Below, in pieces: positions 1 to 64,000 of a stretch of DNA of 64,000 bases. Position 1 is the first letter of the stretch; each line of letters opens with the position of its first letter. The notes below the pieces were generated by a model that saw nothing but the letters and a program-made list of their open reading frames with translations, searched no databases and was not told where the DNA came from. The position numbers were made by a program, and so were the translations under genes. The stretch is from a virus (lineage: Duplodnaviria; Caudoviricetes). The stretch covers positions 1,372 through 65,371 of the IMG/VR virus record IMGVR_UViG_3300017788_000016, one strand, 5' to 3'.

Positions 1-1
1 G

Positions 2-394
2 CAGGCCACGGGTTCTCAGGCCTATGGAGACCACCTTCTATTTCAGCGTCTCTACGAGGCTATTGACCTCGAGATTGACCAGCTTGGTGAAAAGACCGTG
101 GGTCTTGGCGGCAATCCCCTTGTGGACTCTCGTCATGCCCTGGTGAACATGCCAAGGTTCATCAATGCCGTGGAAGAGGGTCTTGTGATTTCCCCGGATG
201 AGTCTCCTGCCCTGGCAAAGGTAAGAAGAAGCCTTCTGGCCGAGCGTTCCTTCATCACAGCGGGCGAAAAGCTGATGAAGATGCTTGAAAGCAAGGGACA
301 ACTCACTCGTGGCGTGGAGAATCTCCTTGGCGGAATCCTTGACACTCACGAGACCCACGTTTACCTTCTAGAACAGAGAAGCAAGACTACCTGA
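2..394 (+). CDS. dps: Dps/ferritin-like DNA-binding protein (5'-truncated by window edge)
   Basis: Frame is open from nt 2 and reads QATGSQAYGDHLLFQRLYEAIDLEIDQLGEKTVGLGGNP...ILDTHETHVYLL. This matches the Dps pattern H-x-x-F-x-x-L-Y...D-x-x-x-E-x-x-x-x-L-G-G-x-P and the C-terminal HEx-H-x-W/Y-x-L helix. Confidence 0.75.
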   Translation, partial: QATGSQAYGDHLLFQRLYEAIDLEIDQLGEKTVGLGGNPLVDSRHALVNMPRFINAVEEGLVISPDESPALAKVRRSLLAERSFITAGEKLMKMLESKGQLTRGVENLLGGILDTHETHVYLLEQRSKTT

Positions 395-737
395 GAGTAC
401 CACCGGAGACCACCTTAAGGTGATCCGAGGGGAACCAGCCAATCTGCTGATAGGCATCCAGAAAAACAGGGAACACGACCACAGTTTCGTTTCCGCCTAG
501 GGATGCTCCCTGGTTTTGAAGGTGGTGCATCTGAAGGCGATGAACCTTGAGGCCATCTCCCTGGATAACACCAGTGCTACCGGTCTTCACGCCACCCATG
601 GACTTAACCACACCGAAACCATCATAGGTTTGCTGGAGGGAACCATCCGGGTTCGTAACTGGAGCATAGACGTGGACTACCTCGTCCTTGTTGATGTGCA
701 TCATGTTCGAAACTATCTGTACTCTATCGCCCTTCAT
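387..737 (-). CDS. hypothetical protein
   Basis: 116-aa ORF; overlaps the upstream ORF in a tightly packed minus-strand run. Confidence 0.55.
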   Translation of the reverse strand: MKGDRVQIVSNMMHINKDEVVHVYAPVTNPDGSLQQTYDGFGVVKSMGGVKTGSTGVIQGDGLKVHRLQMHHLQNQGASLGGNETVVVFPVFLDAYQQIGWFPSDHLKVVSGGTLR

Positions 738-951
738 GTTCTGCTTCCTTTTCTTTGCGCTCCTCTTCCTCCTCTAGGGAGAGCAGCTCAAGATACGTTT
801 TGTTGATGTCTTCTACCCAATGCTGGCATGCCAAACATACCTGCTTATTCCTATGCTTGTCGCAAAAGATTTTGTGAACGTCATAGATGCTATGACATTC
901 CTGAATGCGCTTAATAGTCGCCTCTAGCCGAGTTTTCTTTTCCTGGTTCAT
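724..951 (-). CDS. hypothetical protein (Cys/His-containing, possible Zn binder)
   Basis: 75 aa; ATGA overlap with the groEL stop; C-x-x-H and C-x-x-C motifs. Confidence 0.5.
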   Translation of the reverse strand: MNQEKKTRLEATIKRIQECHSIYDVHKIFCDKHRNKQVCLACQHWVEDINKTYLELLSLEEEEERKEKEAEHEGR

Positions 952-3749
952 TCAACTTCGTTTACAACCACTGAGTTACAGGTTAGAACAAGACCAACAA
1001 CGCTTGAGGCATGCTCCAGGGCGCAGCGGGTCACCTTCACCGGGTCAATGATGCCCTGAGCCACAAGGTCATCGTACTTGCCTAGGGCAGCATTATAACC
1101 ATGGCGGAAGCGTCTGTCGTTTTCGTCAAGGATCGTACCATCCGTGGCGATGGACTGCTTCTTCATCTTGCTCTTGACGCTCTCAATGTAGGAAATGAGG
1201 TCCTCTGGGGCTACATTTCCAACGTCGATGTAGAAAACCTTGTGATCGCCATGGGATTGTACTAGCTTCTCGATGACGATATCCGGGGATACGCCTGTGT
1301 TACCCACAATTGTTCTAAGTGGAGCCTCACATACATTGGCAATCATCTCAATTCCTGAAACTTCGTCTTGTCCGAGACCAAACGTCAACACGGCTTCCTT
1401 GATTTTGTGTCTAAGATCAAGGGCTGCGTAGAAGAGGGCCGTGCCACCACCCGGAACGATTCCTTCCTGGGTGGCTGCCATGGTTGCATTCACGGCATCC
1501 TCAACTCGGTCTTTTTTCTCTAGGATTTCGACCTCTGTGGAACCACCTACCTTAATGACAGCAATACCACCACTGAGCTTGGCTAGACGTTTTCTGGTCT
1601 TGTCAGTGTGAAGAGCATCCAGAGTTCCCTGTTCCAGAAGAGTCCTTAGATTGGCCACTCTTTGCTCCACAGCGGCCTTTTTGTCCTCACCACCGGATCC
1701 AATGATGGTCGCACCACCCCTGCCAACGATTACCTTCTTTGCCGTACCTAGACTGTCTACCCCGGCGTTCTTGATGGACAAATCGGTCGTGGCTCCAAAA
1801 ACAACGCCTCCAACCAGGGTCTGAATGTCAGAGAGAATGTCTGCACGGTGCTCACCGTAGCTAGGAGCCTTGATGGCACAGACCTTGAGGATACCCTTCG
1901 TCTTGTTGACGATAAGGGTGTGAAGGGCATCGCCTTCCACGTCATCTGCAATGATTAGGAGGCTGCGATTGTTCTTTGCGACACCCTCAAGGATCTTGAT
2001 GATATCCTGGATGGACGAAACCTTGTTTGGAGTCAAGAGAACGTAGGGATTGTCAAGTTCACAGGTGGCCTTCTCGGAATTGGTAACGAAGAAGGGGCTG
2101 ACGTAGCCGCCATCCACTTGCATGCCTTCCACAACCTCCAGGGTCGTCTGAACGCTCTTTGCGGGCTCGATGGTAATGATACCATCCTTGCCAACCTTCT
2201 GAATGGCTGTGGCAATTAGCTCACCAATGGAGCGATCCCCATTGGCCGAGATTGTGCCAACGTTCACAATGTCTTCCACGGAGCTTACAGGAATCTTTCT
2301 TTGCTTGAGGAATTCCAGCACCTCAGCGGTTCCAATGTCCATTCCCTTTTTGAGTCCAATTGAGGAGCGGTTGGTGGAAATCATCTTGATTCCCTCGGAC
2401 AACATGGCTCTGCCCAACACAGTGGCTGTTGTGGTGTTGTGTGTTGGTACATAGTCATTAGTGATGTAAAGATGATCACTGTTGCTAACCTTGATGCACA
2501 TCATTTCTGTCTTTTCACCAAGCTTCTCTATGCCTTTGAGCCTCAAACCATACCTGTTCCCTTTCAGTTCACAAATTCTGTGTATGATTCCAGTTCCAAA
2601 GGACCCATCATTTTCTTTTCTATGATATGCTTTATGATATACCGATTTGCCCAGGCTTTTGCACAGCTCGATAAAATCACGGCAAAGCTGATCGCTTGCC
2701 GTACTGTATTCAAAAAGACCTTTCTTGTTGACGTATCCGTCAGTGTCAATTAGTCCCTGAAGTAGACGGTTACGAGTATCGATGGAAGAAAACAGGTATT
2801 GCTTCGGAATGAACTTGTTACGACTGTTTGTCCCAAGCAATCCGAGGTCGGTCAAATGAGTTTTTATCACCGACTTCAAACCTACTGGCTTACGGTTCTT
2901 TCGTTCGCTGCCTGTGATTGTCGCTTTAATATAGTGCTTGTTGTCACGATAGAATTGTTTTCTGAGCTTTGTTCCGGTTGGTAGAATCAAATTATCGAGC
3001 ATGTGCTCTTGATGTAGTCCCACAGCGATTTCTACATCATGCATGAAAGACAGGCTTCCATCTCCGAGCAGAACGCCCAGCAGATATGGATCAATCGGAA
3101 TCTCTGTATTCGACGCAAATTCTACAACTGTAGGTTTGATGAAGTATTTGCCGCCCCCGTGGCCGCTTCTTTCGACTCCATTTTCCAACAATTGCTTCGT
3201 TGTTAGCGTTTTTTTGCAGCCACGCAGGGTTGTGACGCTCCATAGATGCTCTTCGCTACATTCCACAAAACGACTGTCTGTGTTTCCATCTGAGAAAGTG
3301 ACCTTGTAGATATCTTTTATGCCTTTGTTGTAAACGCCAAGAACACTTTGCACGGTTCCGTTTGTCCCACAAATAGCATCTCCAACCCTTAGACTTCCTA
3401 GGTTGGTCCACCCTTTGGGTGTTAAAACCTTGGCATAGGTTGGTTGCGGCCCATCGCCAGCAATTTCATTCGTCTTACCAGCAATTTCCTTGAGAAGCTC
3501 TGCTCCCATGGACTGGAGTCTGTCTCGGAGCTTGATGGAACGAGCCACCGTCACACCATCCTTGGTGATTTGAGGAGGCCCGGTTTCCATGTCAATGATA
3601 ACCGAGTGACCGCTTGGTCCCATGGTGCTCGCCACTGCGTCCGCAAGGATGTTGGCTCCCTTTAGAAGCTCATCGTGGGCCCTTGGGGCAAACACAACCG
3701 TTTGCGTGGGTTCATCAACAAACGTAGAAGGCTGCTTTGTCTTTGTCAT
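948..3749 (-). CDS. groEL: phage chaperonin GroEL (Cpn60) with an intein and a portal-clip-like insertion
   Basis: Motifs [81 protein letters not shown] and [10 protein letters not shown]. About 595 aa after intein removal; no GGM tail. Confidence 0.97.
2436..3449 (-). mobile_element. class-3-type intein (Pro1, WCT signature) with LAGLIDADG endonuclease in GroEL
   Basis: 338 aa between AGDG and TTTATVL. Starts [14 protein letters not shown]; block B ECSEEHLW; blocks F/G MMCIKV...YVPTHN; Thr+1. LAGLIDADG motifs [11 protein letters not shown] and [11 protein letters not shown]. Confidence 0.93.
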
Positions 3750-3753
3750 TCTA

Positions 3754-4365
3754 TCACTGTCCTCTAAGGTTCAAGCGGACTTTCTTGCCATCCGGCAATA
3801 CGACTTCCTCGCTATCAATTAATGTACCATCAGCAGAGGTTTCGTCATCTGGCTGCAATTTCTGTCTTAGCTCATTTCTAAGCTGTTCCCTGCTCTGGTC
3901 CCTGCCCCTCTGCTGAGGAACTGTAATGTTCTGATCTGTTGGTCTCAGTGCATGAGTCTCAAAGTCGTTGATGAGATTTTCAGGCGCAATCTTGCTTGTG
4001 GTATCCTCTGCCAGTCCGGTGCCATCATAGGACTCACTCCTTGAGGAAGACACCTGTCTGCCATACCAAGTTTCAACCTTCTTCTCGGCCTCGGTTACAA
4101 GATCGTCAAGAAAGGAAGAAAGCCGCTTGTAGAGAATGTCCCGAATCTCATCGAGGGAGCTATAGATTTCTCCGTCAAGCCTATTGGAGTCAATGACTCT
4201 CTCCTTGCCTGGCGGACCAAAGGAAACCTTCCAGGAAACGTGGTTTCCGTCAAGTTTCTTTACGACAATCTCCTCAACGACCACGGCAGGAACAATCTTC
4301 TGCTTGACATTGGAAAGGACGTAGATAACCTGCCCAATGGACAGGGATTTATTGGAATTGCTCAT
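3754..4365 (-). CDS. hypothetical protein
   Basis: 203-aa ORF ending 4 nt before the groEL start; AAGGG RBS-like sequence upstream. Confidence 0.7.
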   Translation of the reverse strand: MSNSNKSLSIGQVIYVLSNVKQKIVPAVVVEEIVVKKLDGNHVSWKVSFGPPGKERVIDSNRLDGEIYSSLDEIRDILYKRLSSFLDDLVTEAEKKVETWYGRQVSSSRSESYDGTGLAEDTTSKIAPENLINDFETHALRPTDQNITVPQQRGRDQSREQLRNELRQKLQPDDETSADGTLIDSEEVVLPDGKKVRLNLRGQ

Positions 4366-4414
4366 TGTTCCCTTTCGAGTAGGAGACGACTATGGCCCAA
4401 AGGAAAGACTCAGG

Positions 4415-4606
4415 TCACTTCTTGCCAAGCTGCTTCATCATGTCCTCTGTGAGAACAAGAATGACCTCCTGACCCCCGGTCTTCTTTTCGTAGGGGGTAA
4501 GGTCAATGGCGACCAGCTTCTCACGCAACTTCTGGTTGTTGACGTGTCCGCCGTAGTTCTCAAAGAGATACACTAGCTTATCGATAACAGATGGGTGCAA
4601 CTTCAT
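4415..4606 (-). CDS. hypothetical protein
   Basis: 63-aa ORF packed 2 nt after the upstream stop. Confidence 0.55.
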   Translation of the reverse strand: MKLHPSVIDKLVYLFENYGGHVNNQKLREKLVAIDLTPYEKKTGGQEVILVLTEDMMKQLGKK

Positions 4607-4608
4607 TG

Positions 4609-5049
4609 TCAGTTCCTTTTCTTCGAGGACTTCTTCGCCTCGTGTTCCTCAATCTTGCTCTCTTTTTGCTTTTGTGCAGCGGCCTGCAAGGCAGGTGCCT
4701 TGGAGAACACCTTGTCCAGGATCTTCTTGCCTTCTGTCTGGGCTAGCTTGAGAGGCTGCATACCAACGGCCACTCTAACCATGTCGTTGATTTCTGGTGG
4801 GAGTTTCTCCTTGAGAAACTCCATGTCAATGTATTTGTGGGGGATCTGATCCACGACCTCGGCTTCTCTTCCCTGATCGTCCGGTTCTGTTTCTCCGGTG
4901 TGATGGTACTCGAAGATGAAAAGGACCGGTGGCATCTTCTTGTCCTTCTGTACCTCGATATAGGGGAATGGAATTGCCTTGGCGTCTGCGGAGGATGGTT
5001 CCTCGTAAAGGATTACAGGGATTTCGTACTTCTCTTGTTCGTTGCTCAT
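4609..5049 (-). CDS. hypothetical protein
   Basis: 146 aa; ATGA overlap with the upstream ORF; phage-like codon usage. Confidence 0.7.
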   Translation of the reverse strand: MSNEQEKYEIPVILYEEPSSADAKAIPFPYIEVQKDKKMPPVLFIFEYHHTGETEPDDQGREAEVVDQIPHKYIDMEFLKEKLPPEINDMVRVAVGMQPLKLAQTEGKKILDKVFSKAPALQAAAQKQKESKIEEHEAKKSSKKRN

Positions 5050-5369
5050 TTTTTCATTCCGTGTTTGATCATTGCTAGAATCTCGCCCGCCGCAGTGCTC
5101 ATAGTGTGTCTGGCGTAGGACTCGTTGATAACAATATTGTACAACTCCATCTGTTTGTTTGAGTCTGGATGAATTTCGTAGATATTGATCCCGGTGTCTC
5201 CTGAGGTGACAGGGCAGAAGAGAACCATGCAGGGAGCATTCAGGTGGTCCTCAAAAATCTCCTGTTTGAACGTCCCCCTGATGTGCTCAATTTGTTCTGC
5301 AAAATGCGTGGGACTTAGATTGCCCATTGGGACGTTGAAGACGATGACATAGGCCTTGAGATGGCCCAT
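5046..5369 (-). CDS. small protein resembling a stand-alone portal clip domain
   Basis: VFNVPMGNLSPTHFAEQIEHIRGTFK...LFCPVTSGDTGINI aligns by eye with portal [26 protein letters not shown]...YFLPVRGNQTGTKI. ATG at 5369 follows GAGG; an alternative GTG start lies at 5396. Confidence 0.55.
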   Translation of the reverse strand: MGHLKAYVIVFNVPMGNLSPTHFAEQIEHIRGTFKQEIFEDHLNAPCMVLFCPVTSGDTGINIYEIHPDSNKQMELYNIVINESYARHTMSTAAGEILAMIKHGMKK

Positions 5370-5392
5370 GGCCTCGCCTTCCTCGGTCTCAG

Positions 5393-5656
5393 TCACAGGT
5401 TCTCTTTCCGCTCAAGAATCTCTACGAAGGTATCGAAAGTGTCCTTATAGCCGACCTTCTTCTTGATCTTCACGGTTCTCATGGCCGCCTGAAGGGTCTT
5501 AATGTCGAGCTTGTCCGAAAACTCCTCAATGAGTTCCTTCTGGTCCTCCTTGAGGGTCTCGATCTCGTGCTCGATGACCTTGAAACGCTCTATAAACTGA
5601 TCCACCAACTCGGTAAGCTCACCAATTTCGTCTGGCTGACGCTCTGCTGCATCCAT
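5393..5656 (-). CDS. GapR/DUF2312-like (T4 DsbA-like) dsDNA-binding protein
   Basis: LVDQFIERFKVIEHEIETLKEDQKELIEE...LDIKTLQAAMRTVKIKKK fits the GapR coiled-coil plus D-x-K-x-L...K pattern; ATG at 5656 follows AAGGA. Confidence 0.65.
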   Translation of the reverse strand: MDAAERQPDEIGELTELVDQFIERFKVIEHEIETLKEDQKELIEEFSDKLDIKTLQAAMRTVKIKKKVGYKDTFDTFVEILERKENL

Positions 5657-5730
5657 TTTACTCGTCCTTTGTGGCAGGAAAGTGCCTGCCATCGAGACTA
5701 GAATAGGAATCCGCAAATGGATGTATGGAG

Positions 5731-6831
5731 CTACTGAATGGCGTTAATCTTCTGAATTGCCTGAGTAACCATGGGCTTTGCAGCTGGGTTAACCGTAAGG
5801 AGTGTTTCAAGCTGACGAACATAGGCTGGCTTCAACATGTCCTTAACGGTTGCCACGATCTTTTTCTGAAGTTCCTGGTCCTTCTCAATGTCAGCCAGGA
5901 TTTTGTCATCGGTCTCGCCCTTACCAAGGGAGGAAATGGCCTTTTGATAGTTCGCACCAAGCTTTGCCTTCATCTGAGGGAAATTAAAAGACAGGTCCTT
6001 AACGGCAGCCCTCACAATGTAGTTCACGGCCTCTCCCTGCATGGCCCTGGCAACCTTGGAGCCTGCAATCTGCTTCTTAATGTCGGGCCTTCTAAGGAGA
6101 CCGGCCAACTGAGAACGCAACCAGGCCTCAGGGTTTTGTTTGGTCTGAGGAGCCTGTGGAGCCTGTTTAGGGGTAGGAGTCTGAACAGGCGCTCTCTGCT
6201 CCCAGATACCACCATAATCCCCACCGAGGTCGCCCATATCGGCATAACCCCCAGAGTCATACCCATATTCCGAGGAGTGCTGCCTGGTAGTTACCCTGCC
6301 TCCACCCGTTTTCATGTCTCTGTAGGATTTTAGGATTGAGGCAACAGCCTCCGAACCACCGGTCAGGACACCCAGAAGCTCCAGAGCAACCTCCGGGGCC
6401 TTGGATACCATTTTTTGGGCAATGGCTGCCTGAGGGTGAAGCAGGAAAAGAGTTCCCCAAACGTCCGGGTTATTAAAGGCTTGCCAGTTTCTATCGAGAA
6501 CGTCCTTGAATTGGCCGTCAATCTCACCGAGGCGAGCAGCCATTTTCTGGCGATCCTGAGCTGCCATGGCCCTGAGAGAACCAGCCTCGGGCTTGATGAA
6601 AGGGATGAAAAGGAAGGCCAACTGTTTCACCAGAAGCTTTGCCTCCCCTTGGGCGGTGGCCGAAATCTTCTCCACACCATGGGCTGCCGTGGCAATGATA
6701 TCCGTAAAGGGTTCAACAAAGGCCTTGTAGAGAACATCATTGCTAAAGTCAGTCTGTTCTGCTAGCAGTGCCTCCTCAATGGTCTTTCTGACAAGCTCCT
6801 CAAGAAGTCTTTTTTGGCTTGGCTTGTTCAT
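5731..6831 (-). CDS. hypothetical protein, possible internal head protein
   Basis: 366 aa; N-terminal LLEELVRKTIEEALLAE motif resembles those of other putative virion proteins in the window. Confidence 0.7.
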   Translation of the reverse strand: MNKPSQKRLLEELVRKTIEEALLAEQTDFSNDVLYKAFVEPFTDIIATAAHGVEKISATAQGEAKLLVKQLAFLFIPFIKPEAGSLRAMAAQDRQKMAARLGEIDGQFKDVLDRNWQAFNNPDVWGTLFLLHPQAAIAQKMVSKAPEVALELLGVLTGGSEAVASILKSYRDMKTGGGRVTTRQHSSEYGYDSGGYADMGDLGGDYGGIWEQRAPVQTPTPKQAPQAPQTKQNPEAWLRSQLAGLLRRPDIKKQIAGSKVARAMQGEAVNYIVRAAVKDLSFNFPQMKAKLGANYQKAISSLGKGETDDKILADIEKDQELQKKIVATVKDMLKPAYVRQLETLLTVNPAAKPMVTQAIQKINAIQ

Positions 6832-7159
6832 CTTTCTTCCTTTTCTCGGCTGCTAGCGTGCGAATCTGGTTGTACTTCCTGAGGCCCCATCCTGGGCGTC
6901 TACGAATCCAGGTTGGATCGTGCCTCATGTTTTCTGGGATGGAAAGCAGGATGCCTGTGTTCCTCTTCCAGTAGTTGATGATTTCCAGTTCGAAGTTGTT
7001 CAGTGTGTGCTTCTTGCTGGAGTAATGTCTCCTGGAAAAGAGCTTCCTTCTCTCCTTCGAGAGTCTCCACAGAATTTCCTTCTTGACGGAAAGCCAATTG
7101 TCGGTGCCCACAGCGAATGCCATGACGTAATCCACTGTATCCCTGATGATTGGTTCCAT
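6800..7159 (-). CDS. hypothetical basic protein
   Basis: 119-aa ORF preceded by TATTTA on the minus strand (7180-7185). Confidence 0.6.
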   Translation of the reverse strand: MEPIIRDTVDYVMAFAVGTDNWLSVKKEILWRLSKERRKLFSRRHYSSKKHTLNNFELEIINYWKRNTGILLSIPENMRHDPTWIRRRPGWGLRKYNQIRTLAAEKRKKDEQAKPKKTS

Positions 7160-7231
7160 AGTGACTCTGAGATTATCTGTAAATAGCGTGGAAGGCTACC
7201 AATTAGGAGACCATATATATTTCTAGGAATC

Positions 7232-7807
7232 ATGAGACAGACCATCGGACTAATCGCAGGCGGCTTCAAGCCTCTCACTCGTGGACACTGGGCGCTTATT
7301 GAGAAGGCCTCAAATGAATGTGACTTGGTTCACTTAGTCATTTCAAGCAAGGATAGAGAGCGTCCAGGCGAGCTGCCAATTCGATGGGAACAGATGGGTA
7401 AGGTTTGGAATGAGTTCATCGTTCCTCGACTCCCTAAGAACGTCAAGGCCACTTTTTCAAGTGCTCCAATCCGAAACATAATGGACATTCTCATTTCTGC
7501 CAATGCAGACGAGAACAATCTCAACACCTATTTCATCTACTCGGATCCGGCCGACATTGCTGCAAACTACCCAGACCGTGCTCGTGAGAAGTACATGAAG
7601 AGACTTCTGGGTAATGATCAGATCGTGTTCAAGGAAATTGAACGCACAGGCGGAAACAACATTTCCGGTACGATCATGAGGAAGCACATTGCCGATGGCG
7701 ACCTAAAGTCCTTCATCGCAGGCCTACCTGGCCCGGTTCAGATGTTTGGACCTGAGATTTTCCGAATCCTTGGCGGAACGATTCCCTCTAAGGCAAAGCC
7801 TAGCTAG
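7232..7807 (+). CDS. HIGH-motif nucleotidyltransferase (cytidylyltransferase-like)
   Basis: IGLIAGGFKPLTRGHWALI (HxGH-type motif) and C-terminal ISGTIMRKHI. Confidence 0.8.
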   Translation: MRQTIGLIAGGFKPLTRGHWALIEKASNECDLVHLVISSKDRERPGELPIRWEQMGKVWNEFIVPRLPKNVKATFSSAPIRNIMDILISANADENNLNTYFIYSDPADIAANYPDRAREKYMKRLLGNDQIVFKEIERTGGNNISGTIMRKHIADGDLKSFIAGLPGPVQMFGPEIFRILGGTIPSKAKPS

Positions 7808-7812
7808 ACCCG

Positions 7813-9192
7813 TTAGGACTTAACCTTGGTGGCTCCACGGAGCTTCACCTTGATTTCGTTTGGCTCCACACTGGACTGTGTGTTGCGTACCTCCACAAGG
7901 TAGTTTCCTGTGGTGGTTGTAATCTTCACGCTAAGCTGCTTCGTGGCTCTTTCCTTGGACCAGAACGGATAGGTCGCAACCACAGAGGTTACGGCACCAA
8001 GCTTCTCTAGAGTCTTTTTGGCTGTGGTAAGGTCAAGCACGTCAACCTTGTCTCCACCACGCTTGCGGACATACCAATATCCGTAACCATAGGCGGCTGC
8101 AAGGAATTGCTGAATTTTGACTGCATTGAAGCTCACAGGCACATTGATGAGGGGCTTCTTTGTTGGGACTCTGTTTGCGTAGTCCGTAATGCCCTTGGCC
8201 ACAAGGTTCTTGTCGATACCCAGGGCTTCCACAATGAATTCATCTAGCTTGTGTGGCTGAGGCCTGATTACAGCCTTTGTGCCGACCATCTGACTGATAA
8301 AGGCTCCCTTGTAACCGGAATTGGCAAAGGTAAGACCATCCTCATTCTTAAGGGATACATACATTCGATTTCCGTTCTTGAGCAAAATGTCCATGTCAGA
8401 AATCATAGGACCAACGTTCTCGAGAGTGGTACTAAGAGGTCTCTTGACTCTCTTTGCGCTCGCAATGTTGACGCCAGCTACCATGGCAGGGCTTAGTCCT
8501 AGACCCTGGAAAACCTGCTTGGAGAAGTTGTCGAATTTGCCTTTAACAGCATTGGACATGGACTTGAGAGCCACCTCTTCAAACTTCTGACCCTCATTTC
8601 GACCCTGACCATAGACGAACTTGATCTTCTGAGCAATGCTGGGCTTGGAAATGACATAGGTGTTGAACTTGGTGGAGCTTGCACCAGCCTGACCTGGCTT
8701 TATGATTTTCACCACCGAGAGCTTTGCAGTCTTGAGCATTCGGAGCACGGCGTCTGGACTAGGAGGATCATTGCTGTCCACTGGCTGAATTCTCCAGGCA
8801 CCCTTCTTTTGACCAGAGGCTCTTAGGGTGTTGCTAGACTTCTTGATGAGCATGTCCATGGCCGACTTGATGGTCTCAGGCCTTGCTGAGGATGGCATAC
8901 GATCCTCAACAACCTCTTCCTCAAGCTCCGTTACAGGAGTCGCAGAAGCAGTGGTGTCATCACCGAAGGTCTCCTCATCGGTCTCACCACGTTCCATTTT
9001 CTGAGTGTCATCCCTGAGTGCCGCCAGAATTATTGCATCGGGTAGTGCAGCCTCAGATTCTTGCTCAATGTTGGCGGTGGTTTCAACACCAGATTGAGCC
9101 ATGGTCAGATTGGAAGGTCCAGTTTCCCTGGGTTCATTTTCGACCTCAGCGAACATTTCCTTCATGCTTTCTCTTAGCGTAATTCGTTTCAT
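7813..9192 (-). CDS. hypothetical protein with possible PD-(D/E)xK-like C-terminal domain
   Basis: 459 aa. Acidic N-terminus starting MKRITLRESMKEMFAE; C-terminal GQKFEE...ISDMDI...YVSLK pattern. Confidence 0.6.
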   Translation of the reverse strand: MKRITLRESMKEMFAEVENEPRETGPSNLTMAQSGVETTANIEQESEAALPDAIILAALRDDTQKMERGETDEETFGDDTTASATPVTELEEEVVEDRMPSSARPETIKSAMDMLIKKSSNTLRASGQKKGAWRIQPVDSNDPPSPDAVLRMLKTAKLSVVKIIKPGQAGASSTKFNTYVISKPSIAQKIKFVYGQGRNEGQKFEEVALKSMSNAVKGKFDNFSKQVFQGLGLSPAMVAGVNIASAKRVKRPLSTTLENVGPMISDMDILLKNGNRMYVSLKNEDGLTFANSGYKGAFISQMVGTKAVIRPQPHKLDEFIVEALGIDKNLVAKGITDYANRVPTKKPLINVPVSFNAVKIQQFLAAAYGYGYWYVRKRGGDKVDVLDLTTAKKTLEKLGAVTSVVATYPFWSKERATKQLSVKITTTTGNYLVEVRNTQSSVEPNEIKVKLRGATKVKS

Positions 9193-9244
9193 TTATACAC
9201 TCTGGGTCAGTTGCCAATAATTACTCACAATCAGAGGTTTTCTT

Positions 9245-12200
9245 TTGGCCAACAACGATTCTTTCTTCAACAGGCTCACGAGACTCTTTAGGTCTGGGCC
9301 TTCCATTCAGAGGCGTGTCAAGGGCTACGACTATCGGACCTACTATGACAACGACATAATCAGGGGTAACTATGGATACAGGGCACCCTTTCCCTTTGGA
9401 CGAGAGAGTTCTCCATTCTCGGTGCTTGGAGCCTATGGTATCCTTGACCGAATGGCCCGTTACAGCGAGTTTGCTGAGATGGAGTGGTGTCTTCATGAAG
9501 ATACAAAAATTGCTGTTCCCGGTGGCTATAAGACCATAAAAGAATTGGCAGAAGAATATGGGACAGACAAGGAGTTCACTGTCTACTCATATGACCACGC
9601 AAAGAAGAAGATTGTTCCTGCGGTTGGTAAGCAGGCAAGACTAACGAGGCACGATCATGCCTGGCGTGTTGTTTTTGACAGCGGCAAGGAAATAATTGGA
9701 ACGGCCGACCACAGATTGCTTAGGCGAGATGGAACCTACAGTACCATCGCAGACCTAAGGCCTGGTGATGCTATGATGCCTTTCTATCGACGTTCGGTGG
9801 GTACAGACAGAACAGAGAATCGGACCAACCAATATCAGACAATATATTCCATTTCAAGGGAAGACAGCAGATATGGATGGATCGCAGAACATCGCCTTCT
9901 AGCCGAACATGTTCTGGGTCGCAAGCTCAAGGCAAATGAAGTTGTTCACCACAAGAACTTTCTTGCCAATGATAACCGTCTAGAAAATCTTGAGGTCATG
10001 ACAGAAACCGAGCATCGGCATCTACATGCCGCTGTTCTTAATGGCAAAAAATGGAGTGCCACCAGCAATGGAGAATGGATTGCCAAATTTAGGAAAAATC
10101 ACTCTGAGTGGATGAAAAAGAACAATCCGGCAGAGAGAAAAGACGTTACTTTTGCAAAAGTGCTGCAGTGGTGTGATGCCAACGGCTTCAATTTGTATCG
10201 AGTTGCAAAGGCCTTCGATGTATGCCATGAAACTGTTATCAGCAGAGTTAAGGCAAATGGATTCTCAAGTTTCGAAGATTTCGCAAAGGCCTATAGACCA
10301 ACTTGGAAAAGTGAAAGCTGGGACAATGAGGGTTCCAAAAATCCTAGGTACCGAAAGGATATCTCGTACCAAGGCATTTGCAATGCCTACTCAAAAGGAA
10401 TTAGCAAAAGGCAGCTAGCCAAAAGTCTTGGCTGTTCTTCTGTTCCAATCGAAAAAAGGCTTAAGGCAGAAGGGTATGCCTCCTGGACAGAATTCGTCAA
10501 CTCTTACGAGAATCACAAAGTAGTAAAGGTTGAGTATTACGGGCACATTCCGCTATATGACCTTACTGTGGATGGCTACAAAAACTTTGCCACCGACAGC
10601 GTCATTTCCCACAATACTCCCGAGATTGCGGCTGCCCTAAACATTTTCGCTGATGAGACAGTTTCTGGTGACGAAAAGGGGAAGGCCCTCCACCTCTACT
10701 CCAAAAACCCCGAGGTCAAGAAGGCCCTCGAGGAACTGTACTATGACATTCTGAACATCGACTTCAACCTGAGGCCCTGGGTAAGAAACCTCGTGAAGTA
10801 CGGTGACTTCTTTCTCTACAACGAGATCATCCCAGACATTGGTTTCGTTAACGTCCAACCAATCCCTGTGAATGAGCTTGAGAGAGAAGAAGGCTTCGAC
10901 AGGGATGACCCATACTCCATTAGATACAAGTGGCTAACCAGGGGTAACCGCTATCTTGAAAACTGGCAGGTCACCCACATGAGAATGCTAGGAAACGACC
11001 TGTTCCTTCCCTATGGCACCTGTCACGAGAAGACCACCAAGGTTCTAACCTCCTCAGGTATTAAGGAGATACAGCACATAGTGCCTGGCGACGTGGTTCT
11101 CTCTTTTGATCTCAAGTCGCAGAAAAAAGTCAAGTCACCAGTGTTGGGCGTCAAAAATTCAGGCTTCAAGAACTGTTTTGAATTTAGAACCAGACACAAT
11201 TTCCTTAGAACTTCCAAGGAACATCAAATACTTGTATGGGATTCTTCTAGAGAGAAATTTGACTACAAAAGTGCTGGTGAGCTTCGGCTGGGTGACAAGC
11301 TTGTGATCAGCAAAGAGCACAAAATAGAAAATTCCAAGATCAAGATAGACAAAACCGCCCCTTCGGGCATTAACAAGAATGGCTATTGGAACAGTGTTTC
11401 TAATATTCCAGATGAGGTCACACCAGATTTCGCTCGCTTGTTTGGTTTTTTGATGGGCGATGGATGGATTACTGGCAATCAGGTCTTTTTTGCTAATGGC
11501 ATTGACCTCAAACAAAACGAACGCTATTCTCTGTTGCTTGAAAAATTCTCTGGAAAGAAGGCAAACTCTGAGTGCCGCCAAGGCACGCAGACTGTGCTCT
11601 CCTCAAAAATGTTTGGTGAGATCCTGAAACGAATGGGATTTGCTGGCAAGGCAACCACCAAAAGAGTTCCTTCTTGGGTTTTTGGAGCTTCTGAGGATCT
11701 CCGTCTTGCTTTCCTGGAGGGATTTCATGATGCAGATGGTAGCTCTTTTGTTGATAAGTGGAATTGCGAACGCCGCACCTTTGAGCTATCCAATTATGAC
11801 TTGATTAAGGACCTCAAGGCCCTTGCCCAGACGCTTGGCTTCAAAACAGGCAAGATAACAGAAAGAAAGTCTAGAACATTTGCAACTGGAATTGAGGAAA
11901 ACGGTTCTTTCCGCTCGTTCAAAACCGTTAGCCCTTCCTATGTGTTTTATTGGTTTGCAGCACAAAACAAGCAAGTTAAAAAGCATGATGTGACCAATAG
12001 AGTTTCTGACGATTTCCTAATTGAGCCAATTGTGGCGATACAAAACGTTGGGGAACACGAAACCTACGACATTTACGTCCAGGACAACAACCACAATTTC
12101 TTTGCCAACGGCATTGTCACCCACAATTCCCTTTTGGAACCTGCCAGAAGAATCTGTATGCAGCTAAGAATGGCTGAGGATCACATGTTGCTCTATCGCG

Positions 12201-13627
12201 TGGTAAGATCCCCAGAGAGACGTGTGTTCTATATCGACGTTGGTAACGTTGCCCCAAATGACGTTCCTGCCTACATGGAAGCTGTTAAGCAGACTCTCCG
12301 TGCAAAGGACTTGGTTGACAAGTCCACCGGACGCATCGACCAGAGAAACAACTCGGTTTCCATCATCGATGACTACTTCCTGCCTGTGAGAGGTAATCAG
12401 ACCGGCACAAAGATCGATACCCTGGCTGGTGGTCAGAATGCCACAGCCGTTGAGGACGTAAAGTATCTCCAGCAGAAGCTCTTTGCGGCTCTACAGGTTC
12501 CAAAGCCCTACCTTAACTTCGATGAAAACCTTTCGGCAAAGGCCAGCTTGGCCCAGCAGGACATTAGGTTCTCCAGAACCGTGTCTATTCTCCAGAGGGT
12601 CATCATTGCAGAGCTTAACAAGATGGGCATGATCCACCTCTATGCCAGAGGCTTTGACGGCGAGGACCTCATCAACTTTGAGTTGCGCCTGAGCAACCCT
12701 TCTACTGTGGCAATGCAACAGAAACTTGAGGCCATTGCAACCAAGTTCGAAATTGCTGGTGCTGCAAAGGAAACCAAGCTGGTAGACGAGGACTGGATTC
12801 AGAGAAAGGTTCTTGAGCTAACCGAGGATGAAATCATCAAAATTGAGGCGGGCCGCAGGAGAGACAAGATCCGTGAGGTAGAAATCGAGGCGGTGTCGGT
12901 TGCTGAGAATCTTCCAAAGCCAGATGCCACCATCGATCCTTTCCATCCTTCCAATTATCAGATAGGTGGTGGAGACGTGGCAAAGAATCCCCCGGTGGAG
13001 CAGCCTGCGCAAACCGTCATGGGAATTGGAACCCCATCCCCTGCTGGTGGCGGAGCCCCACTTGGACAGCCCCAAGCCCCTCAGGGTCCAGCTCTGGGTG
13101 CCCCAATTTCGGCTACTCCTTTCGCCTCTAGACAAAAGGAAAAGAAATCCCGAAGGGTTGGTCTTGGCGGGCGCAACAACCTTTCCATGCCTGACTTCTC
13201 CTCAATGCTCTCATCCAAGAACCGCTCCCTTACTGACGTATACGATAGCGAGACCATAAATCTCAGACAGTCCATTACCGAGGACATTGAGCTTGACATT
13301 AGGTCTGCTCCTTTCCTACCAAATGAAATGCGGTCCATCTTCAAGACCCTGGATACGCACTTCGAGAAGAACTACGCCAATGTGTCAGGACAGAGAAAGC
13401 TTCTCAGGGAGCTAAAGGAGCAGGTTCCAACAATCGACTTCGAGTTGACCGACGACGCCGACGAGGATGAGAAGTCCTCTGACGACTCCGAGCGTGAGGA
13501 TTCCGAGGATTCCTTGCTGACGGAAACCCTTGAGGGCGTGATCAAGAAGGATGAGGAGGCCTCTGAGGACCCACCTGAGAACACCCCTAGGAAGCTGACC
13601 GATATCGATCTTTCGACTTTGGACTGA
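9245..13627 (+). CDS. portal protein (T4 gp20-like) with two inteins
   Basis: Extein motifs [74 protein letters not shown] and DVKYLQQKLFAALQVPK; TTG start. Confidence 0.95.
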   Translation: MANNDSFFNRLTRLFRSGPSIQRRVKGYDYRTYYDNDIIRGNYGYRAPFPFGRESSPFSVLGAYGILDRMARYSEFAEMEWCLHEDTKIAVPGGYKTIKELAEEYGTDKEFTVYSYDHAKKKIVPAVGKQARLTRHDHAWRVVFDSGKEIIGTADHRLLRRDGTYSTIADLRPGDAMMPFYRRSVGTDRTENRTNQYQTIYSISREDSRYGWIAEHRLLAEHVLGRKLKANEVVHHKNFLANDNRLENLEVMTETEHRHLHAAVLNGKKWSATSNGEWIAKFRKNHSEWMKKNNPAERKDVTFAKVLQWCDANGFNLYRVAKAFDVCHETVISRVKANGFSSFEDFAKAYRPTWKSESWDNEGSKNPRYRKDISYQGICNAYSKGISKRQLAKSLGCSSVPIEKRLKAEGYASWTEFVNSYENHKVVKVEYYGHIPLYDLTVDGYKNFATDSVISHNTPEIAAALNIFADETVSGDEKGKALHLYSKNPEVKKALEELYYDILNIDFNLRPWVRNLVKYGDFFLYNEIIPDIGFVNVQPIPVNELEREEGFDRDDPYSIRYKWLTRGNRYLENWQVTHMRMLGNDLFLPYGTCHEKTTKVLTSSGIKEIQHIVPGDVVLSFDLKSQKKVKSPVLGVKNSGFKNCFEFRTRHNFLRTSKEHQILVWDSSREKFDYKSAGELRLGDKLVISKEHKIENSKIKIDKTAPSGINKNGYWNSVSNIPDEVTPDFARLFGFLMGDGWITGNQVFFANGIDLKQNERYSLLLEKFSGKKANSECRQGTQTVLSSKMFGEILKRMGFAGKATTKRVPSWVFGASEDLRLAFLEGFHDADGSSFVDKWNCERRTFELSNYDLIKDLKALAQTLGFKTGKITERKSRTFATGIEENGSFRSFKTVSPSYVFYWFAAQNKQVKKHDVTNRVSDDFLIEPIVAIQNVGEHETYDIYVQDNNHNFFANGIVTHNSLLEPARRICMQLRMAEDHMLLYRVVRSPERRVFYIDVGNVAPNDVPAYMEAVKQTLRAKDLVDKSTGRIDQRNNSVSIIDDYFLPVRGNQTGTKIDTLAGGQNATAVEDVKYLQQKLFAALQVPKPYLNFDENLSAKASLAQQDIRFSRTVSILQRVIIAELNKMGMIHLYARGFDGEDLINFELRLSNPSTVAMQQKLEAIATKFEIAGAAKETKLVDEDWIQRKVLELTEDEIIKIEAGRRRDKIREVEIEAVSVAENLPKPDATIDPFHPSNYQIGGGDVAKNPPVEQPAQTVMGIGTPSPAGGGAPLGQPQAPQGPALGAPISATPFASRQKEKKSRRVGLGGRNNLSMPDFSSMLSSKNRSLTDVYDSETINLRQSITEDIELDIRSAPFLPNEMRSIFKTLDTHFEKNYANVSGQRKLLRELKEQVPTIDFELTDDADEDEKSSDDSEREDSEDSLLTETLEGVIKKDEEASEDPPENTPRKLTDIDLSTLD
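9488..10615 (+). mobile_element. portal intein 1 with HNH endonuclease
   Basis: 376 aa, CLHEDTKI...FATDSVISHN, Thr+1. Block B GTADHRLL; HNH motif EHRLLAE...VVHHKNFLANDNRLENLEVM...H. Confidence 0.93.
11021..12127 (+). mobile_element. portal intein 2 with LAGLIDADG endonuclease
   Basis: 369 aa, CHEKTTKVLT...FFANGIVTHN, Ser+1. Block B TSKEHQIL; motifs LFGFLMGDGW and FLEGFHDADGS. Confidence 0.93.
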
Positions 13628-13699
13628 CCTAGGTCGCAAATGCAAAATCGTGTGTCTATTTAACATTTGAATTGACCTGTAAAGAATGGGTAATTGCGA

Positions 13700-14572
13700 A
13701 TGTACAAGCACAACAAAAAGAGAAACATCGGCCTGATTAGTGAGTTTTTTTCTCGTTATATGGCCGCAGCCTTTGTGGATGGCAGACACGCCGACATAGA
13801 AAAGGCCAATGCTGTTTGGCGCAAGTACATCAACCCTAAGACAGAGGCCTATCGGGAGTATGTGCTATTCAATGCTCTCCATGAGACCAGTCTCAAGGAC
13901 CGCAATGTGGCTCACTCTCTTTTGGAGAAGGTCAAGTCCGAGGTAAAGAAGCAGTCCCAGGATCGTCTTGACAAGGAGAAGAATTCTCTTATCAACGAGA
14001 TCAACTCTGCCCTCAAGGACCCTGAGTTTTTTGGTCGTTCCGTGGAAGACTACCGGGACATGGCTTCTATCCAGCTTTTGATGAATGCCTGGAGAGGTAT
14101 TGGCTTCAAGGGCTCTTTGTCGGAGTTGGCAACGCTTGAGGAAAGCGTCTTGGACTCCATGCTCAAGACCAAGGTCCAGGTGACCGATGCCGCAGCCGAT
14201 TTTTCGTCGGAGGACGTGGACGGACTTGTGGTTCGTTTTATGACCGAGAAGTTTAATCGCAAGTATGGCTCGAGCCTCAACAAGGAGCAGTCTGACATTG
14301 TTCGTCTCTTTGCTTTCTCTAGCAAGGACAATGACGCCAAGGAATCCCTGGTTCGGCTGTTGGAAACCATCAGGAAAACAACCCTCGAAGTCCTGGATAG
14401 CAGAACCCTAAAGGAGAGCATTGGTGTTCCCCTGAGCAAGAAGCTCCTTGAGATAAAGGAAATGCTGTCCACTGGTGGCAAGTATGGGAATGTTCAGGAC
14501 CTGTCCGAAGATACGATTTCCTTCTACATGACAGTCTCGAAACTGAAAGAGGAAATGGAGAGTTCTGAATGA
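13700..14572 (+). CDS. hypothetical protein between portal and prohead protease (head morphogenesis by context)
   Basis: MYKHNKKRNIGLISE start; helical; ATGA-coupled to the protease gene. Confidence 0.7.
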   Translation: MYKHNKKRNIGLISEFFSRYMAAAFVDGRHADIEKANAVWRKYINPKTEAYREYVLFNALHETSLKDRNVAHSLLEKVKSEVKKQSQDRLDKEKNSLINEINSALKDPEFFGRSVEDYRDMASIQLLMNAWRGIGFKGSLSELATLEESVLDSMLKTKVQVTDAAADFSSEDVDGLVVRFMTEKFNRKYGSSLNKEQSDIVRLFAFSSKDNDAKESLVRLLETIRKTTLEVLDSRTLKESIGVPLSKKLLEIKEMLSTGGKYGNVQDLSEDTISFYMTVSKLKEEMESSE

Positions 14573-15183
14573 AACTACTACGAGAATTCAAGGAATTTGA
14601 TTACGAGGTAATCTCTGAGGCTGCTGTGGCTGGCGACGGCCGTCCTGGTCGTCTCTTTGTTAAGGGCGTGGTGCAAATGGCCGACACCATCAACCAGAAC
14701 GGCAGAATTTACCCAAAGCCAATTCTGTTCCGTGAGGTTGAGAACTATAAGAAGGTCATCGAGGAGCGCCGGGCAACCGGAGAGCTGGACCATGCCGATG
14801 AGCCTGTGGTTAACCTCAAGAACGTGAGCCACCGCTTTACCGAAATCTGGACCGAGGGAAATGTGGTCTTTGGAAAGATTGAGATCCTTCCAACCCCTAT
14901 GGGCAACATTGCTCGTGCCCTCATCGAGTCCGGCGTCAAGATTGGCATTTCCTCTAGAGCCCTTGGTTCGGTGAGGAATCGAGGCGATGCAGACATTGTT
15001 GAGGACGATCTCCATCTGGTTTGCTGGGACCTTGTTAGCGAGCCCTCTACTCCTGGTGCCTTTATGATGAAGGAAGCCAGAGATATCGATCCAAAGATCC
15101 TAAATTCCATATTCTCTAAGTCCGATCGCATTGACCGTGTGGCTAATGAGATTCTGGGCATCAAGAAGGTAGGAAAGCTATGA
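14569..15183 (+). CDS. prohead core protease (T4 gp21-like)
   Basis: NQNGRIYP, GELDH, NVSH, ILPTPMG, GISSRALGS, DLVSEPSTPGA. Confidence 0.95.
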   Translation: MKLLREFKEFDYEVISEAAVAGDGRPGRLFVKGVVQMADTINQNGRIYPKPILFREVENYKKVIEERRATGELDHADEPVVNLKNVSHRFTEIWTEGNVVFGKIEILPTPMGNIARALIESGVKIGISSRALGSVRNRGDADIVEDDLHLVCWDLVSEPSTPGAFMMKEARDIDPKILNSIFSKSDRIDRVANEILGIKKVGKL

Positions 15184-15785
15184 AGCTAACGAAGAGCGAA
15201 TTCAAGACGATGATCAAGGAGTGCATCAAGGAGCTCATTGGAGAAGGAGCTTTCGACCAGGCACTTCAAGAGGCTGGCATCAATTCGTCTACTCCCGTTC
15301 TATCGAACAGACCAAACAGACCCTTGACTCAAGGAAAAAAGCCAGCGGCTCCCCAAAATCAGAGGGGTCAGCAGCTTGACGAGAACCTCCGGGAGCGTGT
15401 TCGCCAGACTGCAAGTGCCATCGTGGGCAAAGACGACTTCCGTTACGGACCAAGCTTCGGCAGTGAGGAGTTTGAGGACCAGTACCAGAGCATGGTTCCC
15501 CTAGGTCTTCAGAAGCTTGTGGAATCGGCTGCACAGTCCGTGAGTCACAACGATCCAAACATCGCCAACCAGTACGCTGAGATTTTCGCAGACACCGCAA
15601 TGCACACACTGCCAAAGCAAATGTCCTCGGATCCCCAGAGGGGTGGCTATGCAGGCATGGCAGCAGTTAATGCCCACGTTCAGGTAGAGAAGGTCCGTGA
15701 GGACCAACTCCAGAGTCTTGCCCCTCAGGGGGATATGAGCCATTGGGCGATGCTGGCCTTCGGTGGTGCTGGCGGAAAGAAGTGA
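15180..15785 (+). CDS. hypothetical protein, probable head-associated protein
   Basis: ATGA overlap with the protease gene; MKLTKSEFKTMIKECIKE leader. Confidence 0.7.
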   Translation: MKLTKSEFKTMIKECIKELIGEGAFDQALQEAGINSSTPVLSNRPNRPLTQGKKPAAPQNQRGQQLDENLRERVRQTASAIVGKDDFRYGPSFGSEEFEDQYQSMVPLGLQKLVESAAQSVSHNDPNIANQYAEIFADTAMHTLPKQMSSDPQRGGYAGMAAVNAHVQVEKVREDQLQSLAPQGDMSHWAMLAFGGAGGKK

Positions 15786-15854
15786 TTTCGGCTGCCACTC
15801 ATAGTGACCAGCTTGGCGATTGAGAATGGGAAGTACAACTTAGTCGTCCTCTGG

Positions 15855-15895
15855 AATGCTGCCCTTGGTTAAAATTGGGGGCAGCATTTTCTTTT
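15855..15895 (+). terminator. probable intrinsic terminator
   Basis: AATGCTGCCC...GGGCAGCATT stem followed by TTCTTTT. Confidence 0.7.
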
Positions 15896-15973
15896 CGAGC
15901 CCCTATGGGAGATGAAAGCAGAACATTTGTGGGACTTGGTATATTTATGAACGATTAGGAGACGACCTGACCC

Positions 15974-16453
15974 ATGGCAAGAAAACAAATAATGGTAGAG
16001 CCACCAGTGAGAACTAGGGGCAATGGCAGCAGCGACACTGCCAATCTTAGAGTCCTTTATCCCGGTTCCCCTGTGTATCGTGGGGAATTGACGGACGAAA
16101 TCGCAACCGATCAGTACATGGACGAGATTCTCTCTGGCGAAATTAACGATGGCGGCCACACCTTCGGGACCGTGGACATTGACTATCGTGGGGCTCCAAA
16201 TCTTGCAGACGTAGTGGTCGGTGGCGGTGGTCTTCCTGGCTCCCCCTATGGACCAAACATTGCAACTCCACCCGAGGGACAGAACCCAGCAGATATTCCT
16301 GCGGCAGGTGTTGAGGCAACTGAGCGTGCCAGAGGTAGTGGTGGTGCCTTCACAGGCGATGGTCTTAGGTCTCCTTCGGATACCTCGGCCGTCATTTCTC
16401 GTCAGACCATTGGCAGTTTGCAAAAGGGTAAGTCTACTCCTCTAGGCGAGTGA
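15974..16453 (+). CDS. hypothetical Gly/Pro-rich virion protein
   Basis: 159 aa; TATTTA at 15942 and AGGAG RBS upstream. Confidence 0.7.
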   Translation: MARKQIMVEPPVRTRGNGSSDTANLRVLYPGSPVYRGELTDEIATDQYMDEILSGEINDGGHTFGTVDIDYRGAPNLADVVVGGGGLPGSPYGPNIATPPEGQNPADIPAAGVEATERARGSGGAFTGDGLRSPSDTSAVISRQTIGSLQKGKSTPLGE

Positions 16454-16474
16454 TAGACAAAAGAAGAGGCTTAA

Positions 16475-18742
16475 ATGAGTGACCTATACAAAGAAGCAAT
16501 TGCAGACGCAAAGAAGCTCCGTGAGATTGCAGAGGAAGATGCCCGCAAGTCGATCATGGAGAAGGTGTCTCCATACATCAAGAAAATGATCGCAAAGGAA
16601 ACTGCCCATGCCACGTCTTTCTTTTTTGAAGAAGAGGAGGATGCAGCACTGCAATCGGCAGAGCTTACACCTCCTCCTGTTGAGACACCGCCTGTTGATG
16701 CAGCTCCTACTGGTTCTGTTGATGCAAGTATGTCTGACATTCCTGCTACACCAGATGCCCCAGTAGAGGCTCCAATTGCCGCTGTGGGTTCTGAGGTTGC
16801 CAATATCCCGCTACCTGATGCAGATGGCAAGATTACAATCGACTTCGAGCAACTGTTTACCACGCCTGGCGCTGGTGACACCGTGGCTCCTGTGGACGTT
16901 GATGCCATTGCACCCGGGGCTCCACTAGAGACTACTCCACCGGCTGAGGAAGCTCCAATTGATGCTGCTGCCATGGAACCACCAGCAGAGGCAGTTCCTC
17001 CGGTTGAGGGTGACATTGCTGCACCAGCTTCTCCTGATCTCGTGGAGCCTGCTGCTGCTGCTGAGGCTGTTCCTCCTGTGGCACCACCAGAGGAAGAGGA
17101 ATTGCCAACTCCACCAGTGGTTGAGTCTCTGGACAAGTTTAAGAGCCGTCTTGCAGATGTTGCATTCGGCGTTGAGGGTGTCTATCACGGCACCATGGTT
17201 ACTGAAAACACACACGACCGTCTCAAGGACAGCTTGATGGGGCTACTAGAATCCCTTGATAAGATGCTGGAAAGCGGCGTAATCACTGAGAACCAGGCAA
17301 GTCAAAACGAAAAAAGACTTGAATTCTTGTTCCTGAAATTGAAAGAAGGAACCCTGGCCAATAGTTATAAAACAGAAAAGGGCAAAGAGGAAGATCCAAT
17401 GGGCAAAAGTCTTAAAGAGTACGCAGCAAAACTATTCGAGAGCGATGACCAAGAGCGTTTGGCCCAGGATGCCGCAAGCACTGGTGACACAGGCGTAGTT
17501 ACCCACAAGGCAGCCACGGCTCACGCCAAGGATGCATCTGGTCTTTCGCCCGAGCTAAGCGACCTTTTCAAGGAAGAACTAGAGGGTGGTAGCAAGACCG
17601 TTGACACAGCCTCCGAGGCTGGTACCGTTGACGAGCCTGCTCTACCTGGCACTGGCAAGTCCGTTAAGAAGCCACTTGAGCAGGGTAAGACCGGCTCGGT
17701 CTCTGAGGAAGTTGAAGCCAAGGGCCATGCAGGCTTTGGTGACAGCTCCGAGAAGCCAGTCGCATCTCCTGACATGTTCTTCGAGATTGATGAGAAGGAA
17801 CTTATGGAGGCTGTTGCAGCAATCCGTAAGGAGAATGCTGAGAAGAAGAACGCAGGTAAGGTTGACAAGGGTGGTTGGGAGACTGCAAAGCCAGCCGCTA
17901 AGTCCACTGCCCCAAAGAGCGTTCTAAAGAAGGATACCGTCAAGGAGCAGGCTCCTATGGGCGGCGGAATGGAAGAGGACCTTGTTCTCAATGTTTCGCT
18001 TCCTGATGAGATTGAGTCTGAGCTTGACATGGACGATGTTGACGTTGACCTTATGCTTAGCGACGACGAGATGGATCTCGAGGGCGGCGAAGAGGAGACC
18101 ATGGACCTTGAGGTCGGTGGTGACGAAGAGGGTGACGAGGAGATGGAAGTCTCTGCTGACCTTGACGTTGGCGGCGGCGACATGGGTTCCGAAGAAGATG
18201 AGATGCTTCTTACCGATGAGGAAGATGACCTCGATGAGGTTTCCGACAGTCCAATGACTGGTCCGGCAACTGACCGTCGTCCTGGCGTTCCTCTCGCTGA
18301 GGCCCGCATTCTCAAGACGGCTCGTGCAAGAGAGCAGAAGGCGCTCAGGCTCCTTGAGGCTACCCGCACCGAGACCAAGCAACTTAAGACAGAAATGGCT
18401 GAAACTAACCTGTTCTTGTCAAAGCTACTTTACCTCAACAAGTTCCTCCAGAGAGAGGGCCTGTCTCGTAAGGTTAAGCAACAGATCGTTGAGCATCTTG
18501 ACAGAGCCGGTAACCTAGCTGAAGCTAAGGAAATCTACCTCAAGATCAAGAGAAAGCTTGACGAGTCCACCAGTGGTGGTTCCTCGAGTATTGCTCTGGC
18601 TGGTTCGGCAGCAAAGCCAACGGCTGGTGGCAGTGCAAAGCTTAAGGAGAGCTCGAATGCTGCTTCCGCAGGCGACGAAGCGATCGTCGGTACCTGGGAG
18701 AGATGGCAGAAGCTAGCAAATATCGGCAAAGGCGAAAGCTGA
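16475..18742 (+). CDS. prohead scaffold/core protein (gp22-like)
   Basis: Directly upstream of the capsid gene. N-terminal EAIADAKKLREIA, long acidic and Pro-rich linkers, C-terminal coiled coil ETNLFLSKLLYLNK...RWQKLANI. Confidence 0.8.
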   Translation: MSDLYKEAIADAKKLREIAEEDARKSIMEKVSPYIKKMIAKETAHATSFFFEEEEDAALQSAELTPPPVETPPVDAAPTGSVDASMSDIPATPDAPVEAPIAAVGSEVANIPLPDADGKITIDFEQLFTTPGAGDTVAPVDVDAIAPGAPLETTPPAEEAPIDAAAMEPPAEAVPPVEGDIAAPASPDLVEPAAAAEAVPPVAPPEEEELPTPPVVESLDKFKSRLADVAFGVEGVYHGTMVTENTHDRLKDSLMGLLESLDKMLESGVITENQASQNEKRLEFLFLKLKEGTLANSYKTEKGKEEDPMGKSLKEYAAKLFESDDQERLAQDAASTGDTGVVTHKAATAHAKDASGLSPELSDLFKEELEGGSKTVDTASEAGTVDEPALPGTGKSVKKPLEQGKTGSVSEEVEAKGHAGFGDSSEKPVASPDMFFEIDEKELMEAVAAIRKENAEKKNAGKVDKGGWETAKPAAKSTAPKSVLKKDTVKEQAPMGGGMEEDLVLNVSLPDEIESELDMDDVDVDLMLSDDEMDLEGGEEETMDLEVGGDEEGDEEMEVSADLDVGGGDMGSEEDEMLLTDEEDDLDEVSDSPMTGPATDRRPGVPLAEARILKTARAREQKALRLLEATRTETKQLKTEMAETNLFLSKLLYLNKFLQREGLSRKVKQQIVEHLDRAGNLAEAKEIYLKIKRKLDESTSGGSSSIALAGSAAKPTAGGSAKLKESSNAASAGDEAIVGTWERWQKLANIGKGES

Positions 18743-18798
18743 TTTTTGTAAATACGGAATTTAGCCTATAGTTACAAACAAGGTTTAGGAGTTTAGAT

Positions 18799-20703
18799 AT
18801 GAAATCATTCACATTGTCGCAGTTGGCAGAGGGCGTGCACCGCAGAAGTCTTGGTGCAGAGACTCCTCGTTTGCTTAAGAAGTGGGGTGCAACTGGCCTC
18901 CTTGAGGGTATGAAGGGCGTCTCTAGGGACAACATGGCCATTCTCCTTGAGAACCAGGCAGCCCAGATGCTCAAGGAGCAGAACAGCCTTTCCACTGGCG
19001 GTGGTAACCTCGTCAGCTCGGGTCAGGTTGTCGGCTTTACGAACGTCGCATTCCCTATCGTAAGAAGGGTTTTCGCCGGTCTTATCGCCAACTCCCTTGT
19101 GTCGGTTCAGCCAATGAGCCTTCCAACCGGTCTTCTGTTCTACCTCGACTACACCTACGGCTCGAACGTTGGTGGCGCAGCAGGTGTGACCCTTGACTCC
19201 GCTGCTGCATCCTCGGTTTACACCGATGGTCAGTCGGTGTTCAACAACCCAAGAGGCGCAGGAGTTCGCTCCGGTTCTCTTGCGGCTGGTGGCTACCATG
19301 ACCTCGTGGGCACGGGCTTCTCGAAGGTCCACAAGTTCAGCCAGCTCCTGTCGTCCTCGCTAGCCGATATCGGTTACTGGGCCTCGGGTTCTATCTGGAC
19401 GGCAGCCTCCACTGCAACCGTTGCAGGTGCGGCTGACTTCACCGGGTTCAATGCTCGCTATGCAGGCTATGACTCGAAGATCGAGACCGACCTCACGGAC
19501 GGCGTGCTTGACTTCTCGTTCATGATGCTCCCAACCTCGACCATCACCTCGACCATCACAGGCGCAGACCTTTCCAACCTTGACCAGATTGCCATCACTG
19601 GCTTCGGTACCCTAGGTGGTAGCGTTCAGGCCTGGGGCGAGCAGTACCAACAGGGTACGAACGTTCTCAACCTCCGTAAGCTGAACCGCAGAGGTAACTG
19701 GTCGTCCTCGACCGGTCTCTTCACGCCGGACCCACTTAACGGCTCGCACGTTCTCTTTGTGCTTCGTATCGCCAATGCAGGTACGAACCCACAGCCAGTT
19801 GCAGCAGCAACCTCGGGCTCCGCAGCAATCTCTGATTCGCTTAGCGTGAACTCCGATGGCGCAGCACTTACCATCCCAAGCTTCGAGTCTAACTTCGCAG
19901 TTGATGCGTCGCCAAAGATCCCAGAGGTCGATATCCGTATCGAGTCCACCTCGGTAACTGCAACGACCCGCAAGCTGCGTGCTCGTTGGTCGCCAGAAAT
20001 GGCTCAGGACCTTACGGCCTTCTACTCGATTGACATCGAGGTCGAGCTTACGAACATGCTCTCTGAGATGATCACTCTCGACATCGACCGTGAAATCCTT
20101 AACGACCTGCTTAGCCAGGCTGGCGCAGCAAACCTGTTCTGGTCCAGAGCCCCAGGCAAGATCGTTAACAAGGTCACCGGTGCAGAGGCTCTCCAGTCCA
20201 CCACCCTGGCCCCAGGCCCAATGGCATTCACCAACATCCAAGAGTGGTACCAGACCCTCATCGAGACCATCTCGGATGCAGGTAACACCATCTACAAGAA
20301 GACCCTCAGAGGTTCTGCAAACTTCCTGGTAACCAGCCCAGACGTGTGCACCATCCTTGAGCACCTTGTCTCGTACAAGGCCTCCTACCGTCTCGACAGC
20401 GACGGCCAGGTGAGAGACAGCATGTCGGTCGGCGCTGAGAGCGTTGGTACCCTTAACAACAGATACACTGTGTACAAGGATCCATACTTCCCAAGCAACA
20501 AGATCCTCGTTGGTCTTAAGGGCAACACCTTCCTCGAGAGCGGCTACATCTACGCCCCATACGTTCCGCTCATCATGTCGCCTGTGATCTATGCACAGGA
20601 AGACTTCACCCCACGCAAGGGCGTGATGACTCGCTACGGCAAGCGCATGGTCAGAAATGACTTCTACGCAACCGTGACGGTGCTCGATATGGCACTTATA
20701 TAG
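18799..20703 (+). CDS. major capsid protein (T4 gp23-like)
   Basis: KWGATGLLEG, AILLENQA, FPIVRRVF, VSVQPMSLPTGLLFYLDY, TRKLRARWSPEMAQDL, YAPYVPL, FTPRKGVMTRYG. Confidence 0.97.
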   Translation: MKSFTLSQLAEGVHRRSLGAETPRLLKKWGATGLLEGMKGVSRDNMAILLENQAAQMLKEQNSLSTGGGNLVSSGQVVGFTNVAFPIVRRVFAGLIANSLVSVQPMSLPTGLLFYLDYTYGSNVGGAAGVTLDSAAASSVYTDGQSVFNNPRGAGVRSGSLAAGGYHDLVGTGFSKVHKFSQLLSSSLADIGYWASGSIWTAASTATVAGAADFTGFNARYAGYDSKIETDLTDGVLDFSFMMLPTSTITSTITGADLSNLDQIAITGFGTLGGSVQAWGEQYQQGTNVLNLRKLNRRGNWSSSTGLFTPDPLNGSHVLFVLRIANAGTNPQPVAAATSGSAAISDSLSVNSDGAALTIPSFESNFAVDASPKIPEVDIRIESTSVTATTRKLRARWSPEMAQDLTAFYSIDIEVELTNMLSEMITLDIDREILNDLLSQAGAANLFWSRAPGKIVNKVTGAEALQSTTLAPGPMAFTNIQEWYQTLIETISDAGNTIYKKTLRGSANFLVTSPDVCTILEHLVSYKASYRLDSDGQVRDSMSVGAESVGTLNNRYTVYKDPYFPSNKILVGLKGNTFLESGYIYAPYVPLIMSPVIYAQEDFTPRKGVMTRYGKRMVRNDFYATVTVLDMALI

Positions 20704-20740
20704 GGCCTTTGACCTGAATACAGGTCAGCCATTCTGAACG

Positions 20741-20768
20741 AAGGCGGTATGAAAGTACCGCCTTTTTT
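20741..20768 (+). terminator. intrinsic terminator after the capsid gene
   Basis: AAGGCGGTAT-GAAA-GTACCGCCTT followed by a T-run. Confidence 0.85.
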
Positions 20769-20838
20769 CTTTTCTTATTCGTTTGACATGAACTATACAT
20801 TGGGACCTTCTGACATATGCTTTGTCTAGGAGGCTTCC

Positions 20839-21501
20839 ATGAAAGCAGTTTACCACGAAAAGGCAAATGAGGGCGGGGTGTATCGTATTTTGAACATTGT
20901 CAATGGCAAGGTTTACTACGGCTCCACCTATAGATTCAAAAAGCGATTTGACGGACACTTTGCTCAACTAGAGGCAGGAACACACGGCAACACTTACTTG
21001 CTAAATGAGTACAGAAAGTATGGTGCAAGCAACTTCATTTTTGAGGTGGTTGAAGCTGTGGAAAATGATGCGAAAAAGCGTCTTGCTGTTGAGCAAACCT
21101 ATCTAGACAAGTTCTATGACAACCAGAAGCAGTGCATGAATTTGCGAAAACAAGCTTGTGACTCTAGAATTGGTAAGAAACAGCGAGGTCCAAGCAATCG
21201 AGCAACAGATGGTCGCTGTAAGTCCCCCTCTCTGGAGGTTCTGCAAAAGAGGTCCAAGGGCCTCCGTGAGGCCATGTCCACCCCGGAGGCAAGGCAGAGG
21301 GCTAGGGATAACTGTAAGAATGGTCTATGGAAGAATCATAGCTCTGGTGTGACCCTAAGGAACATCCTCACCCAGGAGGAAGTGGTGGTTAAGGGTTCCC
21401 TAAGGGAGTTCGCCCTAACCAGAGGCTTGAGCTACAAGGCTCTTCACCTTATGGTAAATGGAAAAACCAAGAGTAGTGGAGGATGGGCCAGAACAATTTG
21501 A
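20839..21501 (+). CDS. free-standing GIY-YIG homing endonuclease
   Basis: GGVYRILNIVNGKVYYGST...RF...H...FEVVE...EQ.Y...N; C-terminal GKTKSSGGW DNA-binding repeat. Confidence 0.88.
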   Translation: MKAVYHEKANEGGVYRILNIVNGKVYYGSTYRFKKRFDGHFAQLEAGTHGNTYLLNEYRKYGASNFIFEVVEAVENDAKKRLAVEQTYLDKFYDNQKQCMNLRKQACDSRIGKKQRGPSNRATDGRCKSPSLEVLQKRSKGLREAMSTPEARQRARDNCKNGLWKNHSSGVTLRNILTQEEVVVKGSLREFALTRGLSYKALHLMVNGKTKSSGGWARTI

Positions 21502-21567
21502 CTCGGCAACCAAAACACCTCACAGAAATGTCTAAAACAACCTTTTCGGCTGTGCAATACTTGCACT

Positions 21568-22902
21568 ATGGCCCCACCCATCAGAATGCCTCCTCCAATT
21601 GAAATTCAACGCCTAACGGCGTGGCTGCAACTTCTGATTTCCTTTGGTATTCTGTGCTATTTCGTCTCCTGTCTAGGTGGTTGCGTGCGGAGACCTGACA
21701 TTCCAGAGGACGCCTCGGTTGTGGTGGATGTTCATTTCTCACCTGATGCCGTCCCTTGCGATCCAATGGATCCAGAGAGTCTAGCCATAGACTTCTATAA
21801 CTGTGGTCGGTGTGGAAGAACCTGCGACCCAATTGTGGCCGACAACTGTGAGAGTGGAGTTTGTAGATGCGGAAATGATCCACCCTGCAATCCTCTTACT
21901 CAGGGTTGTCGGTTTGGTCTTTGCAGAGACGTTGATTCCTCGGGTAGAATTTGTGAGTTTGATGGAAACTGCCCAGGCGGTCTTGGAGGTGGCTTCGGGT
22001 GCATTGCAGGACACTGCACCAGAATTGCATGCACACCAGAACAGTGTGACGGACTCGACAATGACTGCGATGGAACGGTTGATGGAACTGTCTCTGGGCC
22101 CCTTGCAAGGTTCTGCTATAGCAGAAACGAAGGTGTTGAAACCATTTTGCCACCTCCATGTGAGAGAGGGGTTCAGTTGTGCGTTATGGGTGAGTGGACC
22201 GAGTGTGAGGGTGCGATTCCTCCTAGATCCGAGGCAGGTACCTTTGCCTGCGATGGTATCGACAACAATTGTGACGGATGCATTGACTCCAATATGGTGG
22301 GAGACATGTGCAGTCTTCCGGTAACCCCGCCCTTCGACATTGTATATGCCATCGATTCCTCAGGTAGTATGGCGGACGTTACAAACACCGTAATCAATGC
22401 CACCAGAGCTTTCTCTGATCGTTTCGCAATGAACCCGAACTTTCGATTTGCCATTGTCTTGGTTCCGGGTGGAGCCGAGGAGGTTGGTGTTGGGGTTGCA
22501 CAGAGCTACATTCTCAGTCCCCTTGTTTCTTATGACGTTTTCATCCGGCTTCTCATTCCAGAGAACATTCCCTTGACTGCTGGTCTTGAGCCCACATGGG
22601 ATGTTGTCTATGAGCTTGGAACTGGAGAATTGGATGTTGGATGGAGACCCGGTGCTGCCAGAATCATCGTTCTCTTTACAGATGAGCACGGGCAGTCCTA
22701 TAGGTCGGTTGGTGTGGATGAGGTAGACATGTGCCGTGCTCTCACAAACGGAGAATCCCTCTACTACTTCTCAGAGCTTGAGGATCGTGAGGATTGGGAT
22801 GATTGTGGTACTTGGTCTCCTCTTACCAACGTGTATGAGCAAGTGCTTATGGATCTCAATCGAGTCATTGCCGATCCTTGCAACCATCGCTCGACCCCCT
22901 AA
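21568..22902 (+). CDS. Cys-rich vWA-domain protein, probable lipoprotein
   Basis: Hydrophobic signal ending SCLGGC; NCGRCGRTC; two CDG(L/I)DN(D/N)CDG repeats; MIDAS DIVYAIDSSGSM and IVLFTDE. Confidence 0.8.
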   Translation: MAPPIRMPPPIEIQRLTAWLQLLISFGILCYFVSCLGGCVRRPDIPEDASVVVDVHFSPDAVPCDPMDPESLAIDFYNCGRCGRTCDPIVADNCESGVCRCGNDPPCNPLTQGCRFGLCRDVDSSGRICEFDGNCPGGLGGGFGCIAGHCTRIACTPEQCDGLDNDCDGTVDGTVSGPLARFCYSRNEGVETILPPPCERGVQLCVMGEWTECEGAIPPRSEAGTFACDGIDNNCDGCIDSNMVGDMCSLPVTPPFDIVYAIDSSGSMADVTNTVINATRAFSDRFAMNPNFRFAIVLVPGGAEEVGVGVAQSYILSPLVSYDVFIRLLIPENIPLTAGLEPTWDVVYELGTGELDVGWRPGAARIIVLFTDEHGQSYRSVGVDEVDMCRALTNGESLYYFSELEDREDWDDCGTWSPLTNVYEQVLMDLNRVIADPCNHRSTP

Positions 22903-22912
22903 AATCCTGGGC

Positions 22913-22950
22913 AAAAAACGCTTTAATCTCTTGATGAGGTGTGCTACACT
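22913..22950 (+). promoter_or_regulatory. early/middle-type promoter (A-tract, CTTTAA...GTGCTACACT)
   Basis: Same architecture recurs at ~21532-21561, ~25584-25622 and ~45138-45174. Confidence 0.6.
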
Positions 22951-22985
22951 AATGGTGTAACCCTATACCCTTTAGTGGAGCATCC

Positions 22986-23813
22986 GTGACCGCCCGCCGA
23001 CAGCGTACCCGAACCCAAAAAGCCGAGGCGCTTCTTAAGAAGCACAATGGAGAGGTCAGAATTGACAACGTTCTTTTTGTTCCCGTCAATTCTCCTAGGC
23101 GAAACTCGGATGGAACATTCGAGGGTGTCCTTATGCAGGCCCCGTGGGGTCACTGCCTAACGAGCACCACGACGGATTGGGACCAGGGCCCTTACCATCG
23201 TGGGCATCCTTTTGGGTACGAAATCATTGTTCCCTATCGGCGCATGACCGATAACCCACCTAAGCTCTGGGGCCAGCCTGTTCATTATAGGGAAATTTGC
23301 TCTCCTGAGGATCCTGAGGTTCGCTGGTTCTGCATGCAGCGGCTTTTTAGCATAGAACGGGACATGCCGGATTCCTTTGACGCAAAGCAGAAGAGACGTG
23401 TTTTCGACGCTTGCGACGAATTCGTCCAAATGTATTTGAGTCTCGACAAGGAGCGAGAAGAGCGCCAATTGGAACAACGTGCCAAGCGGGCTGGTTTCGA
23501 TAGCGTTGAGGACTATGCCAAGAACCTTGAGGAGCAGATCGAGGCTCGGAAGTATCTGAAGCAGGCCTCAAAGCAGGTAAAGCTCTATTTCAAACTCAAA
23601 AAGGAACTTTCTGCCTTTGAGAGTCATCAGGCAAGAATCATGTCTGGCGATACCTCTCATGTTCTGAACAGGGAAATGCTCAGGACGCTTTCCAATGCCA
23701 TTAGCAAATTGACTCAAGTCAATAGAGTGCTTGGTCGATTTCGCAATGATGTACCTGATCCTGAAGTCTATAGACTTCAAAAAACTCTAGGATCTCTGGT
23801 GAGGAGCAAGTAA
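22986..23813 (+). CDS. hypothetical protein (paralog family member 1)
   Basis: 275 aa; AKRAGFDSVEDYAKNLEE coiled segment. Confidence 0.7.
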   Translation: MTARRQRTRTQKAEALLKKHNGEVRIDNVLFVPVNSPRRNSDGTFEGVLMQAPWGHCLTSTTTDWDQGPYHRGHPFGYEIIVPYRRMTDNPPKLWGQPVHYREICSPEDPEVRWFCMQRLFSIERDMPDSFDAKQKRRVFDACDEFVQMYLSLDKEREERQLEQRAKRAGFDSVEDYAKNLEEQIEARKYLKQASKQVKLYFKLKKELSAFESHQARIMSGDTSHVLNREMLRTLSNAISKLTQVNRVLGRFRNDVPDPEVYRLQKTLGSLVRSK

Positions 23814-24526
23814 TGGGATATCGTAGCACGATTCAAACCGACGAGTGTCGTGGTGGTTGGGAATTTGCACCTCACAACGACACATGTCTTACGCAGTGGT
23901 CAAGTGTCTTTAGTAGGGCCTATGGGCGTTTTACAGTTCGCTATAGTGTTGGGTGGCAGGAGAATGATTGCTGTGCCGTTTTTTGGAATGAGGACGGTGT
24001 ACAAATCGCCAACTATCTCATTTGCGATGATCCCAAAATGGAGCTGGCCCGACTCCGCCTGGCAGGCGCATATCGCGCCCGGATGCCGCCCAGCTTCATG
24101 GCACGGCTTCCTAGACCGAATGTTGTTAGGTCCTTCACCGCAGAGGAAGGTAAGGAATTTGTTGAGGCCGTTCTAGCTGACAAGGCGGCTTTCCTTAAGG
24201 CCAAGAGGCTAGAAGCTAAAAAGGCTCAGGAAGAAGAAGCCAAGAACCTAGGCTTGAGCCTAGTGGACTACAAGAAGAAACGGGGTCAGGAACGAAAGGA
24301 GAGGATCCTTGAGGCCCGTGCCGCTCGAGCCGAGGAAACTGTGGATGCCCTCCTCAGGATCACGCCTCACATTACCCGGCTTAAGGATGCCATGGCCCGC
24401 TTTGAAAAGGCATGCCTTGAGTGTGGCGAACTTAACATGAAGAACATTGATCCCACCATTGAACGGCTGACATATGTCACCAAGCGAGTCAATGGATGGG
24501 CAAAGTACAAAAAGAACGGAGAATGA
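23813..24526 (+). CDS. hypothetical protein (paralog family member 2)
   Basis: 237 aa; TAATG overlap; AKNLGLSLVDYKKKR. Confidence 0.7.
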   Translation: MGYRSTIQTDECRGGWEFAPHNDTCLTQWSSVFSRAYGRFTVRYSVGWQENDCCAVFWNEDGVQIANYLICDDPKMELARLRLAGAYRARMPPSFMARLPRPNVVRSFTAEEGKEFVEAVLADKAAFLKAKRLEAKKAQEEEAKNLGLSLVDYKKKRGQERKERILEARAARAEETVDALLRITPHITRLKDAMARFEKACLECGELNMKNIDPTIERLTYVTKRVNGWAKYKKNGE

Positions 24527-24529
24527 AAT

Positions 24530-25345
24530 ATGCCTGTGCTGCTTGAAGACGAACAGCTTTCTTACAAATATTCCTCGATCAATTCCTCGATCAGGTTTTC
24601 GTGCGACACCTCATACTGGTCTGTGCTCCCCGGAGCCTTGAATCAAACCATCGACTATGGGGATTGGACAATTTCTGCTGAGGACATGTCTAAACGGCTT
24701 GTAAGTATCTATTCGTACTCTTCTCGCAAGGCCTACAAGCTGACGATCCTGAATCGTTTCAGTCAGGCCCGCTATGATGTGTGGTTTGATTCTTGTCGTC
24801 TGTGTAGGGAGCGTCTTCCGGCCCTTTGTGTTCCTAACAATTCAAATGAATATACGGTCCAAAGTGCCTGGCGTGTGAAGCTTCTTGCGACGCATGTACC
24901 TCCGCATCCCGTGATCTCAAAGGAAGTCTGGTTTAACCTTCTGGACACCATCGAGGAGGTCAAGAAGAAGGAGTGTGCCCAGCGCCGAAAGGAAATGGAT
25001 AAGGCCCGTAAGCAGAAGCTCGACAAAGAGCTAGCCGCAAATGGGCAAAGCCTTGAGGAATACCGCAAGGAGAAGCTGGAGGCCCGTGAGGAAAAGAGGC
25101 AGACCGTAAGTAACACCAAGGAAGCGAAGTATGTAGAAAAGCTGGCCGAGGTGGTTCAGGTTATGCGTAAGCTGGACAGTCACGTCATGCGTTTCAAGCA
25201 GATTGTGGAAGCCAGCAACGAAAATGAGAAGATTGTCCTTCCTCCTAGCCTTATTGGCTTCAAGAACAAGATTTGCCTTGCTGAGTTGGCAATTTCCAGG
25301 ATCCTTCCGGTAGATCCCGACAAGGCCAAGAAAAAGAGGAAATGA
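24530..25345 (+). CDS. hypothetical protein (paralog family member 3)
   Basis: 271 aa; LAANGQSLEEYRKEK. Confidence 0.7.
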   Translation: MPVLLEDEQLSYKYSSINSSIRFSCDTSYWSVLPGALNQTIDYGDWTISAEDMSKRLVSIYSYSSRKAYKLTILNRFSQARYDVWFDSCRLCRERLPALCVPNNSNEYTVQSAWRVKLLATHVPPHPVISKEVWFNLLDTIEEVKKKECAQRRKEMDKARKQKLDKELAANGQSLEEYRKEKLEAREEKRQTVSNTKEAKYVEKLAEVVQVMRKLDSHVMRFKQIVEASNENEKIVLPPSLIGFKNKICLAELAISRILPVDPDKAKKKRK

Positions 25346-25360
25346 CTTAAGCTTAAGGAA

Positions 25361-25582
25361 ATGTGCCAGGCCAAGGGCCGGGTTTGGGACAGTGAGCCCA
25401 TTTCCTTCCAGAGAGGGCGTTGCGTCTATCGTGAATCCTACCTGCACCCCGTGATGCAGGTTGCTCGCAGTCGTTGGGCAGTTGACAACGACATTCCCAT
25501 CTTCTCCAAGGATCCTTCTTTTGTGAAGAAGTACCTGGCAACTCTGAACGTTTCTGAGGGGGAAGATAGCGAAAACCCTTAG
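25361..25582 (+). CDS. hypothetical protein
   Basis: 73-aa ORF following the paralog run. Confidence 0.45.
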   Translation: MCQAKGRVWDSEPISFQRGRCVYRESYLHPVMQVARSRWAVDNDIPIFSKDPSFVKKYLATLNVSEGEDSENP

Positions 25583-25583
25583 G

Positions 25584-25622
25584 AAAAAAAGCTCTAAAGT
25601 CTAAGACCGGGCGTGCTATACT
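25584..25622 (+). promoter_or_regulatory. early/middle-type promoter (A-tract, CTCTAAA...GTGCTATACT)
   Basis: GGGCGTGCTATACT is identical to 45161-45174; extended -10 TGnTATACT. Confidence 0.65.
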
Positions 25623-25850
25623 GGTAATATGACCAACCAGGCCAGCACGCCCGATTTTTTTGATCGGTTTCTTCCCATGGTTCGCAATCTCCGAAACTAC
25701 ATGTCCGACACGGATGTGGCTCGGAGGCTTGTCGAGGAGCACAAACTTTGAGGTGCGCCTCAGTAATGGTCAAAGCTACGCTGCCTACTATGTGGACATT
25801 CGATACAAGACCACTCCTATTTGAAGGCAAGCCAACAAAGGCAAACTAAC

Positions 25851-26522
25851 ATGGAAAACGAAAATTCCCCGGTGGAGGGTGGCCGGTACAAGTATCCTAG
25901 CACCCCTCACCTTCCCTGGTCGCCTGGACTGAGCCAGGACGACACCAAGCTCTCCAATACAAAGAAGTTTGAGAACCAGATTGTGGTTGTGACCGAGAAG
26001 ATGGACGGTGAGAACACCTCCATGTACACGGATCATATCCATGCTCGTTCCCTTGACAGCGGCTATCACCCGAGCCGTACTTGGGTGAAGCAGCTTTGGG
26101 CACAGATCCGCCATGACATTCCTAAGGGATGGCGGATCTGCGGAGAGAACCTCTATGCCCGTCACTCCATTGCCTATGAAAACCTGCCTTCCTTCTTTGA
26201 GGTTTTCTCGGTATGGAATGAAAAAAACGAGTGCCTTTCCTGGGAGAATACCCTGGAGTGGTGCCAGCTTTTGGGCCTTAATCACGTCCCGGTGCTCTAC
26301 CACGGACCCTGGGATGAAAACGTCGTGCGGGCTTCCTATAACCCCGAGCAGGAATCCAATAATAAGGAAGGCTATGTGGTCCGGGTGGCCCAGGGCTTTC
26401 CCTATAAGGATTTTGCGAAAAACATGGCGAAGTACGTCCGAGCCAACCATGTGCAGACCTCGAATCACTGGATGTTTGAGCAGGTTGTTCCCAATGGTCT
26501 CAATCCCCTCAACCTCAAATGA
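25851..26522 (+). CDS. ATP-dependent RNA ligase family protein
   Basis: KYPSTPHLPWSPG; motif I TEKMDGENT; ICGENL; EGYVVR; AKYVR. Confidence 0.85.
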   Translation: MENENSPVEGGRYKYPSTPHLPWSPGLSQDDTKLSNTKKFENQIVVVTEKMDGENTSMYTDHIHARSLDSGYHPSRTWVKQLWAQIRHDIPKGWRICGENLYARHSIAYENLPSFFEVFSVWNEKNECLSWENTLEWCQLLGLNHVPVLYHGPWDENVVRASYNPEQESNNKEGYVVRVAQGFPYKDFAKNMAKYVRANHVQTSNHWMFEQVVPNGLNPLNLK

Positions 26523-26537
26523 GGAGGAGTCCTCAAA

Positions 26538-27143
26538 GTGAAAATCTGGAGAGGAATCGATCTTAAACCCGGTCTGGAAGTGGTGATGGCGCTTCCAGAT
26601 CCCAACTTTCTTGATCTGAGGTGCGAGAAGCTCTCGCATTTCAGAATGGTGGTTTCATATCCTTCAAGTTCGATTCTTTTCAAGAATCGAATCGCAAACA
26701 ACGAATATGACAAGAGTGTCGTGTACTTCGGCTGTGATGTTTCGGTTTACCGTGGCGTTACAATGACCATGAATGCCGCTAGTTCAAGCGCCGTGCCTTC
26801 CCTGCGCTGCAATTTTGAGCCAACAGAGCTTCGACCAGGGATTTTCGGTATCTCTTTAGTTTACCTGGGAATCCAGGAAATTTGTATGATGGGCATGGAA
26901 TCCTTCAAACTGATGAAGATGAACCATGATAGGTACGGAGCAAAGTTTGATCACAAAGGATTCTATGAGCGATCTTGGGACTGCCGCAAGACAGAACGAT
27001 TGGTGTTCTTGACAGGCCATACCGTTGGAGTCCCACAATTGATTTCTGTTGAAAGTGAAAGTGCAGAGGACTTGATGCGTTCATTGACCGTTCCAATGGA
27101 ACGTTTGGATGAGTTCTGTCGGGCACGGGGTTGGCTGAAGTAG
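26538..27143 (+). CDS. hypothetical protein
   Basis: 201 aa; GAGGAG RBS; GTG start. Confidence 0.6.
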   Translation: MKIWRGIDLKPGLEVVMALPDPNFLDLRCEKLSHFRMVVSYPSSSILFKNRIANNEYDKSVVYFGCDVSVYRGVTMTMNAASSSAVPSLRCNFEPTELRPGIFGISLVYLGIQEICMMGMESFKLMKMNHDRYGAKFDHKGFYERSWDCRKTERLVFLTGHTVGVPQLISVESESAEDLMRSLTVPMERLDEFCRARGWLK

Positions 27144-27164
27144 TCCCGATTGGGAGTAGGTACT

Positions 27165-27857
27165 ATGAGCCCCTATAGAGAATCCGCAGAAAAGCCCACT
27201 CCTCAGGAGTTCCCTAAGAGCTCCAGGGGTAGGGCCTTTTTAGATCATCTAAGGCGGGTTGTCATTTCAACCATGGCCAAAGGGATGAAGGACTATACTG
27301 GAAATTGGAAGTGTGCTATCTGTGGCAATCCTGTTCGGCAAGGTGCCAAGACTCGCGAAGAGTTTCATCGCCAGTACATTCCAACTGGTCGCTCGCCGTT
27401 CGAGTGGCGTTGGATTTGCCACAAGAAGGAGTGCGCACCCACGTTGAACGTAATAGCACCCCACTCATCTTTGCCTCTACTTAGAAAGACGATGAGTTCC
27501 TATCATAAGACAATCAGTGCTACCCTTGGTGGAGCACCAGTCGTTCTAGAAGTTCTCCGAAGCTCAAAGGACCATGAGACCGGGTTCATGCACAGGCCTA
27601 GGCCCTCTGCTTCCAATCATGGCCTTTTGTTCGTCTATGGAGCCCCGAGGATGCTTGGCTTCTGGATGAAGAACGTTTCCTTTGACATTGACCTCATCGC
27701 TCTTGACTCTGCCAGCCGGGTATTTCAGATTGAAACCCTTAAGGCCGGAGACGAGAGGATCGTCAACATTCGATTCCCATGCGCCAAGGCAATTGAGTTG
27801 CCTGCTGGGTTTTGTGCCGCCAATGGGATTGGCAAGGGTTCTCAGTTCACGGTTTAG
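27165..27857 (+). CDS. DUF192-family protein (probably expressed from internal ATG 27492) in frame with an upstream Zn-finger-like ORF
   Basis: C-terminal GFMHR...GLLFVY...FWMKNVSFDIDLIALD...AIELPAG fits DUF192; N-terminal part has CAICG...ICHKKEC; TACTTA at 27478 precedes ATG 27492. Confidence 0.7.
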   Translation: MSPYRESAEKPTPQEFPKSSRGRAFLDHLRRVVISTMAKGMKDYTGNWKCAICGNPVRQGAKTREEFHRQYIPTGRSPFEWRWICHKKECAPTLNVIAPHSSLPLLRKTMSSYHKTISATLGGAPVVLEVLRSSKDHETGFMHRPRPSASNHGLLFVYGAPRMLGFWMKNVSFDIDLIALDSASRVFQIETLKAGDERIVNIRFPCAKAIELPAGFCAANGIGKGSQFTV

Positions 27858-28492
27858 GTGCCCTGGTGGGGCTTCCGGTGCTTGATGAGCTTGGTGATGA
27901 TCTTGGTCCCTGGAACCAGTGGTTCTAGGGCCTTTACTTCTTTGATGTTCTTCTCGGAGTCATCGAAAAACTCGATCACGTCATAGTGGAATTTCTTGAT
28001 GACGTAAAGGATCCACTGCGCCTTGGCATGTGGGTCACTGTCGCCCAGGGCCACGATAGGGATGCGTGGAATTTCGAGGAGATCGAAGAATTTCTCCACG
28101 GGCTTCTTGCTGGCCCTGGCAGTCAGAATTACGGCCGCATTCACACCATGCTTGTTGATAACCCTTTTGAGGATCTTGGTCATCCACTGAATCTCAGAGG
28201 GCTTAACCAAGTCCTGGAAGTGGCTGTAGTCAAAAACGTCCCCGGGCTCTTTGTTGTAGACCGCATATTGGCCCGGCGTAAGCTCTATCTCTGAGCCATC
28301 GGCCTTGGTTATCTTGATTCTGCTTTGGGTTTGAACAAGCGTGTCATCAAAGTCAAACACCCTGAGCTTCCTCTTTGCCTTGGCAGCCTGGCTAAGGGTG
28401 GATGGAACCTCCTCCTCCTCCTCCCTCGTGTCCTTTCTGAGACTTTCATGGATAATGTTGGATATCAGGGTCCTGAGCAGATTCTTGTCCAT
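27854..28492 (-). CDS. HAD-superfamily phosphatase (polynucleotide 3'-phosphatase-like)
   Basis: Motif I VFDFDDTL; motif II ILTAR; motif III K; motif IV FFDDSEKNI. Confidence 0.82.
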   Translation of the reverse strand: MDKNLLRTLISNIIHESLRKDTREEEEEVPSTLSQAAKAKRKLRVFDFDDTLVQTQSRIKITKADGSEIELTPGQYAVYNKEPGDVFDYSHFQDLVKPSEIQWMTKILKRVINKHGVNAAVILTARASKKPVEKFFDLLEIPRIPIVALGDSDPHAKAQWILYVIKKFHYDVIEFFDDSEKNIKEVKALEPLVPGTKIITKLIKHRKPHQGT

Positions 28493-28533
28493 ATAGATGT
28501 AATGCTTGCGGCCATGGATAATTAGAAAGCAAG

Positions 28534-29802
28534 ATGGCTATATTTGCAACAACGATTCGTCCAACGCCCTTCGGGTTCTTCGATTCAGATACCGCTTTTC
28601 AAAGCGATGCTGACAAGGTTGTGACTTTCGTTCTTCGAAAGCTTGGCGAGGACGTTCTGAGCGTGGAGCTGACCAAGAAGATGATTTGGAGTTGTTTCGA
28701 GGAAGCTACTCTGATGTTCAATGCTACCATGATTGAGTATCAGGCTAAATCAAATTTGGCAAGTCTTTTGGGAAATCCAACCGGGTCCATTGACCCTGCC
28801 ACCGGCAAATACTCCCTCAACCTGGTCAACACCTACATTCAGCCCAACTTTGAGTTCCTGGTCCGTCAGGCAGAGCCCTATGCCTCCGAGGTTGGCTACG
28901 GACAATCCATGGATTCCTATTCGGGCTCCATCCAATTGGTTGAGGGGCGTCAGGACTATGACCTCTACACTGACCTCAAGGATTCTAACGGCCTAACGTT
29001 GTCATCCTACATGGGAACCGGTTCCTTTGGCATCCAGGGACGAATGAAGATTTTTGAGGTATACCACTATGCCCCAATTCAGTACGTCTTTAACAGCAAC
29101 CTGGCATCCAACTTCACGGCAACCGGTTTGCCTGTGGAATCCTACGTTCCTGACACCAGATTCTACGTTCTTCCTCTCTTTGAGGACGTTCTAAGAGCCT
29201 CCCTGCTCTCCACAGCCCAGAAGATTAGGCGTTCCCAATATTCCTACCGTATCACCGGCAGGAACATCAGGATTCTTCCTACTCCATCCACCCTTATCCC
29301 CTTCTACAACGACAAGCTCTGGATTCGAGTAGGGTTTCCTCCGAGTGCTGCACCTGGCCTTGTTACGGGCTCTCAGGCTGCTGTGGGCGTAAGCGGTTCC
29401 TTCGGTACCCCAACTATTGGTACCGGGGTTCTCTTTGGCATTTCGAACCCGGCCAACATTCCTGCTGGTTTCATTCAGTACAGTACCCTTAACCCATGGG
29501 CTCGTAACTGGATTATTCAGTGCACCCTGGCCCTGTGCAAAGAGCTATTGGGTCTTGTCAGAAGCAAGATCAAAAATTTCCCAATCCCTGGTGCTGAGTT
29601 GACCCTTAATGGCGATGACCTCATCACTCAGGGCAGAGAAGACCGTAAGGAGCTAACCTATGGGGACGGTGGCCTGGTTAAGACCCTGGAAAGCCTCACC
29701 TATGACAAACTGGCTGAGCTAGAGGCCAACAGGGCAGAGCAGAACATGAAGCTCCTTCAGCATCTTCCCTTCCCGCCTAAGTACAACATCTTTATTGGCT
29801 AA
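28534..29802 (+). CDS. neck protein (T4 gp13-like)
   Basis: LRKLGEDVLSVELT...CFEEA; WIIQCTLALCKELLGLVRSK..PIPG..LTLNGDDLITQG. Confidence 0.82.
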   Translation: MAIFATTIRPTPFGFFDSDTAFQSDADKVVTFVLRKLGEDVLSVELTKKMIWSCFEEATLMFNATMIEYQAKSNLASLLGNPTGSIDPATGKYSLNLVNTYIQPNFEFLVRQAEPYASEVGYGQSMDSYSGSIQLVEGRQDYDLYTDLKDSNGLTLSSYMGTGSFGIQGRMKIFEVYHYAPIQYVFNSNLASNFTATGLPVESYVPDTRFYVLPLFEDVLRASLLSTAQKIRRSQYSYRITGRNIRILPTPSTLIPFYNDKLWIRVGFPPSAAPGLVTGSQAAVGVSGSFGTPTIGTGVLFGISNPANIPAGFIQYSTLNPWARNWIIQCTLALCKELLGLVRSKIKNFPIPGAELTLNGDDLITQGREDRKELTYGDGGLVKTLESLTYDKLAELEANRAEQNMKLLQHLPFPPKYNIFIG

Positions 29803-29868
29803 TTTGTACAAAGGTCCCCTCTGCACTATTCTTGTTAGGCAGCCATTGAGGCTGCAGACAGGAATAAG

Positions 29869-30777
29869 ATGGAATTCACATATGATGGGCATTCGCTGAA
29901 AAGCGGCATTTACAAAATTACAAACAAACAAAATGGCAGAAGGTATTTTGGTTCTGCAAAGGAGTTTAAAAGACGCTGGAATCAACATGCCAATTCCCTG
30001 AGGAGGGGTAAACATCAAAACAAATTCCTGCAGGCAGACTTCAACAAGTGCGGAGAAGAAGCCTTCTTATTTGAGGTCTTGGAGGTTATGAACGGGACCA
30101 AGGAAGAACGTCTCCTAAGGGAAGAGGTGTATCTCAAGGAGCACTTCGACAATGGGAGTGAGTGTTATAACCTAATGTCCAAGGCAGTTTCTAGGGAAGG
30201 CCTTAAGGCCAAGAATCCTGAGGAAACTCGAAGGAAAATATCTGAGGCCTCCAAGAGGAACTGGAGCGATCCAGAATATAAGAGTAGGGTTTCCAGGTCC
30301 ATTCAAAGGGCCCTGAGCGACCCTGAGGTTCAGGAAAAGAAACGAGAAAGCCACCTGCGTTCCTGGGATGGCAATGAGAACCGTCGAAAGAAAAGGTCTG
30401 AGCATTCCAAGAAAATGATGGCCGACCCCAAACACAAGGAGAAGGTGGTTTCAAGCCTTAGGGAGCATCAACCCCGCAGCCGGGAAACCTACAAAAAAAG
30501 AATAAGCGAGGACCAGGACCTGAAACAGAAGATGCAAGAAATTGGAAGAAAGAATATCGCCAAGAGAAATGCCACACAACCCGTTAAGACCTATGGTTCC
30601 CTTAAGGCCCCGGACGGAACCATTTATGCGAACGTGTCTCATGTTCCAACTTTTGCAAAAGAACATGGACTAACAAAGACGGCCCTGTACCAGTTGTTGC
30701 TTGGTAGAACCAAGTCTCACAAGGGCTGGAAACTGCTACGATTTCCCCTGGGGCAGAACTACGCCTTAACTACTTAG
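29869..30777 (+). CDS. free-standing GIY-YIG homing endonuclease
   Basis: SGIYKITNKQNGRRYFGSAKEFKRRW..H; NUMOD3-like EETRRKISEASK; GRTKSHKGW. Confidence 0.9.
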   Translation: MEFTYDGHSLKSGIYKITNKQNGRRYFGSAKEFKRRWNQHANSLRRGKHQNKFLQADFNKCGEEAFLFEVLEVMNGTKEERLLREEVYLKEHFDNGSECYNLMSKAVSREGLKAKNPEETRRKISEASKRNWSDPEYKSRVSRSIQRALSDPEVQEKKRESHLRSWDGNENRRKKRSEHSKKMMADPKHKEKVVSSLREHQPRSRETYKKRISEDQDLKQKMQEIGRKNIAKRNATQPVKTYGSLKAPDGTIYANVSHVPTFAKEHGLTKTALYQLLLGRTKSHKGWKLLRFPLGQNYALTT

Positions 30778-30781
30778 GGTA

Positions 30782-31522
30782 ATGGCCAGGCTATTCGTTA
30801 CTCCCCGCGAAATTCAGTTCATCAACGACATTACAAAAGAATTCATGAAGGATATCAACGGGCAGTTCATCTACTACTACCCGGTGAGCATTATGAAGAC
30901 CCAGGTGCACCCTGTGTATGATGAGGCCGTTCAGAAGGTCTTTCTGGCACCCATTAAGCTAGACGTGCTCGTGGGTCAGCCTGATTGGGAGACTAGGTTC
31001 AACGTCTGGGGAAATGAGCAGATTAACAAGCTTGAGCTTCATGCCCATGTTCGTGACCTCCTGGACAAGGGCTACACAGTCGAGGAAGGTGACTTCTTTC
31101 TCTATGGCGCGGGCGTCTTTGAGGTTCTCAAGGCTACCACCATCAACAACATTTTCGGACAGGTAGAGTATGACGTTGGCATTAAGCTTACTGCCAAGCT
31201 CGTAAGGAAAGGTCAGTTCGATGTTAACATCTTCAAAAAGATGCTGGCCGACTCAGGCGTTAAGTTTGGGGACAACGCCGTTAGCAAGGTTTGGCAGCAA
31301 CAGAGAGGTCTTCCTGACACCATGGACGGTACCAGCGGTGATCGTCGTGAGATGAGGGAGCGTCTAGGAGAGGACATGGAAGCCCCTGCCTTGGGTGAAG
31401 GACCCAGAATCGTCAACATCGACTCCGAGGCCGAGGAACCGCTCCATGAGCCAGAACATGCATCCTCTTTTGATAACGAGTCTCCCAATTACCCGGACAT
31501 TCCTGACATTTATAACGATTGA
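30782..31522 (+). CDS. neck/head-closure protein (T4 gp14-like)
   Basis: Follows the gp13-like gene; GQFIYYYP...VYDEA...EEGDFFLYG..FEV. Confidence 0.7.
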   Translation: MARLFVTPREIQFINDITKEFMKDINGQFIYYYPVSIMKTQVHPVYDEAVQKVFLAPIKLDVLVGQPDWETRFNVWGNEQINKLELHAHVRDLLDKGYTVEEGDFFLYGAGVFEVLKATTINNIFGQVEYDVGIKLTAKLVRKGQFDVNIFKKMLADSGVKFGDNAVSKVWQQQRGLPDTMDGTSGDRREMRERLGEDMEAPALGEGPRIVNIDSEAEEPLHEPEHASSFDNESPNYPDIPDIYND

Positions 31523-31613
31523 GTTTTTCTGGGCTTTGTTTGAGCCCATACGGCAAACAACCGGGTTGAAGAGCCATATTTAAAGCCGTACAGGCGGGGG
31601 CTGAAATGGCGAA

Positions 31614-32411
31614 ATGACAACTGCCAGCAAGAAGCGTAAGAAGTTCAGTATGCGTCACTTCCGCACCCTAGAGTCGGAAGCTGAGATACTGGAGTACGCC
31701 AAGAGCTGTCTACCTCTGCTTGGCCAAGGCTCAAGTAGAGTTGTCTATGCCTGCTCCAGGAGCAAGGTCCTCAAAATCGCCATTAACGACAAGGGTTTCG
31801 CTCAGAATGCCGCTGAATTGGACGTTTCCCATAACACGGAAACCTCAGGTGCGGTTTCTGCCATTCTGGACCACAAGACCGACCAGGATGGACACGTCGT
31901 CTGGTTGATTTCTCAGCTTGTTAGAACCGTTAACGAGACAGAGGAGTTCAAGACCCTGGCAGGGTTCTCCTGGGAAGTGTACAGCGACACCATCAGGGCC
32001 TTTGCCAAAAGCAACGCTCAGAATGACCTGGAGAACATAACCTCCAACATTTCGGACCAGTACTCCAAGCGACTGGTCCGCCTAAAGAACCAAGGCGACG
32101 AACGGAATGCTAAATACTACGAGACGCTCCTGGGTGACCTCGAGATTATGAAGCATTCCCGGTTCTTTCGAGGCATCATTTCCGCAATGAGCATCAACAG
32201 GCTTATGCCAGGGGACATTCTGGAAATTGACCACTATGGCAAGACCTCGGATGGTGAAATCATTCTGTATGACTATGGTTTCACCGAGGAGATAGCCAAG
32301 AAGTTCTATCCCAAGAAAAAGGAGCAGAGCAACGTCTATCAGCTACCCCTAGAAGGTATAGCAGATGAGGCCGCTCCAAAAACATTCTCCTTGCGAAAAA
32401 AGGCATGTTGA
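31614..32411 (+). CDS. protein kinase-like fold protein
   Basis: G-loop LGQGSSRVVY; VLKIA; helix-C Glu (QNAAE); GDILEIDHYG; LYDYGF (DFG-like). Confidence 0.7.
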   Translation: MTTASKKRKKFSMRHFRTLESEAEILEYAKSCLPLLGQGSSRVVYACSRSKVLKIAINDKGFAQNAAELDVSHNTETSGAVSAILDHKTDQDGHVVWLISQLVRTVNETEEFKTLAGFSWEVYSDTIRAFAKSNAQNDLENITSNISDQYSKRLVRLKNQGDERNAKYYETLLGDLEIMKHSRFFRGIISAMSINRLMPGDILEIDHYGKTSDGEIILYDYGFTEEIAKKFYPKKKEQSNVYQLPLEGIADEAAPKTFSLRKKAC

Positions 32412-32435
32412 ACCTGAGGCCTAATTACTAGAGCC

Positions 32436-33677
32436 GTGGCAACAGACGACAACAGCAATAAGACTAGGCAAAACATCCAACAGGATCCGCTTAACCCTAA
32501 GCCGCATCTCAATTCTGGCTATGAGGGAGCCCCGAGTCTGGACTTCACGATTCCTCCGTGTGGAATTCGTGACATAGATGAGGCCATGGTAAGACTTTTT
32601 CGGGACGACATTGGATTCCGGGTTAACAACATCGTCACCCAGATTGGCCCAAAGAACATCAGCAAACCTCAGGTCATCTTTGCCACCGGTGAGAGATTTG
32701 CCCTGATTAAGAAGCTCAGTCCTCCCAGGGACAAAGGAAAGACCCTTATCCTTCCTGCCATCTCCATTAGGAGAATGTCCATCTCTCAAACTTCCGATGA
32801 CGTTGCAGGTCGAGGAATGAACCAATTCACGGGCAACCTTGTAATCAAGAGGCTTCTCTCCCCAGAGGACCGTGATTACCAGAATTTGGTTAACAAGCAA
32901 GGCCTACAGAACATGCAGGGAATCCTTAATGGGCTTCCAACGACCACCAGAGAAACGGGCTCAGACAAGTCCGAGGTGGAAGTGGTCCAGGGCGGGCTTC
33001 TGGAGCCAACTCTAGACAATAACAACATTTACGAGATCATCTCCATTCCACAACCTCAGTTCTTCACTGCGAAGTATGAAGTTGTTTTCTGGACAGGCTG
33101 GACTCAACACATGGTCTACATGATGGAGACCTTCATGAGCTCCTTTCTGCCTCAGGGTAGAATGCACAAGCTCAAGACTGACAAGGGCTACTGGTTCATC
33201 GCCAGAACAGAGGACACCTTTGAGAATGGCGAAAACGTGGATGACTTCACTGAGGATGAACGTGTGCTCCGTTACACCCTCAACATTTCGGTAAGAGGCT
33301 ATCTCCTGGCTCCTCAACACCCCACCAACATGGTGCCTGTGAGAAGGTGGCTTAGCTCCCCTAACATCGTTTTTGACATGCACTCGGCTCCCTCGGAGGT
33401 TCAGCCTGAGGACCACCTGGCCAAGCCTCCAATAGGTCATTCTGGTGAATCTCGATTCGTTCTAACGGACCTTGAAAAAGACCCCAAAAAGACCCAAACG
33501 AAGACGAGTCTCCAGAAGTTCCTCGTCAAGAAAACAGTATTTAACCCCATCACTGGAAAAAGGAAGGTAAAATACGTATCTATCCTAGGTGGCGAACAAG
33601 CTAAAGGAGAGACGGTCTATAGAGCCTCAGACATTGAGACTCTTGAACAGTTCATCCTGTCGCCAAATAAAAAGTAG
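32436..33677 (+). CDS. tail terminator / sheath stabilizer (gp15-like)
   Basis: DIDEAM, PQVIFATGERF, LILPAISIRR, YEVVFWT; lies just upstream of the sheath genes. Confidence 0.65.
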   Translation: MATDDNSNKTRQNIQQDPLNPKPHLNSGYEGAPSLDFTIPPCGIRDIDEAMVRLFRDDIGFRVNNIVTQIGPKNISKPQVIFATGERFALIKKLSPPRDKGKTLILPAISIRRMSISQTSDDVAGRGMNQFTGNLVIKRLLSPEDRDYQNLVNKQGLQNMQGILNGLPTTTRETGSDKSEVEVVQGGLLEPTLDNNNIYEIISIPQPQFFTAKYEVVFWTGWTQHMVYMMETFMSSFLPQGRMHKLKTDKGYWFIARTEDTFENGENVDDFTEDERVLRYTLNISVRGYLLAPQHPTNMVPVRRWLSSPNIVFDMHSAPSEVQPEDHLAKPPIGHSGESRFVLTDLEKDPKKTQTKTSLQKFLVKKTVFNPITGKRKVKYVSILGGEQAKGETVYRASDIETLEQFILSPNKK

Positions 33678-33761
33678 CCCAAACGGAGAAGCGGGTCAAC
33701 AAGGCCTAATTAGAATATGAAAAGAAGGGCGTTGCCAATTCTGCAATAAGAGGAAAGACAA

Positions 33762-36700
33762 ATGGCAGATCAGATATTCAATTTTCCAGGATTTTACGAC
33801 AGAGAAATCGATCTCACAGCCCGTGTTGCGTCGCCAGTTGGCGTACCAGGAGGTGTGGTCGGTGCTTCTCTGCGTGGCCCGGCTTTCGTACCAGTTACCA
33901 TTGGTTCTTTCAGCGATTTCGAGACGAAATTTGGCGGTCTATCTTCCAAATTGGCGGCTCCCTATGCTGTTGAAAAGTTCCTCCAGAACAGAAACGCCCT
34001 GACCTTCGTCAGGGTACTGGGCGCTGGTGTTAACGAAACCTCGGCCCAGTTCGAGGCAACCAGAACCCAGGGCATCGTTCGCAATGCCGGTTTCAAGGTG
34101 AGCGGCACGGTAGCTACCGGAGATACCCGTCACCAGGGAAGCGTACAGTTCCTCGTTGCAAAGCACCTTCTGACTGGCTCCGAAGTGTTCGGTATGCCAA
34201 TGTTCACCGACAACCGCTCCTTCCTTCAGAGTGGTTCCTCCGATGAGGTCTATCTCGTAAGAGGCGAAATCTTCACGGCACACGACACCCGCATCATGGC
34301 CCTAAGCCACAATGAAAGCTGGGCAGCCGGTGTGGACGATGCTGCAACCCTAAGCCCAACGGCCAAGTTCTTCAAGCTCGTCATCTCCTCCTCGCAGGGT
34401 GCAACCTTCGGTACCTCTGATGGTTTCAATGGCCTCAGAATCTACTCGGCATCCTTCGATCCAGACTCAGATCTCTACTTCGGCAAGCTTCTTAACACGG
34501 ACCCAAGCAAGTTCGAGACCGAGAGACATTTCCTTCACGCAGACTTTGCAGTGGATGCCCAGATTGCCTCGGCTCACACCGGCACCAATGCCGTAGTTGT
34601 GGCCTCGGGTTCGGCAAACACCTCCTCGACTTCTGGAAACACCTCCCTATTGTTCAGAGAGGCCTTCGGTCGCTTTGACACCAGGTACAAGACCCCAAAG
34701 ACCCCATGGTTCATCTCGCAGCCTTACGGTTCCACCGAGCATAACCTATTCCAGATTGAGGCTCTTGACGACGGTGAGTATGCAAACACGCAGTTCAAGA
34801 TTTCCATTGTCAACATCGTGGCCTCGGTTAACCCACGCTACGAGTACGGCACCTTCACGGTGGTCGTAAGAAAGTTTGACGACTCCGACCTTAACCCAGC
34901 AGTTCTTGAGCAGTTCACGAACGTCACCCTTGATTTCTCGGCAGACAACTACATTGCCAAGGTGATTGGTGATGCAAAGGTCGAATTCAAGTTCGACGTA
35001 GAGGACCAGGGTGACCGCAAGCTGGTTCGTTCTGGCAAGTTCCCAAATCTCTCGAAGCATATTCGTGTGGTTGTGAATGAGGGCGTCGAAAAGAAGAGTA
35101 TTCCTGCCTCCTGCCTTCCATTCGGTTTCAGAGGAGCCCCGGTTCTCAACACCAACTCCCTTTTGGGTGATATCACTGGTTCGGGTGGTTTCAGCTCCCT
35201 GACTCGTCTTGGTGCAAGCGGCTCGGCTCTTGACCCACGCCTCCTGGCAGCAGTCGTTCCACCAATTCCTTTCCGCTTCAAGGTGACCAGAGGTCAGGTT
35301 GCCACGGGTTCCGGTCTTACCGGCGCTCCTGGTCCCTCGGAAATCACCGACAACCGCTTCTATTGGGGCGTGAAGTTCGAGCGTAACAACGGGGACGTTC
35401 TAAACACCAACATCAACAACAAGCTGAATGCCATCGTGTCCTCCTTCACGAAGATGCCTGGCATTGACAAGCTCGATGTGGCTGTGACCGGAGCCTTCTC
35501 GGACACCTTCAACAACAACAAGTTCACCCTGGCTCGTGTGGCCCTTGGCAATGCCTCCATGGCACAAATCACTGCCTCGGCAAACACGCACATGAGAGAG
35601 GCCTGCTATATCCGCAATGGTATCCCAGATGCCACGGAATACAAGATCACAGACGGTTCCACCAGCAGAATCACTCTGGCAAGCCTTATCCACAGCGGCA
35701 CCATGCCAACCCTCTTCAATAAGTTCAGCGACTTTGCGAAGTTCACGGTATTCCTGAATGGTGGTTTCGATGGTGTCAACTCCCTTGATGCCAACGCAAT
35801 CAACTTCAATGACCGCTCGACCTCCACTGAGGCAAGAGGTGCAACTTACGGTAACTCCAACGCAAACTTCACCTCGCCTGGTTTTGCATTCAACCAGAAC
35901 GGCGTGGGCATTGTGAACAATCAGGTTGCCTCCATCAAAGTTGCGGCAGATATCATCACCAATCCAATCACCTCGAACATCAACCTCCTAACCGTGCCTG
36001 GTCAGAGAGAGCCTCTGGTTGTGGACTACGTTTCTGACGTGGCTTCCAGCTTCGGTCTGGCAATGTTCCTAATGGACATTCCAAACTATAACAGCAGCGG
36101 CGACCGTATCTTCGACGGTGAGACAGCAAACAGCTCGACCTATGTGGATGTTGAGCAGACTGCAAATGCTTTCGAGACCAGAGCCCTGGATAACACCCTT
36201 GTCACGACCTACTTCCCAGACATTGTTATGGATGATAGCTCCACCGGCAAGAAAGTGACTGTTCCGGCTTCCATTGCAGGTCTTGCAGCCATTGCCTACA
36301 ACGACAGGGTTGCTCACCCATGGTTTGCTCCTGCTGGTTTCAACCGTGCAGCACTCAACTTTGTGAGCCTCACAAAGACACGCCTCAAGCAGAGCGAGAG
36401 AGACCGTGTTTTCCAGGCCCGCATTAACCCAATCGTCAAGTTCCCAAATGAGGGCTTCGTGATTTTTTCGCAGAAGACCCTTGATGGAAACCAGACCGCC
36501 CTCGACAGCATCAACGTTCAGAGAATGGTGCTTGATGTTGAAAGACAGGTTATCGACGTTGGTAACCGCATGATCTTCGAAAACATCACGCCAGACCTCT
36601 ACACGGAGTTTGTATCTAAGGTTTCGCCAATCCTTGCAAACGTGCAGAGCCGTCAGGGTCTCAAGCAGTTCAAGGCTGTGTGCGACGACACAAACAACAC

Positions 36701-36824
36701 TGAGCTGGACAGAGAGAACAACAGAATGAACGCCAAGATTTTCTTGCTGCCAGTCAAGGCAGTTGAATTCATCCAGCTTGATTTCATCATCACGCGTAAT
36801 GGAGTGGCATTCGCAACCTCCTAA
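33762..36824 (+). CDS. tail sheath protein 1
   Basis: FPGFYDREIDLT, GPAFVPVT, PWFAPAGFNRA, INPIVKFP, SQKTL, INVQRM, PVKAVEFIQLDF. Confidence 0.93.
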   Translation: MADQIFNFPGFYDREIDLTARVASPVGVPGGVVGASLRGPAFVPVTIGSFSDFETKFGGLSSKLAAPYAVEKFLQNRNALTFVRVLGAGVNETSAQFEATRTQGIVRNAGFKVSGTVATGDTRHQGSVQFLVAKHLLTGSEVFGMPMFTDNRSFLQSGSSDEVYLVRGEIFTAHDTRIMALSHNESWAAGVDDAATLSPTAKFFKLVISSSQGATFGTSDGFNGLRIYSASFDPDSDLYFGKLLNTDPSKFETERHFLHADFAVDAQIASAHTGTNAVVVASGSANTSSTSGNTSLLFREAFGRFDTRYKTPKTPWFISQPYGSTEHNLFQIEALDDGEYANTQFKISIVNIVASVNPRYEYGTFTVVVRKFDDSDLNPAVLEQFTNVTLDFSADNYIAKVIGDAKVEFKFDVEDQGDRKLVRSGKFPNLSKHIRVVVNEGVEKKSIPASCLPFGFRGAPVLNTNSLLGDITGSGGFSSLTRLGASGSALDPRLLAAVVPPIPFRFKVTRGQVATGSGLTGAPGPSEITDNRFYWGVKFERNNGDVLNTNINNKLNAIVSSFTKMPGIDKLDVAVTGAFSDTFNNNKFTLARVALGNASMAQITASANTHMREACYIRNGIPDATEYKITDGSTSRITLASLIHSGTMPTLFNKFSDFAKFTVFLNGGFDGVNSLDANAINFNDRSTSTEARGATYGNSNANFTSPGFAFNQNGVGIVNNQVASIKVAADIITNPITSNINLLTVPGQREPLVVDYVSDVASSFGLAMFLMDIPNYNSSGDRIFDGETANSSTYVDVEQTANAFETRALDNTLVTTYFPDIVMDDSSTGKKVTVPASIAGLAAIAYNDRVAHPWFAPAGFNRAALNFVSLTKTRLKQSERDRVFQARINPIVKFPNEGFVIFSQKTLDGNQTALDSINVQRMVLDVERQVIDVGNRMIFENITPDLYTEFVSKVSPILANVQSRQGLKQFKAVCDDTNNTELDRENNRMNAKIFLLPVKAVEFIQLDFIITRNGVAFATS

Positions 36825-36874
36825 AAGGTACATGGAAACTAGTTAAGGAAAGCGAGTAAGTGGGAGAGTCCTAG

Positions 36875-39859
36875 ATGACACAAATTAACTTCAAATCGGC
36901 TGGTGTTTCAGCTAGAACAATAAACCTTTCGGGACCAACGGGAATCCAGCCCTCGGGCATTCCTGCGGGTGTTATTGGCACCTCTCAAAAGGGACCAGCC
37001 TTTGTTCCTACGACCGTGGCAACCATGGCCGACTTCGTTGTTAAGTTCGGCGCTCCCTCGGATGCTGCCCAGAATGGTCCAATGGCCATGGCAGAATGGC
37101 TCAGGAATCAACAGGCAGGTACCTTCGTAAGGGTTCTTGGTGCCGGTCAGGGTCTTAGAAGGACTCAGGATGGCAACAACATCGGTAAGGTAGCTGGTGC
37201 AGGCTTCGTAGTCGGCAGTCAGCTTCCTCAGGGTACTCTGGCTGGCAACGTGGGTAACAACCCATACGCCACGACCGGTGGTGTCCTTGGAAGAACCTTC
37301 TTCCTTGGCTCCTTTATGAGTCAGAGCACCGACTCCAATATCTTCTCTGATGCAGGTTTGCCAAACGGAGGCGTCCCTGTGGTCAGAGGTGTCATCATGG
37401 CAGCCTCGGGCGTTCTCCTGACACTTTCTAGCTCCACCGTAACCTCCAATGCAAGCACCACCTCGGCAGCCACCTGGGCGACCGTGGGAGGCGCAGTAAC
37501 GGGTTCCGTAAACCTTAATTCTGGCCGCCAGGAGTTCGTGCTCCTAGTTAACGGCCTTAAGGGAACCGACTCTACGTTCCCTACAGTTATTACCGCATCC
37601 TTCGATGTGGACGCTCCAAACTACTTCGGTTCCTTGTTCAACAGAGACCCTGAGAAGATTGAGCAGGCTGGTTACTTCCTCTACAACGATTGGGTGATTC
37701 ATCCAACCTTGGCAGTTGTGACCGGTGCCGCAGTTCTTACGACCACTGGCATTGTGGCCGGGTTCGAAAAGGCTGCTTTCCTCATCACCGGTTCTCAGTT
37801 GAGAGACGTTGGTACCTCCACGGCTCCAAACTTCGAGAACTTTGAGGACAGATTCCGTACCGCCAAGTCCACCTGGATCACCACCCAGAAGTTCGGTGGC
37901 GCTCCTCAGAATCTTTTCCGCATTCACTCCCTGGATGACGGAGCCTGGTCGAACACCAACATCAAGATTTCCATCGAGAACCTCACTCCTTCCATTTCGG
38001 ACGCAAGCCCCTATGGAACCTTTGACCTTCTCGTTAGAAGCTTTGATGACAACGACAAGGTGAGAGAGGTGCTTGAGGCCTTCAGAGGCCTTAGCCTTAA
38101 CCCAAACAGTGAAAACTTCATTGCCAGGGTCATCGGCGACTACAACACCTTCTACAACTTCGATACCACTCAGGGTAATGCAAAGCTGGTAACCGAGGGC
38201 GACTATCCAAATAACTCGAAGTACATTCGTGTTGAAATGGATGCCCGTGTGACGAACGAGGAAGTAGATACCTCGGCGCTTCCTTTCGGTTTCAGAGGCG
38301 CTCCTCACCTTATGACCTCCGGGTCGGCTCCATTCGCAGCCTTCGATGGTGGTAGCAGCTTCGTTTCTACCAACCCATTCTACAACACCGTTCAGATGCC
38401 TGTCCCAATGAGACAGAACCTCAACAGAGGCCTGTATCCAAACAAGACTGTGGACAAGGGTCTTTACTGGGGTGTTCAGTTTGAGAGAAGGACCTCGGCC
38501 CTGGAAGCAAACAAGAGCACAATCCCAGAGAGCACCATTGGTTCCTTTGCGGCCTACTTCCCAGACTTCCACACAAGCTGGCAGAATGTGGTCGTGAGCA
38601 ACAACCAAGGTGCCCTTGATACCACCGCAAACGGTATCATTGATGCTGACCGTTTCAACAAGAATGCATTTTCCCTCGAGAACATTCAGGTGAAGTACAA
38701 CAGCTCCACTCTGCTTCCTGACACGACTCAGATCACCAGTTGGTCCTATGTTCGTGGCGGTGGCATTGCAACGGACAACGTGAACCTCACCAGGGCTCTT
38801 GCAAGCACCGACCTTAGCGATCCATCCACCAGACAGCTTGCTAAGTTCTCGTTCTTCCTTCAGGGCGGATTCGATGGCACCAGAGTCTTCAACCGTGATG
38901 AGGCGCGTCTTTCCAACGAGGCAATCGTAGAGGAAATCAACAACTCCTCCAGAGGCGGTACCCTCGGTCCAACCGTGACCTCCTACAATGCGGCCCTGGA
39001 TATCATGTCGGATGCAACCGAGGTTGACATTCAGCTCCTTACCATCCCAGGCATCAAGGCCAATGTCATAACCGACAGAGCAATCCTTGTGGCTGAGGGT
39101 CGTTTCGATGCCCTGTGCCTTATCGATGTTCAGTCCTATGACACCAGCAACCTCTTGGTAACCGGTTCGGGTCAGACGACCTCTGTCCGTTACACCGCAA
39201 CCAACTTCCGTAACCGTGGTCTGAACACCTCCTTCGGCGCAGCCTACTTCCCAGACGTTGTGATGAATGACTTGGTGAACGACTCCATAAGGACCGTTCC
39301 GGCCTCCGTGGCGGCTCTTGGTGCCTTTGGATTCAATGACAGAGTAGCTTACCCATGGTTCGCACCGGCAGGCTTCGCAAGAGGCGCTCTGGCAACCACC
39401 GTGGAAACCACCCTTGAGTTGAATCGTCAGAACATGGATGACCTCTATGAGGTAAACATCAACCCAATCGTTTCCTTTGCAGGTTCGGATGGTCCATTGG
39501 TGTGGGGTCAAAAGACCCTCTATGCTGAGGACTCGGCCCTGGACAGAGTGAATGTTCGTCGTCTCCTTCTGTCCATCAGAAGGCAGGTCAAGAAAATCTC
39601 CAACCGAATCGTGTTCGAGCAAGGTCTACCAGAGACTCTTGCAAGATTCTCTCAGTTGGTGAACCCTGTCCTTAAGAGGATCCAGGATCAGAAGGGTGTG
39701 GATCGCTTCTTTGTGAAGATTGACACCTCCACCACGACCCAGGCAGACTTCGAGAATAAGACCATCAGAGGTAAGATTTTCGTGTCTCCAACCAGAACCC
39801 TCGAGTCCCTAAGCATCGACTTCGTGATCAACAACTCCAGCAACTTCGGCCAGGGTTGA
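36875..39859 (+). CDS. tail sheath protein 2
   Basis: SAGVSARTINLS, KGPAFVPT, PWFAPAGFARG, INPIVSF, WGQKTL, DRVNVRRLL, PTRTLESLSIDF. Confidence 0.93.
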   Translation: MTQINFKSAGVSARTINLSGPTGIQPSGIPAGVIGTSQKGPAFVPTTVATMADFVVKFGAPSDAAQNGPMAMAEWLRNQQAGTFVRVLGAGQGLRRTQDGNNIGKVAGAGFVVGSQLPQGTLAGNVGNNPYATTGGVLGRTFFLGSFMSQSTDSNIFSDAGLPNGGVPVVRGVIMAASGVLLTLSSSTVTSNASTTSAATWATVGGAVTGSVNLNSGRQEFVLLVNGLKGTDSTFPTVITASFDVDAPNYFGSLFNRDPEKIEQAGYFLYNDWVIHPTLAVVTGAAVLTTTGIVAGFEKAAFLITGSQLRDVGTSTAPNFENFEDRFRTAKSTWITTQKFGGAPQNLFRIHSLDDGAWSNTNIKISIENLTPSISDASPYGTFDLLVRSFDDNDKVREVLEAFRGLSLNPNSENFIARVIGDYNTFYNFDTTQGNAKLVTEGDYPNNSKYIRVEMDARVTNEEVDTSALPFGFRGAPHLMTSGSAPFAAFDGGSSFVSTNPFYNTVQMPVPMRQNLNRGLYPNKTVDKGLYWGVQFERRTSALEANKSTIPESTIGSFAAYFPDFHTSWQNVVVSNNQGALDTTANGIIDADRFNKNAFSLENIQVKYNSSTLLPDTTQITSWSYVRGGGIATDNVNLTRALASTDLSDPSTRQLAKFSFFLQGGFDGTRVFNRDEARLSNEAIVEEINNSSRGGTLGPTVTSYNAALDIMSDATEVDIQLLTIPGIKANVITDRAILVAEGRFDALCLIDVQSYDTSNLLVTGSGQTTSVRYTATNFRNRGLNTSFGAAYFPDVVMNDLVNDSIRTVPASVAALGAFGFNDRVAYPWFAPAGFARGALATTVETTLELNRQNMDDLYEVNINPIVSFAGSDGPLVWGQKTLYAEDSALDRVNVRRLLLSIRRQVKKISNRIVFEQGLPETLARFSQLVNPVLKRIQDQKGVDRFFVKIDTSTTTQADFENKTIRGKIFVSPTRTLESLSIDFVINNSSNFGQG

Positions 39860-39881
39860 TAATTTCTAGAATGGAGATAAA

Positions 39882-40625
39882 ATGACGTTTACACTTCGAC
39901 AGCTAAAGGTTATGGCCAAGGAAATCGAAAGCGTTGCCTCGGAGCTGGTTTCCAATCGAATGGAAGAGTTTGGCTCCTTTGATCCTAAATCGAGGCTTGG
40001 CAAAGAACTTATCAAAAGTGCCCAAATGGATGCTGAGGACCTGGCTAGGATTGCTAATTTTCTAAAGATTGGGGATATTAAATCGGCCCGGCGAGCAATC
40101 GGGGCATTGGACACAGTGGCTCGAGACTATCTTCCAGAAGAGGTTTTTCATGCACTCTTTCCTGGTAATCGTCTAGAGGAAGACTTCAAGAAAACCATTT
40201 CGTCTACCGTGAAAGAAAGCAACACCATGAAAGTATCCCTAACAGAACTAAAGGCAATGATTAGAGAGGCGCTGAAAGAGCAAAGCGCCAAGGGCGCAGG
40301 AGTCAACACTGCCATTGCACCTCCCACGGAGAAGGTAACAGCCGAGCAAATTTCTAAGCCGGGCCGCAAACGTGTCTTTGAGATTACGGGGCCTATGGGT
40401 CATGTAGAGGCCTATGCCGCTGGTACAGATGAAGAGGACGCCAAGGTGCGATGGCTCGTGAGCATTGGTCAAACCGAGGCTTCAGCCAGAAACAATATGC
40501 ACCACTATGGAGCCAGTGCCATGAGCACAATGGCCATTCAGAAAATGCTCATCAGGCTCGAAGATCAGATTGAGAAACTTGAGGCACGCAAGGAGCAGCT
40601 AGAAGCGGCTGCCTCTGACTTTTGA
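39882..40625 (+). CDS. hypothetical protein
   Basis: 247 aa; GGAG RBS; internal MKVSLTELKAMIREALKE motif. Confidence 0.65.
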   Translation: MTFTLRQLKVMAKEIESVASELVSNRMEEFGSFDPKSRLGKELIKSAQMDAEDLARIANFLKIGDIKSARRAIGALDTVARDYLPEEVFHALFPGNRLEEDFKKTISSTVKESNTMKVSLTELKAMIREALKEQSAKGAGVNTAIAPPTEKVTAEQISKPGRKRVFEITGPMGHVEAYAAGTDEEDAKVRWLVSIGQTEASARNNMHHYGASAMSTMAIQKMLIRLEDQIEKLEARKEQLEAAASDF

Positions 40626-40643
40626 CTCACCAAGGAATCCATT

Positions 40644-41459
40644 ATGAAGCTACTATACACAAATCACGGTATCCTCACAGAGGCGAAGGTTCGTTTTCTT
40701 CTGAGAAATGGCGTTGATGTTCAGATTGCTGGACAAAGCGGCTTGGTTGAGGGAGTTATTGAGGGCGGGCCATCCACCAGAAGGGCTGCCAGGGATGCTG
40801 CCATTGATGCCTCCATTTCTGACTTTGAGGACGAACCCGAGCCCATTTCTCACTTTGAGGACGACAGAGAGCTATCGCCAACCTCCTATCCTGGTCCAAT
40901 GGATGACCTGGATCCGGTTCATGACTTCAATTCACTTAGCGATGAGATTCCACCAGGCAGTACGCCAATGGACACAGAAGAGGGTTGGGATTTCGATTTC
41001 TCCGGGCCTTGGTATGAGGAACCTCTTATTGATGAGGGCCGTGACCTGGACGATCCAGACTTCTTTGGTGATGAGCCCTCGGAACCAGAGGTCGGGCCAA
41101 CAGGAGAGGCTGAGGACATTCCTCTGCTCGACATTGAGAAGGCAGGGTTCGGCATTCCTAGCGCAGGCATCCCAGACGAGGAAGACGATTTCACGGGCTA
41201 CACCTTCTCGGATGAGGAGTGGTTCACGAAGGGCAAGCCTGAGCAGGCAAGCGAGGAAGATGAGGATGACCTAGGTTCCAACGAGGACTCCTGGTTTGTG
41301 GAAGGTCGCAGTCTCAAGGAGAACCTTAAGACCCTGGTTAGAGAATGCATGGATGAGTTCCAAAACGAGGAGCTTCAGCACTCCCAGACCGGTTTTGCCG
41401 ATATGCAGCCAGCAGTGGTAGCCGAAAGCAGTGTCAGGAAGCGCAGACGGAAGGCCTGA
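40644..41459 (+). CDS. hypothetical, highly acidic protein
   Basis: 271 aa; AAGGA RBS; D/E-rich, probably disordered, with a basic tail RKRRRKA. Confidence 0.65.
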   Translation: MKLLYTNHGILTEAKVRFLLRNGVDVQIAGQSGLVEGVIEGGPSTRRAARDAAIDASISDFEDEPEPISHFEDDRELSPTSYPGPMDDLDPVHDFNSLSDEIPPGSTPMDTEEGWDFDFSGPWYEEPLIDEGRDLDDPDFFGDEPSEPEVGPTGEAEDIPLLDIEKAGFGIPSAGIPDEEDDFTGYTFSDEEWFTKGKPEQASEEDEDDLGSNEDSWFVEGRSLKENLKTLVRECMDEFQNEELQHSQTGFADMQPAVVAESSVRKRRRKA

Positions 41460-41553
41460 AAGGCTTTTGCGATATCTTGAGACCAAGTTTCCAGGTGCGT
41501 AATATTTAGACTGTGAATCCGCTGAGAGATCAAGGAAATAGAAGGTAAGGAAT

Positions 41554-42045
41554 ATGGTAGAGACACTATCAGTAACGGACATGCTCCCACAGAAGTTTGA
41601 GCCATTGGCAAAGAGGCAATTCGTATTTGCCATCGAGGGTATTGACCACTTCTTGATCAAGACAGCGGCTCGTCCCCAGATTACCACTGAGGAAGTAGCT
41701 ATTCCATGGATCAACTCTACCAGATACATCGCTGGTAAGACAAAGTTTGGTACCATGCAGGTTACCCTCCATGATGCTATCGCTCCTTCGGCGGCTCAGC
41801 AGGTTGAGGAGTGGCGTCGTCTTTGCTTCGAGAGCGTCTCGGGCAGAGGCGGTTATGCAGACTTCTACAAGAGAGACATTCAGATCAAGATGCTTGACCC
41901 CGTGGGTACCGTTGTCCAGCTTTGGGACATTAAGGGTGCCTTCATCACCGAGTCCAACTACGGTGAGTTGTCCTACGAGGAAGAGACTGGTCTTGCAGAA
42001 ATCACCCTGACCATTCGCTTCGACAATATGGTCCTCCAGTTCTGA
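41554..42045 (+). CDS. tail tube protein (T4 gp19-like)
   Basis: FEPLAKRQF, IPWINSTRYIAGK, YKRDIQIKMLDPVG, WDIKGAFIT, ITLTIRFD. Confidence 0.9.
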   Translation: MVETLSVTDMLPQKFEPLAKRQFVFAIEGIDHFLIKTAARPQITTEEVAIPWINSTRYIAGKTKFGTMQVTLHDAIAPSAAQQVEEWRRLCFESVSGRGGYADFYKRDIQIKMLDPVGTVVQLWDIKGAFITESNYGELSYEEETGLAEITLTIRFDNMVLQF

Positions 42046-42066
42046 TCTTTCCTTATTTCGAATCCC

Positions 42067-42102
42067 AAAAGAGAGCCGTCCACAAGAGGATGGCTCTTTT
42101 TT
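42067..42102 (+). terminator. intrinsic terminator after the tail tube gene
   Basis: AGAGCCGTCC-ACAAGA-GGATGGCTCT followed by TTTTT. Confidence 0.85.
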
Positions 42103-42121
42103 GTCTACTTATCCATAACCA

Positions 42122-42457
42122 ATGGAGAGTCAAAACGTGAAAGAACATGCAAACTTAGAAGAAGTACTTGACTTCTTACTTGAAGAAACAGTTTCTGATG
42201 CTGAATTGTCCGAGGACATTGAAGAAGAATATTCTGGTCCTAAAAAGTATGTGAAGAAAACGTCTGATGGTAAGACGGTTAGATATGGTGCCAAGGGTTA
42301 CAGTATAGCACCAGGTACTTCAAAGGGAGACTCATACTGTGCAAGGTCAAATGGGCAAATGAAAAAACACCCAGCCGCAGCAAAAGACCCAAACAGTCCA
42401 CTTAGACTTTCGAGGAAGAAGTGGAAATGCTCTGGTGAAAAGTCCCGTAGAGATTGA
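42122..42457 (+). CDS. small phage protein (DUF6321-like, SYCARS...RKKWKC)
   Basis: KTVRYGAKG...DSYCARS.GQMK...KDPNSPLRLSRKKWKC; acidic N-terminus; TACTTA upstream. Confidence 0.65.
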   Translation: MESQNVKEHANLEEVLDFLLEETVSDAELSEDIEEEYSGPKKYVKKTSDGKTVRYGAKGYSIAPGTSKGDSYCARSNGQMKKHPAAAKDPNSPLRLSRKKWKCSGEKSRRD

Positions 42458-42822
42458 ATTTTCATGGTATAGCAATGGAAACAAGGACTTCATCAGATTT
42501 GGAAAGATATCGAAGGCTAAGGCTTTCGAGCCCTGTTCTTTGGAAGGCAGCCCAGAGAAGGGCACGTCTTGTTATGAACGCCTCCAAGAAAAGAAGGATG
42601 GCGGCCACCCTTTTACTTCCCTTTATGCGGGTGATCAAACTGGAGTTAGCTGAGGGCTCTTTTGCAGAGCCCAGCAAGCAAAACGTAGAGGATGCCCTTA
42701 GGGCCATGATTCTGGACACAGGAGAACGCCAAAGGGCCTTCCGTCTTTATGAGCAGCTCCTGAGGATTCACTCCATGTTCCGTCTATCCCAGCATCTTAC
42801 CAAAAAGAAGCCTGCGAAATAG
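42454..42822 (+). CDS. hypothetical protein
   Basis: 122-aa ORF; start may instead be ATG 42475. Confidence 0.5.
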   Translation: MNFHGIAMETRTSSDLERYRRLRLSSPVLWKAAQRRARLVMNASKKRRMAATLLLPFMRVIKLELAEGSFAEPSKQNVEDALRAMILDTGERQRAFRLYEQLLRIHSMFRLSQHLTKKKPAK

Positions 42823-42903
42823 CAAAAAGCTGCCATCTTATCGGAATTTGCGTTCAGACATATCTATAAGGGGGTTCATAATCCCTTCATAGCCGGAGAA
42901 CAC

Positions 42904-43773
42904 ATGTCAGAAGATAACAAGGAAGCACGCGAGGCTAAGAACTCGATTTTTGGTGGTAACATTGAGGGCGTTCAGTCCGTGAGAATGGCTGATGCGGCCA
43001 AAAAGGACTTCGACATGGAGATTCCTGTCGATGCGGTTCCGCTACCTTCCAAGGGTAAGGTCTATGACGCTAGCCATGCTCTGTCTGGTAAGACTGAGGT
43101 TGAGTACAGAGCCATGACGGCCCGAGAAGAGGATCTTCTTATGAGCCCGGCTCTCATCAAGAGAGGCACGGTCATTACCGAGCTTATCAAGGCCTGCCTC
43201 ATCAACAGAAGCATTGATGTGAGCACCCTTCTGAGCGGTGACCGCAATGCCCTGATGATTGCAATCCGTTCCAGTGGCTATGGAAGCCTCTATGAACCAA
43301 CCTTTGTGTGTCCTTCCTGCGGCTTCAAGAATGACCTTACGGTCAACCTCTCGGAGCTCCCAATCAAGCCATTGGAAATCGAGCCAACCTCCCCAGGTCT
43401 CAACCACTTCAAGTTCAAGCTTCCAAAGACCGGCAAGACCATTGGATTCAAGTTCCTAACCGGCAAGGAAGAAGAGGAGATTCTTGCAGAGGTTGACTTC
43501 CGCAAGAAGAAGGGTATGCTCAACTCCAACATCGTCACTGCCCGTCTCCAAAGGAGCATTGTGGACATTGAGGGAACCGCCGATAGGAACACCATTAACA
43601 AATTCGTGTCCTTCCTCCCAGCGGCTGACTCCCTGGCCCTTAGAGAGTACATTGACCAGCATGAGCCGGGCGTTGAAATGACCGTCCCGTTCACCTGCAA
43701 GTCCTGTGATCACTTCGAGGAGGTAACGATGCCCATGGGGGCGACCTTCTTTTGGCCTAACTCACGAAGATAA
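42904..43773 (+). CDS. tail/baseplate-hub assembly chaperone (gp26-like)
   Basis: VPLPSKGKVY, MTAREEDLL, LLSGDRNALMIAIR...YG, two CxxC motifs, ends FFWP. Confidence 0.8.
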   Translation: MSEDNKEAREAKNSIFGGNIEGVQSVRMADAAKKDFDMEIPVDAVPLPSKGKVYDASHALSGKTEVEYRAMTAREEDLLMSPALIKRGTVITELIKACLINRSIDVSTLLSGDRNALMIAIRSSGYGSLYEPTFVCPSCGFKNDLTVNLSELPIKPLEIEPTSPGLNHFKFKLPKTGKTIGFKFLTGKEEEEILAEVDFRKKKGMLNSNIVTARLQRSIVDIEGTADRNTINKFVSFLPAADSLALREYIDQHEPGVEMTVPFTCKSCDHFEEVTMPMGATFFWPNSRR

Positions 43774-44023
43774 AGAGGCGGTTCTCCTTGAGCCCTTCTT
43801 TTTGTTGGGCTACTATTTCGGTATGGACTGGAACACCTACATGGGGTTTCCGGTTGCCTATAAGCGTTGGTTAATAAAACGTATAGAAACCGAGATAAAC
43901 AAGGCCCATGATGCCCAGAAGGACATACCTTCCAAGGGCGTACATCACAACACGCCCGATGCCAGAGCCATGACCGGCAAGACACGTCACCAGGTTCCCC
44001 ACAAATTGCAGCGTTTTACCTAG
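43751..44023 (+). CDS. C-terminal extension of the chaperone, probably reached by +1 frameshift
   Basis: The +1 frame is open from 43727 and reads FGLTHEDKEAVLLEPFFLLGYYFGMDWNTYMGFPVAYKRWLIKRI; slippery TTC TTT TGG at 43747-43755. Confidence 0.7.
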   Translation, partial: FGLTHEDKEAVLLEPFFLLGYYFGMDWNTYMGFPVAYKRWLIKRIETEINKAHDAQKDIPSKGVHHNTPDARAMTGKTRHQVPHKLQRFT

Positions 44024-44091
44024 ACACGGGGCACTTACAGCAGGACAAAAAAAAAACTGTCCTCGTACTTAAGGACAAGAACGAACAACTC

Positions 44092-45135
44092 TTGGCAAAC
44101 CAGCCTTTGGAAATTTCAGCAGACAAGCCCCCAAGAACCTCTTGGAACAAAATCACCCCGAAAGCCACCCTCCTCTATGAGGGTAAGTCCAAAGAGGGCG
44201 GCATATATCAAATTCGTCATAACGCCAACGGAAGAAGATATGTGGGCTCTGCTATGCGTTTCCAGGAACGCTGGAGTACTCATCTAAGGGATCTTCGTAA
44301 GGGAAGACACCATAACAAGTTCCTACAAGCTGACTTCACAAAGTCAGGAGAGTCCTCTTTCACCTTCTCTATCCTTGAACTGGTCTCTGGCGGGAAAAGG
44401 GAAAGAGAAGAAAGGGAACAGGTTTGGTTGGACCGACTTTGGAAAGAGACCGGCTCCTCTAATCAAAGGTACAACCATAGCCCCAAGGCGGTTATTTCAG
44501 AAACAAAGAAACCAAAGGAGAAGAACTATAGGAGTGAAAACTATTGGTTTCTCGGCCCTGACAAGACTGTTGAGTATGTGGTCGAAAACCTTTCGTTTTT
44601 TTGTGAACAGCTCGGCCTCCCGCGGAATCGAATGGCTGAATTGGCATCCGGCAAAATCAAATTCTATAAAGGCTGGACTTTGCAGAATGCGCGGGGTCGA
44701 TTTACAAAACTCACAAACAATGCCACAAAAGAAGAAATCGAAACGAAAGACTTGGACAGTCTCAACAGTCTTGCCAAGAGGCTGGGCATACAGCAATCTC
44801 ATCTTTCCAAGCTTTTGGCAGGCACCAGAAAGTCCTGTGGCCACTGGAAGATTAAAGGTCGAGAGGTGATATCTCGACCTCACAAGGGAAAAGTTTACTG
44901 GCTAACATCACCGGCTGGCAAAGACGTGAAAGTAAATAACCTTAGGCTGTTTGCCTCGAGGCATGCCTTGGAAATTTCTTGCTTGCGCTCCGTTTTAGCA
45001 GGAACACAAAAGTCACACAAAGGATGGATGCCGAGAGGACGTTCTCAGGAGCAACTCAAACAATATCACCGTCAGTCCTATAGACAAAAAGCCATGGCAA
45101 GAAAAAGAGACCCAAAAACTGGCCAATTTAGCTAG
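44092..45135 (+). CDS. free-standing GIY-YIG homing endonuclease
   Basis: GGIYQIRHNANGRRYVGSAMRFQERW..H; three C-terminal repeats ending KFYKGW, KSCGHW and KSHKGW. Confidence 0.88.
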   Translation: MANQPLEISADKPPRTSWNKITPKATLLYEGKSKEGGIYQIRHNANGRRYVGSAMRFQERWSTHLRDLRKGRHHNKFLQADFTKSGESSFTFSILELVSGGKREREEREQVWLDRLWKETGSSNQRYNHSPKAVISETKKPKEKNYRSENYWFLGPDKTVEYVVENLSFFCEQLGLPRNRMAELASGKIKFYKGWTLQNARGRFTKLTNNATKEEIETKDLDSLNSLAKRLGIQQSHLSKLLAGTRKSCGHWKIKGREVISRPHKGKVYWLTSPAGKDVKVNNLRLFASRHALEISCLRSVLAGTQKSHKGWMPRGRSQEQLKQYHRQSYRQKAMARKRDPKTGQFS

Positions 45136-45137
45136 AA

Positions 45138-45174
45138 ATAAAGCCTAAAATCTGAGTTCTGGGCGTGCTATACT
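45138..45174 (+). promoter_or_regulatory. early/middle-type promoter (CCTAAAA...GTGCTATACT)
   Basis: Matches the 25584-25622 motif; lies 30 nt upstream of the methyltransferase start. Confidence 0.65.
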
Positions 45175-45204
45175 AATAACAGAAGCTTTTCGGAGGAGAT
45201 CACT

Positions 45205-46122
45205 GTGGGAATCAATGTTCTGAGCCTGTTCGATGGTATGTCATGCGGGCAGATTGCTCTAAATCGAGCCGGGGTGCCCTATGCCACCTACTATGCCTCA
45301 GAGATCGACAAGCATTCGATTGCTGTGACTCAGAAGCAGTACCCTTCCACGGTTCAGCTAGGGGACGTGACAAAGGTCAAGGCCAAGAATCTCCCTCAGA
45401 TCGACCTTCTGCTGGGCGGAAGCCCGTGTCAGGGCTTCTCCTTCGCCGGGAGCAAGCTCAACTTCAATGACCCCCGGAGTCAGTTGTTTTTCGAGTTTGT
45501 CCGTCTCCTCAAGGAGTGCAAGCCCAAGTATTTTCTCTTTGAAAACGTCAAGATGGAGAAGATGCACGTCGATGTGATCACCAACTATCTTGGGTGTGAG
45601 CCCGTGCTGATCGACAGCAATCGTTTCTCGGCACAGAGCAGGGCTCGACTTTATTGGACGAATATTCCTCTGGGCGAGCTTCCTGCTGACAAGGGCATCC
45701 TCCTTGGGGATATCGTTGAGAGCGGTGGTGTTCTCAGAGACAAGTCTCAGACCGTTCTGACGACCCTGTTTAAGGAGAATGCCAAGAGCATGCTCAAGCG
45801 TAACAAGCAGGGTCTCCTGGTCGCAGAGGGCCTTCCTAGGGGCGTATACACTCTAGGACTCACGAAGCCGGGCGTGAAGGCACGGAAGTCCAAGAATGTC
45901 TCCACGAGCCTTGGAGAGATTAAGGCTGTGGCTCCTGAGACCTACTCCCTCAATGGCAGCCCTGTGGTCTTTCGGAAGTTCACTCCCTTGGAGTGCGAGC
46001 GACTTCAGACTGTACCAGAAAGTTACACTGCCAGTGCTAGCATGACGCAGAGGTACCGCATGCTTGGCAACGGTTGGACGGTAGACGTTATCGCCTATCT
46101 TCTTAGCGGGCTAACCAAGTAG
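45205..46122 (+). CDS. DNA (cytosine-5) methyltransferase
   Basis: VLSLFDGMSCG, GGSPCQGFS, FENV, QSRARLYW, ECERLQT, LGNGW. Confidence 0.92.
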   Translation: MGINVLSLFDGMSCGQIALNRAGVPYATYYASEIDKHSIAVTQKQYPSTVQLGDVTKVKAKNLPQIDLLLGGSPCQGFSFAGSKLNFNDPRSQLFFEFVRLLKECKPKYFLFENVKMEKMHVDVITNYLGCEPVLIDSNRFSAQSRARLYWTNIPLGELPADKGILLGDIVESGGVLRDKSQTVLTTLFKENAKSMLKRNKQGLLVAEGLPRGVYTLGLTKPGVKARKSKNVSTSLGEIKAVAPETYSLNGSPVVFRKFTPLECERLQTVPESYTASASMTQRYRMLGNGWTVDVIAYLLSGLTK

Positions 46123-46131
46123 TCCACTATA

Positions 46132-46662
46132 TTAGAGCAAATCAAGGCTGTCGAGGGCCATGTAGGAGAGATCAGTTCCTCTTACATGGCCTTTTCTCAT
46201 TAGCTCTCGGAAGCTCTCCAGGGAAATGATCTCCACCGTAAGAAATTCATTGGGGTCCAAGTCCAACTTGGCAACCTTTTGGCAATTCACGGCCACAAAC
46301 ATGTGACGAATCCCTGTGGAGTATGGGGAATAGGGAAGGGAACCTAAGTAGGTCAAAGTCCCCTTGTGGCCGGTTTCCTCCAAAAGCTCCCTCTCGGCTG
46401 CTTTTCCTGGATCCTCGCCCTCTCCAAGCCCTCCACCAGGCAGCTCCAATTCCTTCTTCTCGGAGCCCGGCCTAAACTGACGAACGCACACAACGGAGTT
46501 GTCATCCCTAAGAGCGAAAATCTGAACCGAGTTCTTGGCACCCTCAAGAATGAACGCTTCCTGAGCCCCATTGGGAAGTTCAAATTGCTTCACCACGAGA
46601 CGCTTGTCATATCCGCTATCCTTGTGCTGGACAACGTAGTTCTTTTGGGAGAGCTTTTTCAT
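46132..46662 (-). CDS. NUDIX hydrolase (ADP-ribose pyrophosphatase-like)
   Basis: VRQFRPG...ELPGGGLGEGEDPGKAAERELLEETG NUDIX box; LDPNE. Confidence 0.9.
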   Translation of the reverse strand: MKKLSQKNYVVQHKDSGYDKRLVVKQFELPNGAQEAFILEGAKNSVQIFALRDDNSVVCVRQFRPGSEKKELELPGGGLGEGEDPGKAAERELLEETGHKGTLTYLGSLPYSPYSTGIRHMFVAVNCQKVAKLDLDPNEFLTVEIISLESFRELMRKGHVRGTDLSYMALDSLDLL

Positions 46663-46997
46663 ATCCTATTGGATCGTTGAGGCACAAGCTTGTCCATCAG
46701 GAGCCTCAGAACATTTTCCTTGACTTTCTTGTAGAAAGGCGTATCCCAGACAATGTCGTCTCTACTATAGACCATGTCCCTCATTGGGGCATCCAAGGCC
46801 TTCATAATGCCATCCATGTTCATCCTGGTCATGGCAAGTTGAATTTCCCTGATATGGACTGGCACCATAATCTCGATAACCTCTCGGGCAACCTCTGAGG
46901 CCTTGGGCCTCGCCAAGCTTGATTGCATTACTTCCTTGAGTGTTGAGAGGTTTGTTTTCATGGAGTTTTTCTGGGGCCTTTGTTTCACAGAGGCCAT
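46659..46997 (-). CDS. hypothetical protein
   Basis: 112 aa; ATGA overlap with the NUDIX gene. Confidence 0.55.
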   Translation of the reverse strand: MASVKQRPQKNSMKTNLSTLKEVMQSSLARPKASEVAREVIEIMVPVHIREIQLAMTRMNMDGIMKALDAPMRDMVYSRDDIVWDTPFYKKVKENVLRLLMDKLVPQRSNRI

Positions 46998-47371
46998 GGG
47001 CGACCAGTTAGCTGCTTGAACCTCTCCTTGGTCATGTTCTTGAGGTTCAGCTTTTCAATGACGGATTCCACGGTGGCACCTGGCTTCTTAAGTTCCTGTT
47101 GAAAGGACTTGCTAGCCATGAGAGCCTCGATCACCGCATTGATCTGTTCTGGTGTGCCTCTGATCTTAAAGGGGAGCTTGGGTGGCTTTGCTGGCAGTCT
47201 TCCACCTCTCTCAAGACCTAGACCAACCAAATAGGCTGCCACGCCAGCGAAGAAAATCTTGCCTGCCCAGCTAAGACTTACTTCCTGAAGCTGCTCAGGT
47301 TCTTTTTTTGCAGGCTCTTCCTCGGTGGAGATGACGGAACTAGGATCTTTGATTGGGGATTCGTTGGACAT
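46985..47371 (-). CDS. hypothetical protein with one hydrophobic segment
   Basis: 128 aa; KIFFAGVAAYLVGLGL. Confidence 0.65.
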   Translation of the reverse strand: MSNESPIKDPSSVISTEEEPAKKEPEQLQEVSLSWAGKIFFAGVAAYLVGLGLERGGRLPAKPPKLPFKIRGTPEQINAVIEALMASKSFQQELKKPGATVESVIEKLNLKNMTKERFKQLTGRPWPL

Positions 47372-47477
47372 GTTTGGCTAGCCTTTGGAAAATCGGAGAC
47401 CTACGTAATTATCGTCTGGGGCCTAACTATACATAGAAACCTGCCCTGCGTTTGGACTTTCCTAGCACTCTTTTTCT

Positions 47478-50400
47478 ATGGCCTCAAACATCGACACAAC
47501 CCTTGAGCTTAACAAGCTCCTAGCCCAGCAAAATCAGCTATATGCTGATCAGGCGAAGCTAATGAAGGGCCAGATGGTAATGCTTCGCCAGATGGCTGAG
47601 ATGCTCAAGAATCTCGACCCAAGAATCCTCGCCGAGGGCTGGGGAGAAATGACCGAGGCCATGCAGGGGGCTGAGGCTGGTCTTGCTGGCATGGGAGGAG
47701 CCGGTCAGCAGAGTCTTGGGGACATGAATGAGACCCTGGATTCAGGCGTGGAGAGTATGCTTGAGATGGGCCAGTCCCTTAAGGGGCTTGGTAAGGGGCT
47801 CATGGCAATTGCTGGCCCGGCTGCTATTATCGAAACCCTAGGGGATGCCCTCAGCATAGCCGGCTCTGTGGGTTTGGGCCTGGTAAACACAATGATGAGC
47901 GTGGCAAGTGCCATAGGCAATGTAGCCATATCCATCATAACGGCTCCCTTTAAGATGCTGAGTACCCTGATGAACAATGCCCAGGGTGGAGGCTCAGGAC
48001 TTAGAGAGGCGCTGGAGGCAATCAGAAAATCCTTCGGTGACCTCAACACAGGTGCCTCAAAGGCTATCATTGATATTTCCAGGGGAATGACAGGTGAATT
48101 GGCTCAGACCGGTTTGAGTACCTATAGGATTTTCGGAAACCTCGCCGAACGTCTTAGGACAATCACTGAGTACGCCACCCAATTGGGTTCGATGTTCAAC
48201 AACCTTAGGGATTCCCTTGTTGCGAACGGGGAAGCCTTTGGTGCCTATGTAAAGGGCCTGGGTCTAACGGAAAACGGTCTTAAGGGTGTAGGCAGATTGG
48301 CCCTGTCAACTGGTAGTACCTTTACAGAGGTAAGCCGTGAAATTACCACCATGGCCTATGGCATGGGTGAGGCCTTTGGCATTAACGGCAGAGAGATATC
48401 GGGTGCCGTTGGCGAAATGCTCAATGACGTAAGGAATTTCGGTTCTCTGAGTGTCAAGCAACTCAGTCAGGTAGCCGTCTATGCCAACAGACTTGGTTTG
48501 GAGTTCCAGGATCTCCAGGGAACCATTGACCAGTTTGATAACTTTGAGCAGGCCGCCGATGCAGCAGCTCAATTGAGCCAGGCCTTTGGTTTGAACGTTG
48601 ATGCCTTGTCCCTGATTCAGGAACAAGACCCAGCAGCTAGATTTGAGCAATTGCGTAAGGCCTTCTTCCAGACCGGGCGCTCCGTGGAGCAGATGACTCG
48701 TCAGGAAATGAGACTTTTGGCTGCTCAGACTGGTCTTAGCGAGGAATCCGTTAAGCTTGGCTTCTCCCTGGAGAACCAAGGCGTCAACTATGCTGACATT
48801 CAAAAACAGGGCGACCTAACACAGAAGAAACAGCTAACCCAGGCCGAGGCCATGCAGAAACTTTCCAACTCCATTGAGAGATTGGTGAAATCTGGTGGTG
48901 CTCTCCAGGGCGGGTTCTTTGAGATATTCTTCAAGGGGTTCTTGCGAGGCATATCCATATCCAGAGAATTTAGGGGTATGATGCGAGCCTTGCATCAATC
49001 CATGCGAGCTACATTCCAGGCAGGACGACAGCTAGGACAAATCTTCGTTAAGGAATTCCCTGGCGTGAGCGATGTTTTTGAGGGTCTCAGGGACATATTC
49101 AACCCTAGCCGCTGGAGAGCCATGATGAAACAGGTCGTCGGGGCCTTCTCTCAGTTCTTCCGTGACATTACCACCAATCCCCAGGCAGGTCTTCAGAGTC
49201 TGTATAAGAGACTTCAGGAAGTGTTCTTCAACAACTTCTCTGCAAAAACAGCCGCAGGACGAAGGGTAATTGAGGGCTTTGCCACCTTCTACAAAACCAT
49301 TTTCCGAGTAGGTGTGGCAGCCATTCAGTTGGGCCTACAGTTCATTTCCAGAACCATATCCAACGCCTTTACCGAGGGCACCACTGAGAACAATTTCGTT
49401 AAGAGCGGCATGAAACTCATGGAACGCTTTGCCTCGGCAATTGTGGAATTCCCATGGCGTGAAAACTTCTCCAAGCTAAAGAACGCCCTTCTGGATTGGT
49501 TCATTGAGTCAACCAATGGCATTGACTGGAACGTTGTGGCAAACTCGGTGAGCGAGATGCTCCTCGACAGCCTTGCCTTTGCTCTCAGAGCACTCAGGGC
49601 GGTTGGCAACATAATCCTCAAGGCCATCAGTGACATAGACTTTGGAACAGCTATGCAACTAGTGGGTGCCGGTCTTCTGGCAGCCCTTGCAAGCGTACTC
49701 TGGACTGTGCTTCCTGGAATGCTGCTTGAGGCTGGAACCGTTCTTGTAATGGACTTCCTGTTGCCTGGCATTCTCACTGGTATTGAGATGGCAGGAAGTG
49801 CTATCTTCACGGCCATTGGCGGTTGGCCGACCCTGATTGTAGCAGCCCTGGCTGCTGCGGGCATTGCATTCCTTGAGTGGGGTGATGATCTAATGAACTA
49901 CGCCTCCCAGGCCTTGGATGACTTCGGACCAATGCTTGCCGGTGCCATCGAGGAGTACCTTCCGGTGGTTCTTGAGGAACTTTACGGATTCCTATCCAAT
50001 CTCCCTGAGCTTTTCGTGGAAGCCATTGAGTGGATCGGCAGTGCCATTAAGTCGAGTGTGGAGTGGCTAATCACCAGCGTCTCTAACCTGTTCTCTGCAA
50101 GCGGCAATCTTGACAGTGCCCTAGGTCGCTTCTTTACGAGAATCGGAGCTGCCATCGGTCATGTGTTTGCAGATTTCCTCAAGAATCATTTCCCAAATCT
50201 CTATGATGGAATGGTTACCTTCATGAATTTCTTCCGTGGTCTCAGAATCCTTGTTAGCAAGGCCATTGAGCCAATGCTAGCCTGGAAGCGTCAGCACATT
50301 GACCCAATCATAACCGCTTTCAGAAATGCAGGAACGGCTATCCAGGCTACATTCACAAGCGTATTCAACTACATTTCGCAAGGGTTCCGAAACCTGGTCG

Positions 50401-51221
50401 ATGGAATAACCAGTATGTGGTCGGGCATCTCTGAGAGAATTGAACCAATCATAACCACCATTCGTGAGTTGCTCAATATCTCCAGCACCCCAGAGGTGCC
50501 TGGTGCTGGTCTTTTTGGAAGCTTGAGAAAAAGCTTCCAGGATATCGTTTCTTTGGGCGAACAGAGCCAGACTGCGGCTGCTGCCACGACTCAACAAACC
50601 ACGGCAGCCATTGCAGCAAGTGCAGAGGCTGCATCCACAGCCGTAAGAACAACCTCAGAACAAACCAATGCGGCCCTTAAGGCCACGTCTCAACAGGCAG
50701 TTGCCACGGGTGCAGCCGCAGCAGAGGCTAGCCGTCAGGGTGGAGTTGGTGCCTCTGCCACTGCACCAGCAGGCGGTGGTGGTCTGTTTGATGGTCTCTT
50801 TGGTGGGGCTGGCGCACCTCCTGGTGGCGAGGCTATTCAAAGAAAACAGGCCCTTGAGGAACTGACCAGTCTCAGGGTTCCATCTCCAGCACGCGTGGCT
50901 CGTATGGAGAGAGACATTATCAGCATCACCGACAGATACTCCAAGGGTATCGTTAACAATGTCAGAGACCTTGTGGCGGCCGTTAACACCGTTACCACCG
51001 ACCTAAACAGCATTGGAGACTCTCCTCAGAGAATCAACGTCCAGCTTAAGCAGCTAGCCAACCATCTAGGAGTTGGAGCCTCTCAGAGGTTGGAGATACG
51101 AAACCGTAACTTCACAATTCAGATGAACGTCAACGTAACACTTGATGCTGACGAGTTTGAGACCGCACTTTCCAGCAGACCTGGCGGCTCCACATTCGTT
51201 GTTAGACCGGAGAACGAGTAG
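47478..51221 (+). CDS. tape measure protein
   Basis: 1247 aa, Ala/Gly/Leu-rich and helical, with hydrophobic segments and W/F-spaced repeats; lies between the tail chaperone and baseplate genes. Confidence 0.8.
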   Translation: MASNIDTTLELNKLLAQQNQLYADQAKLMKGQMVMLRQMAEMLKNLDPRILAEGWGEMTEAMQGAEAGLAGMGGAGQQSLGDMNETLDSGVESMLEMGQSLKGLGKGLMAIAGPAAIIETLGDALSIAGSVGLGLVNTMMSVASAIGNVAISIITAPFKMLSTLMNNAQGGGSGLREALEAIRKSFGDLNTGASKAIIDISRGMTGELAQTGLSTYRIFGNLAERLRTITEYATQLGSMFNNLRDSLVANGEAFGAYVKGLGLTENGLKGVGRLALSTGSTFTEVSREITTMAYGMGEAFGINGREISGAVGEMLNDVRNFGSLSVKQLSQVAVYANRLGLEFQDLQGTIDQFDNFEQAADAAAQLSQAFGLNVDALSLIQEQDPAARFEQLRKAFFQTGRSVEQMTRQEMRLLAAQTGLSEESVKLGFSLENQGVNYADIQKQGDLTQKKQLTQAEAMQKLSNSIERLVKSGGALQGGFFEIFFKGFLRGISISREFRGMMRALHQSMRATFQAGRQLGQIFVKEFPGVSDVFEGLRDIFNPSRWRAMMKQVVGAFSQFFRDITTNPQAGLQSLYKRLQEVFFNNFSAKTAAGRRVIEGFATFYKTIFRVGVAAIQLGLQFISRTISNAFTEGTTENNFVKSGMKLMERFASAIVEFPWRENFSKLKNALLDWFIESTNGIDWNVVANSVSEMLLDSLAFALRALRAVGNIILKAISDIDFGTAMQLVGAGLLAALASVLWTVLPGMLLEAGTVLVMDFLLPGILTGIEMAGSAIFTAIGGWPTLIVAALAAAGIAFLEWGDDLMNYASQALDDFGPMLAGAIEEYLPVVLEELYGFLSNLPELFVEAIEWIGSAIKSSVEWLITSVSNLFSASGNLDSALGRFFTRIGAAIGHVFADFLKNHFPNLYDGMVTFMNFFRGLRILVSKAIEPMLAWKRQHIDPIITAFRNAGTAIQATFTSVFNYISQGFRNLVDGITSMWSGISERIEPIITTIRELLNISSTPEVPGAGLFGSLRKSFQDIVSLGEQSQTAAAATTQQTTAAIAASAEAASTAVRTTSEQTNAALKATSQQAVATGAAAAEASRQGGVGASATAPAGGGGLFDGLFGGAGAPPGGEAIQRKQALEELTSLRVPSPARVARMERDIISITDRYSKGIVNNVRDLVAAVNTVTTDLNSIGDSPQRINVQLKQLANHLGVGASQRLEIRNRNFTIQMNVNVTLDADEFETALSSRPGGSTFVVRPENE

Positions 51222-51227
51222 TAGAAT

Positions 51228-51419
51228 ATGACCAAAGCCCCCACGGAGCCAAAACCTTCCTTGTTTGATGAGATGCTTAAGGATGAGGAATACAGAAAGC
51301 TTTTCGATGCTCTACCAGATGACGAGAAGCCCCTACTAATGAACAGTGTAAGACGGTTCGTCGATGACTTTGAAAAATCCCTCGAGGCGATAACAGAAAA
51401 CATTGACAGACGTACTTAA
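51228..51419 (+). CDS. hypothetical protein
   Basis: 63-aa ORF filling the gap between two large genes. Confidence 0.5.
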   Translation: MTKAPTEPKPSLFDEMLKDEEYRKLFDALPDDEKPLLMNSVRRFVDDFEKSLEAITENIDRRT

Positions 51420-51424
51420 AATGT

Positions 51425-54400
51425 ATGTCGCAAGACCTTCCGGCACGCACAAGGCTCACTTTGGCCGCACAAAATCGCAGTGTGGTGAGCATTGCCATTA
51501 CGTCCTCAGATGCGGACGATCACTTTGCTATTGGCCGAGAGGACTACACCAAGGAAACCATGGCGGTGGCTCAGGCTCAGGCCCTAGGGGTAACTGAGGA
51601 GGGCAAGTCTCGCTATGGTCTTACCATTGGCGGAAGCATTAAGAGTCTCCAGGTTAACGGATATCCTGCATCCATCGAGGATGGTGGTCCTGGTGGGCGC
51701 AACACTTTCTCTGATGAATTCAACGATCCATCGGCGGCCCCAGCCCTTTCGGCCTTCGAGAATGCATCCAATTCGCAGACCCTAGGCTTCAATATCATCA
51801 AGGGTAAGGCACTTCCAGCCTCGGAGTTGGATGTTGACTACCAGGAATTCCTTAGGGAGGTCGCCTCCAATCCCTCAGACAACCGTCTGGCCGTGAGTCT
51901 TACGAAGCTCGCCGAGGAAAACAATGGTGGATTCACCAGCAAGACTCCCTATCTCACAATTGGTCAGAAAGAGAAGGACACCACAATCGGTAAGGTGGTT
52001 CTGCAAAACGAGCCCGGTGTGCATGCTCCTAAGACCTTCCCGGAGACTCGAACCACCGTTGAAATGAAGATGCAGACCCTAAAAAATCTAGGGCTGCAAC
52101 TTATGCTCAAGGCCAGCGGTGAATACGTCAACATGACGGACCAAGAGGACTTCGCTCAGACCTTGGCAGTCAAGGCCGGTTCCCTTGCTCCTGGTCTTGC
52201 AAGAATAGGAGTTAAGATTCCCCTTGTGGAGCTTCAGCCGAAGAATCTCATTCTCCAATCCAATCCCGATTTCACAAAGACAGATTCCTCTCTCCTTCGT
52301 CAGGATGACACCCTAACCAACGGATCCTACAACAGCCCATTGGTTCCTTTCGATGGCATTGATACCCGTTCTACCATAGCTGCCTCGGTCATTCTGATTA
52401 GCACCCTGGGTCTTCTCTTTGAGACCTTAAGTCGTGTCTTTAGTCCAAGAAACGGTCTCCAAAGCCAATTGGCCAACAGCATCACCAGTCAGGTTAACAA
52501 CCTTACCATTCAAACAACCAATGACTACACAGAGTGCGTGAGGGTTGGTATGCTTGTGTTCTTTGGCAATGGTAGCTCCAACAGCATTGCCGATCTCATT
52601 CAGAGCGGTTTTTCCAAACTCCAAGACTCTCCCGGCTATTACAACACTATTCTCAGAAACCTCGTCAAGTCCCTGACCTATGAAGTAGGCCAATCCCTAT
52701 TTGCAGCGGCCGTTCCTCCAGGTGTGATTGATGGCCTAGCCGGTCCCTTGGACTCCAACTCTGGTGCAACCATTCGTCCTGCTGGTCTGTCCCAGGACAT
52801 TGGTGGAAACCTCTTCAAGGCCTTTTCCAGAATCAGTCAGTCTCGCATCGTGGCCTTTATGAACGTTCTGGCCAACCTTGGAGACCTCCAAATCAGTCTC
52901 AGGGATCAGGCCGGTATGCTAGAGGCCGGTGGAAGGGTGACTTCCCTGGATGCTCAGATTTCTGACGTTTCAGGAGAGGGAGCTAAGGAAATCGTCAATC
53001 CCTCTGCTCTAATAAGACGCAACAGACTTTCCTCGGCTGCTCAGCAAAAGCTTGGTTTTGCAAATCTTGGTCCATTGGCCTGGGGCTCCTCCACAACTCC
53101 ATCGGTTTTCATACTTCCTAGGTCCATCATTCAGGCTGCCAATGATCTTGATGGTTCTGGCACAACCCTTGAAACCAGATTTTCCTCAGATCCTAGCATT
53201 CGTATTCAAACGGATGAGCGTTCAAGAATTGCACCTGAGGTTGTACAGGAAATCGAGGACAATCTCGAGGCGAGCTATGTTCCCTTCTACTTCCACGACC
53301 TCAGAACCAACGAAATCATCTCTTTCCATGCCTTTCTGACCGAAATGTCCGATGGGTTCACGGCCGAGTACAGCGAAACCTCCGGCTATGGCCGTGTTGG
53401 CAAAATCTTCACCTACAAGAACACCGATCGCTCCATTTCCATGGGTTTTATGGTCGTGGCTACCTCGGATGCGGACTTCCAGAGAATGTGGTGGAAAATC
53501 AACAAACTCGTTACCACCGTGTATCCTCAGTACACGGCCGGAAGGACCATAGAATATCAGGGTGAGAAATTCATCCAGCCTTTCTCTCAACTTCCTAGTG
53601 CCAGCCCCTTGGTACGCATCCGTCTTGGCGATGTTTGGAAAAGCAACTACTCCAAGTTTGCCTTGGCAAGACTATTCGGCCTAGGTCAGGGTCAGGATAA
53701 GTTCTCTCTGAATCAGAGCAACATAGACACCGAGAGAACCAACAATGAGCAACTTCGTGAGAAGATTTCTCTTGTCAGGGCTCGTATGGCCAGAAACGAC
53801 TTCAGCGTCAACGAGAGATTCTATTTTCAGTACACTGCCCCATCAGCCGCAGGCAGACGTGCACGGAGAGGAGTGGATGCGATGCCCCTAGGTGCTCCTG
53901 AAAGCTCCTACGTGCTTCATATGGTTGCAACAGAGGGCGTGACAGGTACCCCAACTCCAAGCCCCGCAGGGAGCCGTACAGGAGGTCGTGCGGCTAGTGC
54001 AACCCAGCCTAGCCCAACCCTGACCTCGGGTCGTTACCTGATGCGTGTTGTTTCCAAGGAGCCTGGAACTGGAAGCTCTCAGGACACTGGTCAGGCCCAG
54101 ACAACCTCAGATACAATCCTCTACAAGCTTCGAATTGACGATGCCTCCTCTGGGGATCGCTCTAGGGAATACTATCTTAGACTTCCAACAACTCCCTCGG
54201 CTACTGAGGTGCAACCCCATGAGGTAGCACATGTTACCATCTATGAGGACGACGTTCAGGCGGCTGCAACTCAACTTCAGGGACAAACTTCCACGACCGA
54301 AATCCAGGACGAGGAAAATACCACGAGTCTGGTGCAAAACTTCTTTATCTCCAAGGGTGACAACCAAAATCCAATCTTCAAAGCCTTTGAAACCACCGCT

Positions 54401-54748
54401 GGACGAGGACTGGCCGGTTTTATTCGAAGCATCAAGTTCGATTGGGCGGAGTCAACTTGGTCAGTGGACGGATTTAATGGTAGAGCACCTCAGATGCTCA
54501 AGATTGCAATTGAGTTTGCACCTATCCATGACATTGCCCCAGGCATTGACAACAATGGATTCAACACTGCACCTGTGTACAGAGTCGGTGAGTTGTCGGA
54601 TGCTCTCAACACCACCACTCACAGAGACAAAACCGAGAATGATGCTCGAAGAACACGTTGGAACACTCTAAATGGTGAGTCGGCTCTTAGGAGAAATCCA
54701 AGCTCATTCAGAAGATCGGTTGGCGGTGGACCAGAGGGTAATGGCTGA
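51425..54748 (+). CDS. large baseplate / tail-tube initiator-like protein
   Basis: Tube-like domain VPFYFHDLR...FHAFLTEMSDGFTAEYSE..GYGR...YKNTDRSISMGF...PLVRIRLGD...GFIRSIKFDW..W..RAPQMLKIAIEFAPIHD. Confidence 0.7.
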   Translation: MSQDLPARTRLTLAAQNRSVVSIAITSSDADDHFAIGREDYTKETMAVAQAQALGVTEEGKSRYGLTIGGSIKSLQVNGYPASIEDGGPGGRNTFSDEFNDPSAAPALSAFENASNSQTLGFNIIKGKALPASELDVDYQEFLREVASNPSDNRLAVSLTKLAEENNGGFTSKTPYLTIGQKEKDTTIGKVVLQNEPGVHAPKTFPETRTTVEMKMQTLKNLGLQLMLKASGEYVNMTDQEDFAQTLAVKAGSLAPGLARIGVKIPLVELQPKNLILQSNPDFTKTDSSLLRQDDTLTNGSYNSPLVPFDGIDTRSTIAASVILISTLGLLFETLSRVFSPRNGLQSQLANSITSQVNNLTIQTTNDYTECVRVGMLVFFGNGSSNSIADLIQSGFSKLQDSPGYYNTILRNLVKSLTYEVGQSLFAAAVPPGVIDGLAGPLDSNSGATIRPAGLSQDIGGNLFKAFSRISQSRIVAFMNVLANLGDLQISLRDQAGMLEAGGRVTSLDAQISDVSGEGAKEIVNPSALIRRNRLSSAAQQKLGFANLGPLAWGSSTTPSVFILPRSIIQAANDLDGSGTTLETRFSSDPSIRIQTDERSRIAPEVVQEIEDNLEASYVPFYFHDLRTNEIISFHAFLTEMSDGFTAEYSETSGYGRVGKIFTYKNTDRSISMGFMVVATSDADFQRMWWKINKLVTTVYPQYTAGRTIEYQGEKFIQPFSQLPSASPLVRIRLGDVWKSNYSKFALARLFGLGQGQDKFSLNQSNIDTERTNNEQLREKISLVRARMARNDFSVNERFYFQYTAPSAAGRRARRGVDAMPLGAPESSYVLHMVATEGVTGTPTPSPAGSRTGGRAASATQPSPTLTSGRYLMRVVSKEPGTGSSQDTGQAQTTSDTILYKLRIDDASSGDRSREYYLRLPTTPSATEVQPHEVAHVTIYEDDVQAAATQLQGQTSTTEIQDEENTTSLVQNFFISKGDNQNPIFKAFETTAGRGLAGFIRSIKFDWAESTWSVDGFNGRAPQMLKIAIEFAPIHDIAPGIDNNGFNTAPVYRVGELSDALNTTTHRDKTENDARRTRWNTLNGESALRRNPSSFRRSVGGGPEGNG

Positions 54749-54764
54749 AAAGGAACGGAACTAA

Positions 54765-55061
54765 ATGGCTGACATTAGACGATATGCAAGAGCACCGATA
54801 CTTCTGTTTGGAAAGAAGTACGGTACTAGCACTGCCATCCTTGCCATAAGGACAAATGTACAAAATGGCAACATTCGTTTTACGGACCTTGTGTCGCAGG
54901 AGAACGAAAGGCTTGATATTCTGGCAGGTCAATTCTATGGCGAGGCCAGGCTATGGTGGGTCATTGCCGCAAGCTCTGAAATTGGTTGGGGACTCCAGGT
55001 CCCACCTGGTACTGTCCTGAGAATCCCGAACATCGAGGACTGCGCCAAATACGTTGGTTGA
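54765..55061 (+). CDS. baseplate wedge protein, LysM-like (gp53/tail X-like)
   Basis: ERLDILAGQFYGEARLWWVIAASS...VPPGTVLRIP. Confidence 0.85.
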   Translation: MADIRRYARAPILLFGKKYGTSTAILAIRTNVQNGNIRFTDLVSQENERLDILAGQFYGEARLWWVIAASSEIGWGLQVPPGTVLRIPNIEDCAKYVG

Positions 55062-55066
55062 GACTT

Positions 55067-58000
55067 ATGCCGAGCAGGGAACAGAAACTACAAAGGGCCG
55101 TCAACACCCTTACCAAATACTTCGGGCTTCACAATGCTGTAAGCCTGGCTGCTGCCATTGTCAATGAGCAGCAAAGAGGTACCGGCACTGTGGGAGTTGG
55201 CGGAACTGGGCTTACCACAGCCCAACAATCCCAGTTGGCCTCTGTTGAGGGTACCTCCGGGGCCTCTGAGTCGTCTGCTGAGATTTCTCCCGATACTGTA
55301 ATGAGTGAGATCATCACCCTGATGATTGACACCTCGGAGGGCTCCTTCACAGCCCTTGAGCTTGCAAGAAGAATTGCACGCCAGATGGAAAACGCCTCAG
55401 AGGAAACCAAAAGTAGGGTTAGACAGCTAATCCAGTTCTATGGCACCACGGATGACTCCTTCCGTACCATTCAGAATCCAACCAATCCAGACGACTTGGT
55501 GACCGTCAATGACATGCTGAGCTATGCAGAAGGCCAGGGTGCAACCATTAACGGAAACCAGACAAGTCCACCCTCCAAGGAAAAGCCAGGTCTGAGTATC
55601 CTATTTTCCAACTCCAAGAGAGTATCTCAGGTTTCCAGACACTCCAATGCCGTTACGATTTTCATGAATGGCATTCCAACCATTGAGATTGCAAAGGCCG
55701 TCCCATATCTCAATATCGATTTTCTGTTTGCAAGGCCGCCAGTCAGCGAGGACAATCGTCTCCAGACTCCAAGCCTATTGAAGTTTTTGAACGGTGCCGA
55801 CCAGATTCCATCCAGCAACACCCCTGGCGAGGTAAAGCCCTACCGTTCTTTAGCTCTTGGAAATCAGATCACCCAGGAAGTCACCGTGGATAGGCAGACA
55901 ACCCAGGAGCCCTTTGCCCTGGCTGGTATGGAAATGTTCACCTCTCCTCAAACCCTGGTCAATGCCAATGAGGTTGACAGGGAAGAGAACAGAAGCAACC
56001 CCGTGTTGGACAAGTTCCGTCCATTCATGACCATCAAGGACTTTGAGGTGAACATTGTGGGCACCACGGGTCTGGCAAACTATAAAACAGGCAAGCTCAC
56101 TGTCATTCTCCATGATCGCTCTAGGTTGGCCGACGTGGCCGATTTCGTAAGACCAGACCTTTATGGTAGAACGGAACTGCTTATAGAGTACGGTTGGAGC
56201 CACCCAGATGGTGAGAACAGCAGTATCGAAAATCCCTACGGGGATCTGATCAATGGAATGCGTTGCAGTGAGAAATATGGCGTTCGTAACTCCTCCTATA
56301 CCTTCGATGAGGCAGGTCAGGTCATCATTACTCTTGACCTCTACATGCGTGGAGGAGTGGACACTTCTACCGAGCTGATTTCCTCGGATGATGAAAGCAT
56401 TGGCGATGCCCTGAGGGCAGTTGAGGAACTCCAGCAGACAATCTCTGAAATCCGTCAGCGTTCTTTCCAACAGGGAACGAGAACGAGGGAAGTGCGAGGC
56501 ATTCAGATATTGGATGCAGCCCAGGATGCCCTGGCTCACTCCATTCTTAGCTCCGATCTAAGGACCGAACTTAGAACCTTCAGGAGAACCCTTACAACAA
56601 GTGCCACCACACCAGACGTTAGTCGTCTAAGGCAAAGCCTGGAAGACCTCTTTGGAACAGAACAGGAATTGGGTGCTAGCAGAAGAAGCGGAACCACTGC
56701 CCAGGGAGCAGTGGGTCAAGTTAGGGCAACCGTGCTTGGTTCAGTTACCAGAAAGGTTCAGAGAATTTCGCAGTATCAACCCGACCCTTTCCTGATTGAG
56801 AATTATCCACCAGGTGCTCCCACGCCGGGCTCCTCAAGACAGGTAGTCGGCCTCAGGGGAGTTGCCGCAAGGCAACAAACACGCTATCGGGAGAACTTCG
56901 GAACCGAGGTAGCCCCAGGAGCCAAGGCCAGCCTTGCGACTCTTCTGCTTCACTTCATTGGAGAGCCGCTGGCCAACACACGCAAATTCGATGATGTTCA
57001 GCTCATTTTCTACCCTTTCAACACCAGGGCAGGATATGCGGCCAATCTGAACATCGGTAACTTCGAAGTGGACCTTTCCTACTTCTCCCAGGAGTTTGCA
57101 AGACTCCGACTCGCAAACATTTCTCGTTCCTCCAATATGAACCTTCGAGAGTTCATGAATTTCGTTGGTCAGGCTCTTTTGGATGATCCCGCAGCACGGT
57201 CCTATGGTTTGTTTTCAACTGAGGGTGCTTTCTATAGAGAAGTCTATGAAGAAGGAAACGTCAGAAGCACCGAGGCTGTAGACGAGGTTCCTCGCCTACA
57301 ACAAAGAACCCAAGAGAGACTTAGGGGAGTTACTCCCGATGGAACATTTGACATGCCTCAAATCGAGTTCTATCTTGAGTGTTTGCCAGAAAAGATTGCA
57401 ACTGAGGACGGGCAAGATTCTCATGTCGGGCAAGCCAAGAGCATTCTGAGGCTTCACATTTACGACAGAAAGTCAACCTCCTATGAGTCCCTAGGGTCTC
57501 TCCTGGCCTCGGCACGAGAAGGCGAAATGGCAGCCGTGGGAAGAATCCCAGGCGGTCAGCAGGGCAATCCAAACGTAACAGCGGCCTCTGCACAGGATCA
57601 GACTGCTTTCATCGAAACAGCCGAAAGGTACAACCTGATCGAGGCCATTGAGGGTACGGATCCCCCGATGTATCGAATTAATGGCGGTCCTAGGAAGCTC
57701 AAGAAATTCCTCTACAGGACAATGCCCTACATGATCTATGGGGCAGCAGGTTCTCTTATCAAGGCAGCCAATGTAAGCTCTCAGCAAAATCCAGAGCTAG
57801 CAACCATCAACATGCTCCGCTCCTTTAGGAGATCCGAGCTTCAACCCAATGGTGAGCTTCCTGGCGGGCTACCCATGCGTATCATTCCAACAGAGCTTAC
57901 CATGCAGACAATGGGTTGCCCTCTGTTTGTGTACACCCAACAGTTCTTTGTGGATTTCCAGACTGGTACCAGCGCAGACAACATTTATGGAATCACCGGG

Positions 58001-58216
58001 CTAACCCACAAAATCACTGAGGGCGAGTTTTCTACAGACGTAAGATTTGCTCCATTTGATGCCTATGGTCGTTATGATTCCTTTGTAAACAGGGTGTTCA
58101 ATGCTCGGCAGATTCTTGCAAGCATAGAAACCGAACAAAGAGAGGCTCAGGCAGATGGCGGGGCCTCTGCACCTGGCGGGCTTCCAACCACCATCACAAG
58201 AGACTCTGGTCGCTAA
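55067..58216 (+). CDS. baseplate hub protein (gp27/late-control-D-like)
   Basis: Follows the gp53-like gene; LIEYGWSHP; C-terminal LTMQTMGCPLF..QQFFVDF.TGTSADNIYGITGLTHKI..GEFSTDVRF; ATG 55067 preferred as start. Confidence 0.7.
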   Translation: MPSREQKLQRAVNTLTKYFGLHNAVSLAAAIVNEQQRGTGTVGVGGTGLTTAQQSQLASVEGTSGASESSAEISPDTVMSEIITLMIDTSEGSFTALELARRIARQMENASEETKSRVRQLIQFYGTTDDSFRTIQNPTNPDDLVTVNDMLSYAEGQGATINGNQTSPPSKEKPGLSILFSNSKRVSQVSRHSNAVTIFMNGIPTIEIAKAVPYLNIDFLFARPPVSEDNRLQTPSLLKFLNGADQIPSSNTPGEVKPYRSLALGNQITQEVTVDRQTTQEPFALAGMEMFTSPQTLVNANEVDREENRSNPVLDKFRPFMTIKDFEVNIVGTTGLANYKTGKLTVILHDRSRLADVADFVRPDLYGRTELLIEYGWSHPDGENSSIENPYGDLINGMRCSEKYGVRNSSYTFDEAGQVIITLDLYMRGGVDTSTELISSDDESIGDALRAVEELQQTISEIRQRSFQQGTRTREVRGIQILDAAQDALAHSILSSDLRTELRTFRRTLTTSATTPDVSRLRQSLEDLFGTEQELGASRRSGTTAQGAVGQVRATVLGSVTRKVQRISQYQPDPFLIENYPPGAPTPGSSRQVVGLRGVAARQQTRYRENFGTEVAPGAKASLATLLLHFIGEPLANTRKFDDVQLIFYPFNTRAGYAANLNIGNFEVDLSYFSQEFARLRLANISRSSNMNLREFMNFVGQALLDDPAARSYGLFSTEGAFYREVYEEGNVRSTEAVDEVPRLQQRTQERLRGVTPDGTFDMPQIEFYLECLPEKIATEDGQDSHVGQAKSILRLHIYDRKSTSYESLGSLLASAREGEMAAVGRIPGGQQGNPNVTAASAQDQTAFIETAERYNLIEAIEGTDPPMYRINGGPRKLKKFLYRTMPYMIYGAAGSLIKAANVSSQQNPELATINMLRSFRRSELQPNGELPGGLPMRIIPTELTMQTMGCPLFVYTQQFFVDFQTGTSADNIYGITGLTHKITEGEFSTDVRFAPFDAYGRYDSFVNRVFNARQILASIETEQREAQADGGASAPGGLPTTITRDSGR

Positions 58217-58284
58217 GGGCTGAATTCGACCCATGGCCACGGTGTATTTCCTTTAATTCGCAAGCCAGTGTAGCATATGCTTAA

Positions 58285-59766
58285 GTGAGCATGGCAAAAT
58301 TCGTCATCACTACCCGCCTCTTTGAGGCGTATACTGACAAAAATTCGGACGAAAACCTTAAGGGTCGTTCTGAACTATTGGCATGGGATGGTCGTTCACT
58401 TCGAACCATTAACGGCGACAAGTGGTACTGGGCCTCAGAGTGCAAGGACCCTTCCTACTGGAAATTTGTACATGAGGGCGAACTTGAGACCCTTGGAGAC
58501 CTAGGTAAGGTTGCTCGCACATTCCATTTTACGGTACCAGACCTAGTACCTGAGAAGTATATGAAGGCACGGGCGAAGTTGGCCGAAAATGTCATAAACG
58601 CCAAGTGGAGGCTACTTTTAGACTCGAAACAGCTTGCTCGCTTCATGCCTCCGAAGATATACTGGAAGTCCTATATGGACTTCTGTAAGAAGTTGAGTGA
58701 TGAGTTGGATAGGTGCTCCCTCGAATATTATAACAGTCTGGAAATGCCGTCTTTCACGTTCTCCAAGATTGATCTCAAGGCCTATCGTGAATTGATGGCT
58801 GATCCAAACACTGTTAACAAAGCAGTCTTGAAATCGTTCAATCTTTGGGCCAATGCCTCGGAGGAAGCTCTTGAGGCTCACCTCGATCCCGTGACCTACA
58901 CAAGAGAAAAGACCAGAACAGGGAGATTGGTGGTCGATAGCGGACCAAACATCCTTACTCTTAAGAAGGAGTATCGAAAACTCTTCAAGTCCTTTCATGG
59001 AAAGGAAGGTAAAATCTGGTCTTTCGATTACACCTCTCTGGAGCCTAGAGTTCTGCTTCTCTTGGGTAGAGCAATTAAGAAGCATCCTGATTCTACTCCC
59101 CTAATTGGTAGCCTTCCACGCGACACAATGGCACAGGACCTTCCTCAGGACATTTACCTCAAGGTTTTGGAGGACTTAGGGTTATCTGGTAAGATTCCGA
59201 GGAATATCGCCAAAACCGCCATCCTGGCAACCCTTTATGGACAAAGCGAGTACAATGCCTCCAAGGCTCTGAAAAACCACATTTCCAAACCTGAGGACTT
59301 CCTTGCGGCCATCTCCGACTACTTCGGGGTGGAGGCCCTACAGAAAAGTCTGGCTAGGGATTTGGTGTATTCAAACAGGAATCAGATCAAGAGCTACTAC
59401 GGGAGAATCATCCCCTGCGAGGACACGAGGCCCACATCGCTTTTAAACTATTACGTTCAGGCCACAGCGGTTGACGTGGCCCTCAAGGGGTTTTGTAAAA
59501 TCCTAAACCGTTTAAACAATGAAGGTCTCTATGCTAGTGTTAGTCCAAAGTTCTGTCTGCATGATGCTCTGGTCATGGACATTAACAACGAATACGACTA
59601 CCTGATCCCCCAAATAGAGAACGTGGGCTCCAAGAGAATCCCCGGCTTCGATGGTGCCAACTTCTTCCTGAGGGTACAGGAATTCGTGCCCTCCACTTCC
59701 ACTCCCTCTCAGGAGGAGGAAGAAAAGGAAGTCTCTGAGTCTATCACTGAGGATGCACATGTTTGA
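58285..59766 (+). CDS. family A DNA polymerase-like protein (polymerase domain only)
   Basis: TRTGRL, GPNILTL, motif A FDYTSLEPRVL, motif B RNIAKTAILATLYG, NYYVQATAVD, motif C LHDAL. Confidence 0.8.
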   Translation: MSMAKFVITTRLFEAYTDKNSDENLKGRSELLAWDGRSLRTINGDKWYWASECKDPSYWKFVHEGELETLGDLGKVARTFHFTVPDLVPEKYMKARAKLAENVINAKWRLLLDSKQLARFMPPKIYWKSYMDFCKKLSDELDRCSLEYYNSLEMPSFTFSKIDLKAYRELMADPNTVNKAVLKSFNLWANASEEALEAHLDPVTYTREKTRTGRLVVDSGPNILTLKKEYRKLFKSFHGKEGKIWSFDYTSLEPRVLLLLGRAIKKHPDSTPLIGSLPRDTMAQDLPQDIYLKVLEDLGLSGKIPRNIAKTAILATLYGQSEYNASKALKNHISKPEDFLAAISDYFGVEALQKSLARDLVYSNRNQIKSYYGRIIPCEDTRPTSLLNYYVQATAVDVALKGFCKILNRLNNEGLYASVSPKFCLHDALVMDINNEYDYLIPQIENVGSKRIPGFDGANFFLRVQEFVPSTSTPSQEEEEKEVSESITEDAHV

Positions 59767-60103
59767 AAAAGGCGACTTTACAAAGAAGAAGCTCGAGAAT
59801 AGACGCAAGCAGCAATGCTATGACTTGTTCAAGAAGCTCAGGGCAGCCCGAGATTCAGGGGAAACTGTCTATTTCAACGCCGCTCATCCAGACACCACCA
59901 AGGTAATTCGCTGGAAAACCGTACACTCAGATGAGGCTTCACGTTTTTCTGTTTGCCTATATCGAAGGCAAGTGGTCGTTTTGGATGAATGGGCTGAAAA
60001 GGATGGTAAGTTTCACACTAGGGCAAACGGCCCAATTTGCGCCTCACATCTAGAAGATTTCGGGTTCTGTATACCAGCTAGTAGCCAAAAGAAAGAAGAG
60101 TAA
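59753..60103 (+). CDS. hypothetical protein
   Basis: 116 aa overlapping the polymerase stop; GAGGA RBS. Confidence 0.55.
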   Translation: MHMFEKGDFTKKKLENRRKQQCYDLFKKLRAARDSGETVYFNAAHPDTTKVIRWKTVHSDEASRFSVCLYRRQVVVLDEWAEKDGKFHTRANGPICASHLEDFGFCIPASSQKKEE

Positions 60104-60105
60104 AC

Positions 60106-60762
60106 ATGTCAAACTGGAAAAACAACAACGCTTCCCAACAGAAGGAAGACAGCGCCGCCCTTATCACCAAGATCAATGAGAATTGGGGTAAGTTCTCCTC
60201 AATTGTTGGTCGCATCGAGAACACTGAGGTAAGAGAAGGAGCACTCAAACTCTGTGACGACCTCCATGATCGTATGGCCGTGTGCCCGGCCTCCACGAGG
60301 ACTGAGTATGTGGGATGCTTCACTGGTGGTTTGATTTGGCACTCTCTCAACGTTCTCAAGATTCTTAAGGGGATGCGTGAGTCCCTGGAGCTTCAGGATG
60401 ATGTTCACGCCGACTCCCTTATCATCATGGGCCTCTTCCATGACATTGGTAAGATCGGAAACACCAAGGAGGACTACTACCTTCCTCAGACCTCCGACTG
60501 GCACCGCAACAAGGGAATGCTATTTGAGCTTAACACCGAGTTGAGTGCAATGCCCGTTTCCACCCGCTCCTTGTGGTGGCTCAATCAGTACAACATTCCC
60601 CTGAGCGAGAATGAGGTCCACGCCATGGTTTCTCTTGCAAAGACACCGGGCGAGAACATCTCCTTCAACCCCTCTCTCAAGGATCCATGGGAAGCTTTCA
60701 TGCTTCAAACGGCCGTGCGAGGAGCATGCCTTAAGGGACACGGAGTTACCTCGGTTTACTGA
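60106..60762 (+). CDS. HD-domain phosphohydrolase (YhaM-like HD)
   Basis: CPASTR...GGLIWHSLNV...GLFHDIGKIG. Confidence 0.8.
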   Translation: MSNWKNNNASQQKEDSAALITKINENWGKFSSIVGRIENTEVREGALKLCDDLHDRMAVCPASTRTEYVGCFTGGLIWHSLNVLKILKGMRESLELQDDVHADSLIIMGLFHDIGKIGNTKEDYYLPQTSDWHRNKGMLFELNTELSAMPVSTRSLWWLNQYNIPLSENEVHAMVSLAKTPGENISFNPSLKDPWEAFMLQTAVRGACLKGHGVTSVY

Positions 60763-60831
60763 CCTTTCAGGCCTAGGGTGGCCGTTTTTTCTGGTTCTGG
60801 AACCTACTTACTTGCTAGAGGAACGAAACCT

Positions 60832-61491
60832 ATGAAGATCACGGCCACTAAGCTTAGTGAAATCATCAAAGAGCAAGTGAAAAAGATTGTCTCGGAGGCT
60901 CCCGTAAAGAAGCCAGATCCCCTGGAGGCCGCAAAGGCTCTCCTGGCCGACATGCAGAAGGCACTTGTGTCTGGTGACCTTAAGGCCGTGAGCGATGAAA
61001 AGCTCGACAGCCTTCGCTCGGCAATGAGAAGTGCTCGTGCAAAGAGTGCTGCCGCAAGTCGTTCCCCTGAGAAGAAAGCAGCAGCTTCAAAGAAGGGCGC
61101 CGAAACAAGAGCCACTCGTAAGGGCGAGCGTGATGAATTCATGCAGAACTACAAGATCGAGCAGGAACGCAGAGAGGCAGCCCTGGCTGACCGCCGGAAC
61201 AAGGGTCTTCTTCCCTTGGTTGTCATTGCTCACAATGGTGAGCCAAATAAGAAGTTCTATGATATGATGACGAATCACGTTATGGGACCAGATGGCTTTT
61301 CACTTCCCAAGTTCGCTCTAAAAGATGAATTTGTAAATCGAAAGTTCAACCCAGCCACGAGGGATATGATTGTCAATGGTGCAGAATCAATCTTTGATCC
61401 TGAACTGATGGACCACACGGGAAGGGGCGTTCGACGCAGCCCAGCCCTGCGTGGATCGACCTCTGGTCTCTCCGGTGGATGGAATTCATAA
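60832..61491 (+). CDS. hypothetical basic protein, possible head protein
   Basis: TACTTA at 60805 and GAGGA RBS; MKITATKLSEIIKEQVKKIVSE leader. Confidence 0.65.
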   Translation: MKITATKLSEIIKEQVKKIVSEAPVKKPDPLEAAKALLADMQKALVSGDLKAVSDEKLDSLRSAMRSARAKSAAASRSPEKKAAASKKGAETRATRKGERDEFMQNYKIEQERREAALADRRNKGLLPLVVIAHNGEPNKKFYDMMTNHVMGPDGFSLPKFALKDEFVNRKFNPATRDMIVNGAESIFDPELMDHTGRGVRRSPALRGSTSGLSGGWNS

Positions 61492-62783
61492 CCTATCATA
61501 GGCCTATGACGACTACTAGCAAAACAGACAAACAGCCCAAACCGAAGAAGAAAAAGTCCATGCCGACTCCAACGCCTGAACAAACACAGGCAGCGGAGTC
61601 AATGGTGTTGACTGGTGATTGTCTTACGGTTGTGGCCTCAATGCCCTCGGATTCCTTTGACTCCATTGTCACGGATCCGCCCTATGGGCTTTCCTTCATG
61701 GGCAAGGCCTGGGATCATCAAGTCCCGGATTCCTCCTATTGGAAAGAGTTTCTAAGAGTGGCAAAGCCAGGAGCACACCTTGTGGCCTTTGGCGGGACGC
61801 GAACGTGGCACCGGCTTGCCTGCGCCATCGAGGATGCAGGATGGGAGTTGAGGGACACGCTGTCTTGGATGTACGGGCAAGGGTTCCCGAAGTCTCTCGA
61901 CGTGAGCAAGGCGATTGACAAGGCGGCGGGGGCAGAGCGAACAGAAGTTATCGGCAAGCGACACCGCAACGTAAAGCCGTTTGATGACGACAACGGTTGG
62001 AACGCTAACGGAACTACTGGCGACCACGCCTACACCGCCCCCGCCACCGACGCCGCCCGCCAGTGGTCCGGCTGGGGCACCGCGCTCAAGCCCGCGTGGG
62101 AGCCGATCATCGTCGCCCGCAAGCCGCTCTGCGGCACCGTCGCGGAGAACGTGCTGCGCTACGGCACGGGCGGGATCAACGTGGATGGGTGCAGGGTGGG
62201 GACGGAGGCGGTGACAATCAACACATGGAATGATGGCGCAAAGCCATTTGGCGGGGGTGCGGGGCATGAATACACGGGCCGCACCGTGCAAGGCCGCTGG
62301 CCCGCGAACGTCGTGCTTGACGCGGAGGCAGCCCAGGCGCTGGATGAACAAACTGGCACACTTACTTCTGGAAAGGTGACCAAGACCTACACCAGAATAA
62401 CGCGGAATAGCGTTGCCCTGGGTACAAAGGAAAGAAACCTGTCTCCAAACAATGTGTATTCTGACTCCGGTGGAGCCTCTCGTTTCTTCTATGTCGCCAA
62501 GGCCTCTACCGCAGAGAGAACCCATGGTGGCAATGTTCAAAACACTCACCCTACTGTGAAGCCCGTTGCCCTAATGCGCTGGCTTTCTAAACTCATAACC
62601 CCACCAGGTGGCAAGGTACTTGAACCCTTCGCAGGAAGTGGTACCACCATCGTTGCCTGTCTTGAGGAGGGTTTCGAATGCCTGGGCGTGGAGCAAAGCA
62701 CTGAGAATGCAGCCATCGCCAAGGCTCGTGTGGCTCTCACTTTGGCACAGCAATCGGCCCCTCGCTCCAAAGGGAAAATATAG
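61479..62783 (+). CDS. DNA N6-adenine/N4-cytosine methyltransferase (beta class)
   Basis: GDCL...IVTDPPYG, GFPKS, HPTVKP, VLEPFAGSGTT; true start may be a downstream ATG. Confidence 0.9.
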   Translation: MEFITYHRPMTTTSKTDKQPKPKKKKSMPTPTPEQTQAAESMVLTGDCLTVVASMPSDSFDSIVTDPPYGLSFMGKAWDHQVPDSSYWKEFLRVAKPGAHLVAFGGTRTWHRLACAIEDAGWELRDTLSWMYGQGFPKSLDVSKAIDKAAGAERTEVIGKRHRNVKPFDDDNGWNANGTTGDHAYTAPATDAARQWSGWGTALKPAWEPIIVARKPLCGTVAENVLRYGTGGINVDGCRVGTEAVTINTWNDGAKPFGGGAGHEYTGRTVQGRWPANVVLDAEAAQALDEQTGTLTSGKVTKTYTRITRNSVALGTKERNLSPNNVYSDSGGASRFFYVAKASTAERTHGGNVQNTHPTVKPVALMRWLSKLITPPGGKVLEPFAGSGTTIVACLEEGFECLGVEQSTENAAIAKARVALTLAQQSAPRSKGKI

Positions 62784-62972
62784 CATTTTCCCTGGGAAAA
62801 CTAGGGAAAAATTCGACACTGACGAGCGTCTCTCGTAATGAATTTAAGAGACAACTCTGGTTGGTGTAACATATTTAGAGTACAGAGGTTCCATGAGGGC
62901 TCCACTCCAATAATGGACAAAAGCCCACTTTTTCCTCTGTTTTAAAGACCCTTCGGGGCAAGTAGGTAAGAC

Positions 62973-63824
62973 ATGTCATATAATCTGAACGCAATCAAGA
63001 GCAAGATCGAACAGCTTTCTGGTGCGAAGAACAAAAAGAGCGGCGATGGTGGAAACCGTGCAAGGATCAACTGGTTTAAGCCAGGTCTAGGTCAGCACGA
63101 CGTGAGATTCCTCCCCTACCAGGATGCAAACGGTCAGCCTTTCCAGGAGGTTGCCTACTACGATAGCAAGCTCCTTAGCGAGATGCGTTTCGTTGCACCC
63201 ACGCAGTTTGGTATGAAGGATCCCGTGTTCGAGCTTCTGACCGAGCTCAAAAAGGACCGTAGCAAGGAGGCTTGGAGCCTTTGGAAGAACCTCACTCCCC
63301 GTGAGCGTTACTATGCTCCCATCATCGTAAGAGGTGAGGAGGAGAAGGGCGTTCAAATCTGGGAGTTGAATGGTCGCCTTGTCAAGGACATTTACAGCAT
63401 CCTAGCCCACCCGGACTACAAGGATGAGAACCTCATGGACCCTGAGAAGGGCTATGACTTCACCGTGATGGTGAGCCCAACCGACAAGACCTTCAATGGC
63501 AATGCGGTCAAGGAGATCAAGCTCCAGCCACGTCGCAAGCCCTCGCCCCTGGCCGAGAAGGATGCCGACAGAGAGAAGTTCATCGCTGGCATTCCTAACC
63601 TTGAGGCCTACTTCAAGGCTCAGGTGAAGACCGATGAGCAGATGGCAACCATGCTTGAGAACTTCCTCAACAGCAGCGACACCGGATCGGGCGTGGAGGT
63701 CGTCTCCACGACTTCCCTCGAGACCACCGAAAGTCAGACAAAGACGCCTGCGGCTTCCACGGAGAATTCTCCAAAGGTGAAGAAGGCCCGCAAGAGCATT
63801 GACGATGCCTTTGACGACCTGTGA
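62973..63824 (+). CDS. single-stranded DNA-binding protein (T4 gp32-like)
   Basis: WFKP...VRFLP...RYYAPIIVRGEEEKGVQIW...DPEKGYDF; acidic tail IDDAFDDL. Confidence 0.85.
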   Translation: MSYNLNAIKSKIEQLSGAKNKKSGDGGNRARINWFKPGLGQHDVRFLPYQDANGQPFQEVAYYDSKLLSEMRFVAPTQFGMKDPVFELLTELKKDRSKEAWSLWKNLTPRERYYAPIIVRGEEEKGVQIWELNGRLVKDIYSILAHPDYKDENLMDPEKGYDFTVMVSPTDKTFNGNAVKEIKLQPRRKPSPLAEKDADREKFIAGIPNLEAYFKAQVKTDEQMATMLENFLNSSDTGSGVEVVSTTSLETTESQTKTPAASTENSPKVKKARKSIDDAFDDL

Positions 63825-63905
63825 GTCATTTCCCCTGAATTCAGGGGACAAATGAAGAAGTAAGCACGCCTCCGAGTCATTTGGAGGTATCACGAGACCT
63901 GAACG

Positions 63906-63931
63906 GAGCCACGAGCAATTGTGGCTCTTTT
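63906..63931 (+). terminator. probable intrinsic terminator
   Basis: GAGCCACGA-GCAA-TTGTGGCTC followed by TTTT. Confidence 0.7.
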
Positions 63932-64000
63932 CATTTCCACCGTCAACTGCTTTAAAGCACATAGCAAGACAGAGTATGATTTGAGTTCGATAGAGGTTCC

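What the first reader, a model, noticed from the sequence alone, without database searches (positions are those of the whole stretch)
1107..1238. Phage GroEL carries a grafted copy of the portal clip segment
Seen: where canonical GroEL has a short loop before GYNAA (equatorial domain), this GroEL has a ~44-aa insert, [44 protein letters not shown]. The portal at 12224 reads [26 protein letters not shown]: 11 consecutive identities and 16 of 26 overall. Over the 11 identical codons, 5 differ at synonymous third positions and none is non-synonymous, consistent with an older, selected graft rather than an assembly artefact. Established: RRxFYIDxGN is the conserved start of the clip region of T4 gp20-family portals; the clip makes inter-subunit beta contacts and engages the terminase and neck. 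Inference: the chaperonin ring may display clip elements to recruit or template portal subunits, dock at the prohead vertex, or bind terminase. I know of no described chaperonin-portal chimera.
Basis: partly seen in the sequence, partly recalled or inferred. Interest (0 to 1): 0.92.

Follow-up and report, generated by a model that had tools for sequence, protein, structure and literature searches.

The report
Portal clip piece inside phage GroEL
A phage chaperonin gene carries an old, conserved copy of the tip of the phage's own portal protein, the part that binds the DNA-packaging motor in phage T4, probably on the outside of its ring; I found no description of this, and its function is untested.

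Summary
GroEL (948-3749, minus strand) has 46 extra residues between helix Q and the GYNAA hairpin. 44 of them (1107-1238) match the portal at 12224: 11 consecutive identities, 16 of 26, and 5 synonymous, 0 non-synonymous differences in the first 11 codons.

It is not an artefact and not private to this phage.
- 83 of the 120 best-scoring metagenomic GroEL relatives carry a K-x-F-Y-x-D type insert at the same site.
- A GroEL profile built without the window matches a portal profile (hhalign 90.4%, E 1.4e-6). GroELs without the insert do not (0.09%).
- The segment corresponds to T4 gp20 ~284-325: first clip strand, tip and helix alpha6. This includes peptide 288-311, reported to bind terminase gp17.
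- The site (E. coli 474/475) is next to Asp473, on the outer equatorial surface.
- The insert is under purifying selection. It does not track the cognate portal, and its tip varies across the clade.

A family of free-standing clip-domain proteins also exists, with one member at 5046-5396.

The scan's notes hold no earlier case on other DNA. Origin and display are well supported. Function is inferred only: a docking or bracing element.

The parts
948..3749 (-). Phage group I chaperonin (GroEL) gene, 933 aa including one intein
   Evidence: ORF list and translation. Pfam Cpn60_TCP1 179.7 bits against a cut-off of 34.3. phmmer to solved GroELs, E 3e-39.
1107..1238 (-). Portal-clip-derived insert, GroEL residues 838-881: extended segment VFYIDV, tip GNVAP, helix 848-864, short hairpin
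   Evidence: AF2 secondary structure and pLDDT of 58-81 over this stretch.
1251..1286 (-). Helix Q equivalent (residues 822-833), directly upstream of the insert and retained here
   Evidence: AF2 helix 822-833. Aligned to solved GroEL residues up to 474.
1086..1106 (-). RHGYNAA, start of the nucleotide-site beta hairpin directly downstream of the insert (residues 882-888)
   Evidence: Alignment to solved GroELs resumes here. G884, Y885 and A887 are invariant in 61 GroELs.
2436..3449 (-). LAGLIDADG intein (residues 101-438) splitting the GDG|TTT motif. Not part of the graft, but it must be spliced out for the chaperonin to form.
   Evidence: Translation. Pfam LAGLIDADG_3 and Hom_end. Relatives of 575-600 aa lack it.
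9245..13627 (+). T4 gp20-type portal gene with two inteins, divergently oriented about 5.5 kb from GroEL
   Evidence: Translation. Pfam Portal_T4 222 bits, Intein_splicing, HNH_3 and LAGLIDADG_3. phmmer to T4 gp20 structures, E 6e-25.
12224..12355 (+). Portal segment homologous to the GroEL insert (residues 994-1037; T4 gp20 about 284-327): first clip strand, tip, helix alpha6, next hairpin
5046..5396 (-). Free-standing clip-domain-like small protein (116 aa) in the groEL operon; a third clip-type sequence in the window
   Evidence: Family alignment A6 against the portal profile: hhalign 98.8%, E 4.7e-17, 57 columns. AF2 pLDDT 81.9.

Best explanation
What it is (confidence about 0.9). It is an in-frame, inherited copy of the first ~44 residues of a T4-type portal clip domain: first strand, tip turn, helix alpha6 and the start of the next hairpin (T4 gp20 ~284-325). 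It was captured long ago from a portal gene, or less likely from a free-standing clip-domain gene. The capture site is the loop between helix Q and the GYNAA hairpin of a phage chaperonin (E. coli GroEL 474/475). Portals everywhere have this segment and GroELs outside this clade do not, so the direction is portal to GroEL. [quoted passage not shown] A double ring would therefore carry 14 copies around its waist, outside the folding chamber.

How it works (inferred, confidence about 0.35-0.4). The piece keeps the strand and the amphipathic helix but lacks the later clip strands that complete the clip sheet. It is therefore an exposed 'half clip'. I propose that it is a docking handle that binds a clip-type partner by beta-strand addition. 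The most likely partner is the clip of an unassembled portal protomer, which would tether the portal to a chaperonin encoded next to it during portal-ring assembly.

Shown: homology, insertion site, age, purifying selection and clade distribution. Inferred: outward display in the assembled ring, strand pairing and the identity of the partner.
For: Homology
- 11 consecutive identities against 4-6 in 300 shuffles; BLASTP E 1e-8.
- The insert alone hits only Pfam Portal_T4, positions 208-245, E 0.0019.
- 22 GroELs without the window against 44 portals: hhalign 90.4%, E 1.4e-6. The control of 20 GroELs lacking the insert gives 0.09%, E 0.58.
- 23 of 120 inserts score above the best of 2400 shuffles against a clip HMM.

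Age and selection
- 83 of 120 relatives carry the insert type, in two clades with SH-aLRT 98 and 99. A single origin is not rejected (AU p 0.114).
- Synonymous sites are saturated while close pairs show pN 0.03 against pS 0.77-0.89.

Site
- The insert lies between solved-GroEL residues 474 and 475.

Half clip
- The AF2 monomer gives helix 848-864 (pLDDT ~80) and leaves VFYIDVGN unpaired.
- In the AF2 model of the full mini-clip protein the equivalent strand (15-23) is modelled as a strand alongside three further strands.

Link to the portal
- In all 13 of the 80 fetched loci where a portal was found within 10 kb, it lies upstream of groEL on the opposite strand.
- The lambda portal needs GroES/EL (PMC3224144).
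- Free-standing clip-domain proteins exist in the same operon in the window and in L006.
Against: - No co-variation with the cognate portal in 7 genomes. A further 14 GroEL/portal pairs matched only by equal contig length show none either.
- The tip residues (GNVAP here) are replaced in most of the clade, for example by TENADV, SNTNK or SQLTSL. The right half of the insert varies in length. Only the strand and helix are conserved, which fits a fold constraint as well as a binding one.
- Sister lineages carry unrelated inserts of similar size, or a short loop, at the same site. The site may simply be permissive.
- I had no coordinates of the model and no ring model, so outward display is inferred from E. 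coli GroEL.
- Which clip strand is donated between portal subunits is shown in a supplementary figure that I could not read.
Confidence: 0.45

Rival explanations
1. Exapted structural brace. The captured strand-helix unit has no portal-related partner. It packs in cis against the neighbouring GYNAA hairpin, or pairs with copies of itself between rings or between neighbouring subunits. It would then remodel or strengthen the equatorial contacts of this phage chaperonin, as insertions in the same region do in the phage EL chaperonin.
For: - Only the strand and the amphipathic helix are conserved; exposed tip residues drift.
- Sister lineages have unrelated inserts of about the same size at the same site, suggesting a generic structural need or tolerance.
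- The insert does not track the portal.
- In phage EL the region following this part of the equatorial domain (loop 479-503, which replaces helix Q) makes the ring-ring contacts (PMC7185714, passages).
- In the alignment to solved GroELs, the EEPSV stretch at the start of helix Q reads VSPDI here. That stretch holds ring-ring contact residues of E. coli GroEL; this is recalled, not from a call.
Against: - The AF2 monomer does not pair the strand with the adjacent hairpin.
- Several deep sub-branches (the window, P0005-P0008, P0011, P0056, P0066) keep near-portal sequence, including the tip, despite saturated synonymous sites. A generic brace does not explain this.
- Helix Q is kept here, unlike in EL.
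- The VSPD/KSPD motif is shared by relatives with and without the insert, so it does not correlate with the insert.
Confidence: 0.33
2. Terminase or neck tether or decoy. The displayed tip and helix alpha6 mimic the portal surface that binds large terminase (gp17) and later the neck adaptor (gp13). The chaperonin would hold, fold or sequester one of these proteins.
For: - The insert covers the equivalent of T4 gp20 288-311. This 24-aa peptide is reported to bind gp17 and inhibit packaging, and N291, M292, R295 and K296 at the clip tip are the proposed gp17 contacts (PMC4493910, passages).
- In the window the tip GNVAP is identical to its own portal. The following ED matches 45 of 117 portals at the first of these positions.
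- The clip binds gp17 and then gp13 (PMC9958956, passages).
Against: - The tip is invariant in 117 portals (G 112, N 103, P 116 of 117) but is not conserved in most GroEL inserts. A tip-mediated function cannot be the clade-wide one.
- TerL is absent from the 65-kb record, so nothing could be tested.
Confidence: 0.12
3. Assembly chimera, or chance or convergent similarity.
For: Both genes lie in one metagenomic contig only about 8 kb apart. The record is a fragment (CheckV 18% complete).
Against: - 83 of the 120 best relatives from independent assemblies have the insert at the same site.
- 9 runs of 9 studies hold the stretch.
- Contigs from 3 runs not flagged as the source bridge the 1238 junction, and no indels were reported.
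- 5 synonymous differences in 11 codons exclude a duplicated read stretch.
- The shuffle and profile controls exclude chance.
Confidence: 0.01

Closest known systems
Phage EL chaperonin gp146 (PMC7185714; passages read)
   Same: A phage-encoded GroEL-type chaperonin whose equatorial domain is remodelled by insertions around helix Q and the segment before the nucleotide-site hairpin. That region sets the ring-ring contacts.
   Different: In EL, helix Q is replaced by a loop (479-503). Here helix Q is kept and 46 residues are added after it. The passages I read name no origin for the EL insertions. The best phage-record match to the window's GroEL tail is 38.6% identical, and the aligned region is about 50 residues shorter.
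Virioplankton GroELs (PMC5649160; term counts and passages read)
   Same: Uncultured aquatic phage GroELs, grouped by the presence and order of a GroES gene.
   Different: The main text has 0 occurrences of 'insertion', 'insert', 'intein' or 'equatorial', and 1 of 'portal'. The feature is not described there. Supplements were not seen.
T4 gp20 portal clip and its gp17-binding peptide 288-311 (PMC4493910; passages read)
   Same: Homologous sequence: the window's portal V994 corresponds to gp20 V284, so the insert equals gp20 ~284-325.
   Different: In the portal the segment is part of a three-strand clip sheet within a dodecamer. In GroEL only the first strand, tip, helix and a short hairpin are present, inside a chaperonin subunit.
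Engineered GroEL D473C carrying a His6 peptide (PMC1885994; passages read)
   Same: A foreign peptide displayed at essentially the same loop, on the outer equatorial surface, without loss of folding function.
   Different: A chemical, artificial 6-residue tag, against a natural, encoded and selected 44-residue domain fragment.
Free-standing clip-domain small proteins
   Same: They carry the same portal-derived motif (WYIDVGNV-P-DVP-YM...YFIPVR). One member sits in the window's groEL operon and one in L006.
   Different: They hold the whole clip, including the later strands, as an 85-125 aa protein. The GroEL insert holds only the first part. The GroEL insert profile matches portals slightly better (90.4%) than these proteins (80.7%).

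Membership tests
Group I chaperonin Cpn60/GroEL (PF00118) | Profile match over the curated cut-off across equatorial, intermediate and apical domains | tested here: met
   179.7 bits against a cut-off of 34.3, in 2 stretches because of the intein. E 3e-39 to solved GroELs over the C-terminal 250 aa.
Group I chaperonin Cpn60/GroEL (PF00118) | Nucleotide-site motifs: GDGTTT (P-loop), GGG and the GYNAA hairpin | tested here: met
   AGDG | intein | TTTATVL, VPGGG and HGYNAA are read in the translation and are invariant in 61 relatives. GDGTTT is intact only after intein splicing, which was not tested.
Group I chaperonin Cpn60/GroEL (PF00118) | Heptameric ring or double-ring assembly and ATP-driven folding | not testable with these tools
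T4 gp20-type portal (PF07230), clip domain | Profile match over the curated cut-off | tested here: not met
   The insert alone scores 17.4 bits and the whole GroEL 13.5 bits, against a cut-off of 22.9. It is a 44-residue fragment of a 433-position model. 5 of 61 GroELs hit at E <= 1. So it is a piece of a portal, not a portal.
T4 gp20-type portal (PF07230), clip domain | Homology of the segment to the clip start by profile-profile comparison, with a control | tested here: met
   hhalign 90.4%, E 1.4e-6 over 33 columns. Control GroELs without the insert: 0.09%.
T4 gp20-type portal (PF07230), clip domain | Complete clip: three strands plus helix alpha6 (gp20 279-358) | tested here: not met
   The insert ends before the DDYFLPVRG...GTKIDTL strands. 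The right half is variable or deleted in relatives.
Phage EL-type chaperonin | Helix Q replaced by a loop that makes 1:1 ring-ring contacts | tested here: not met
   AF2 keeps helix 822-833, which aligns to helix Q of solved GroELs. The geometry of ring contacts is not testable.
Intein (as an alternative reading of the insert) | Hint/splicing blocks and a nucleophile at +1 | tested here: not met
   No intein family hits the 44-aa insert. At 44 aa it is too short. The insert is conserved as GroEL-linked protein sequence.

The most novel reading that the evidence does not exclude
The GroEL insert and the free-standing mini-clip proteins are two forms of one strategy, portal-clip mimicry. The phage displays the exposed tip of its portal on a chaperonin (14 copies) and as a soluble small protein. 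These copies would capture proteins or protomers that recognise the clip: unassembled portal subunits, large terminase, the neck adaptor, or a host sensor of portal proteins. This would make the chaperonin a dedicated portal-vertex assembly or packaging-control factor rather than a general folding machine.
Probability: 0.25. Interest if true: 0.85.

Novelty: new variant of a known kind. Interest (0 to 1): 0.62.

Why it matters
Phage-encoded chaperonins are known, but what they fold and how they find their clients is largely open.

This clade has fixed the solvent-exposed, partner-binding end of the portal on a surface of the chaperonin that plays no part in the canonical folding cycle. It has kept that piece under purifying selection.

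If the piece docks portal protomers or clip-binding proteins, it would be a natural example of client targeting by a grafted fragment of a structural protein. It would link the chaperonin mechanistically to portal-vertex assembly, a link known genetically for lambda.

If it is only a brace, it still shows that a permissive GroEL loop, already used by experimenters for tags, is used by evolution to take up foreign domain fragments.

The free-standing clip-domain family is a separate lead for regulators of packaging.

Tried and rejected
- Complex prediction: GroEL 822-886 against the portal stem-clip-stem piece (130 aa). Score 0.00, below the mark of 0.32; the tool's verdict is 'no answer'. The partner's own fold was uncertain. 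I do not count this for or against binding.
- Model coordinates: neither AF2 model's coordinates were available to scripts. The position of the insert in 3D could not be measured and is inferred from the literature.
- Foldseek of the mini-clip model against PDB: no hit at E <= 0.001, only weak thioredoxin-like rows (TM 0.24-0.48). This is uninformative, because the clip is a small sub-domain of large portal chains.
- ESM Atlas search for the window's small ORF: no usable hit by features, and a low-confidence Atlas model.
- Word-index search with the two small ORFs: it returned only the two proteins themselves. The exhaustive phmmer search was needed to find the family.
- Pfam on 10 mini-clip proteins: Portal_T4 in 1 of 10 (E 0.003).
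- Phage-record searches: no close cultured relative. All 205 matches are below 60% identity, and there was no nucleotide match for 12 kb.
- TerL search in the window's record: none. The record is a 65-kb fragment, so terminase could not be tested.
- RNA evidence: no RNA holder listed.
- PMC9965216 was read in case it concerned insertions at this loop. It does not.
- My first regex classification of inserts misfiled several members. I replaced it with clade membership from the trees.
- I considered reading the L006-type insert (ISLKKKRKMD...) as a diverged clip. It scores about 0-3 bits against the clip HMM, so I rejected this.
- The 18-column match between the GroEL P-loop and portal GTKIDTLAGG in the control (E 0.58) is judged to be chance.
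- Supplements of PMC4493910 (which strand is exchanged between portal subunits) and of PMC5649160 could not be seen.
Full report
**1. The observation**

The ORF at 948..3749 (minus strand) translates to a 933-aa GroEL. Its GDG|TTT motif is split by a LAGLIDADG intein at residues 101-438.

The portal ORF is 9245..13627 (+). It encodes 1460 aa and holds two inteins. It reads [26 protein letters not shown] from nt 12224, which is residue 994.

A codon-by-codon comparison gives:
- 11 consecutive identities and 16 of 26 overall;
- in the first 11 codons, 6 identical codons, 5 synonymous third-position differences and 0 non-synonymous differences.

The longest peptide shared by the two proteins is 11 residues, against 4-6 in 300 of 300 shuffles. 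BLASTP gives E 1e-8.

phmmer against all solved structures aligns the GroEL tail to bacterial and mitochondrial GroELs on both sides of the segment. It leaves residues 836-881 without a counterpart, between chain residue 474 and the start of the GYNAA hairpin.

**2. Not an artefact and not unique**

Nine runs from nine studies, all freshwater or freshwater-sediment metagenomes, hold the stretch. Contigs of three runs not flagged as the possible source bridge the 1238 junction. The 1107 junction is bridged with at least 31 nt on each side only by a contig of the possible source run; one other contig crosses it with 28 nt. No indel or joint was reported.

More decisive is a search of 5.8 billion proteins with GroEL residues 740-933. 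It returned 6331 hits, of which I examined the best 120 (119 relatives plus the window's own protein). This list is biased towards insert-bearing proteins, because the query contained the insert.
- 83 of the 120 carry a [KR]-x-F-Y-[IV]-D strand followed by an acidic, amphipathic helix at the same site. They form 'clade I' with 59 members, including the window, and a second 'NW' clade with 24.
- The other 37 have unrelated inserts or a short loop.

Among the 80 IMG/VR loci fetched with a GroEL alignment:
- 6 plus the window have the clip-like insert;
- 6 have unrelated long inserts;
- 65 have a short, canonical-length loop;
- 2 of the remaining 3 could not be read, and I did not class the third.

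No cultured phage in the phage-record collection is closer than 38.6% identity over the tail, and those alignments are about 50 residues shorter. The window's record is a 65-kb fragment rated 18% complete. Relatives sit on contigs of up to 343 kb. This suggests a jumbo T4-like phage, which is an inference.

**3. Homology to the portal clip**

- The 44-aa insert alone hits one Pfam family, Portal_T4 (positions 208-245, E 0.0019), below the gathering score. 5 of 61 GroEL relatives hit it at E <= 1.
- An HMM of the clip region from 14 portals of this phage group scores the window's insert at 38.9 bits. 23 of 120 inserts score above the best of 2400 shuffles, which was 10.6 bits.
- A profile of 22 insert-bearing GroELs that excludes the window matches a profile of 44 portals at 90.4% probability, E 1.4e-6, over 33 columns.
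- The same comparison with 20 GroELs lacking the clip-like insert gives 0.09%, E 0.58.

phmmer to the T4 gp20 structures maps portal V994 to gp20 V284. PMC4493910 (passages read) states the following:
- The clip is residues 279-358, made of three strands and helix alpha6, and is exposed outside the capsid.
- Tip residues N291, M292, R295 and K296 probably contact gp17.
- A 24-aa peptide, 288-311, binds gp17 and inhibits packaging.

The insert therefore equals gp20 ~284-325: first strand, tip, alpha6 and the beginning of the next hairpin. It lacks the later strands (DDYFLPVRG...GTKIDTL in the window's portal).

The direction of transfer is portal to GroEL. The segment is near-invariant in 117 portals fetched here and is present in T4. 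GroELs outside this clade, and all solved GroELs, lack it.

**4. Age, selection and tracking**

An IQ-TREE of 74 GroELs, built with the insert columns removed, recovers clade I (SH-aLRT 98) and the NW clade (99). A tree holding the two together is not rejected (AU p 0.114). One origin is therefore possible but not shown.

Highly portal-like inserts occur in several sub-branches of clade I: the window, P0005-P0008, P0011 and P0056/P0066. The last pair even keeps the portal's RR before the strand. This pattern fits a very portal-like ancestor with uneven later drift.

Between close pairs the 26-codon core has pN 0.03 against pS 0.77-0.89 (L002-L010, L003-L004). Between distant pairs pN is 0.22-0.44 with saturated pS. 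The adjacent GYNAA region shows pN 0.08-0.18 over the same distances. The insert is thus under purifying selection, more relaxed than the catalytic core.

The insert does not track its own portal:
- The window's insert is 16/26 identical to its own portal and 18/26 to those of L002-L004.
- Nucleotide identity is 0.64 to its own portal against 0.58-0.67 to the others.
- 14 further GroEL/portal pairs, matched only by equal contig length, show no shared substitutions.

There is no sign of ongoing gene conversion.

**5. Where it sits**

Using the 1aon offset, the insert lies between E. coli residues 474 and 475.

[quoted passage not shown] Function and structure were unchanged.

PMC7185714 (passages) reports that in phage EL, helix Q (462-471) is replaced by a loop (479-503) that makes the ring-ring contacts just before the nucleotide-site hairpin.

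In the AF2 model of the window's protein (mean pLDDT 69):
- helix Q is kept (822-833);
- residues 834-847, including VFYIDVGN, have no regular structure (pLDDT 69-79);
- 848-864 is a helix (pLDDT about 80);
- 865-875 is a low-confidence hairpin;
- the GYNAA strand follows.

I had no coordinates. That 14 copies sit on the outside of the waist of a double ring is an inference from the E. coli data.

**6. A third context for the clip**

Between the homologues of two conserved operon genes, only the window (5046-5396, 116 aa) and L006 (8508-8837, 109 aa) carry a small extra ORF. The other 11 comparable loci do not.

- The L006 protein hits every portal in my loci by tblastn (E 3e-9 to 4e-4).
- An exhaustive phmmer search of 1.84 billion representatives found 19 hits, 17 of them proteins of 85-125 aa.
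- Their alignment has the consensus K-YI--WYIDVG-V-P-DVP-YM---K ... YFIPVR---T-LEI-EF.
- That alignment matches the portal profile at 98.8%, E 4.7e-17, over 57 columns, which is the whole clip.
- AF2 models the window's member with pLDDT 81.9. The first strand (15-23) is modelled as a strand, followed by three further strands at 56-63, 69-75 and 84-89.

Free-standing clip domains therefore exist. In them the first strand has the later clip strands as possible cis partners, and the GroEL insert lacks those strands. The GroEL insert profile matches portals slightly better than it matches these small proteins (90.4% against 80.7%).

**7. Mechanism**

Shown: origin, site, age, selection and distribution.

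Inferred: the insert is an exposed half clip on the outside of the chaperonin.

My preferred reading (about 0.35-0.4) is a docking handle that pairs by strand addition with a clip-type partner. The most plausible partner is an unassembled portal protomer. The reasons are:
- In all 13 loci where a portal was found within 10 kb, it lies upstream of groEL on the opposite strand.
- The clip strand exchange is what zips portal subunits together.
- The lambda portal needs GroES/EL (PMC3224144).
- Clip mimics recur in this operon.

The main rival (about 0.33) is a purely structural brace. It is supported by drift of the tip, a variable right half, unrelated inserts in sister lineages and the EL precedent.

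A terminase or neck tether (about 0.12) fits the window's portal-identical tip but not the clade.

**8. Comparison with what is known, and novelty**

Searches of the paper library and term counts in the virioplankton chaperonin paper found no description of a portal-derived insert in a chaperonin. The scan's own notes hold no earlier case on other DNA.

I class it as a new variant of a known kind: a phage group I chaperonin with a captured portal-clip fragment. It is a member of the Cpn60 family. It is not a member of the portal family, because the fragment falls below the Pfam cut-off and the clip is incomplete.

**9. Limits**

- There is no ring model and there are no coordinates.
- There is no terminase in the record.
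- The single complex job gave no verdict.
- Supplements of the papers were not available.
- E. coli residue roles other than Asp473 are recalled, not taken from a call.

Noticed in passing
window 5046-5396 (-); L006 8508-8837 (+): A free-standing clip-domain protein family. There are 17 small representatives (85-125 aa) in the 1.84-billion-protein library. hhalign to the portal profile gives 98.8%, E 4.7e-17, over the whole clip. The gene is an accessory, present in 2 of 13 comparable loci (counting the window). It has no Pfam or PHROGs family.
   Followed up: partly
window 2436-3449 (-): The GroEL intein splits GDG|TTT. It starts with Pro, ends THN before Thr, and has LAGLIDADG and Hom_end hits. 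About 13 of the 120 GroEL relatives are long enough (847-933 aa) to hold an intein as well.
   Followed up: partly
window 2436-3449 (-) versus 11018-12127 (+): The GroEL intein and the portal's second (LAGLIDADG) intein are related: 77/326 identical, E 2e-4. The two head-assembly genes that share the clip segment therefore also share an intein lineage.
   Followed up: no
window 9488-12127 (+): The portal carries two inteins, one with an HNH domain and one with LAGLIDADG (Pfam). Several portals of relatives also carry Intein_splicing and HNH_3 domains.
   Followed up: partly
P0095 (GroEL relative), same loop: A different lineage fills the same GroEL loop with a Cys-rich segment (C-x2-C-x-C ... 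C-x2-C) that looks like a zinc ribbon. Other lineages have ISLKKKRKMD...WENPLLP or helical inserts, and three relatives have a short loop. The loop is a hotspot for lineage-specific insertions.
   Followed up: no
window 387-737 (-) and 724-951 (-): The two small ORFs downstream of groEL have no Cpn10/GroES hit in Pfam, and 387-737, the only one of the two scanned in PHROGs, has none there either. No co-chaperonin was recognised next to this GroEL.
   Followed up: partly
window 7232-7807 (+): A nucleotidyltransferase-like ORF (Citrate_ly_lig C-terminal domain, E 8e-9) sits between the groEL operon and the portal, on the opposite strand to the operon.
   Followed up: no
GroEL residues ~88-101 versus portal residues ~1052-1069: In the negative-control hhalign, the GroEL P-loop stretch (KTN-LAGDGTTTAT) aligned to the portal's GTKI-TLAGGQ-ATA over 18 columns at E 0.58. 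I judge this to be chance.
   Followed up: no
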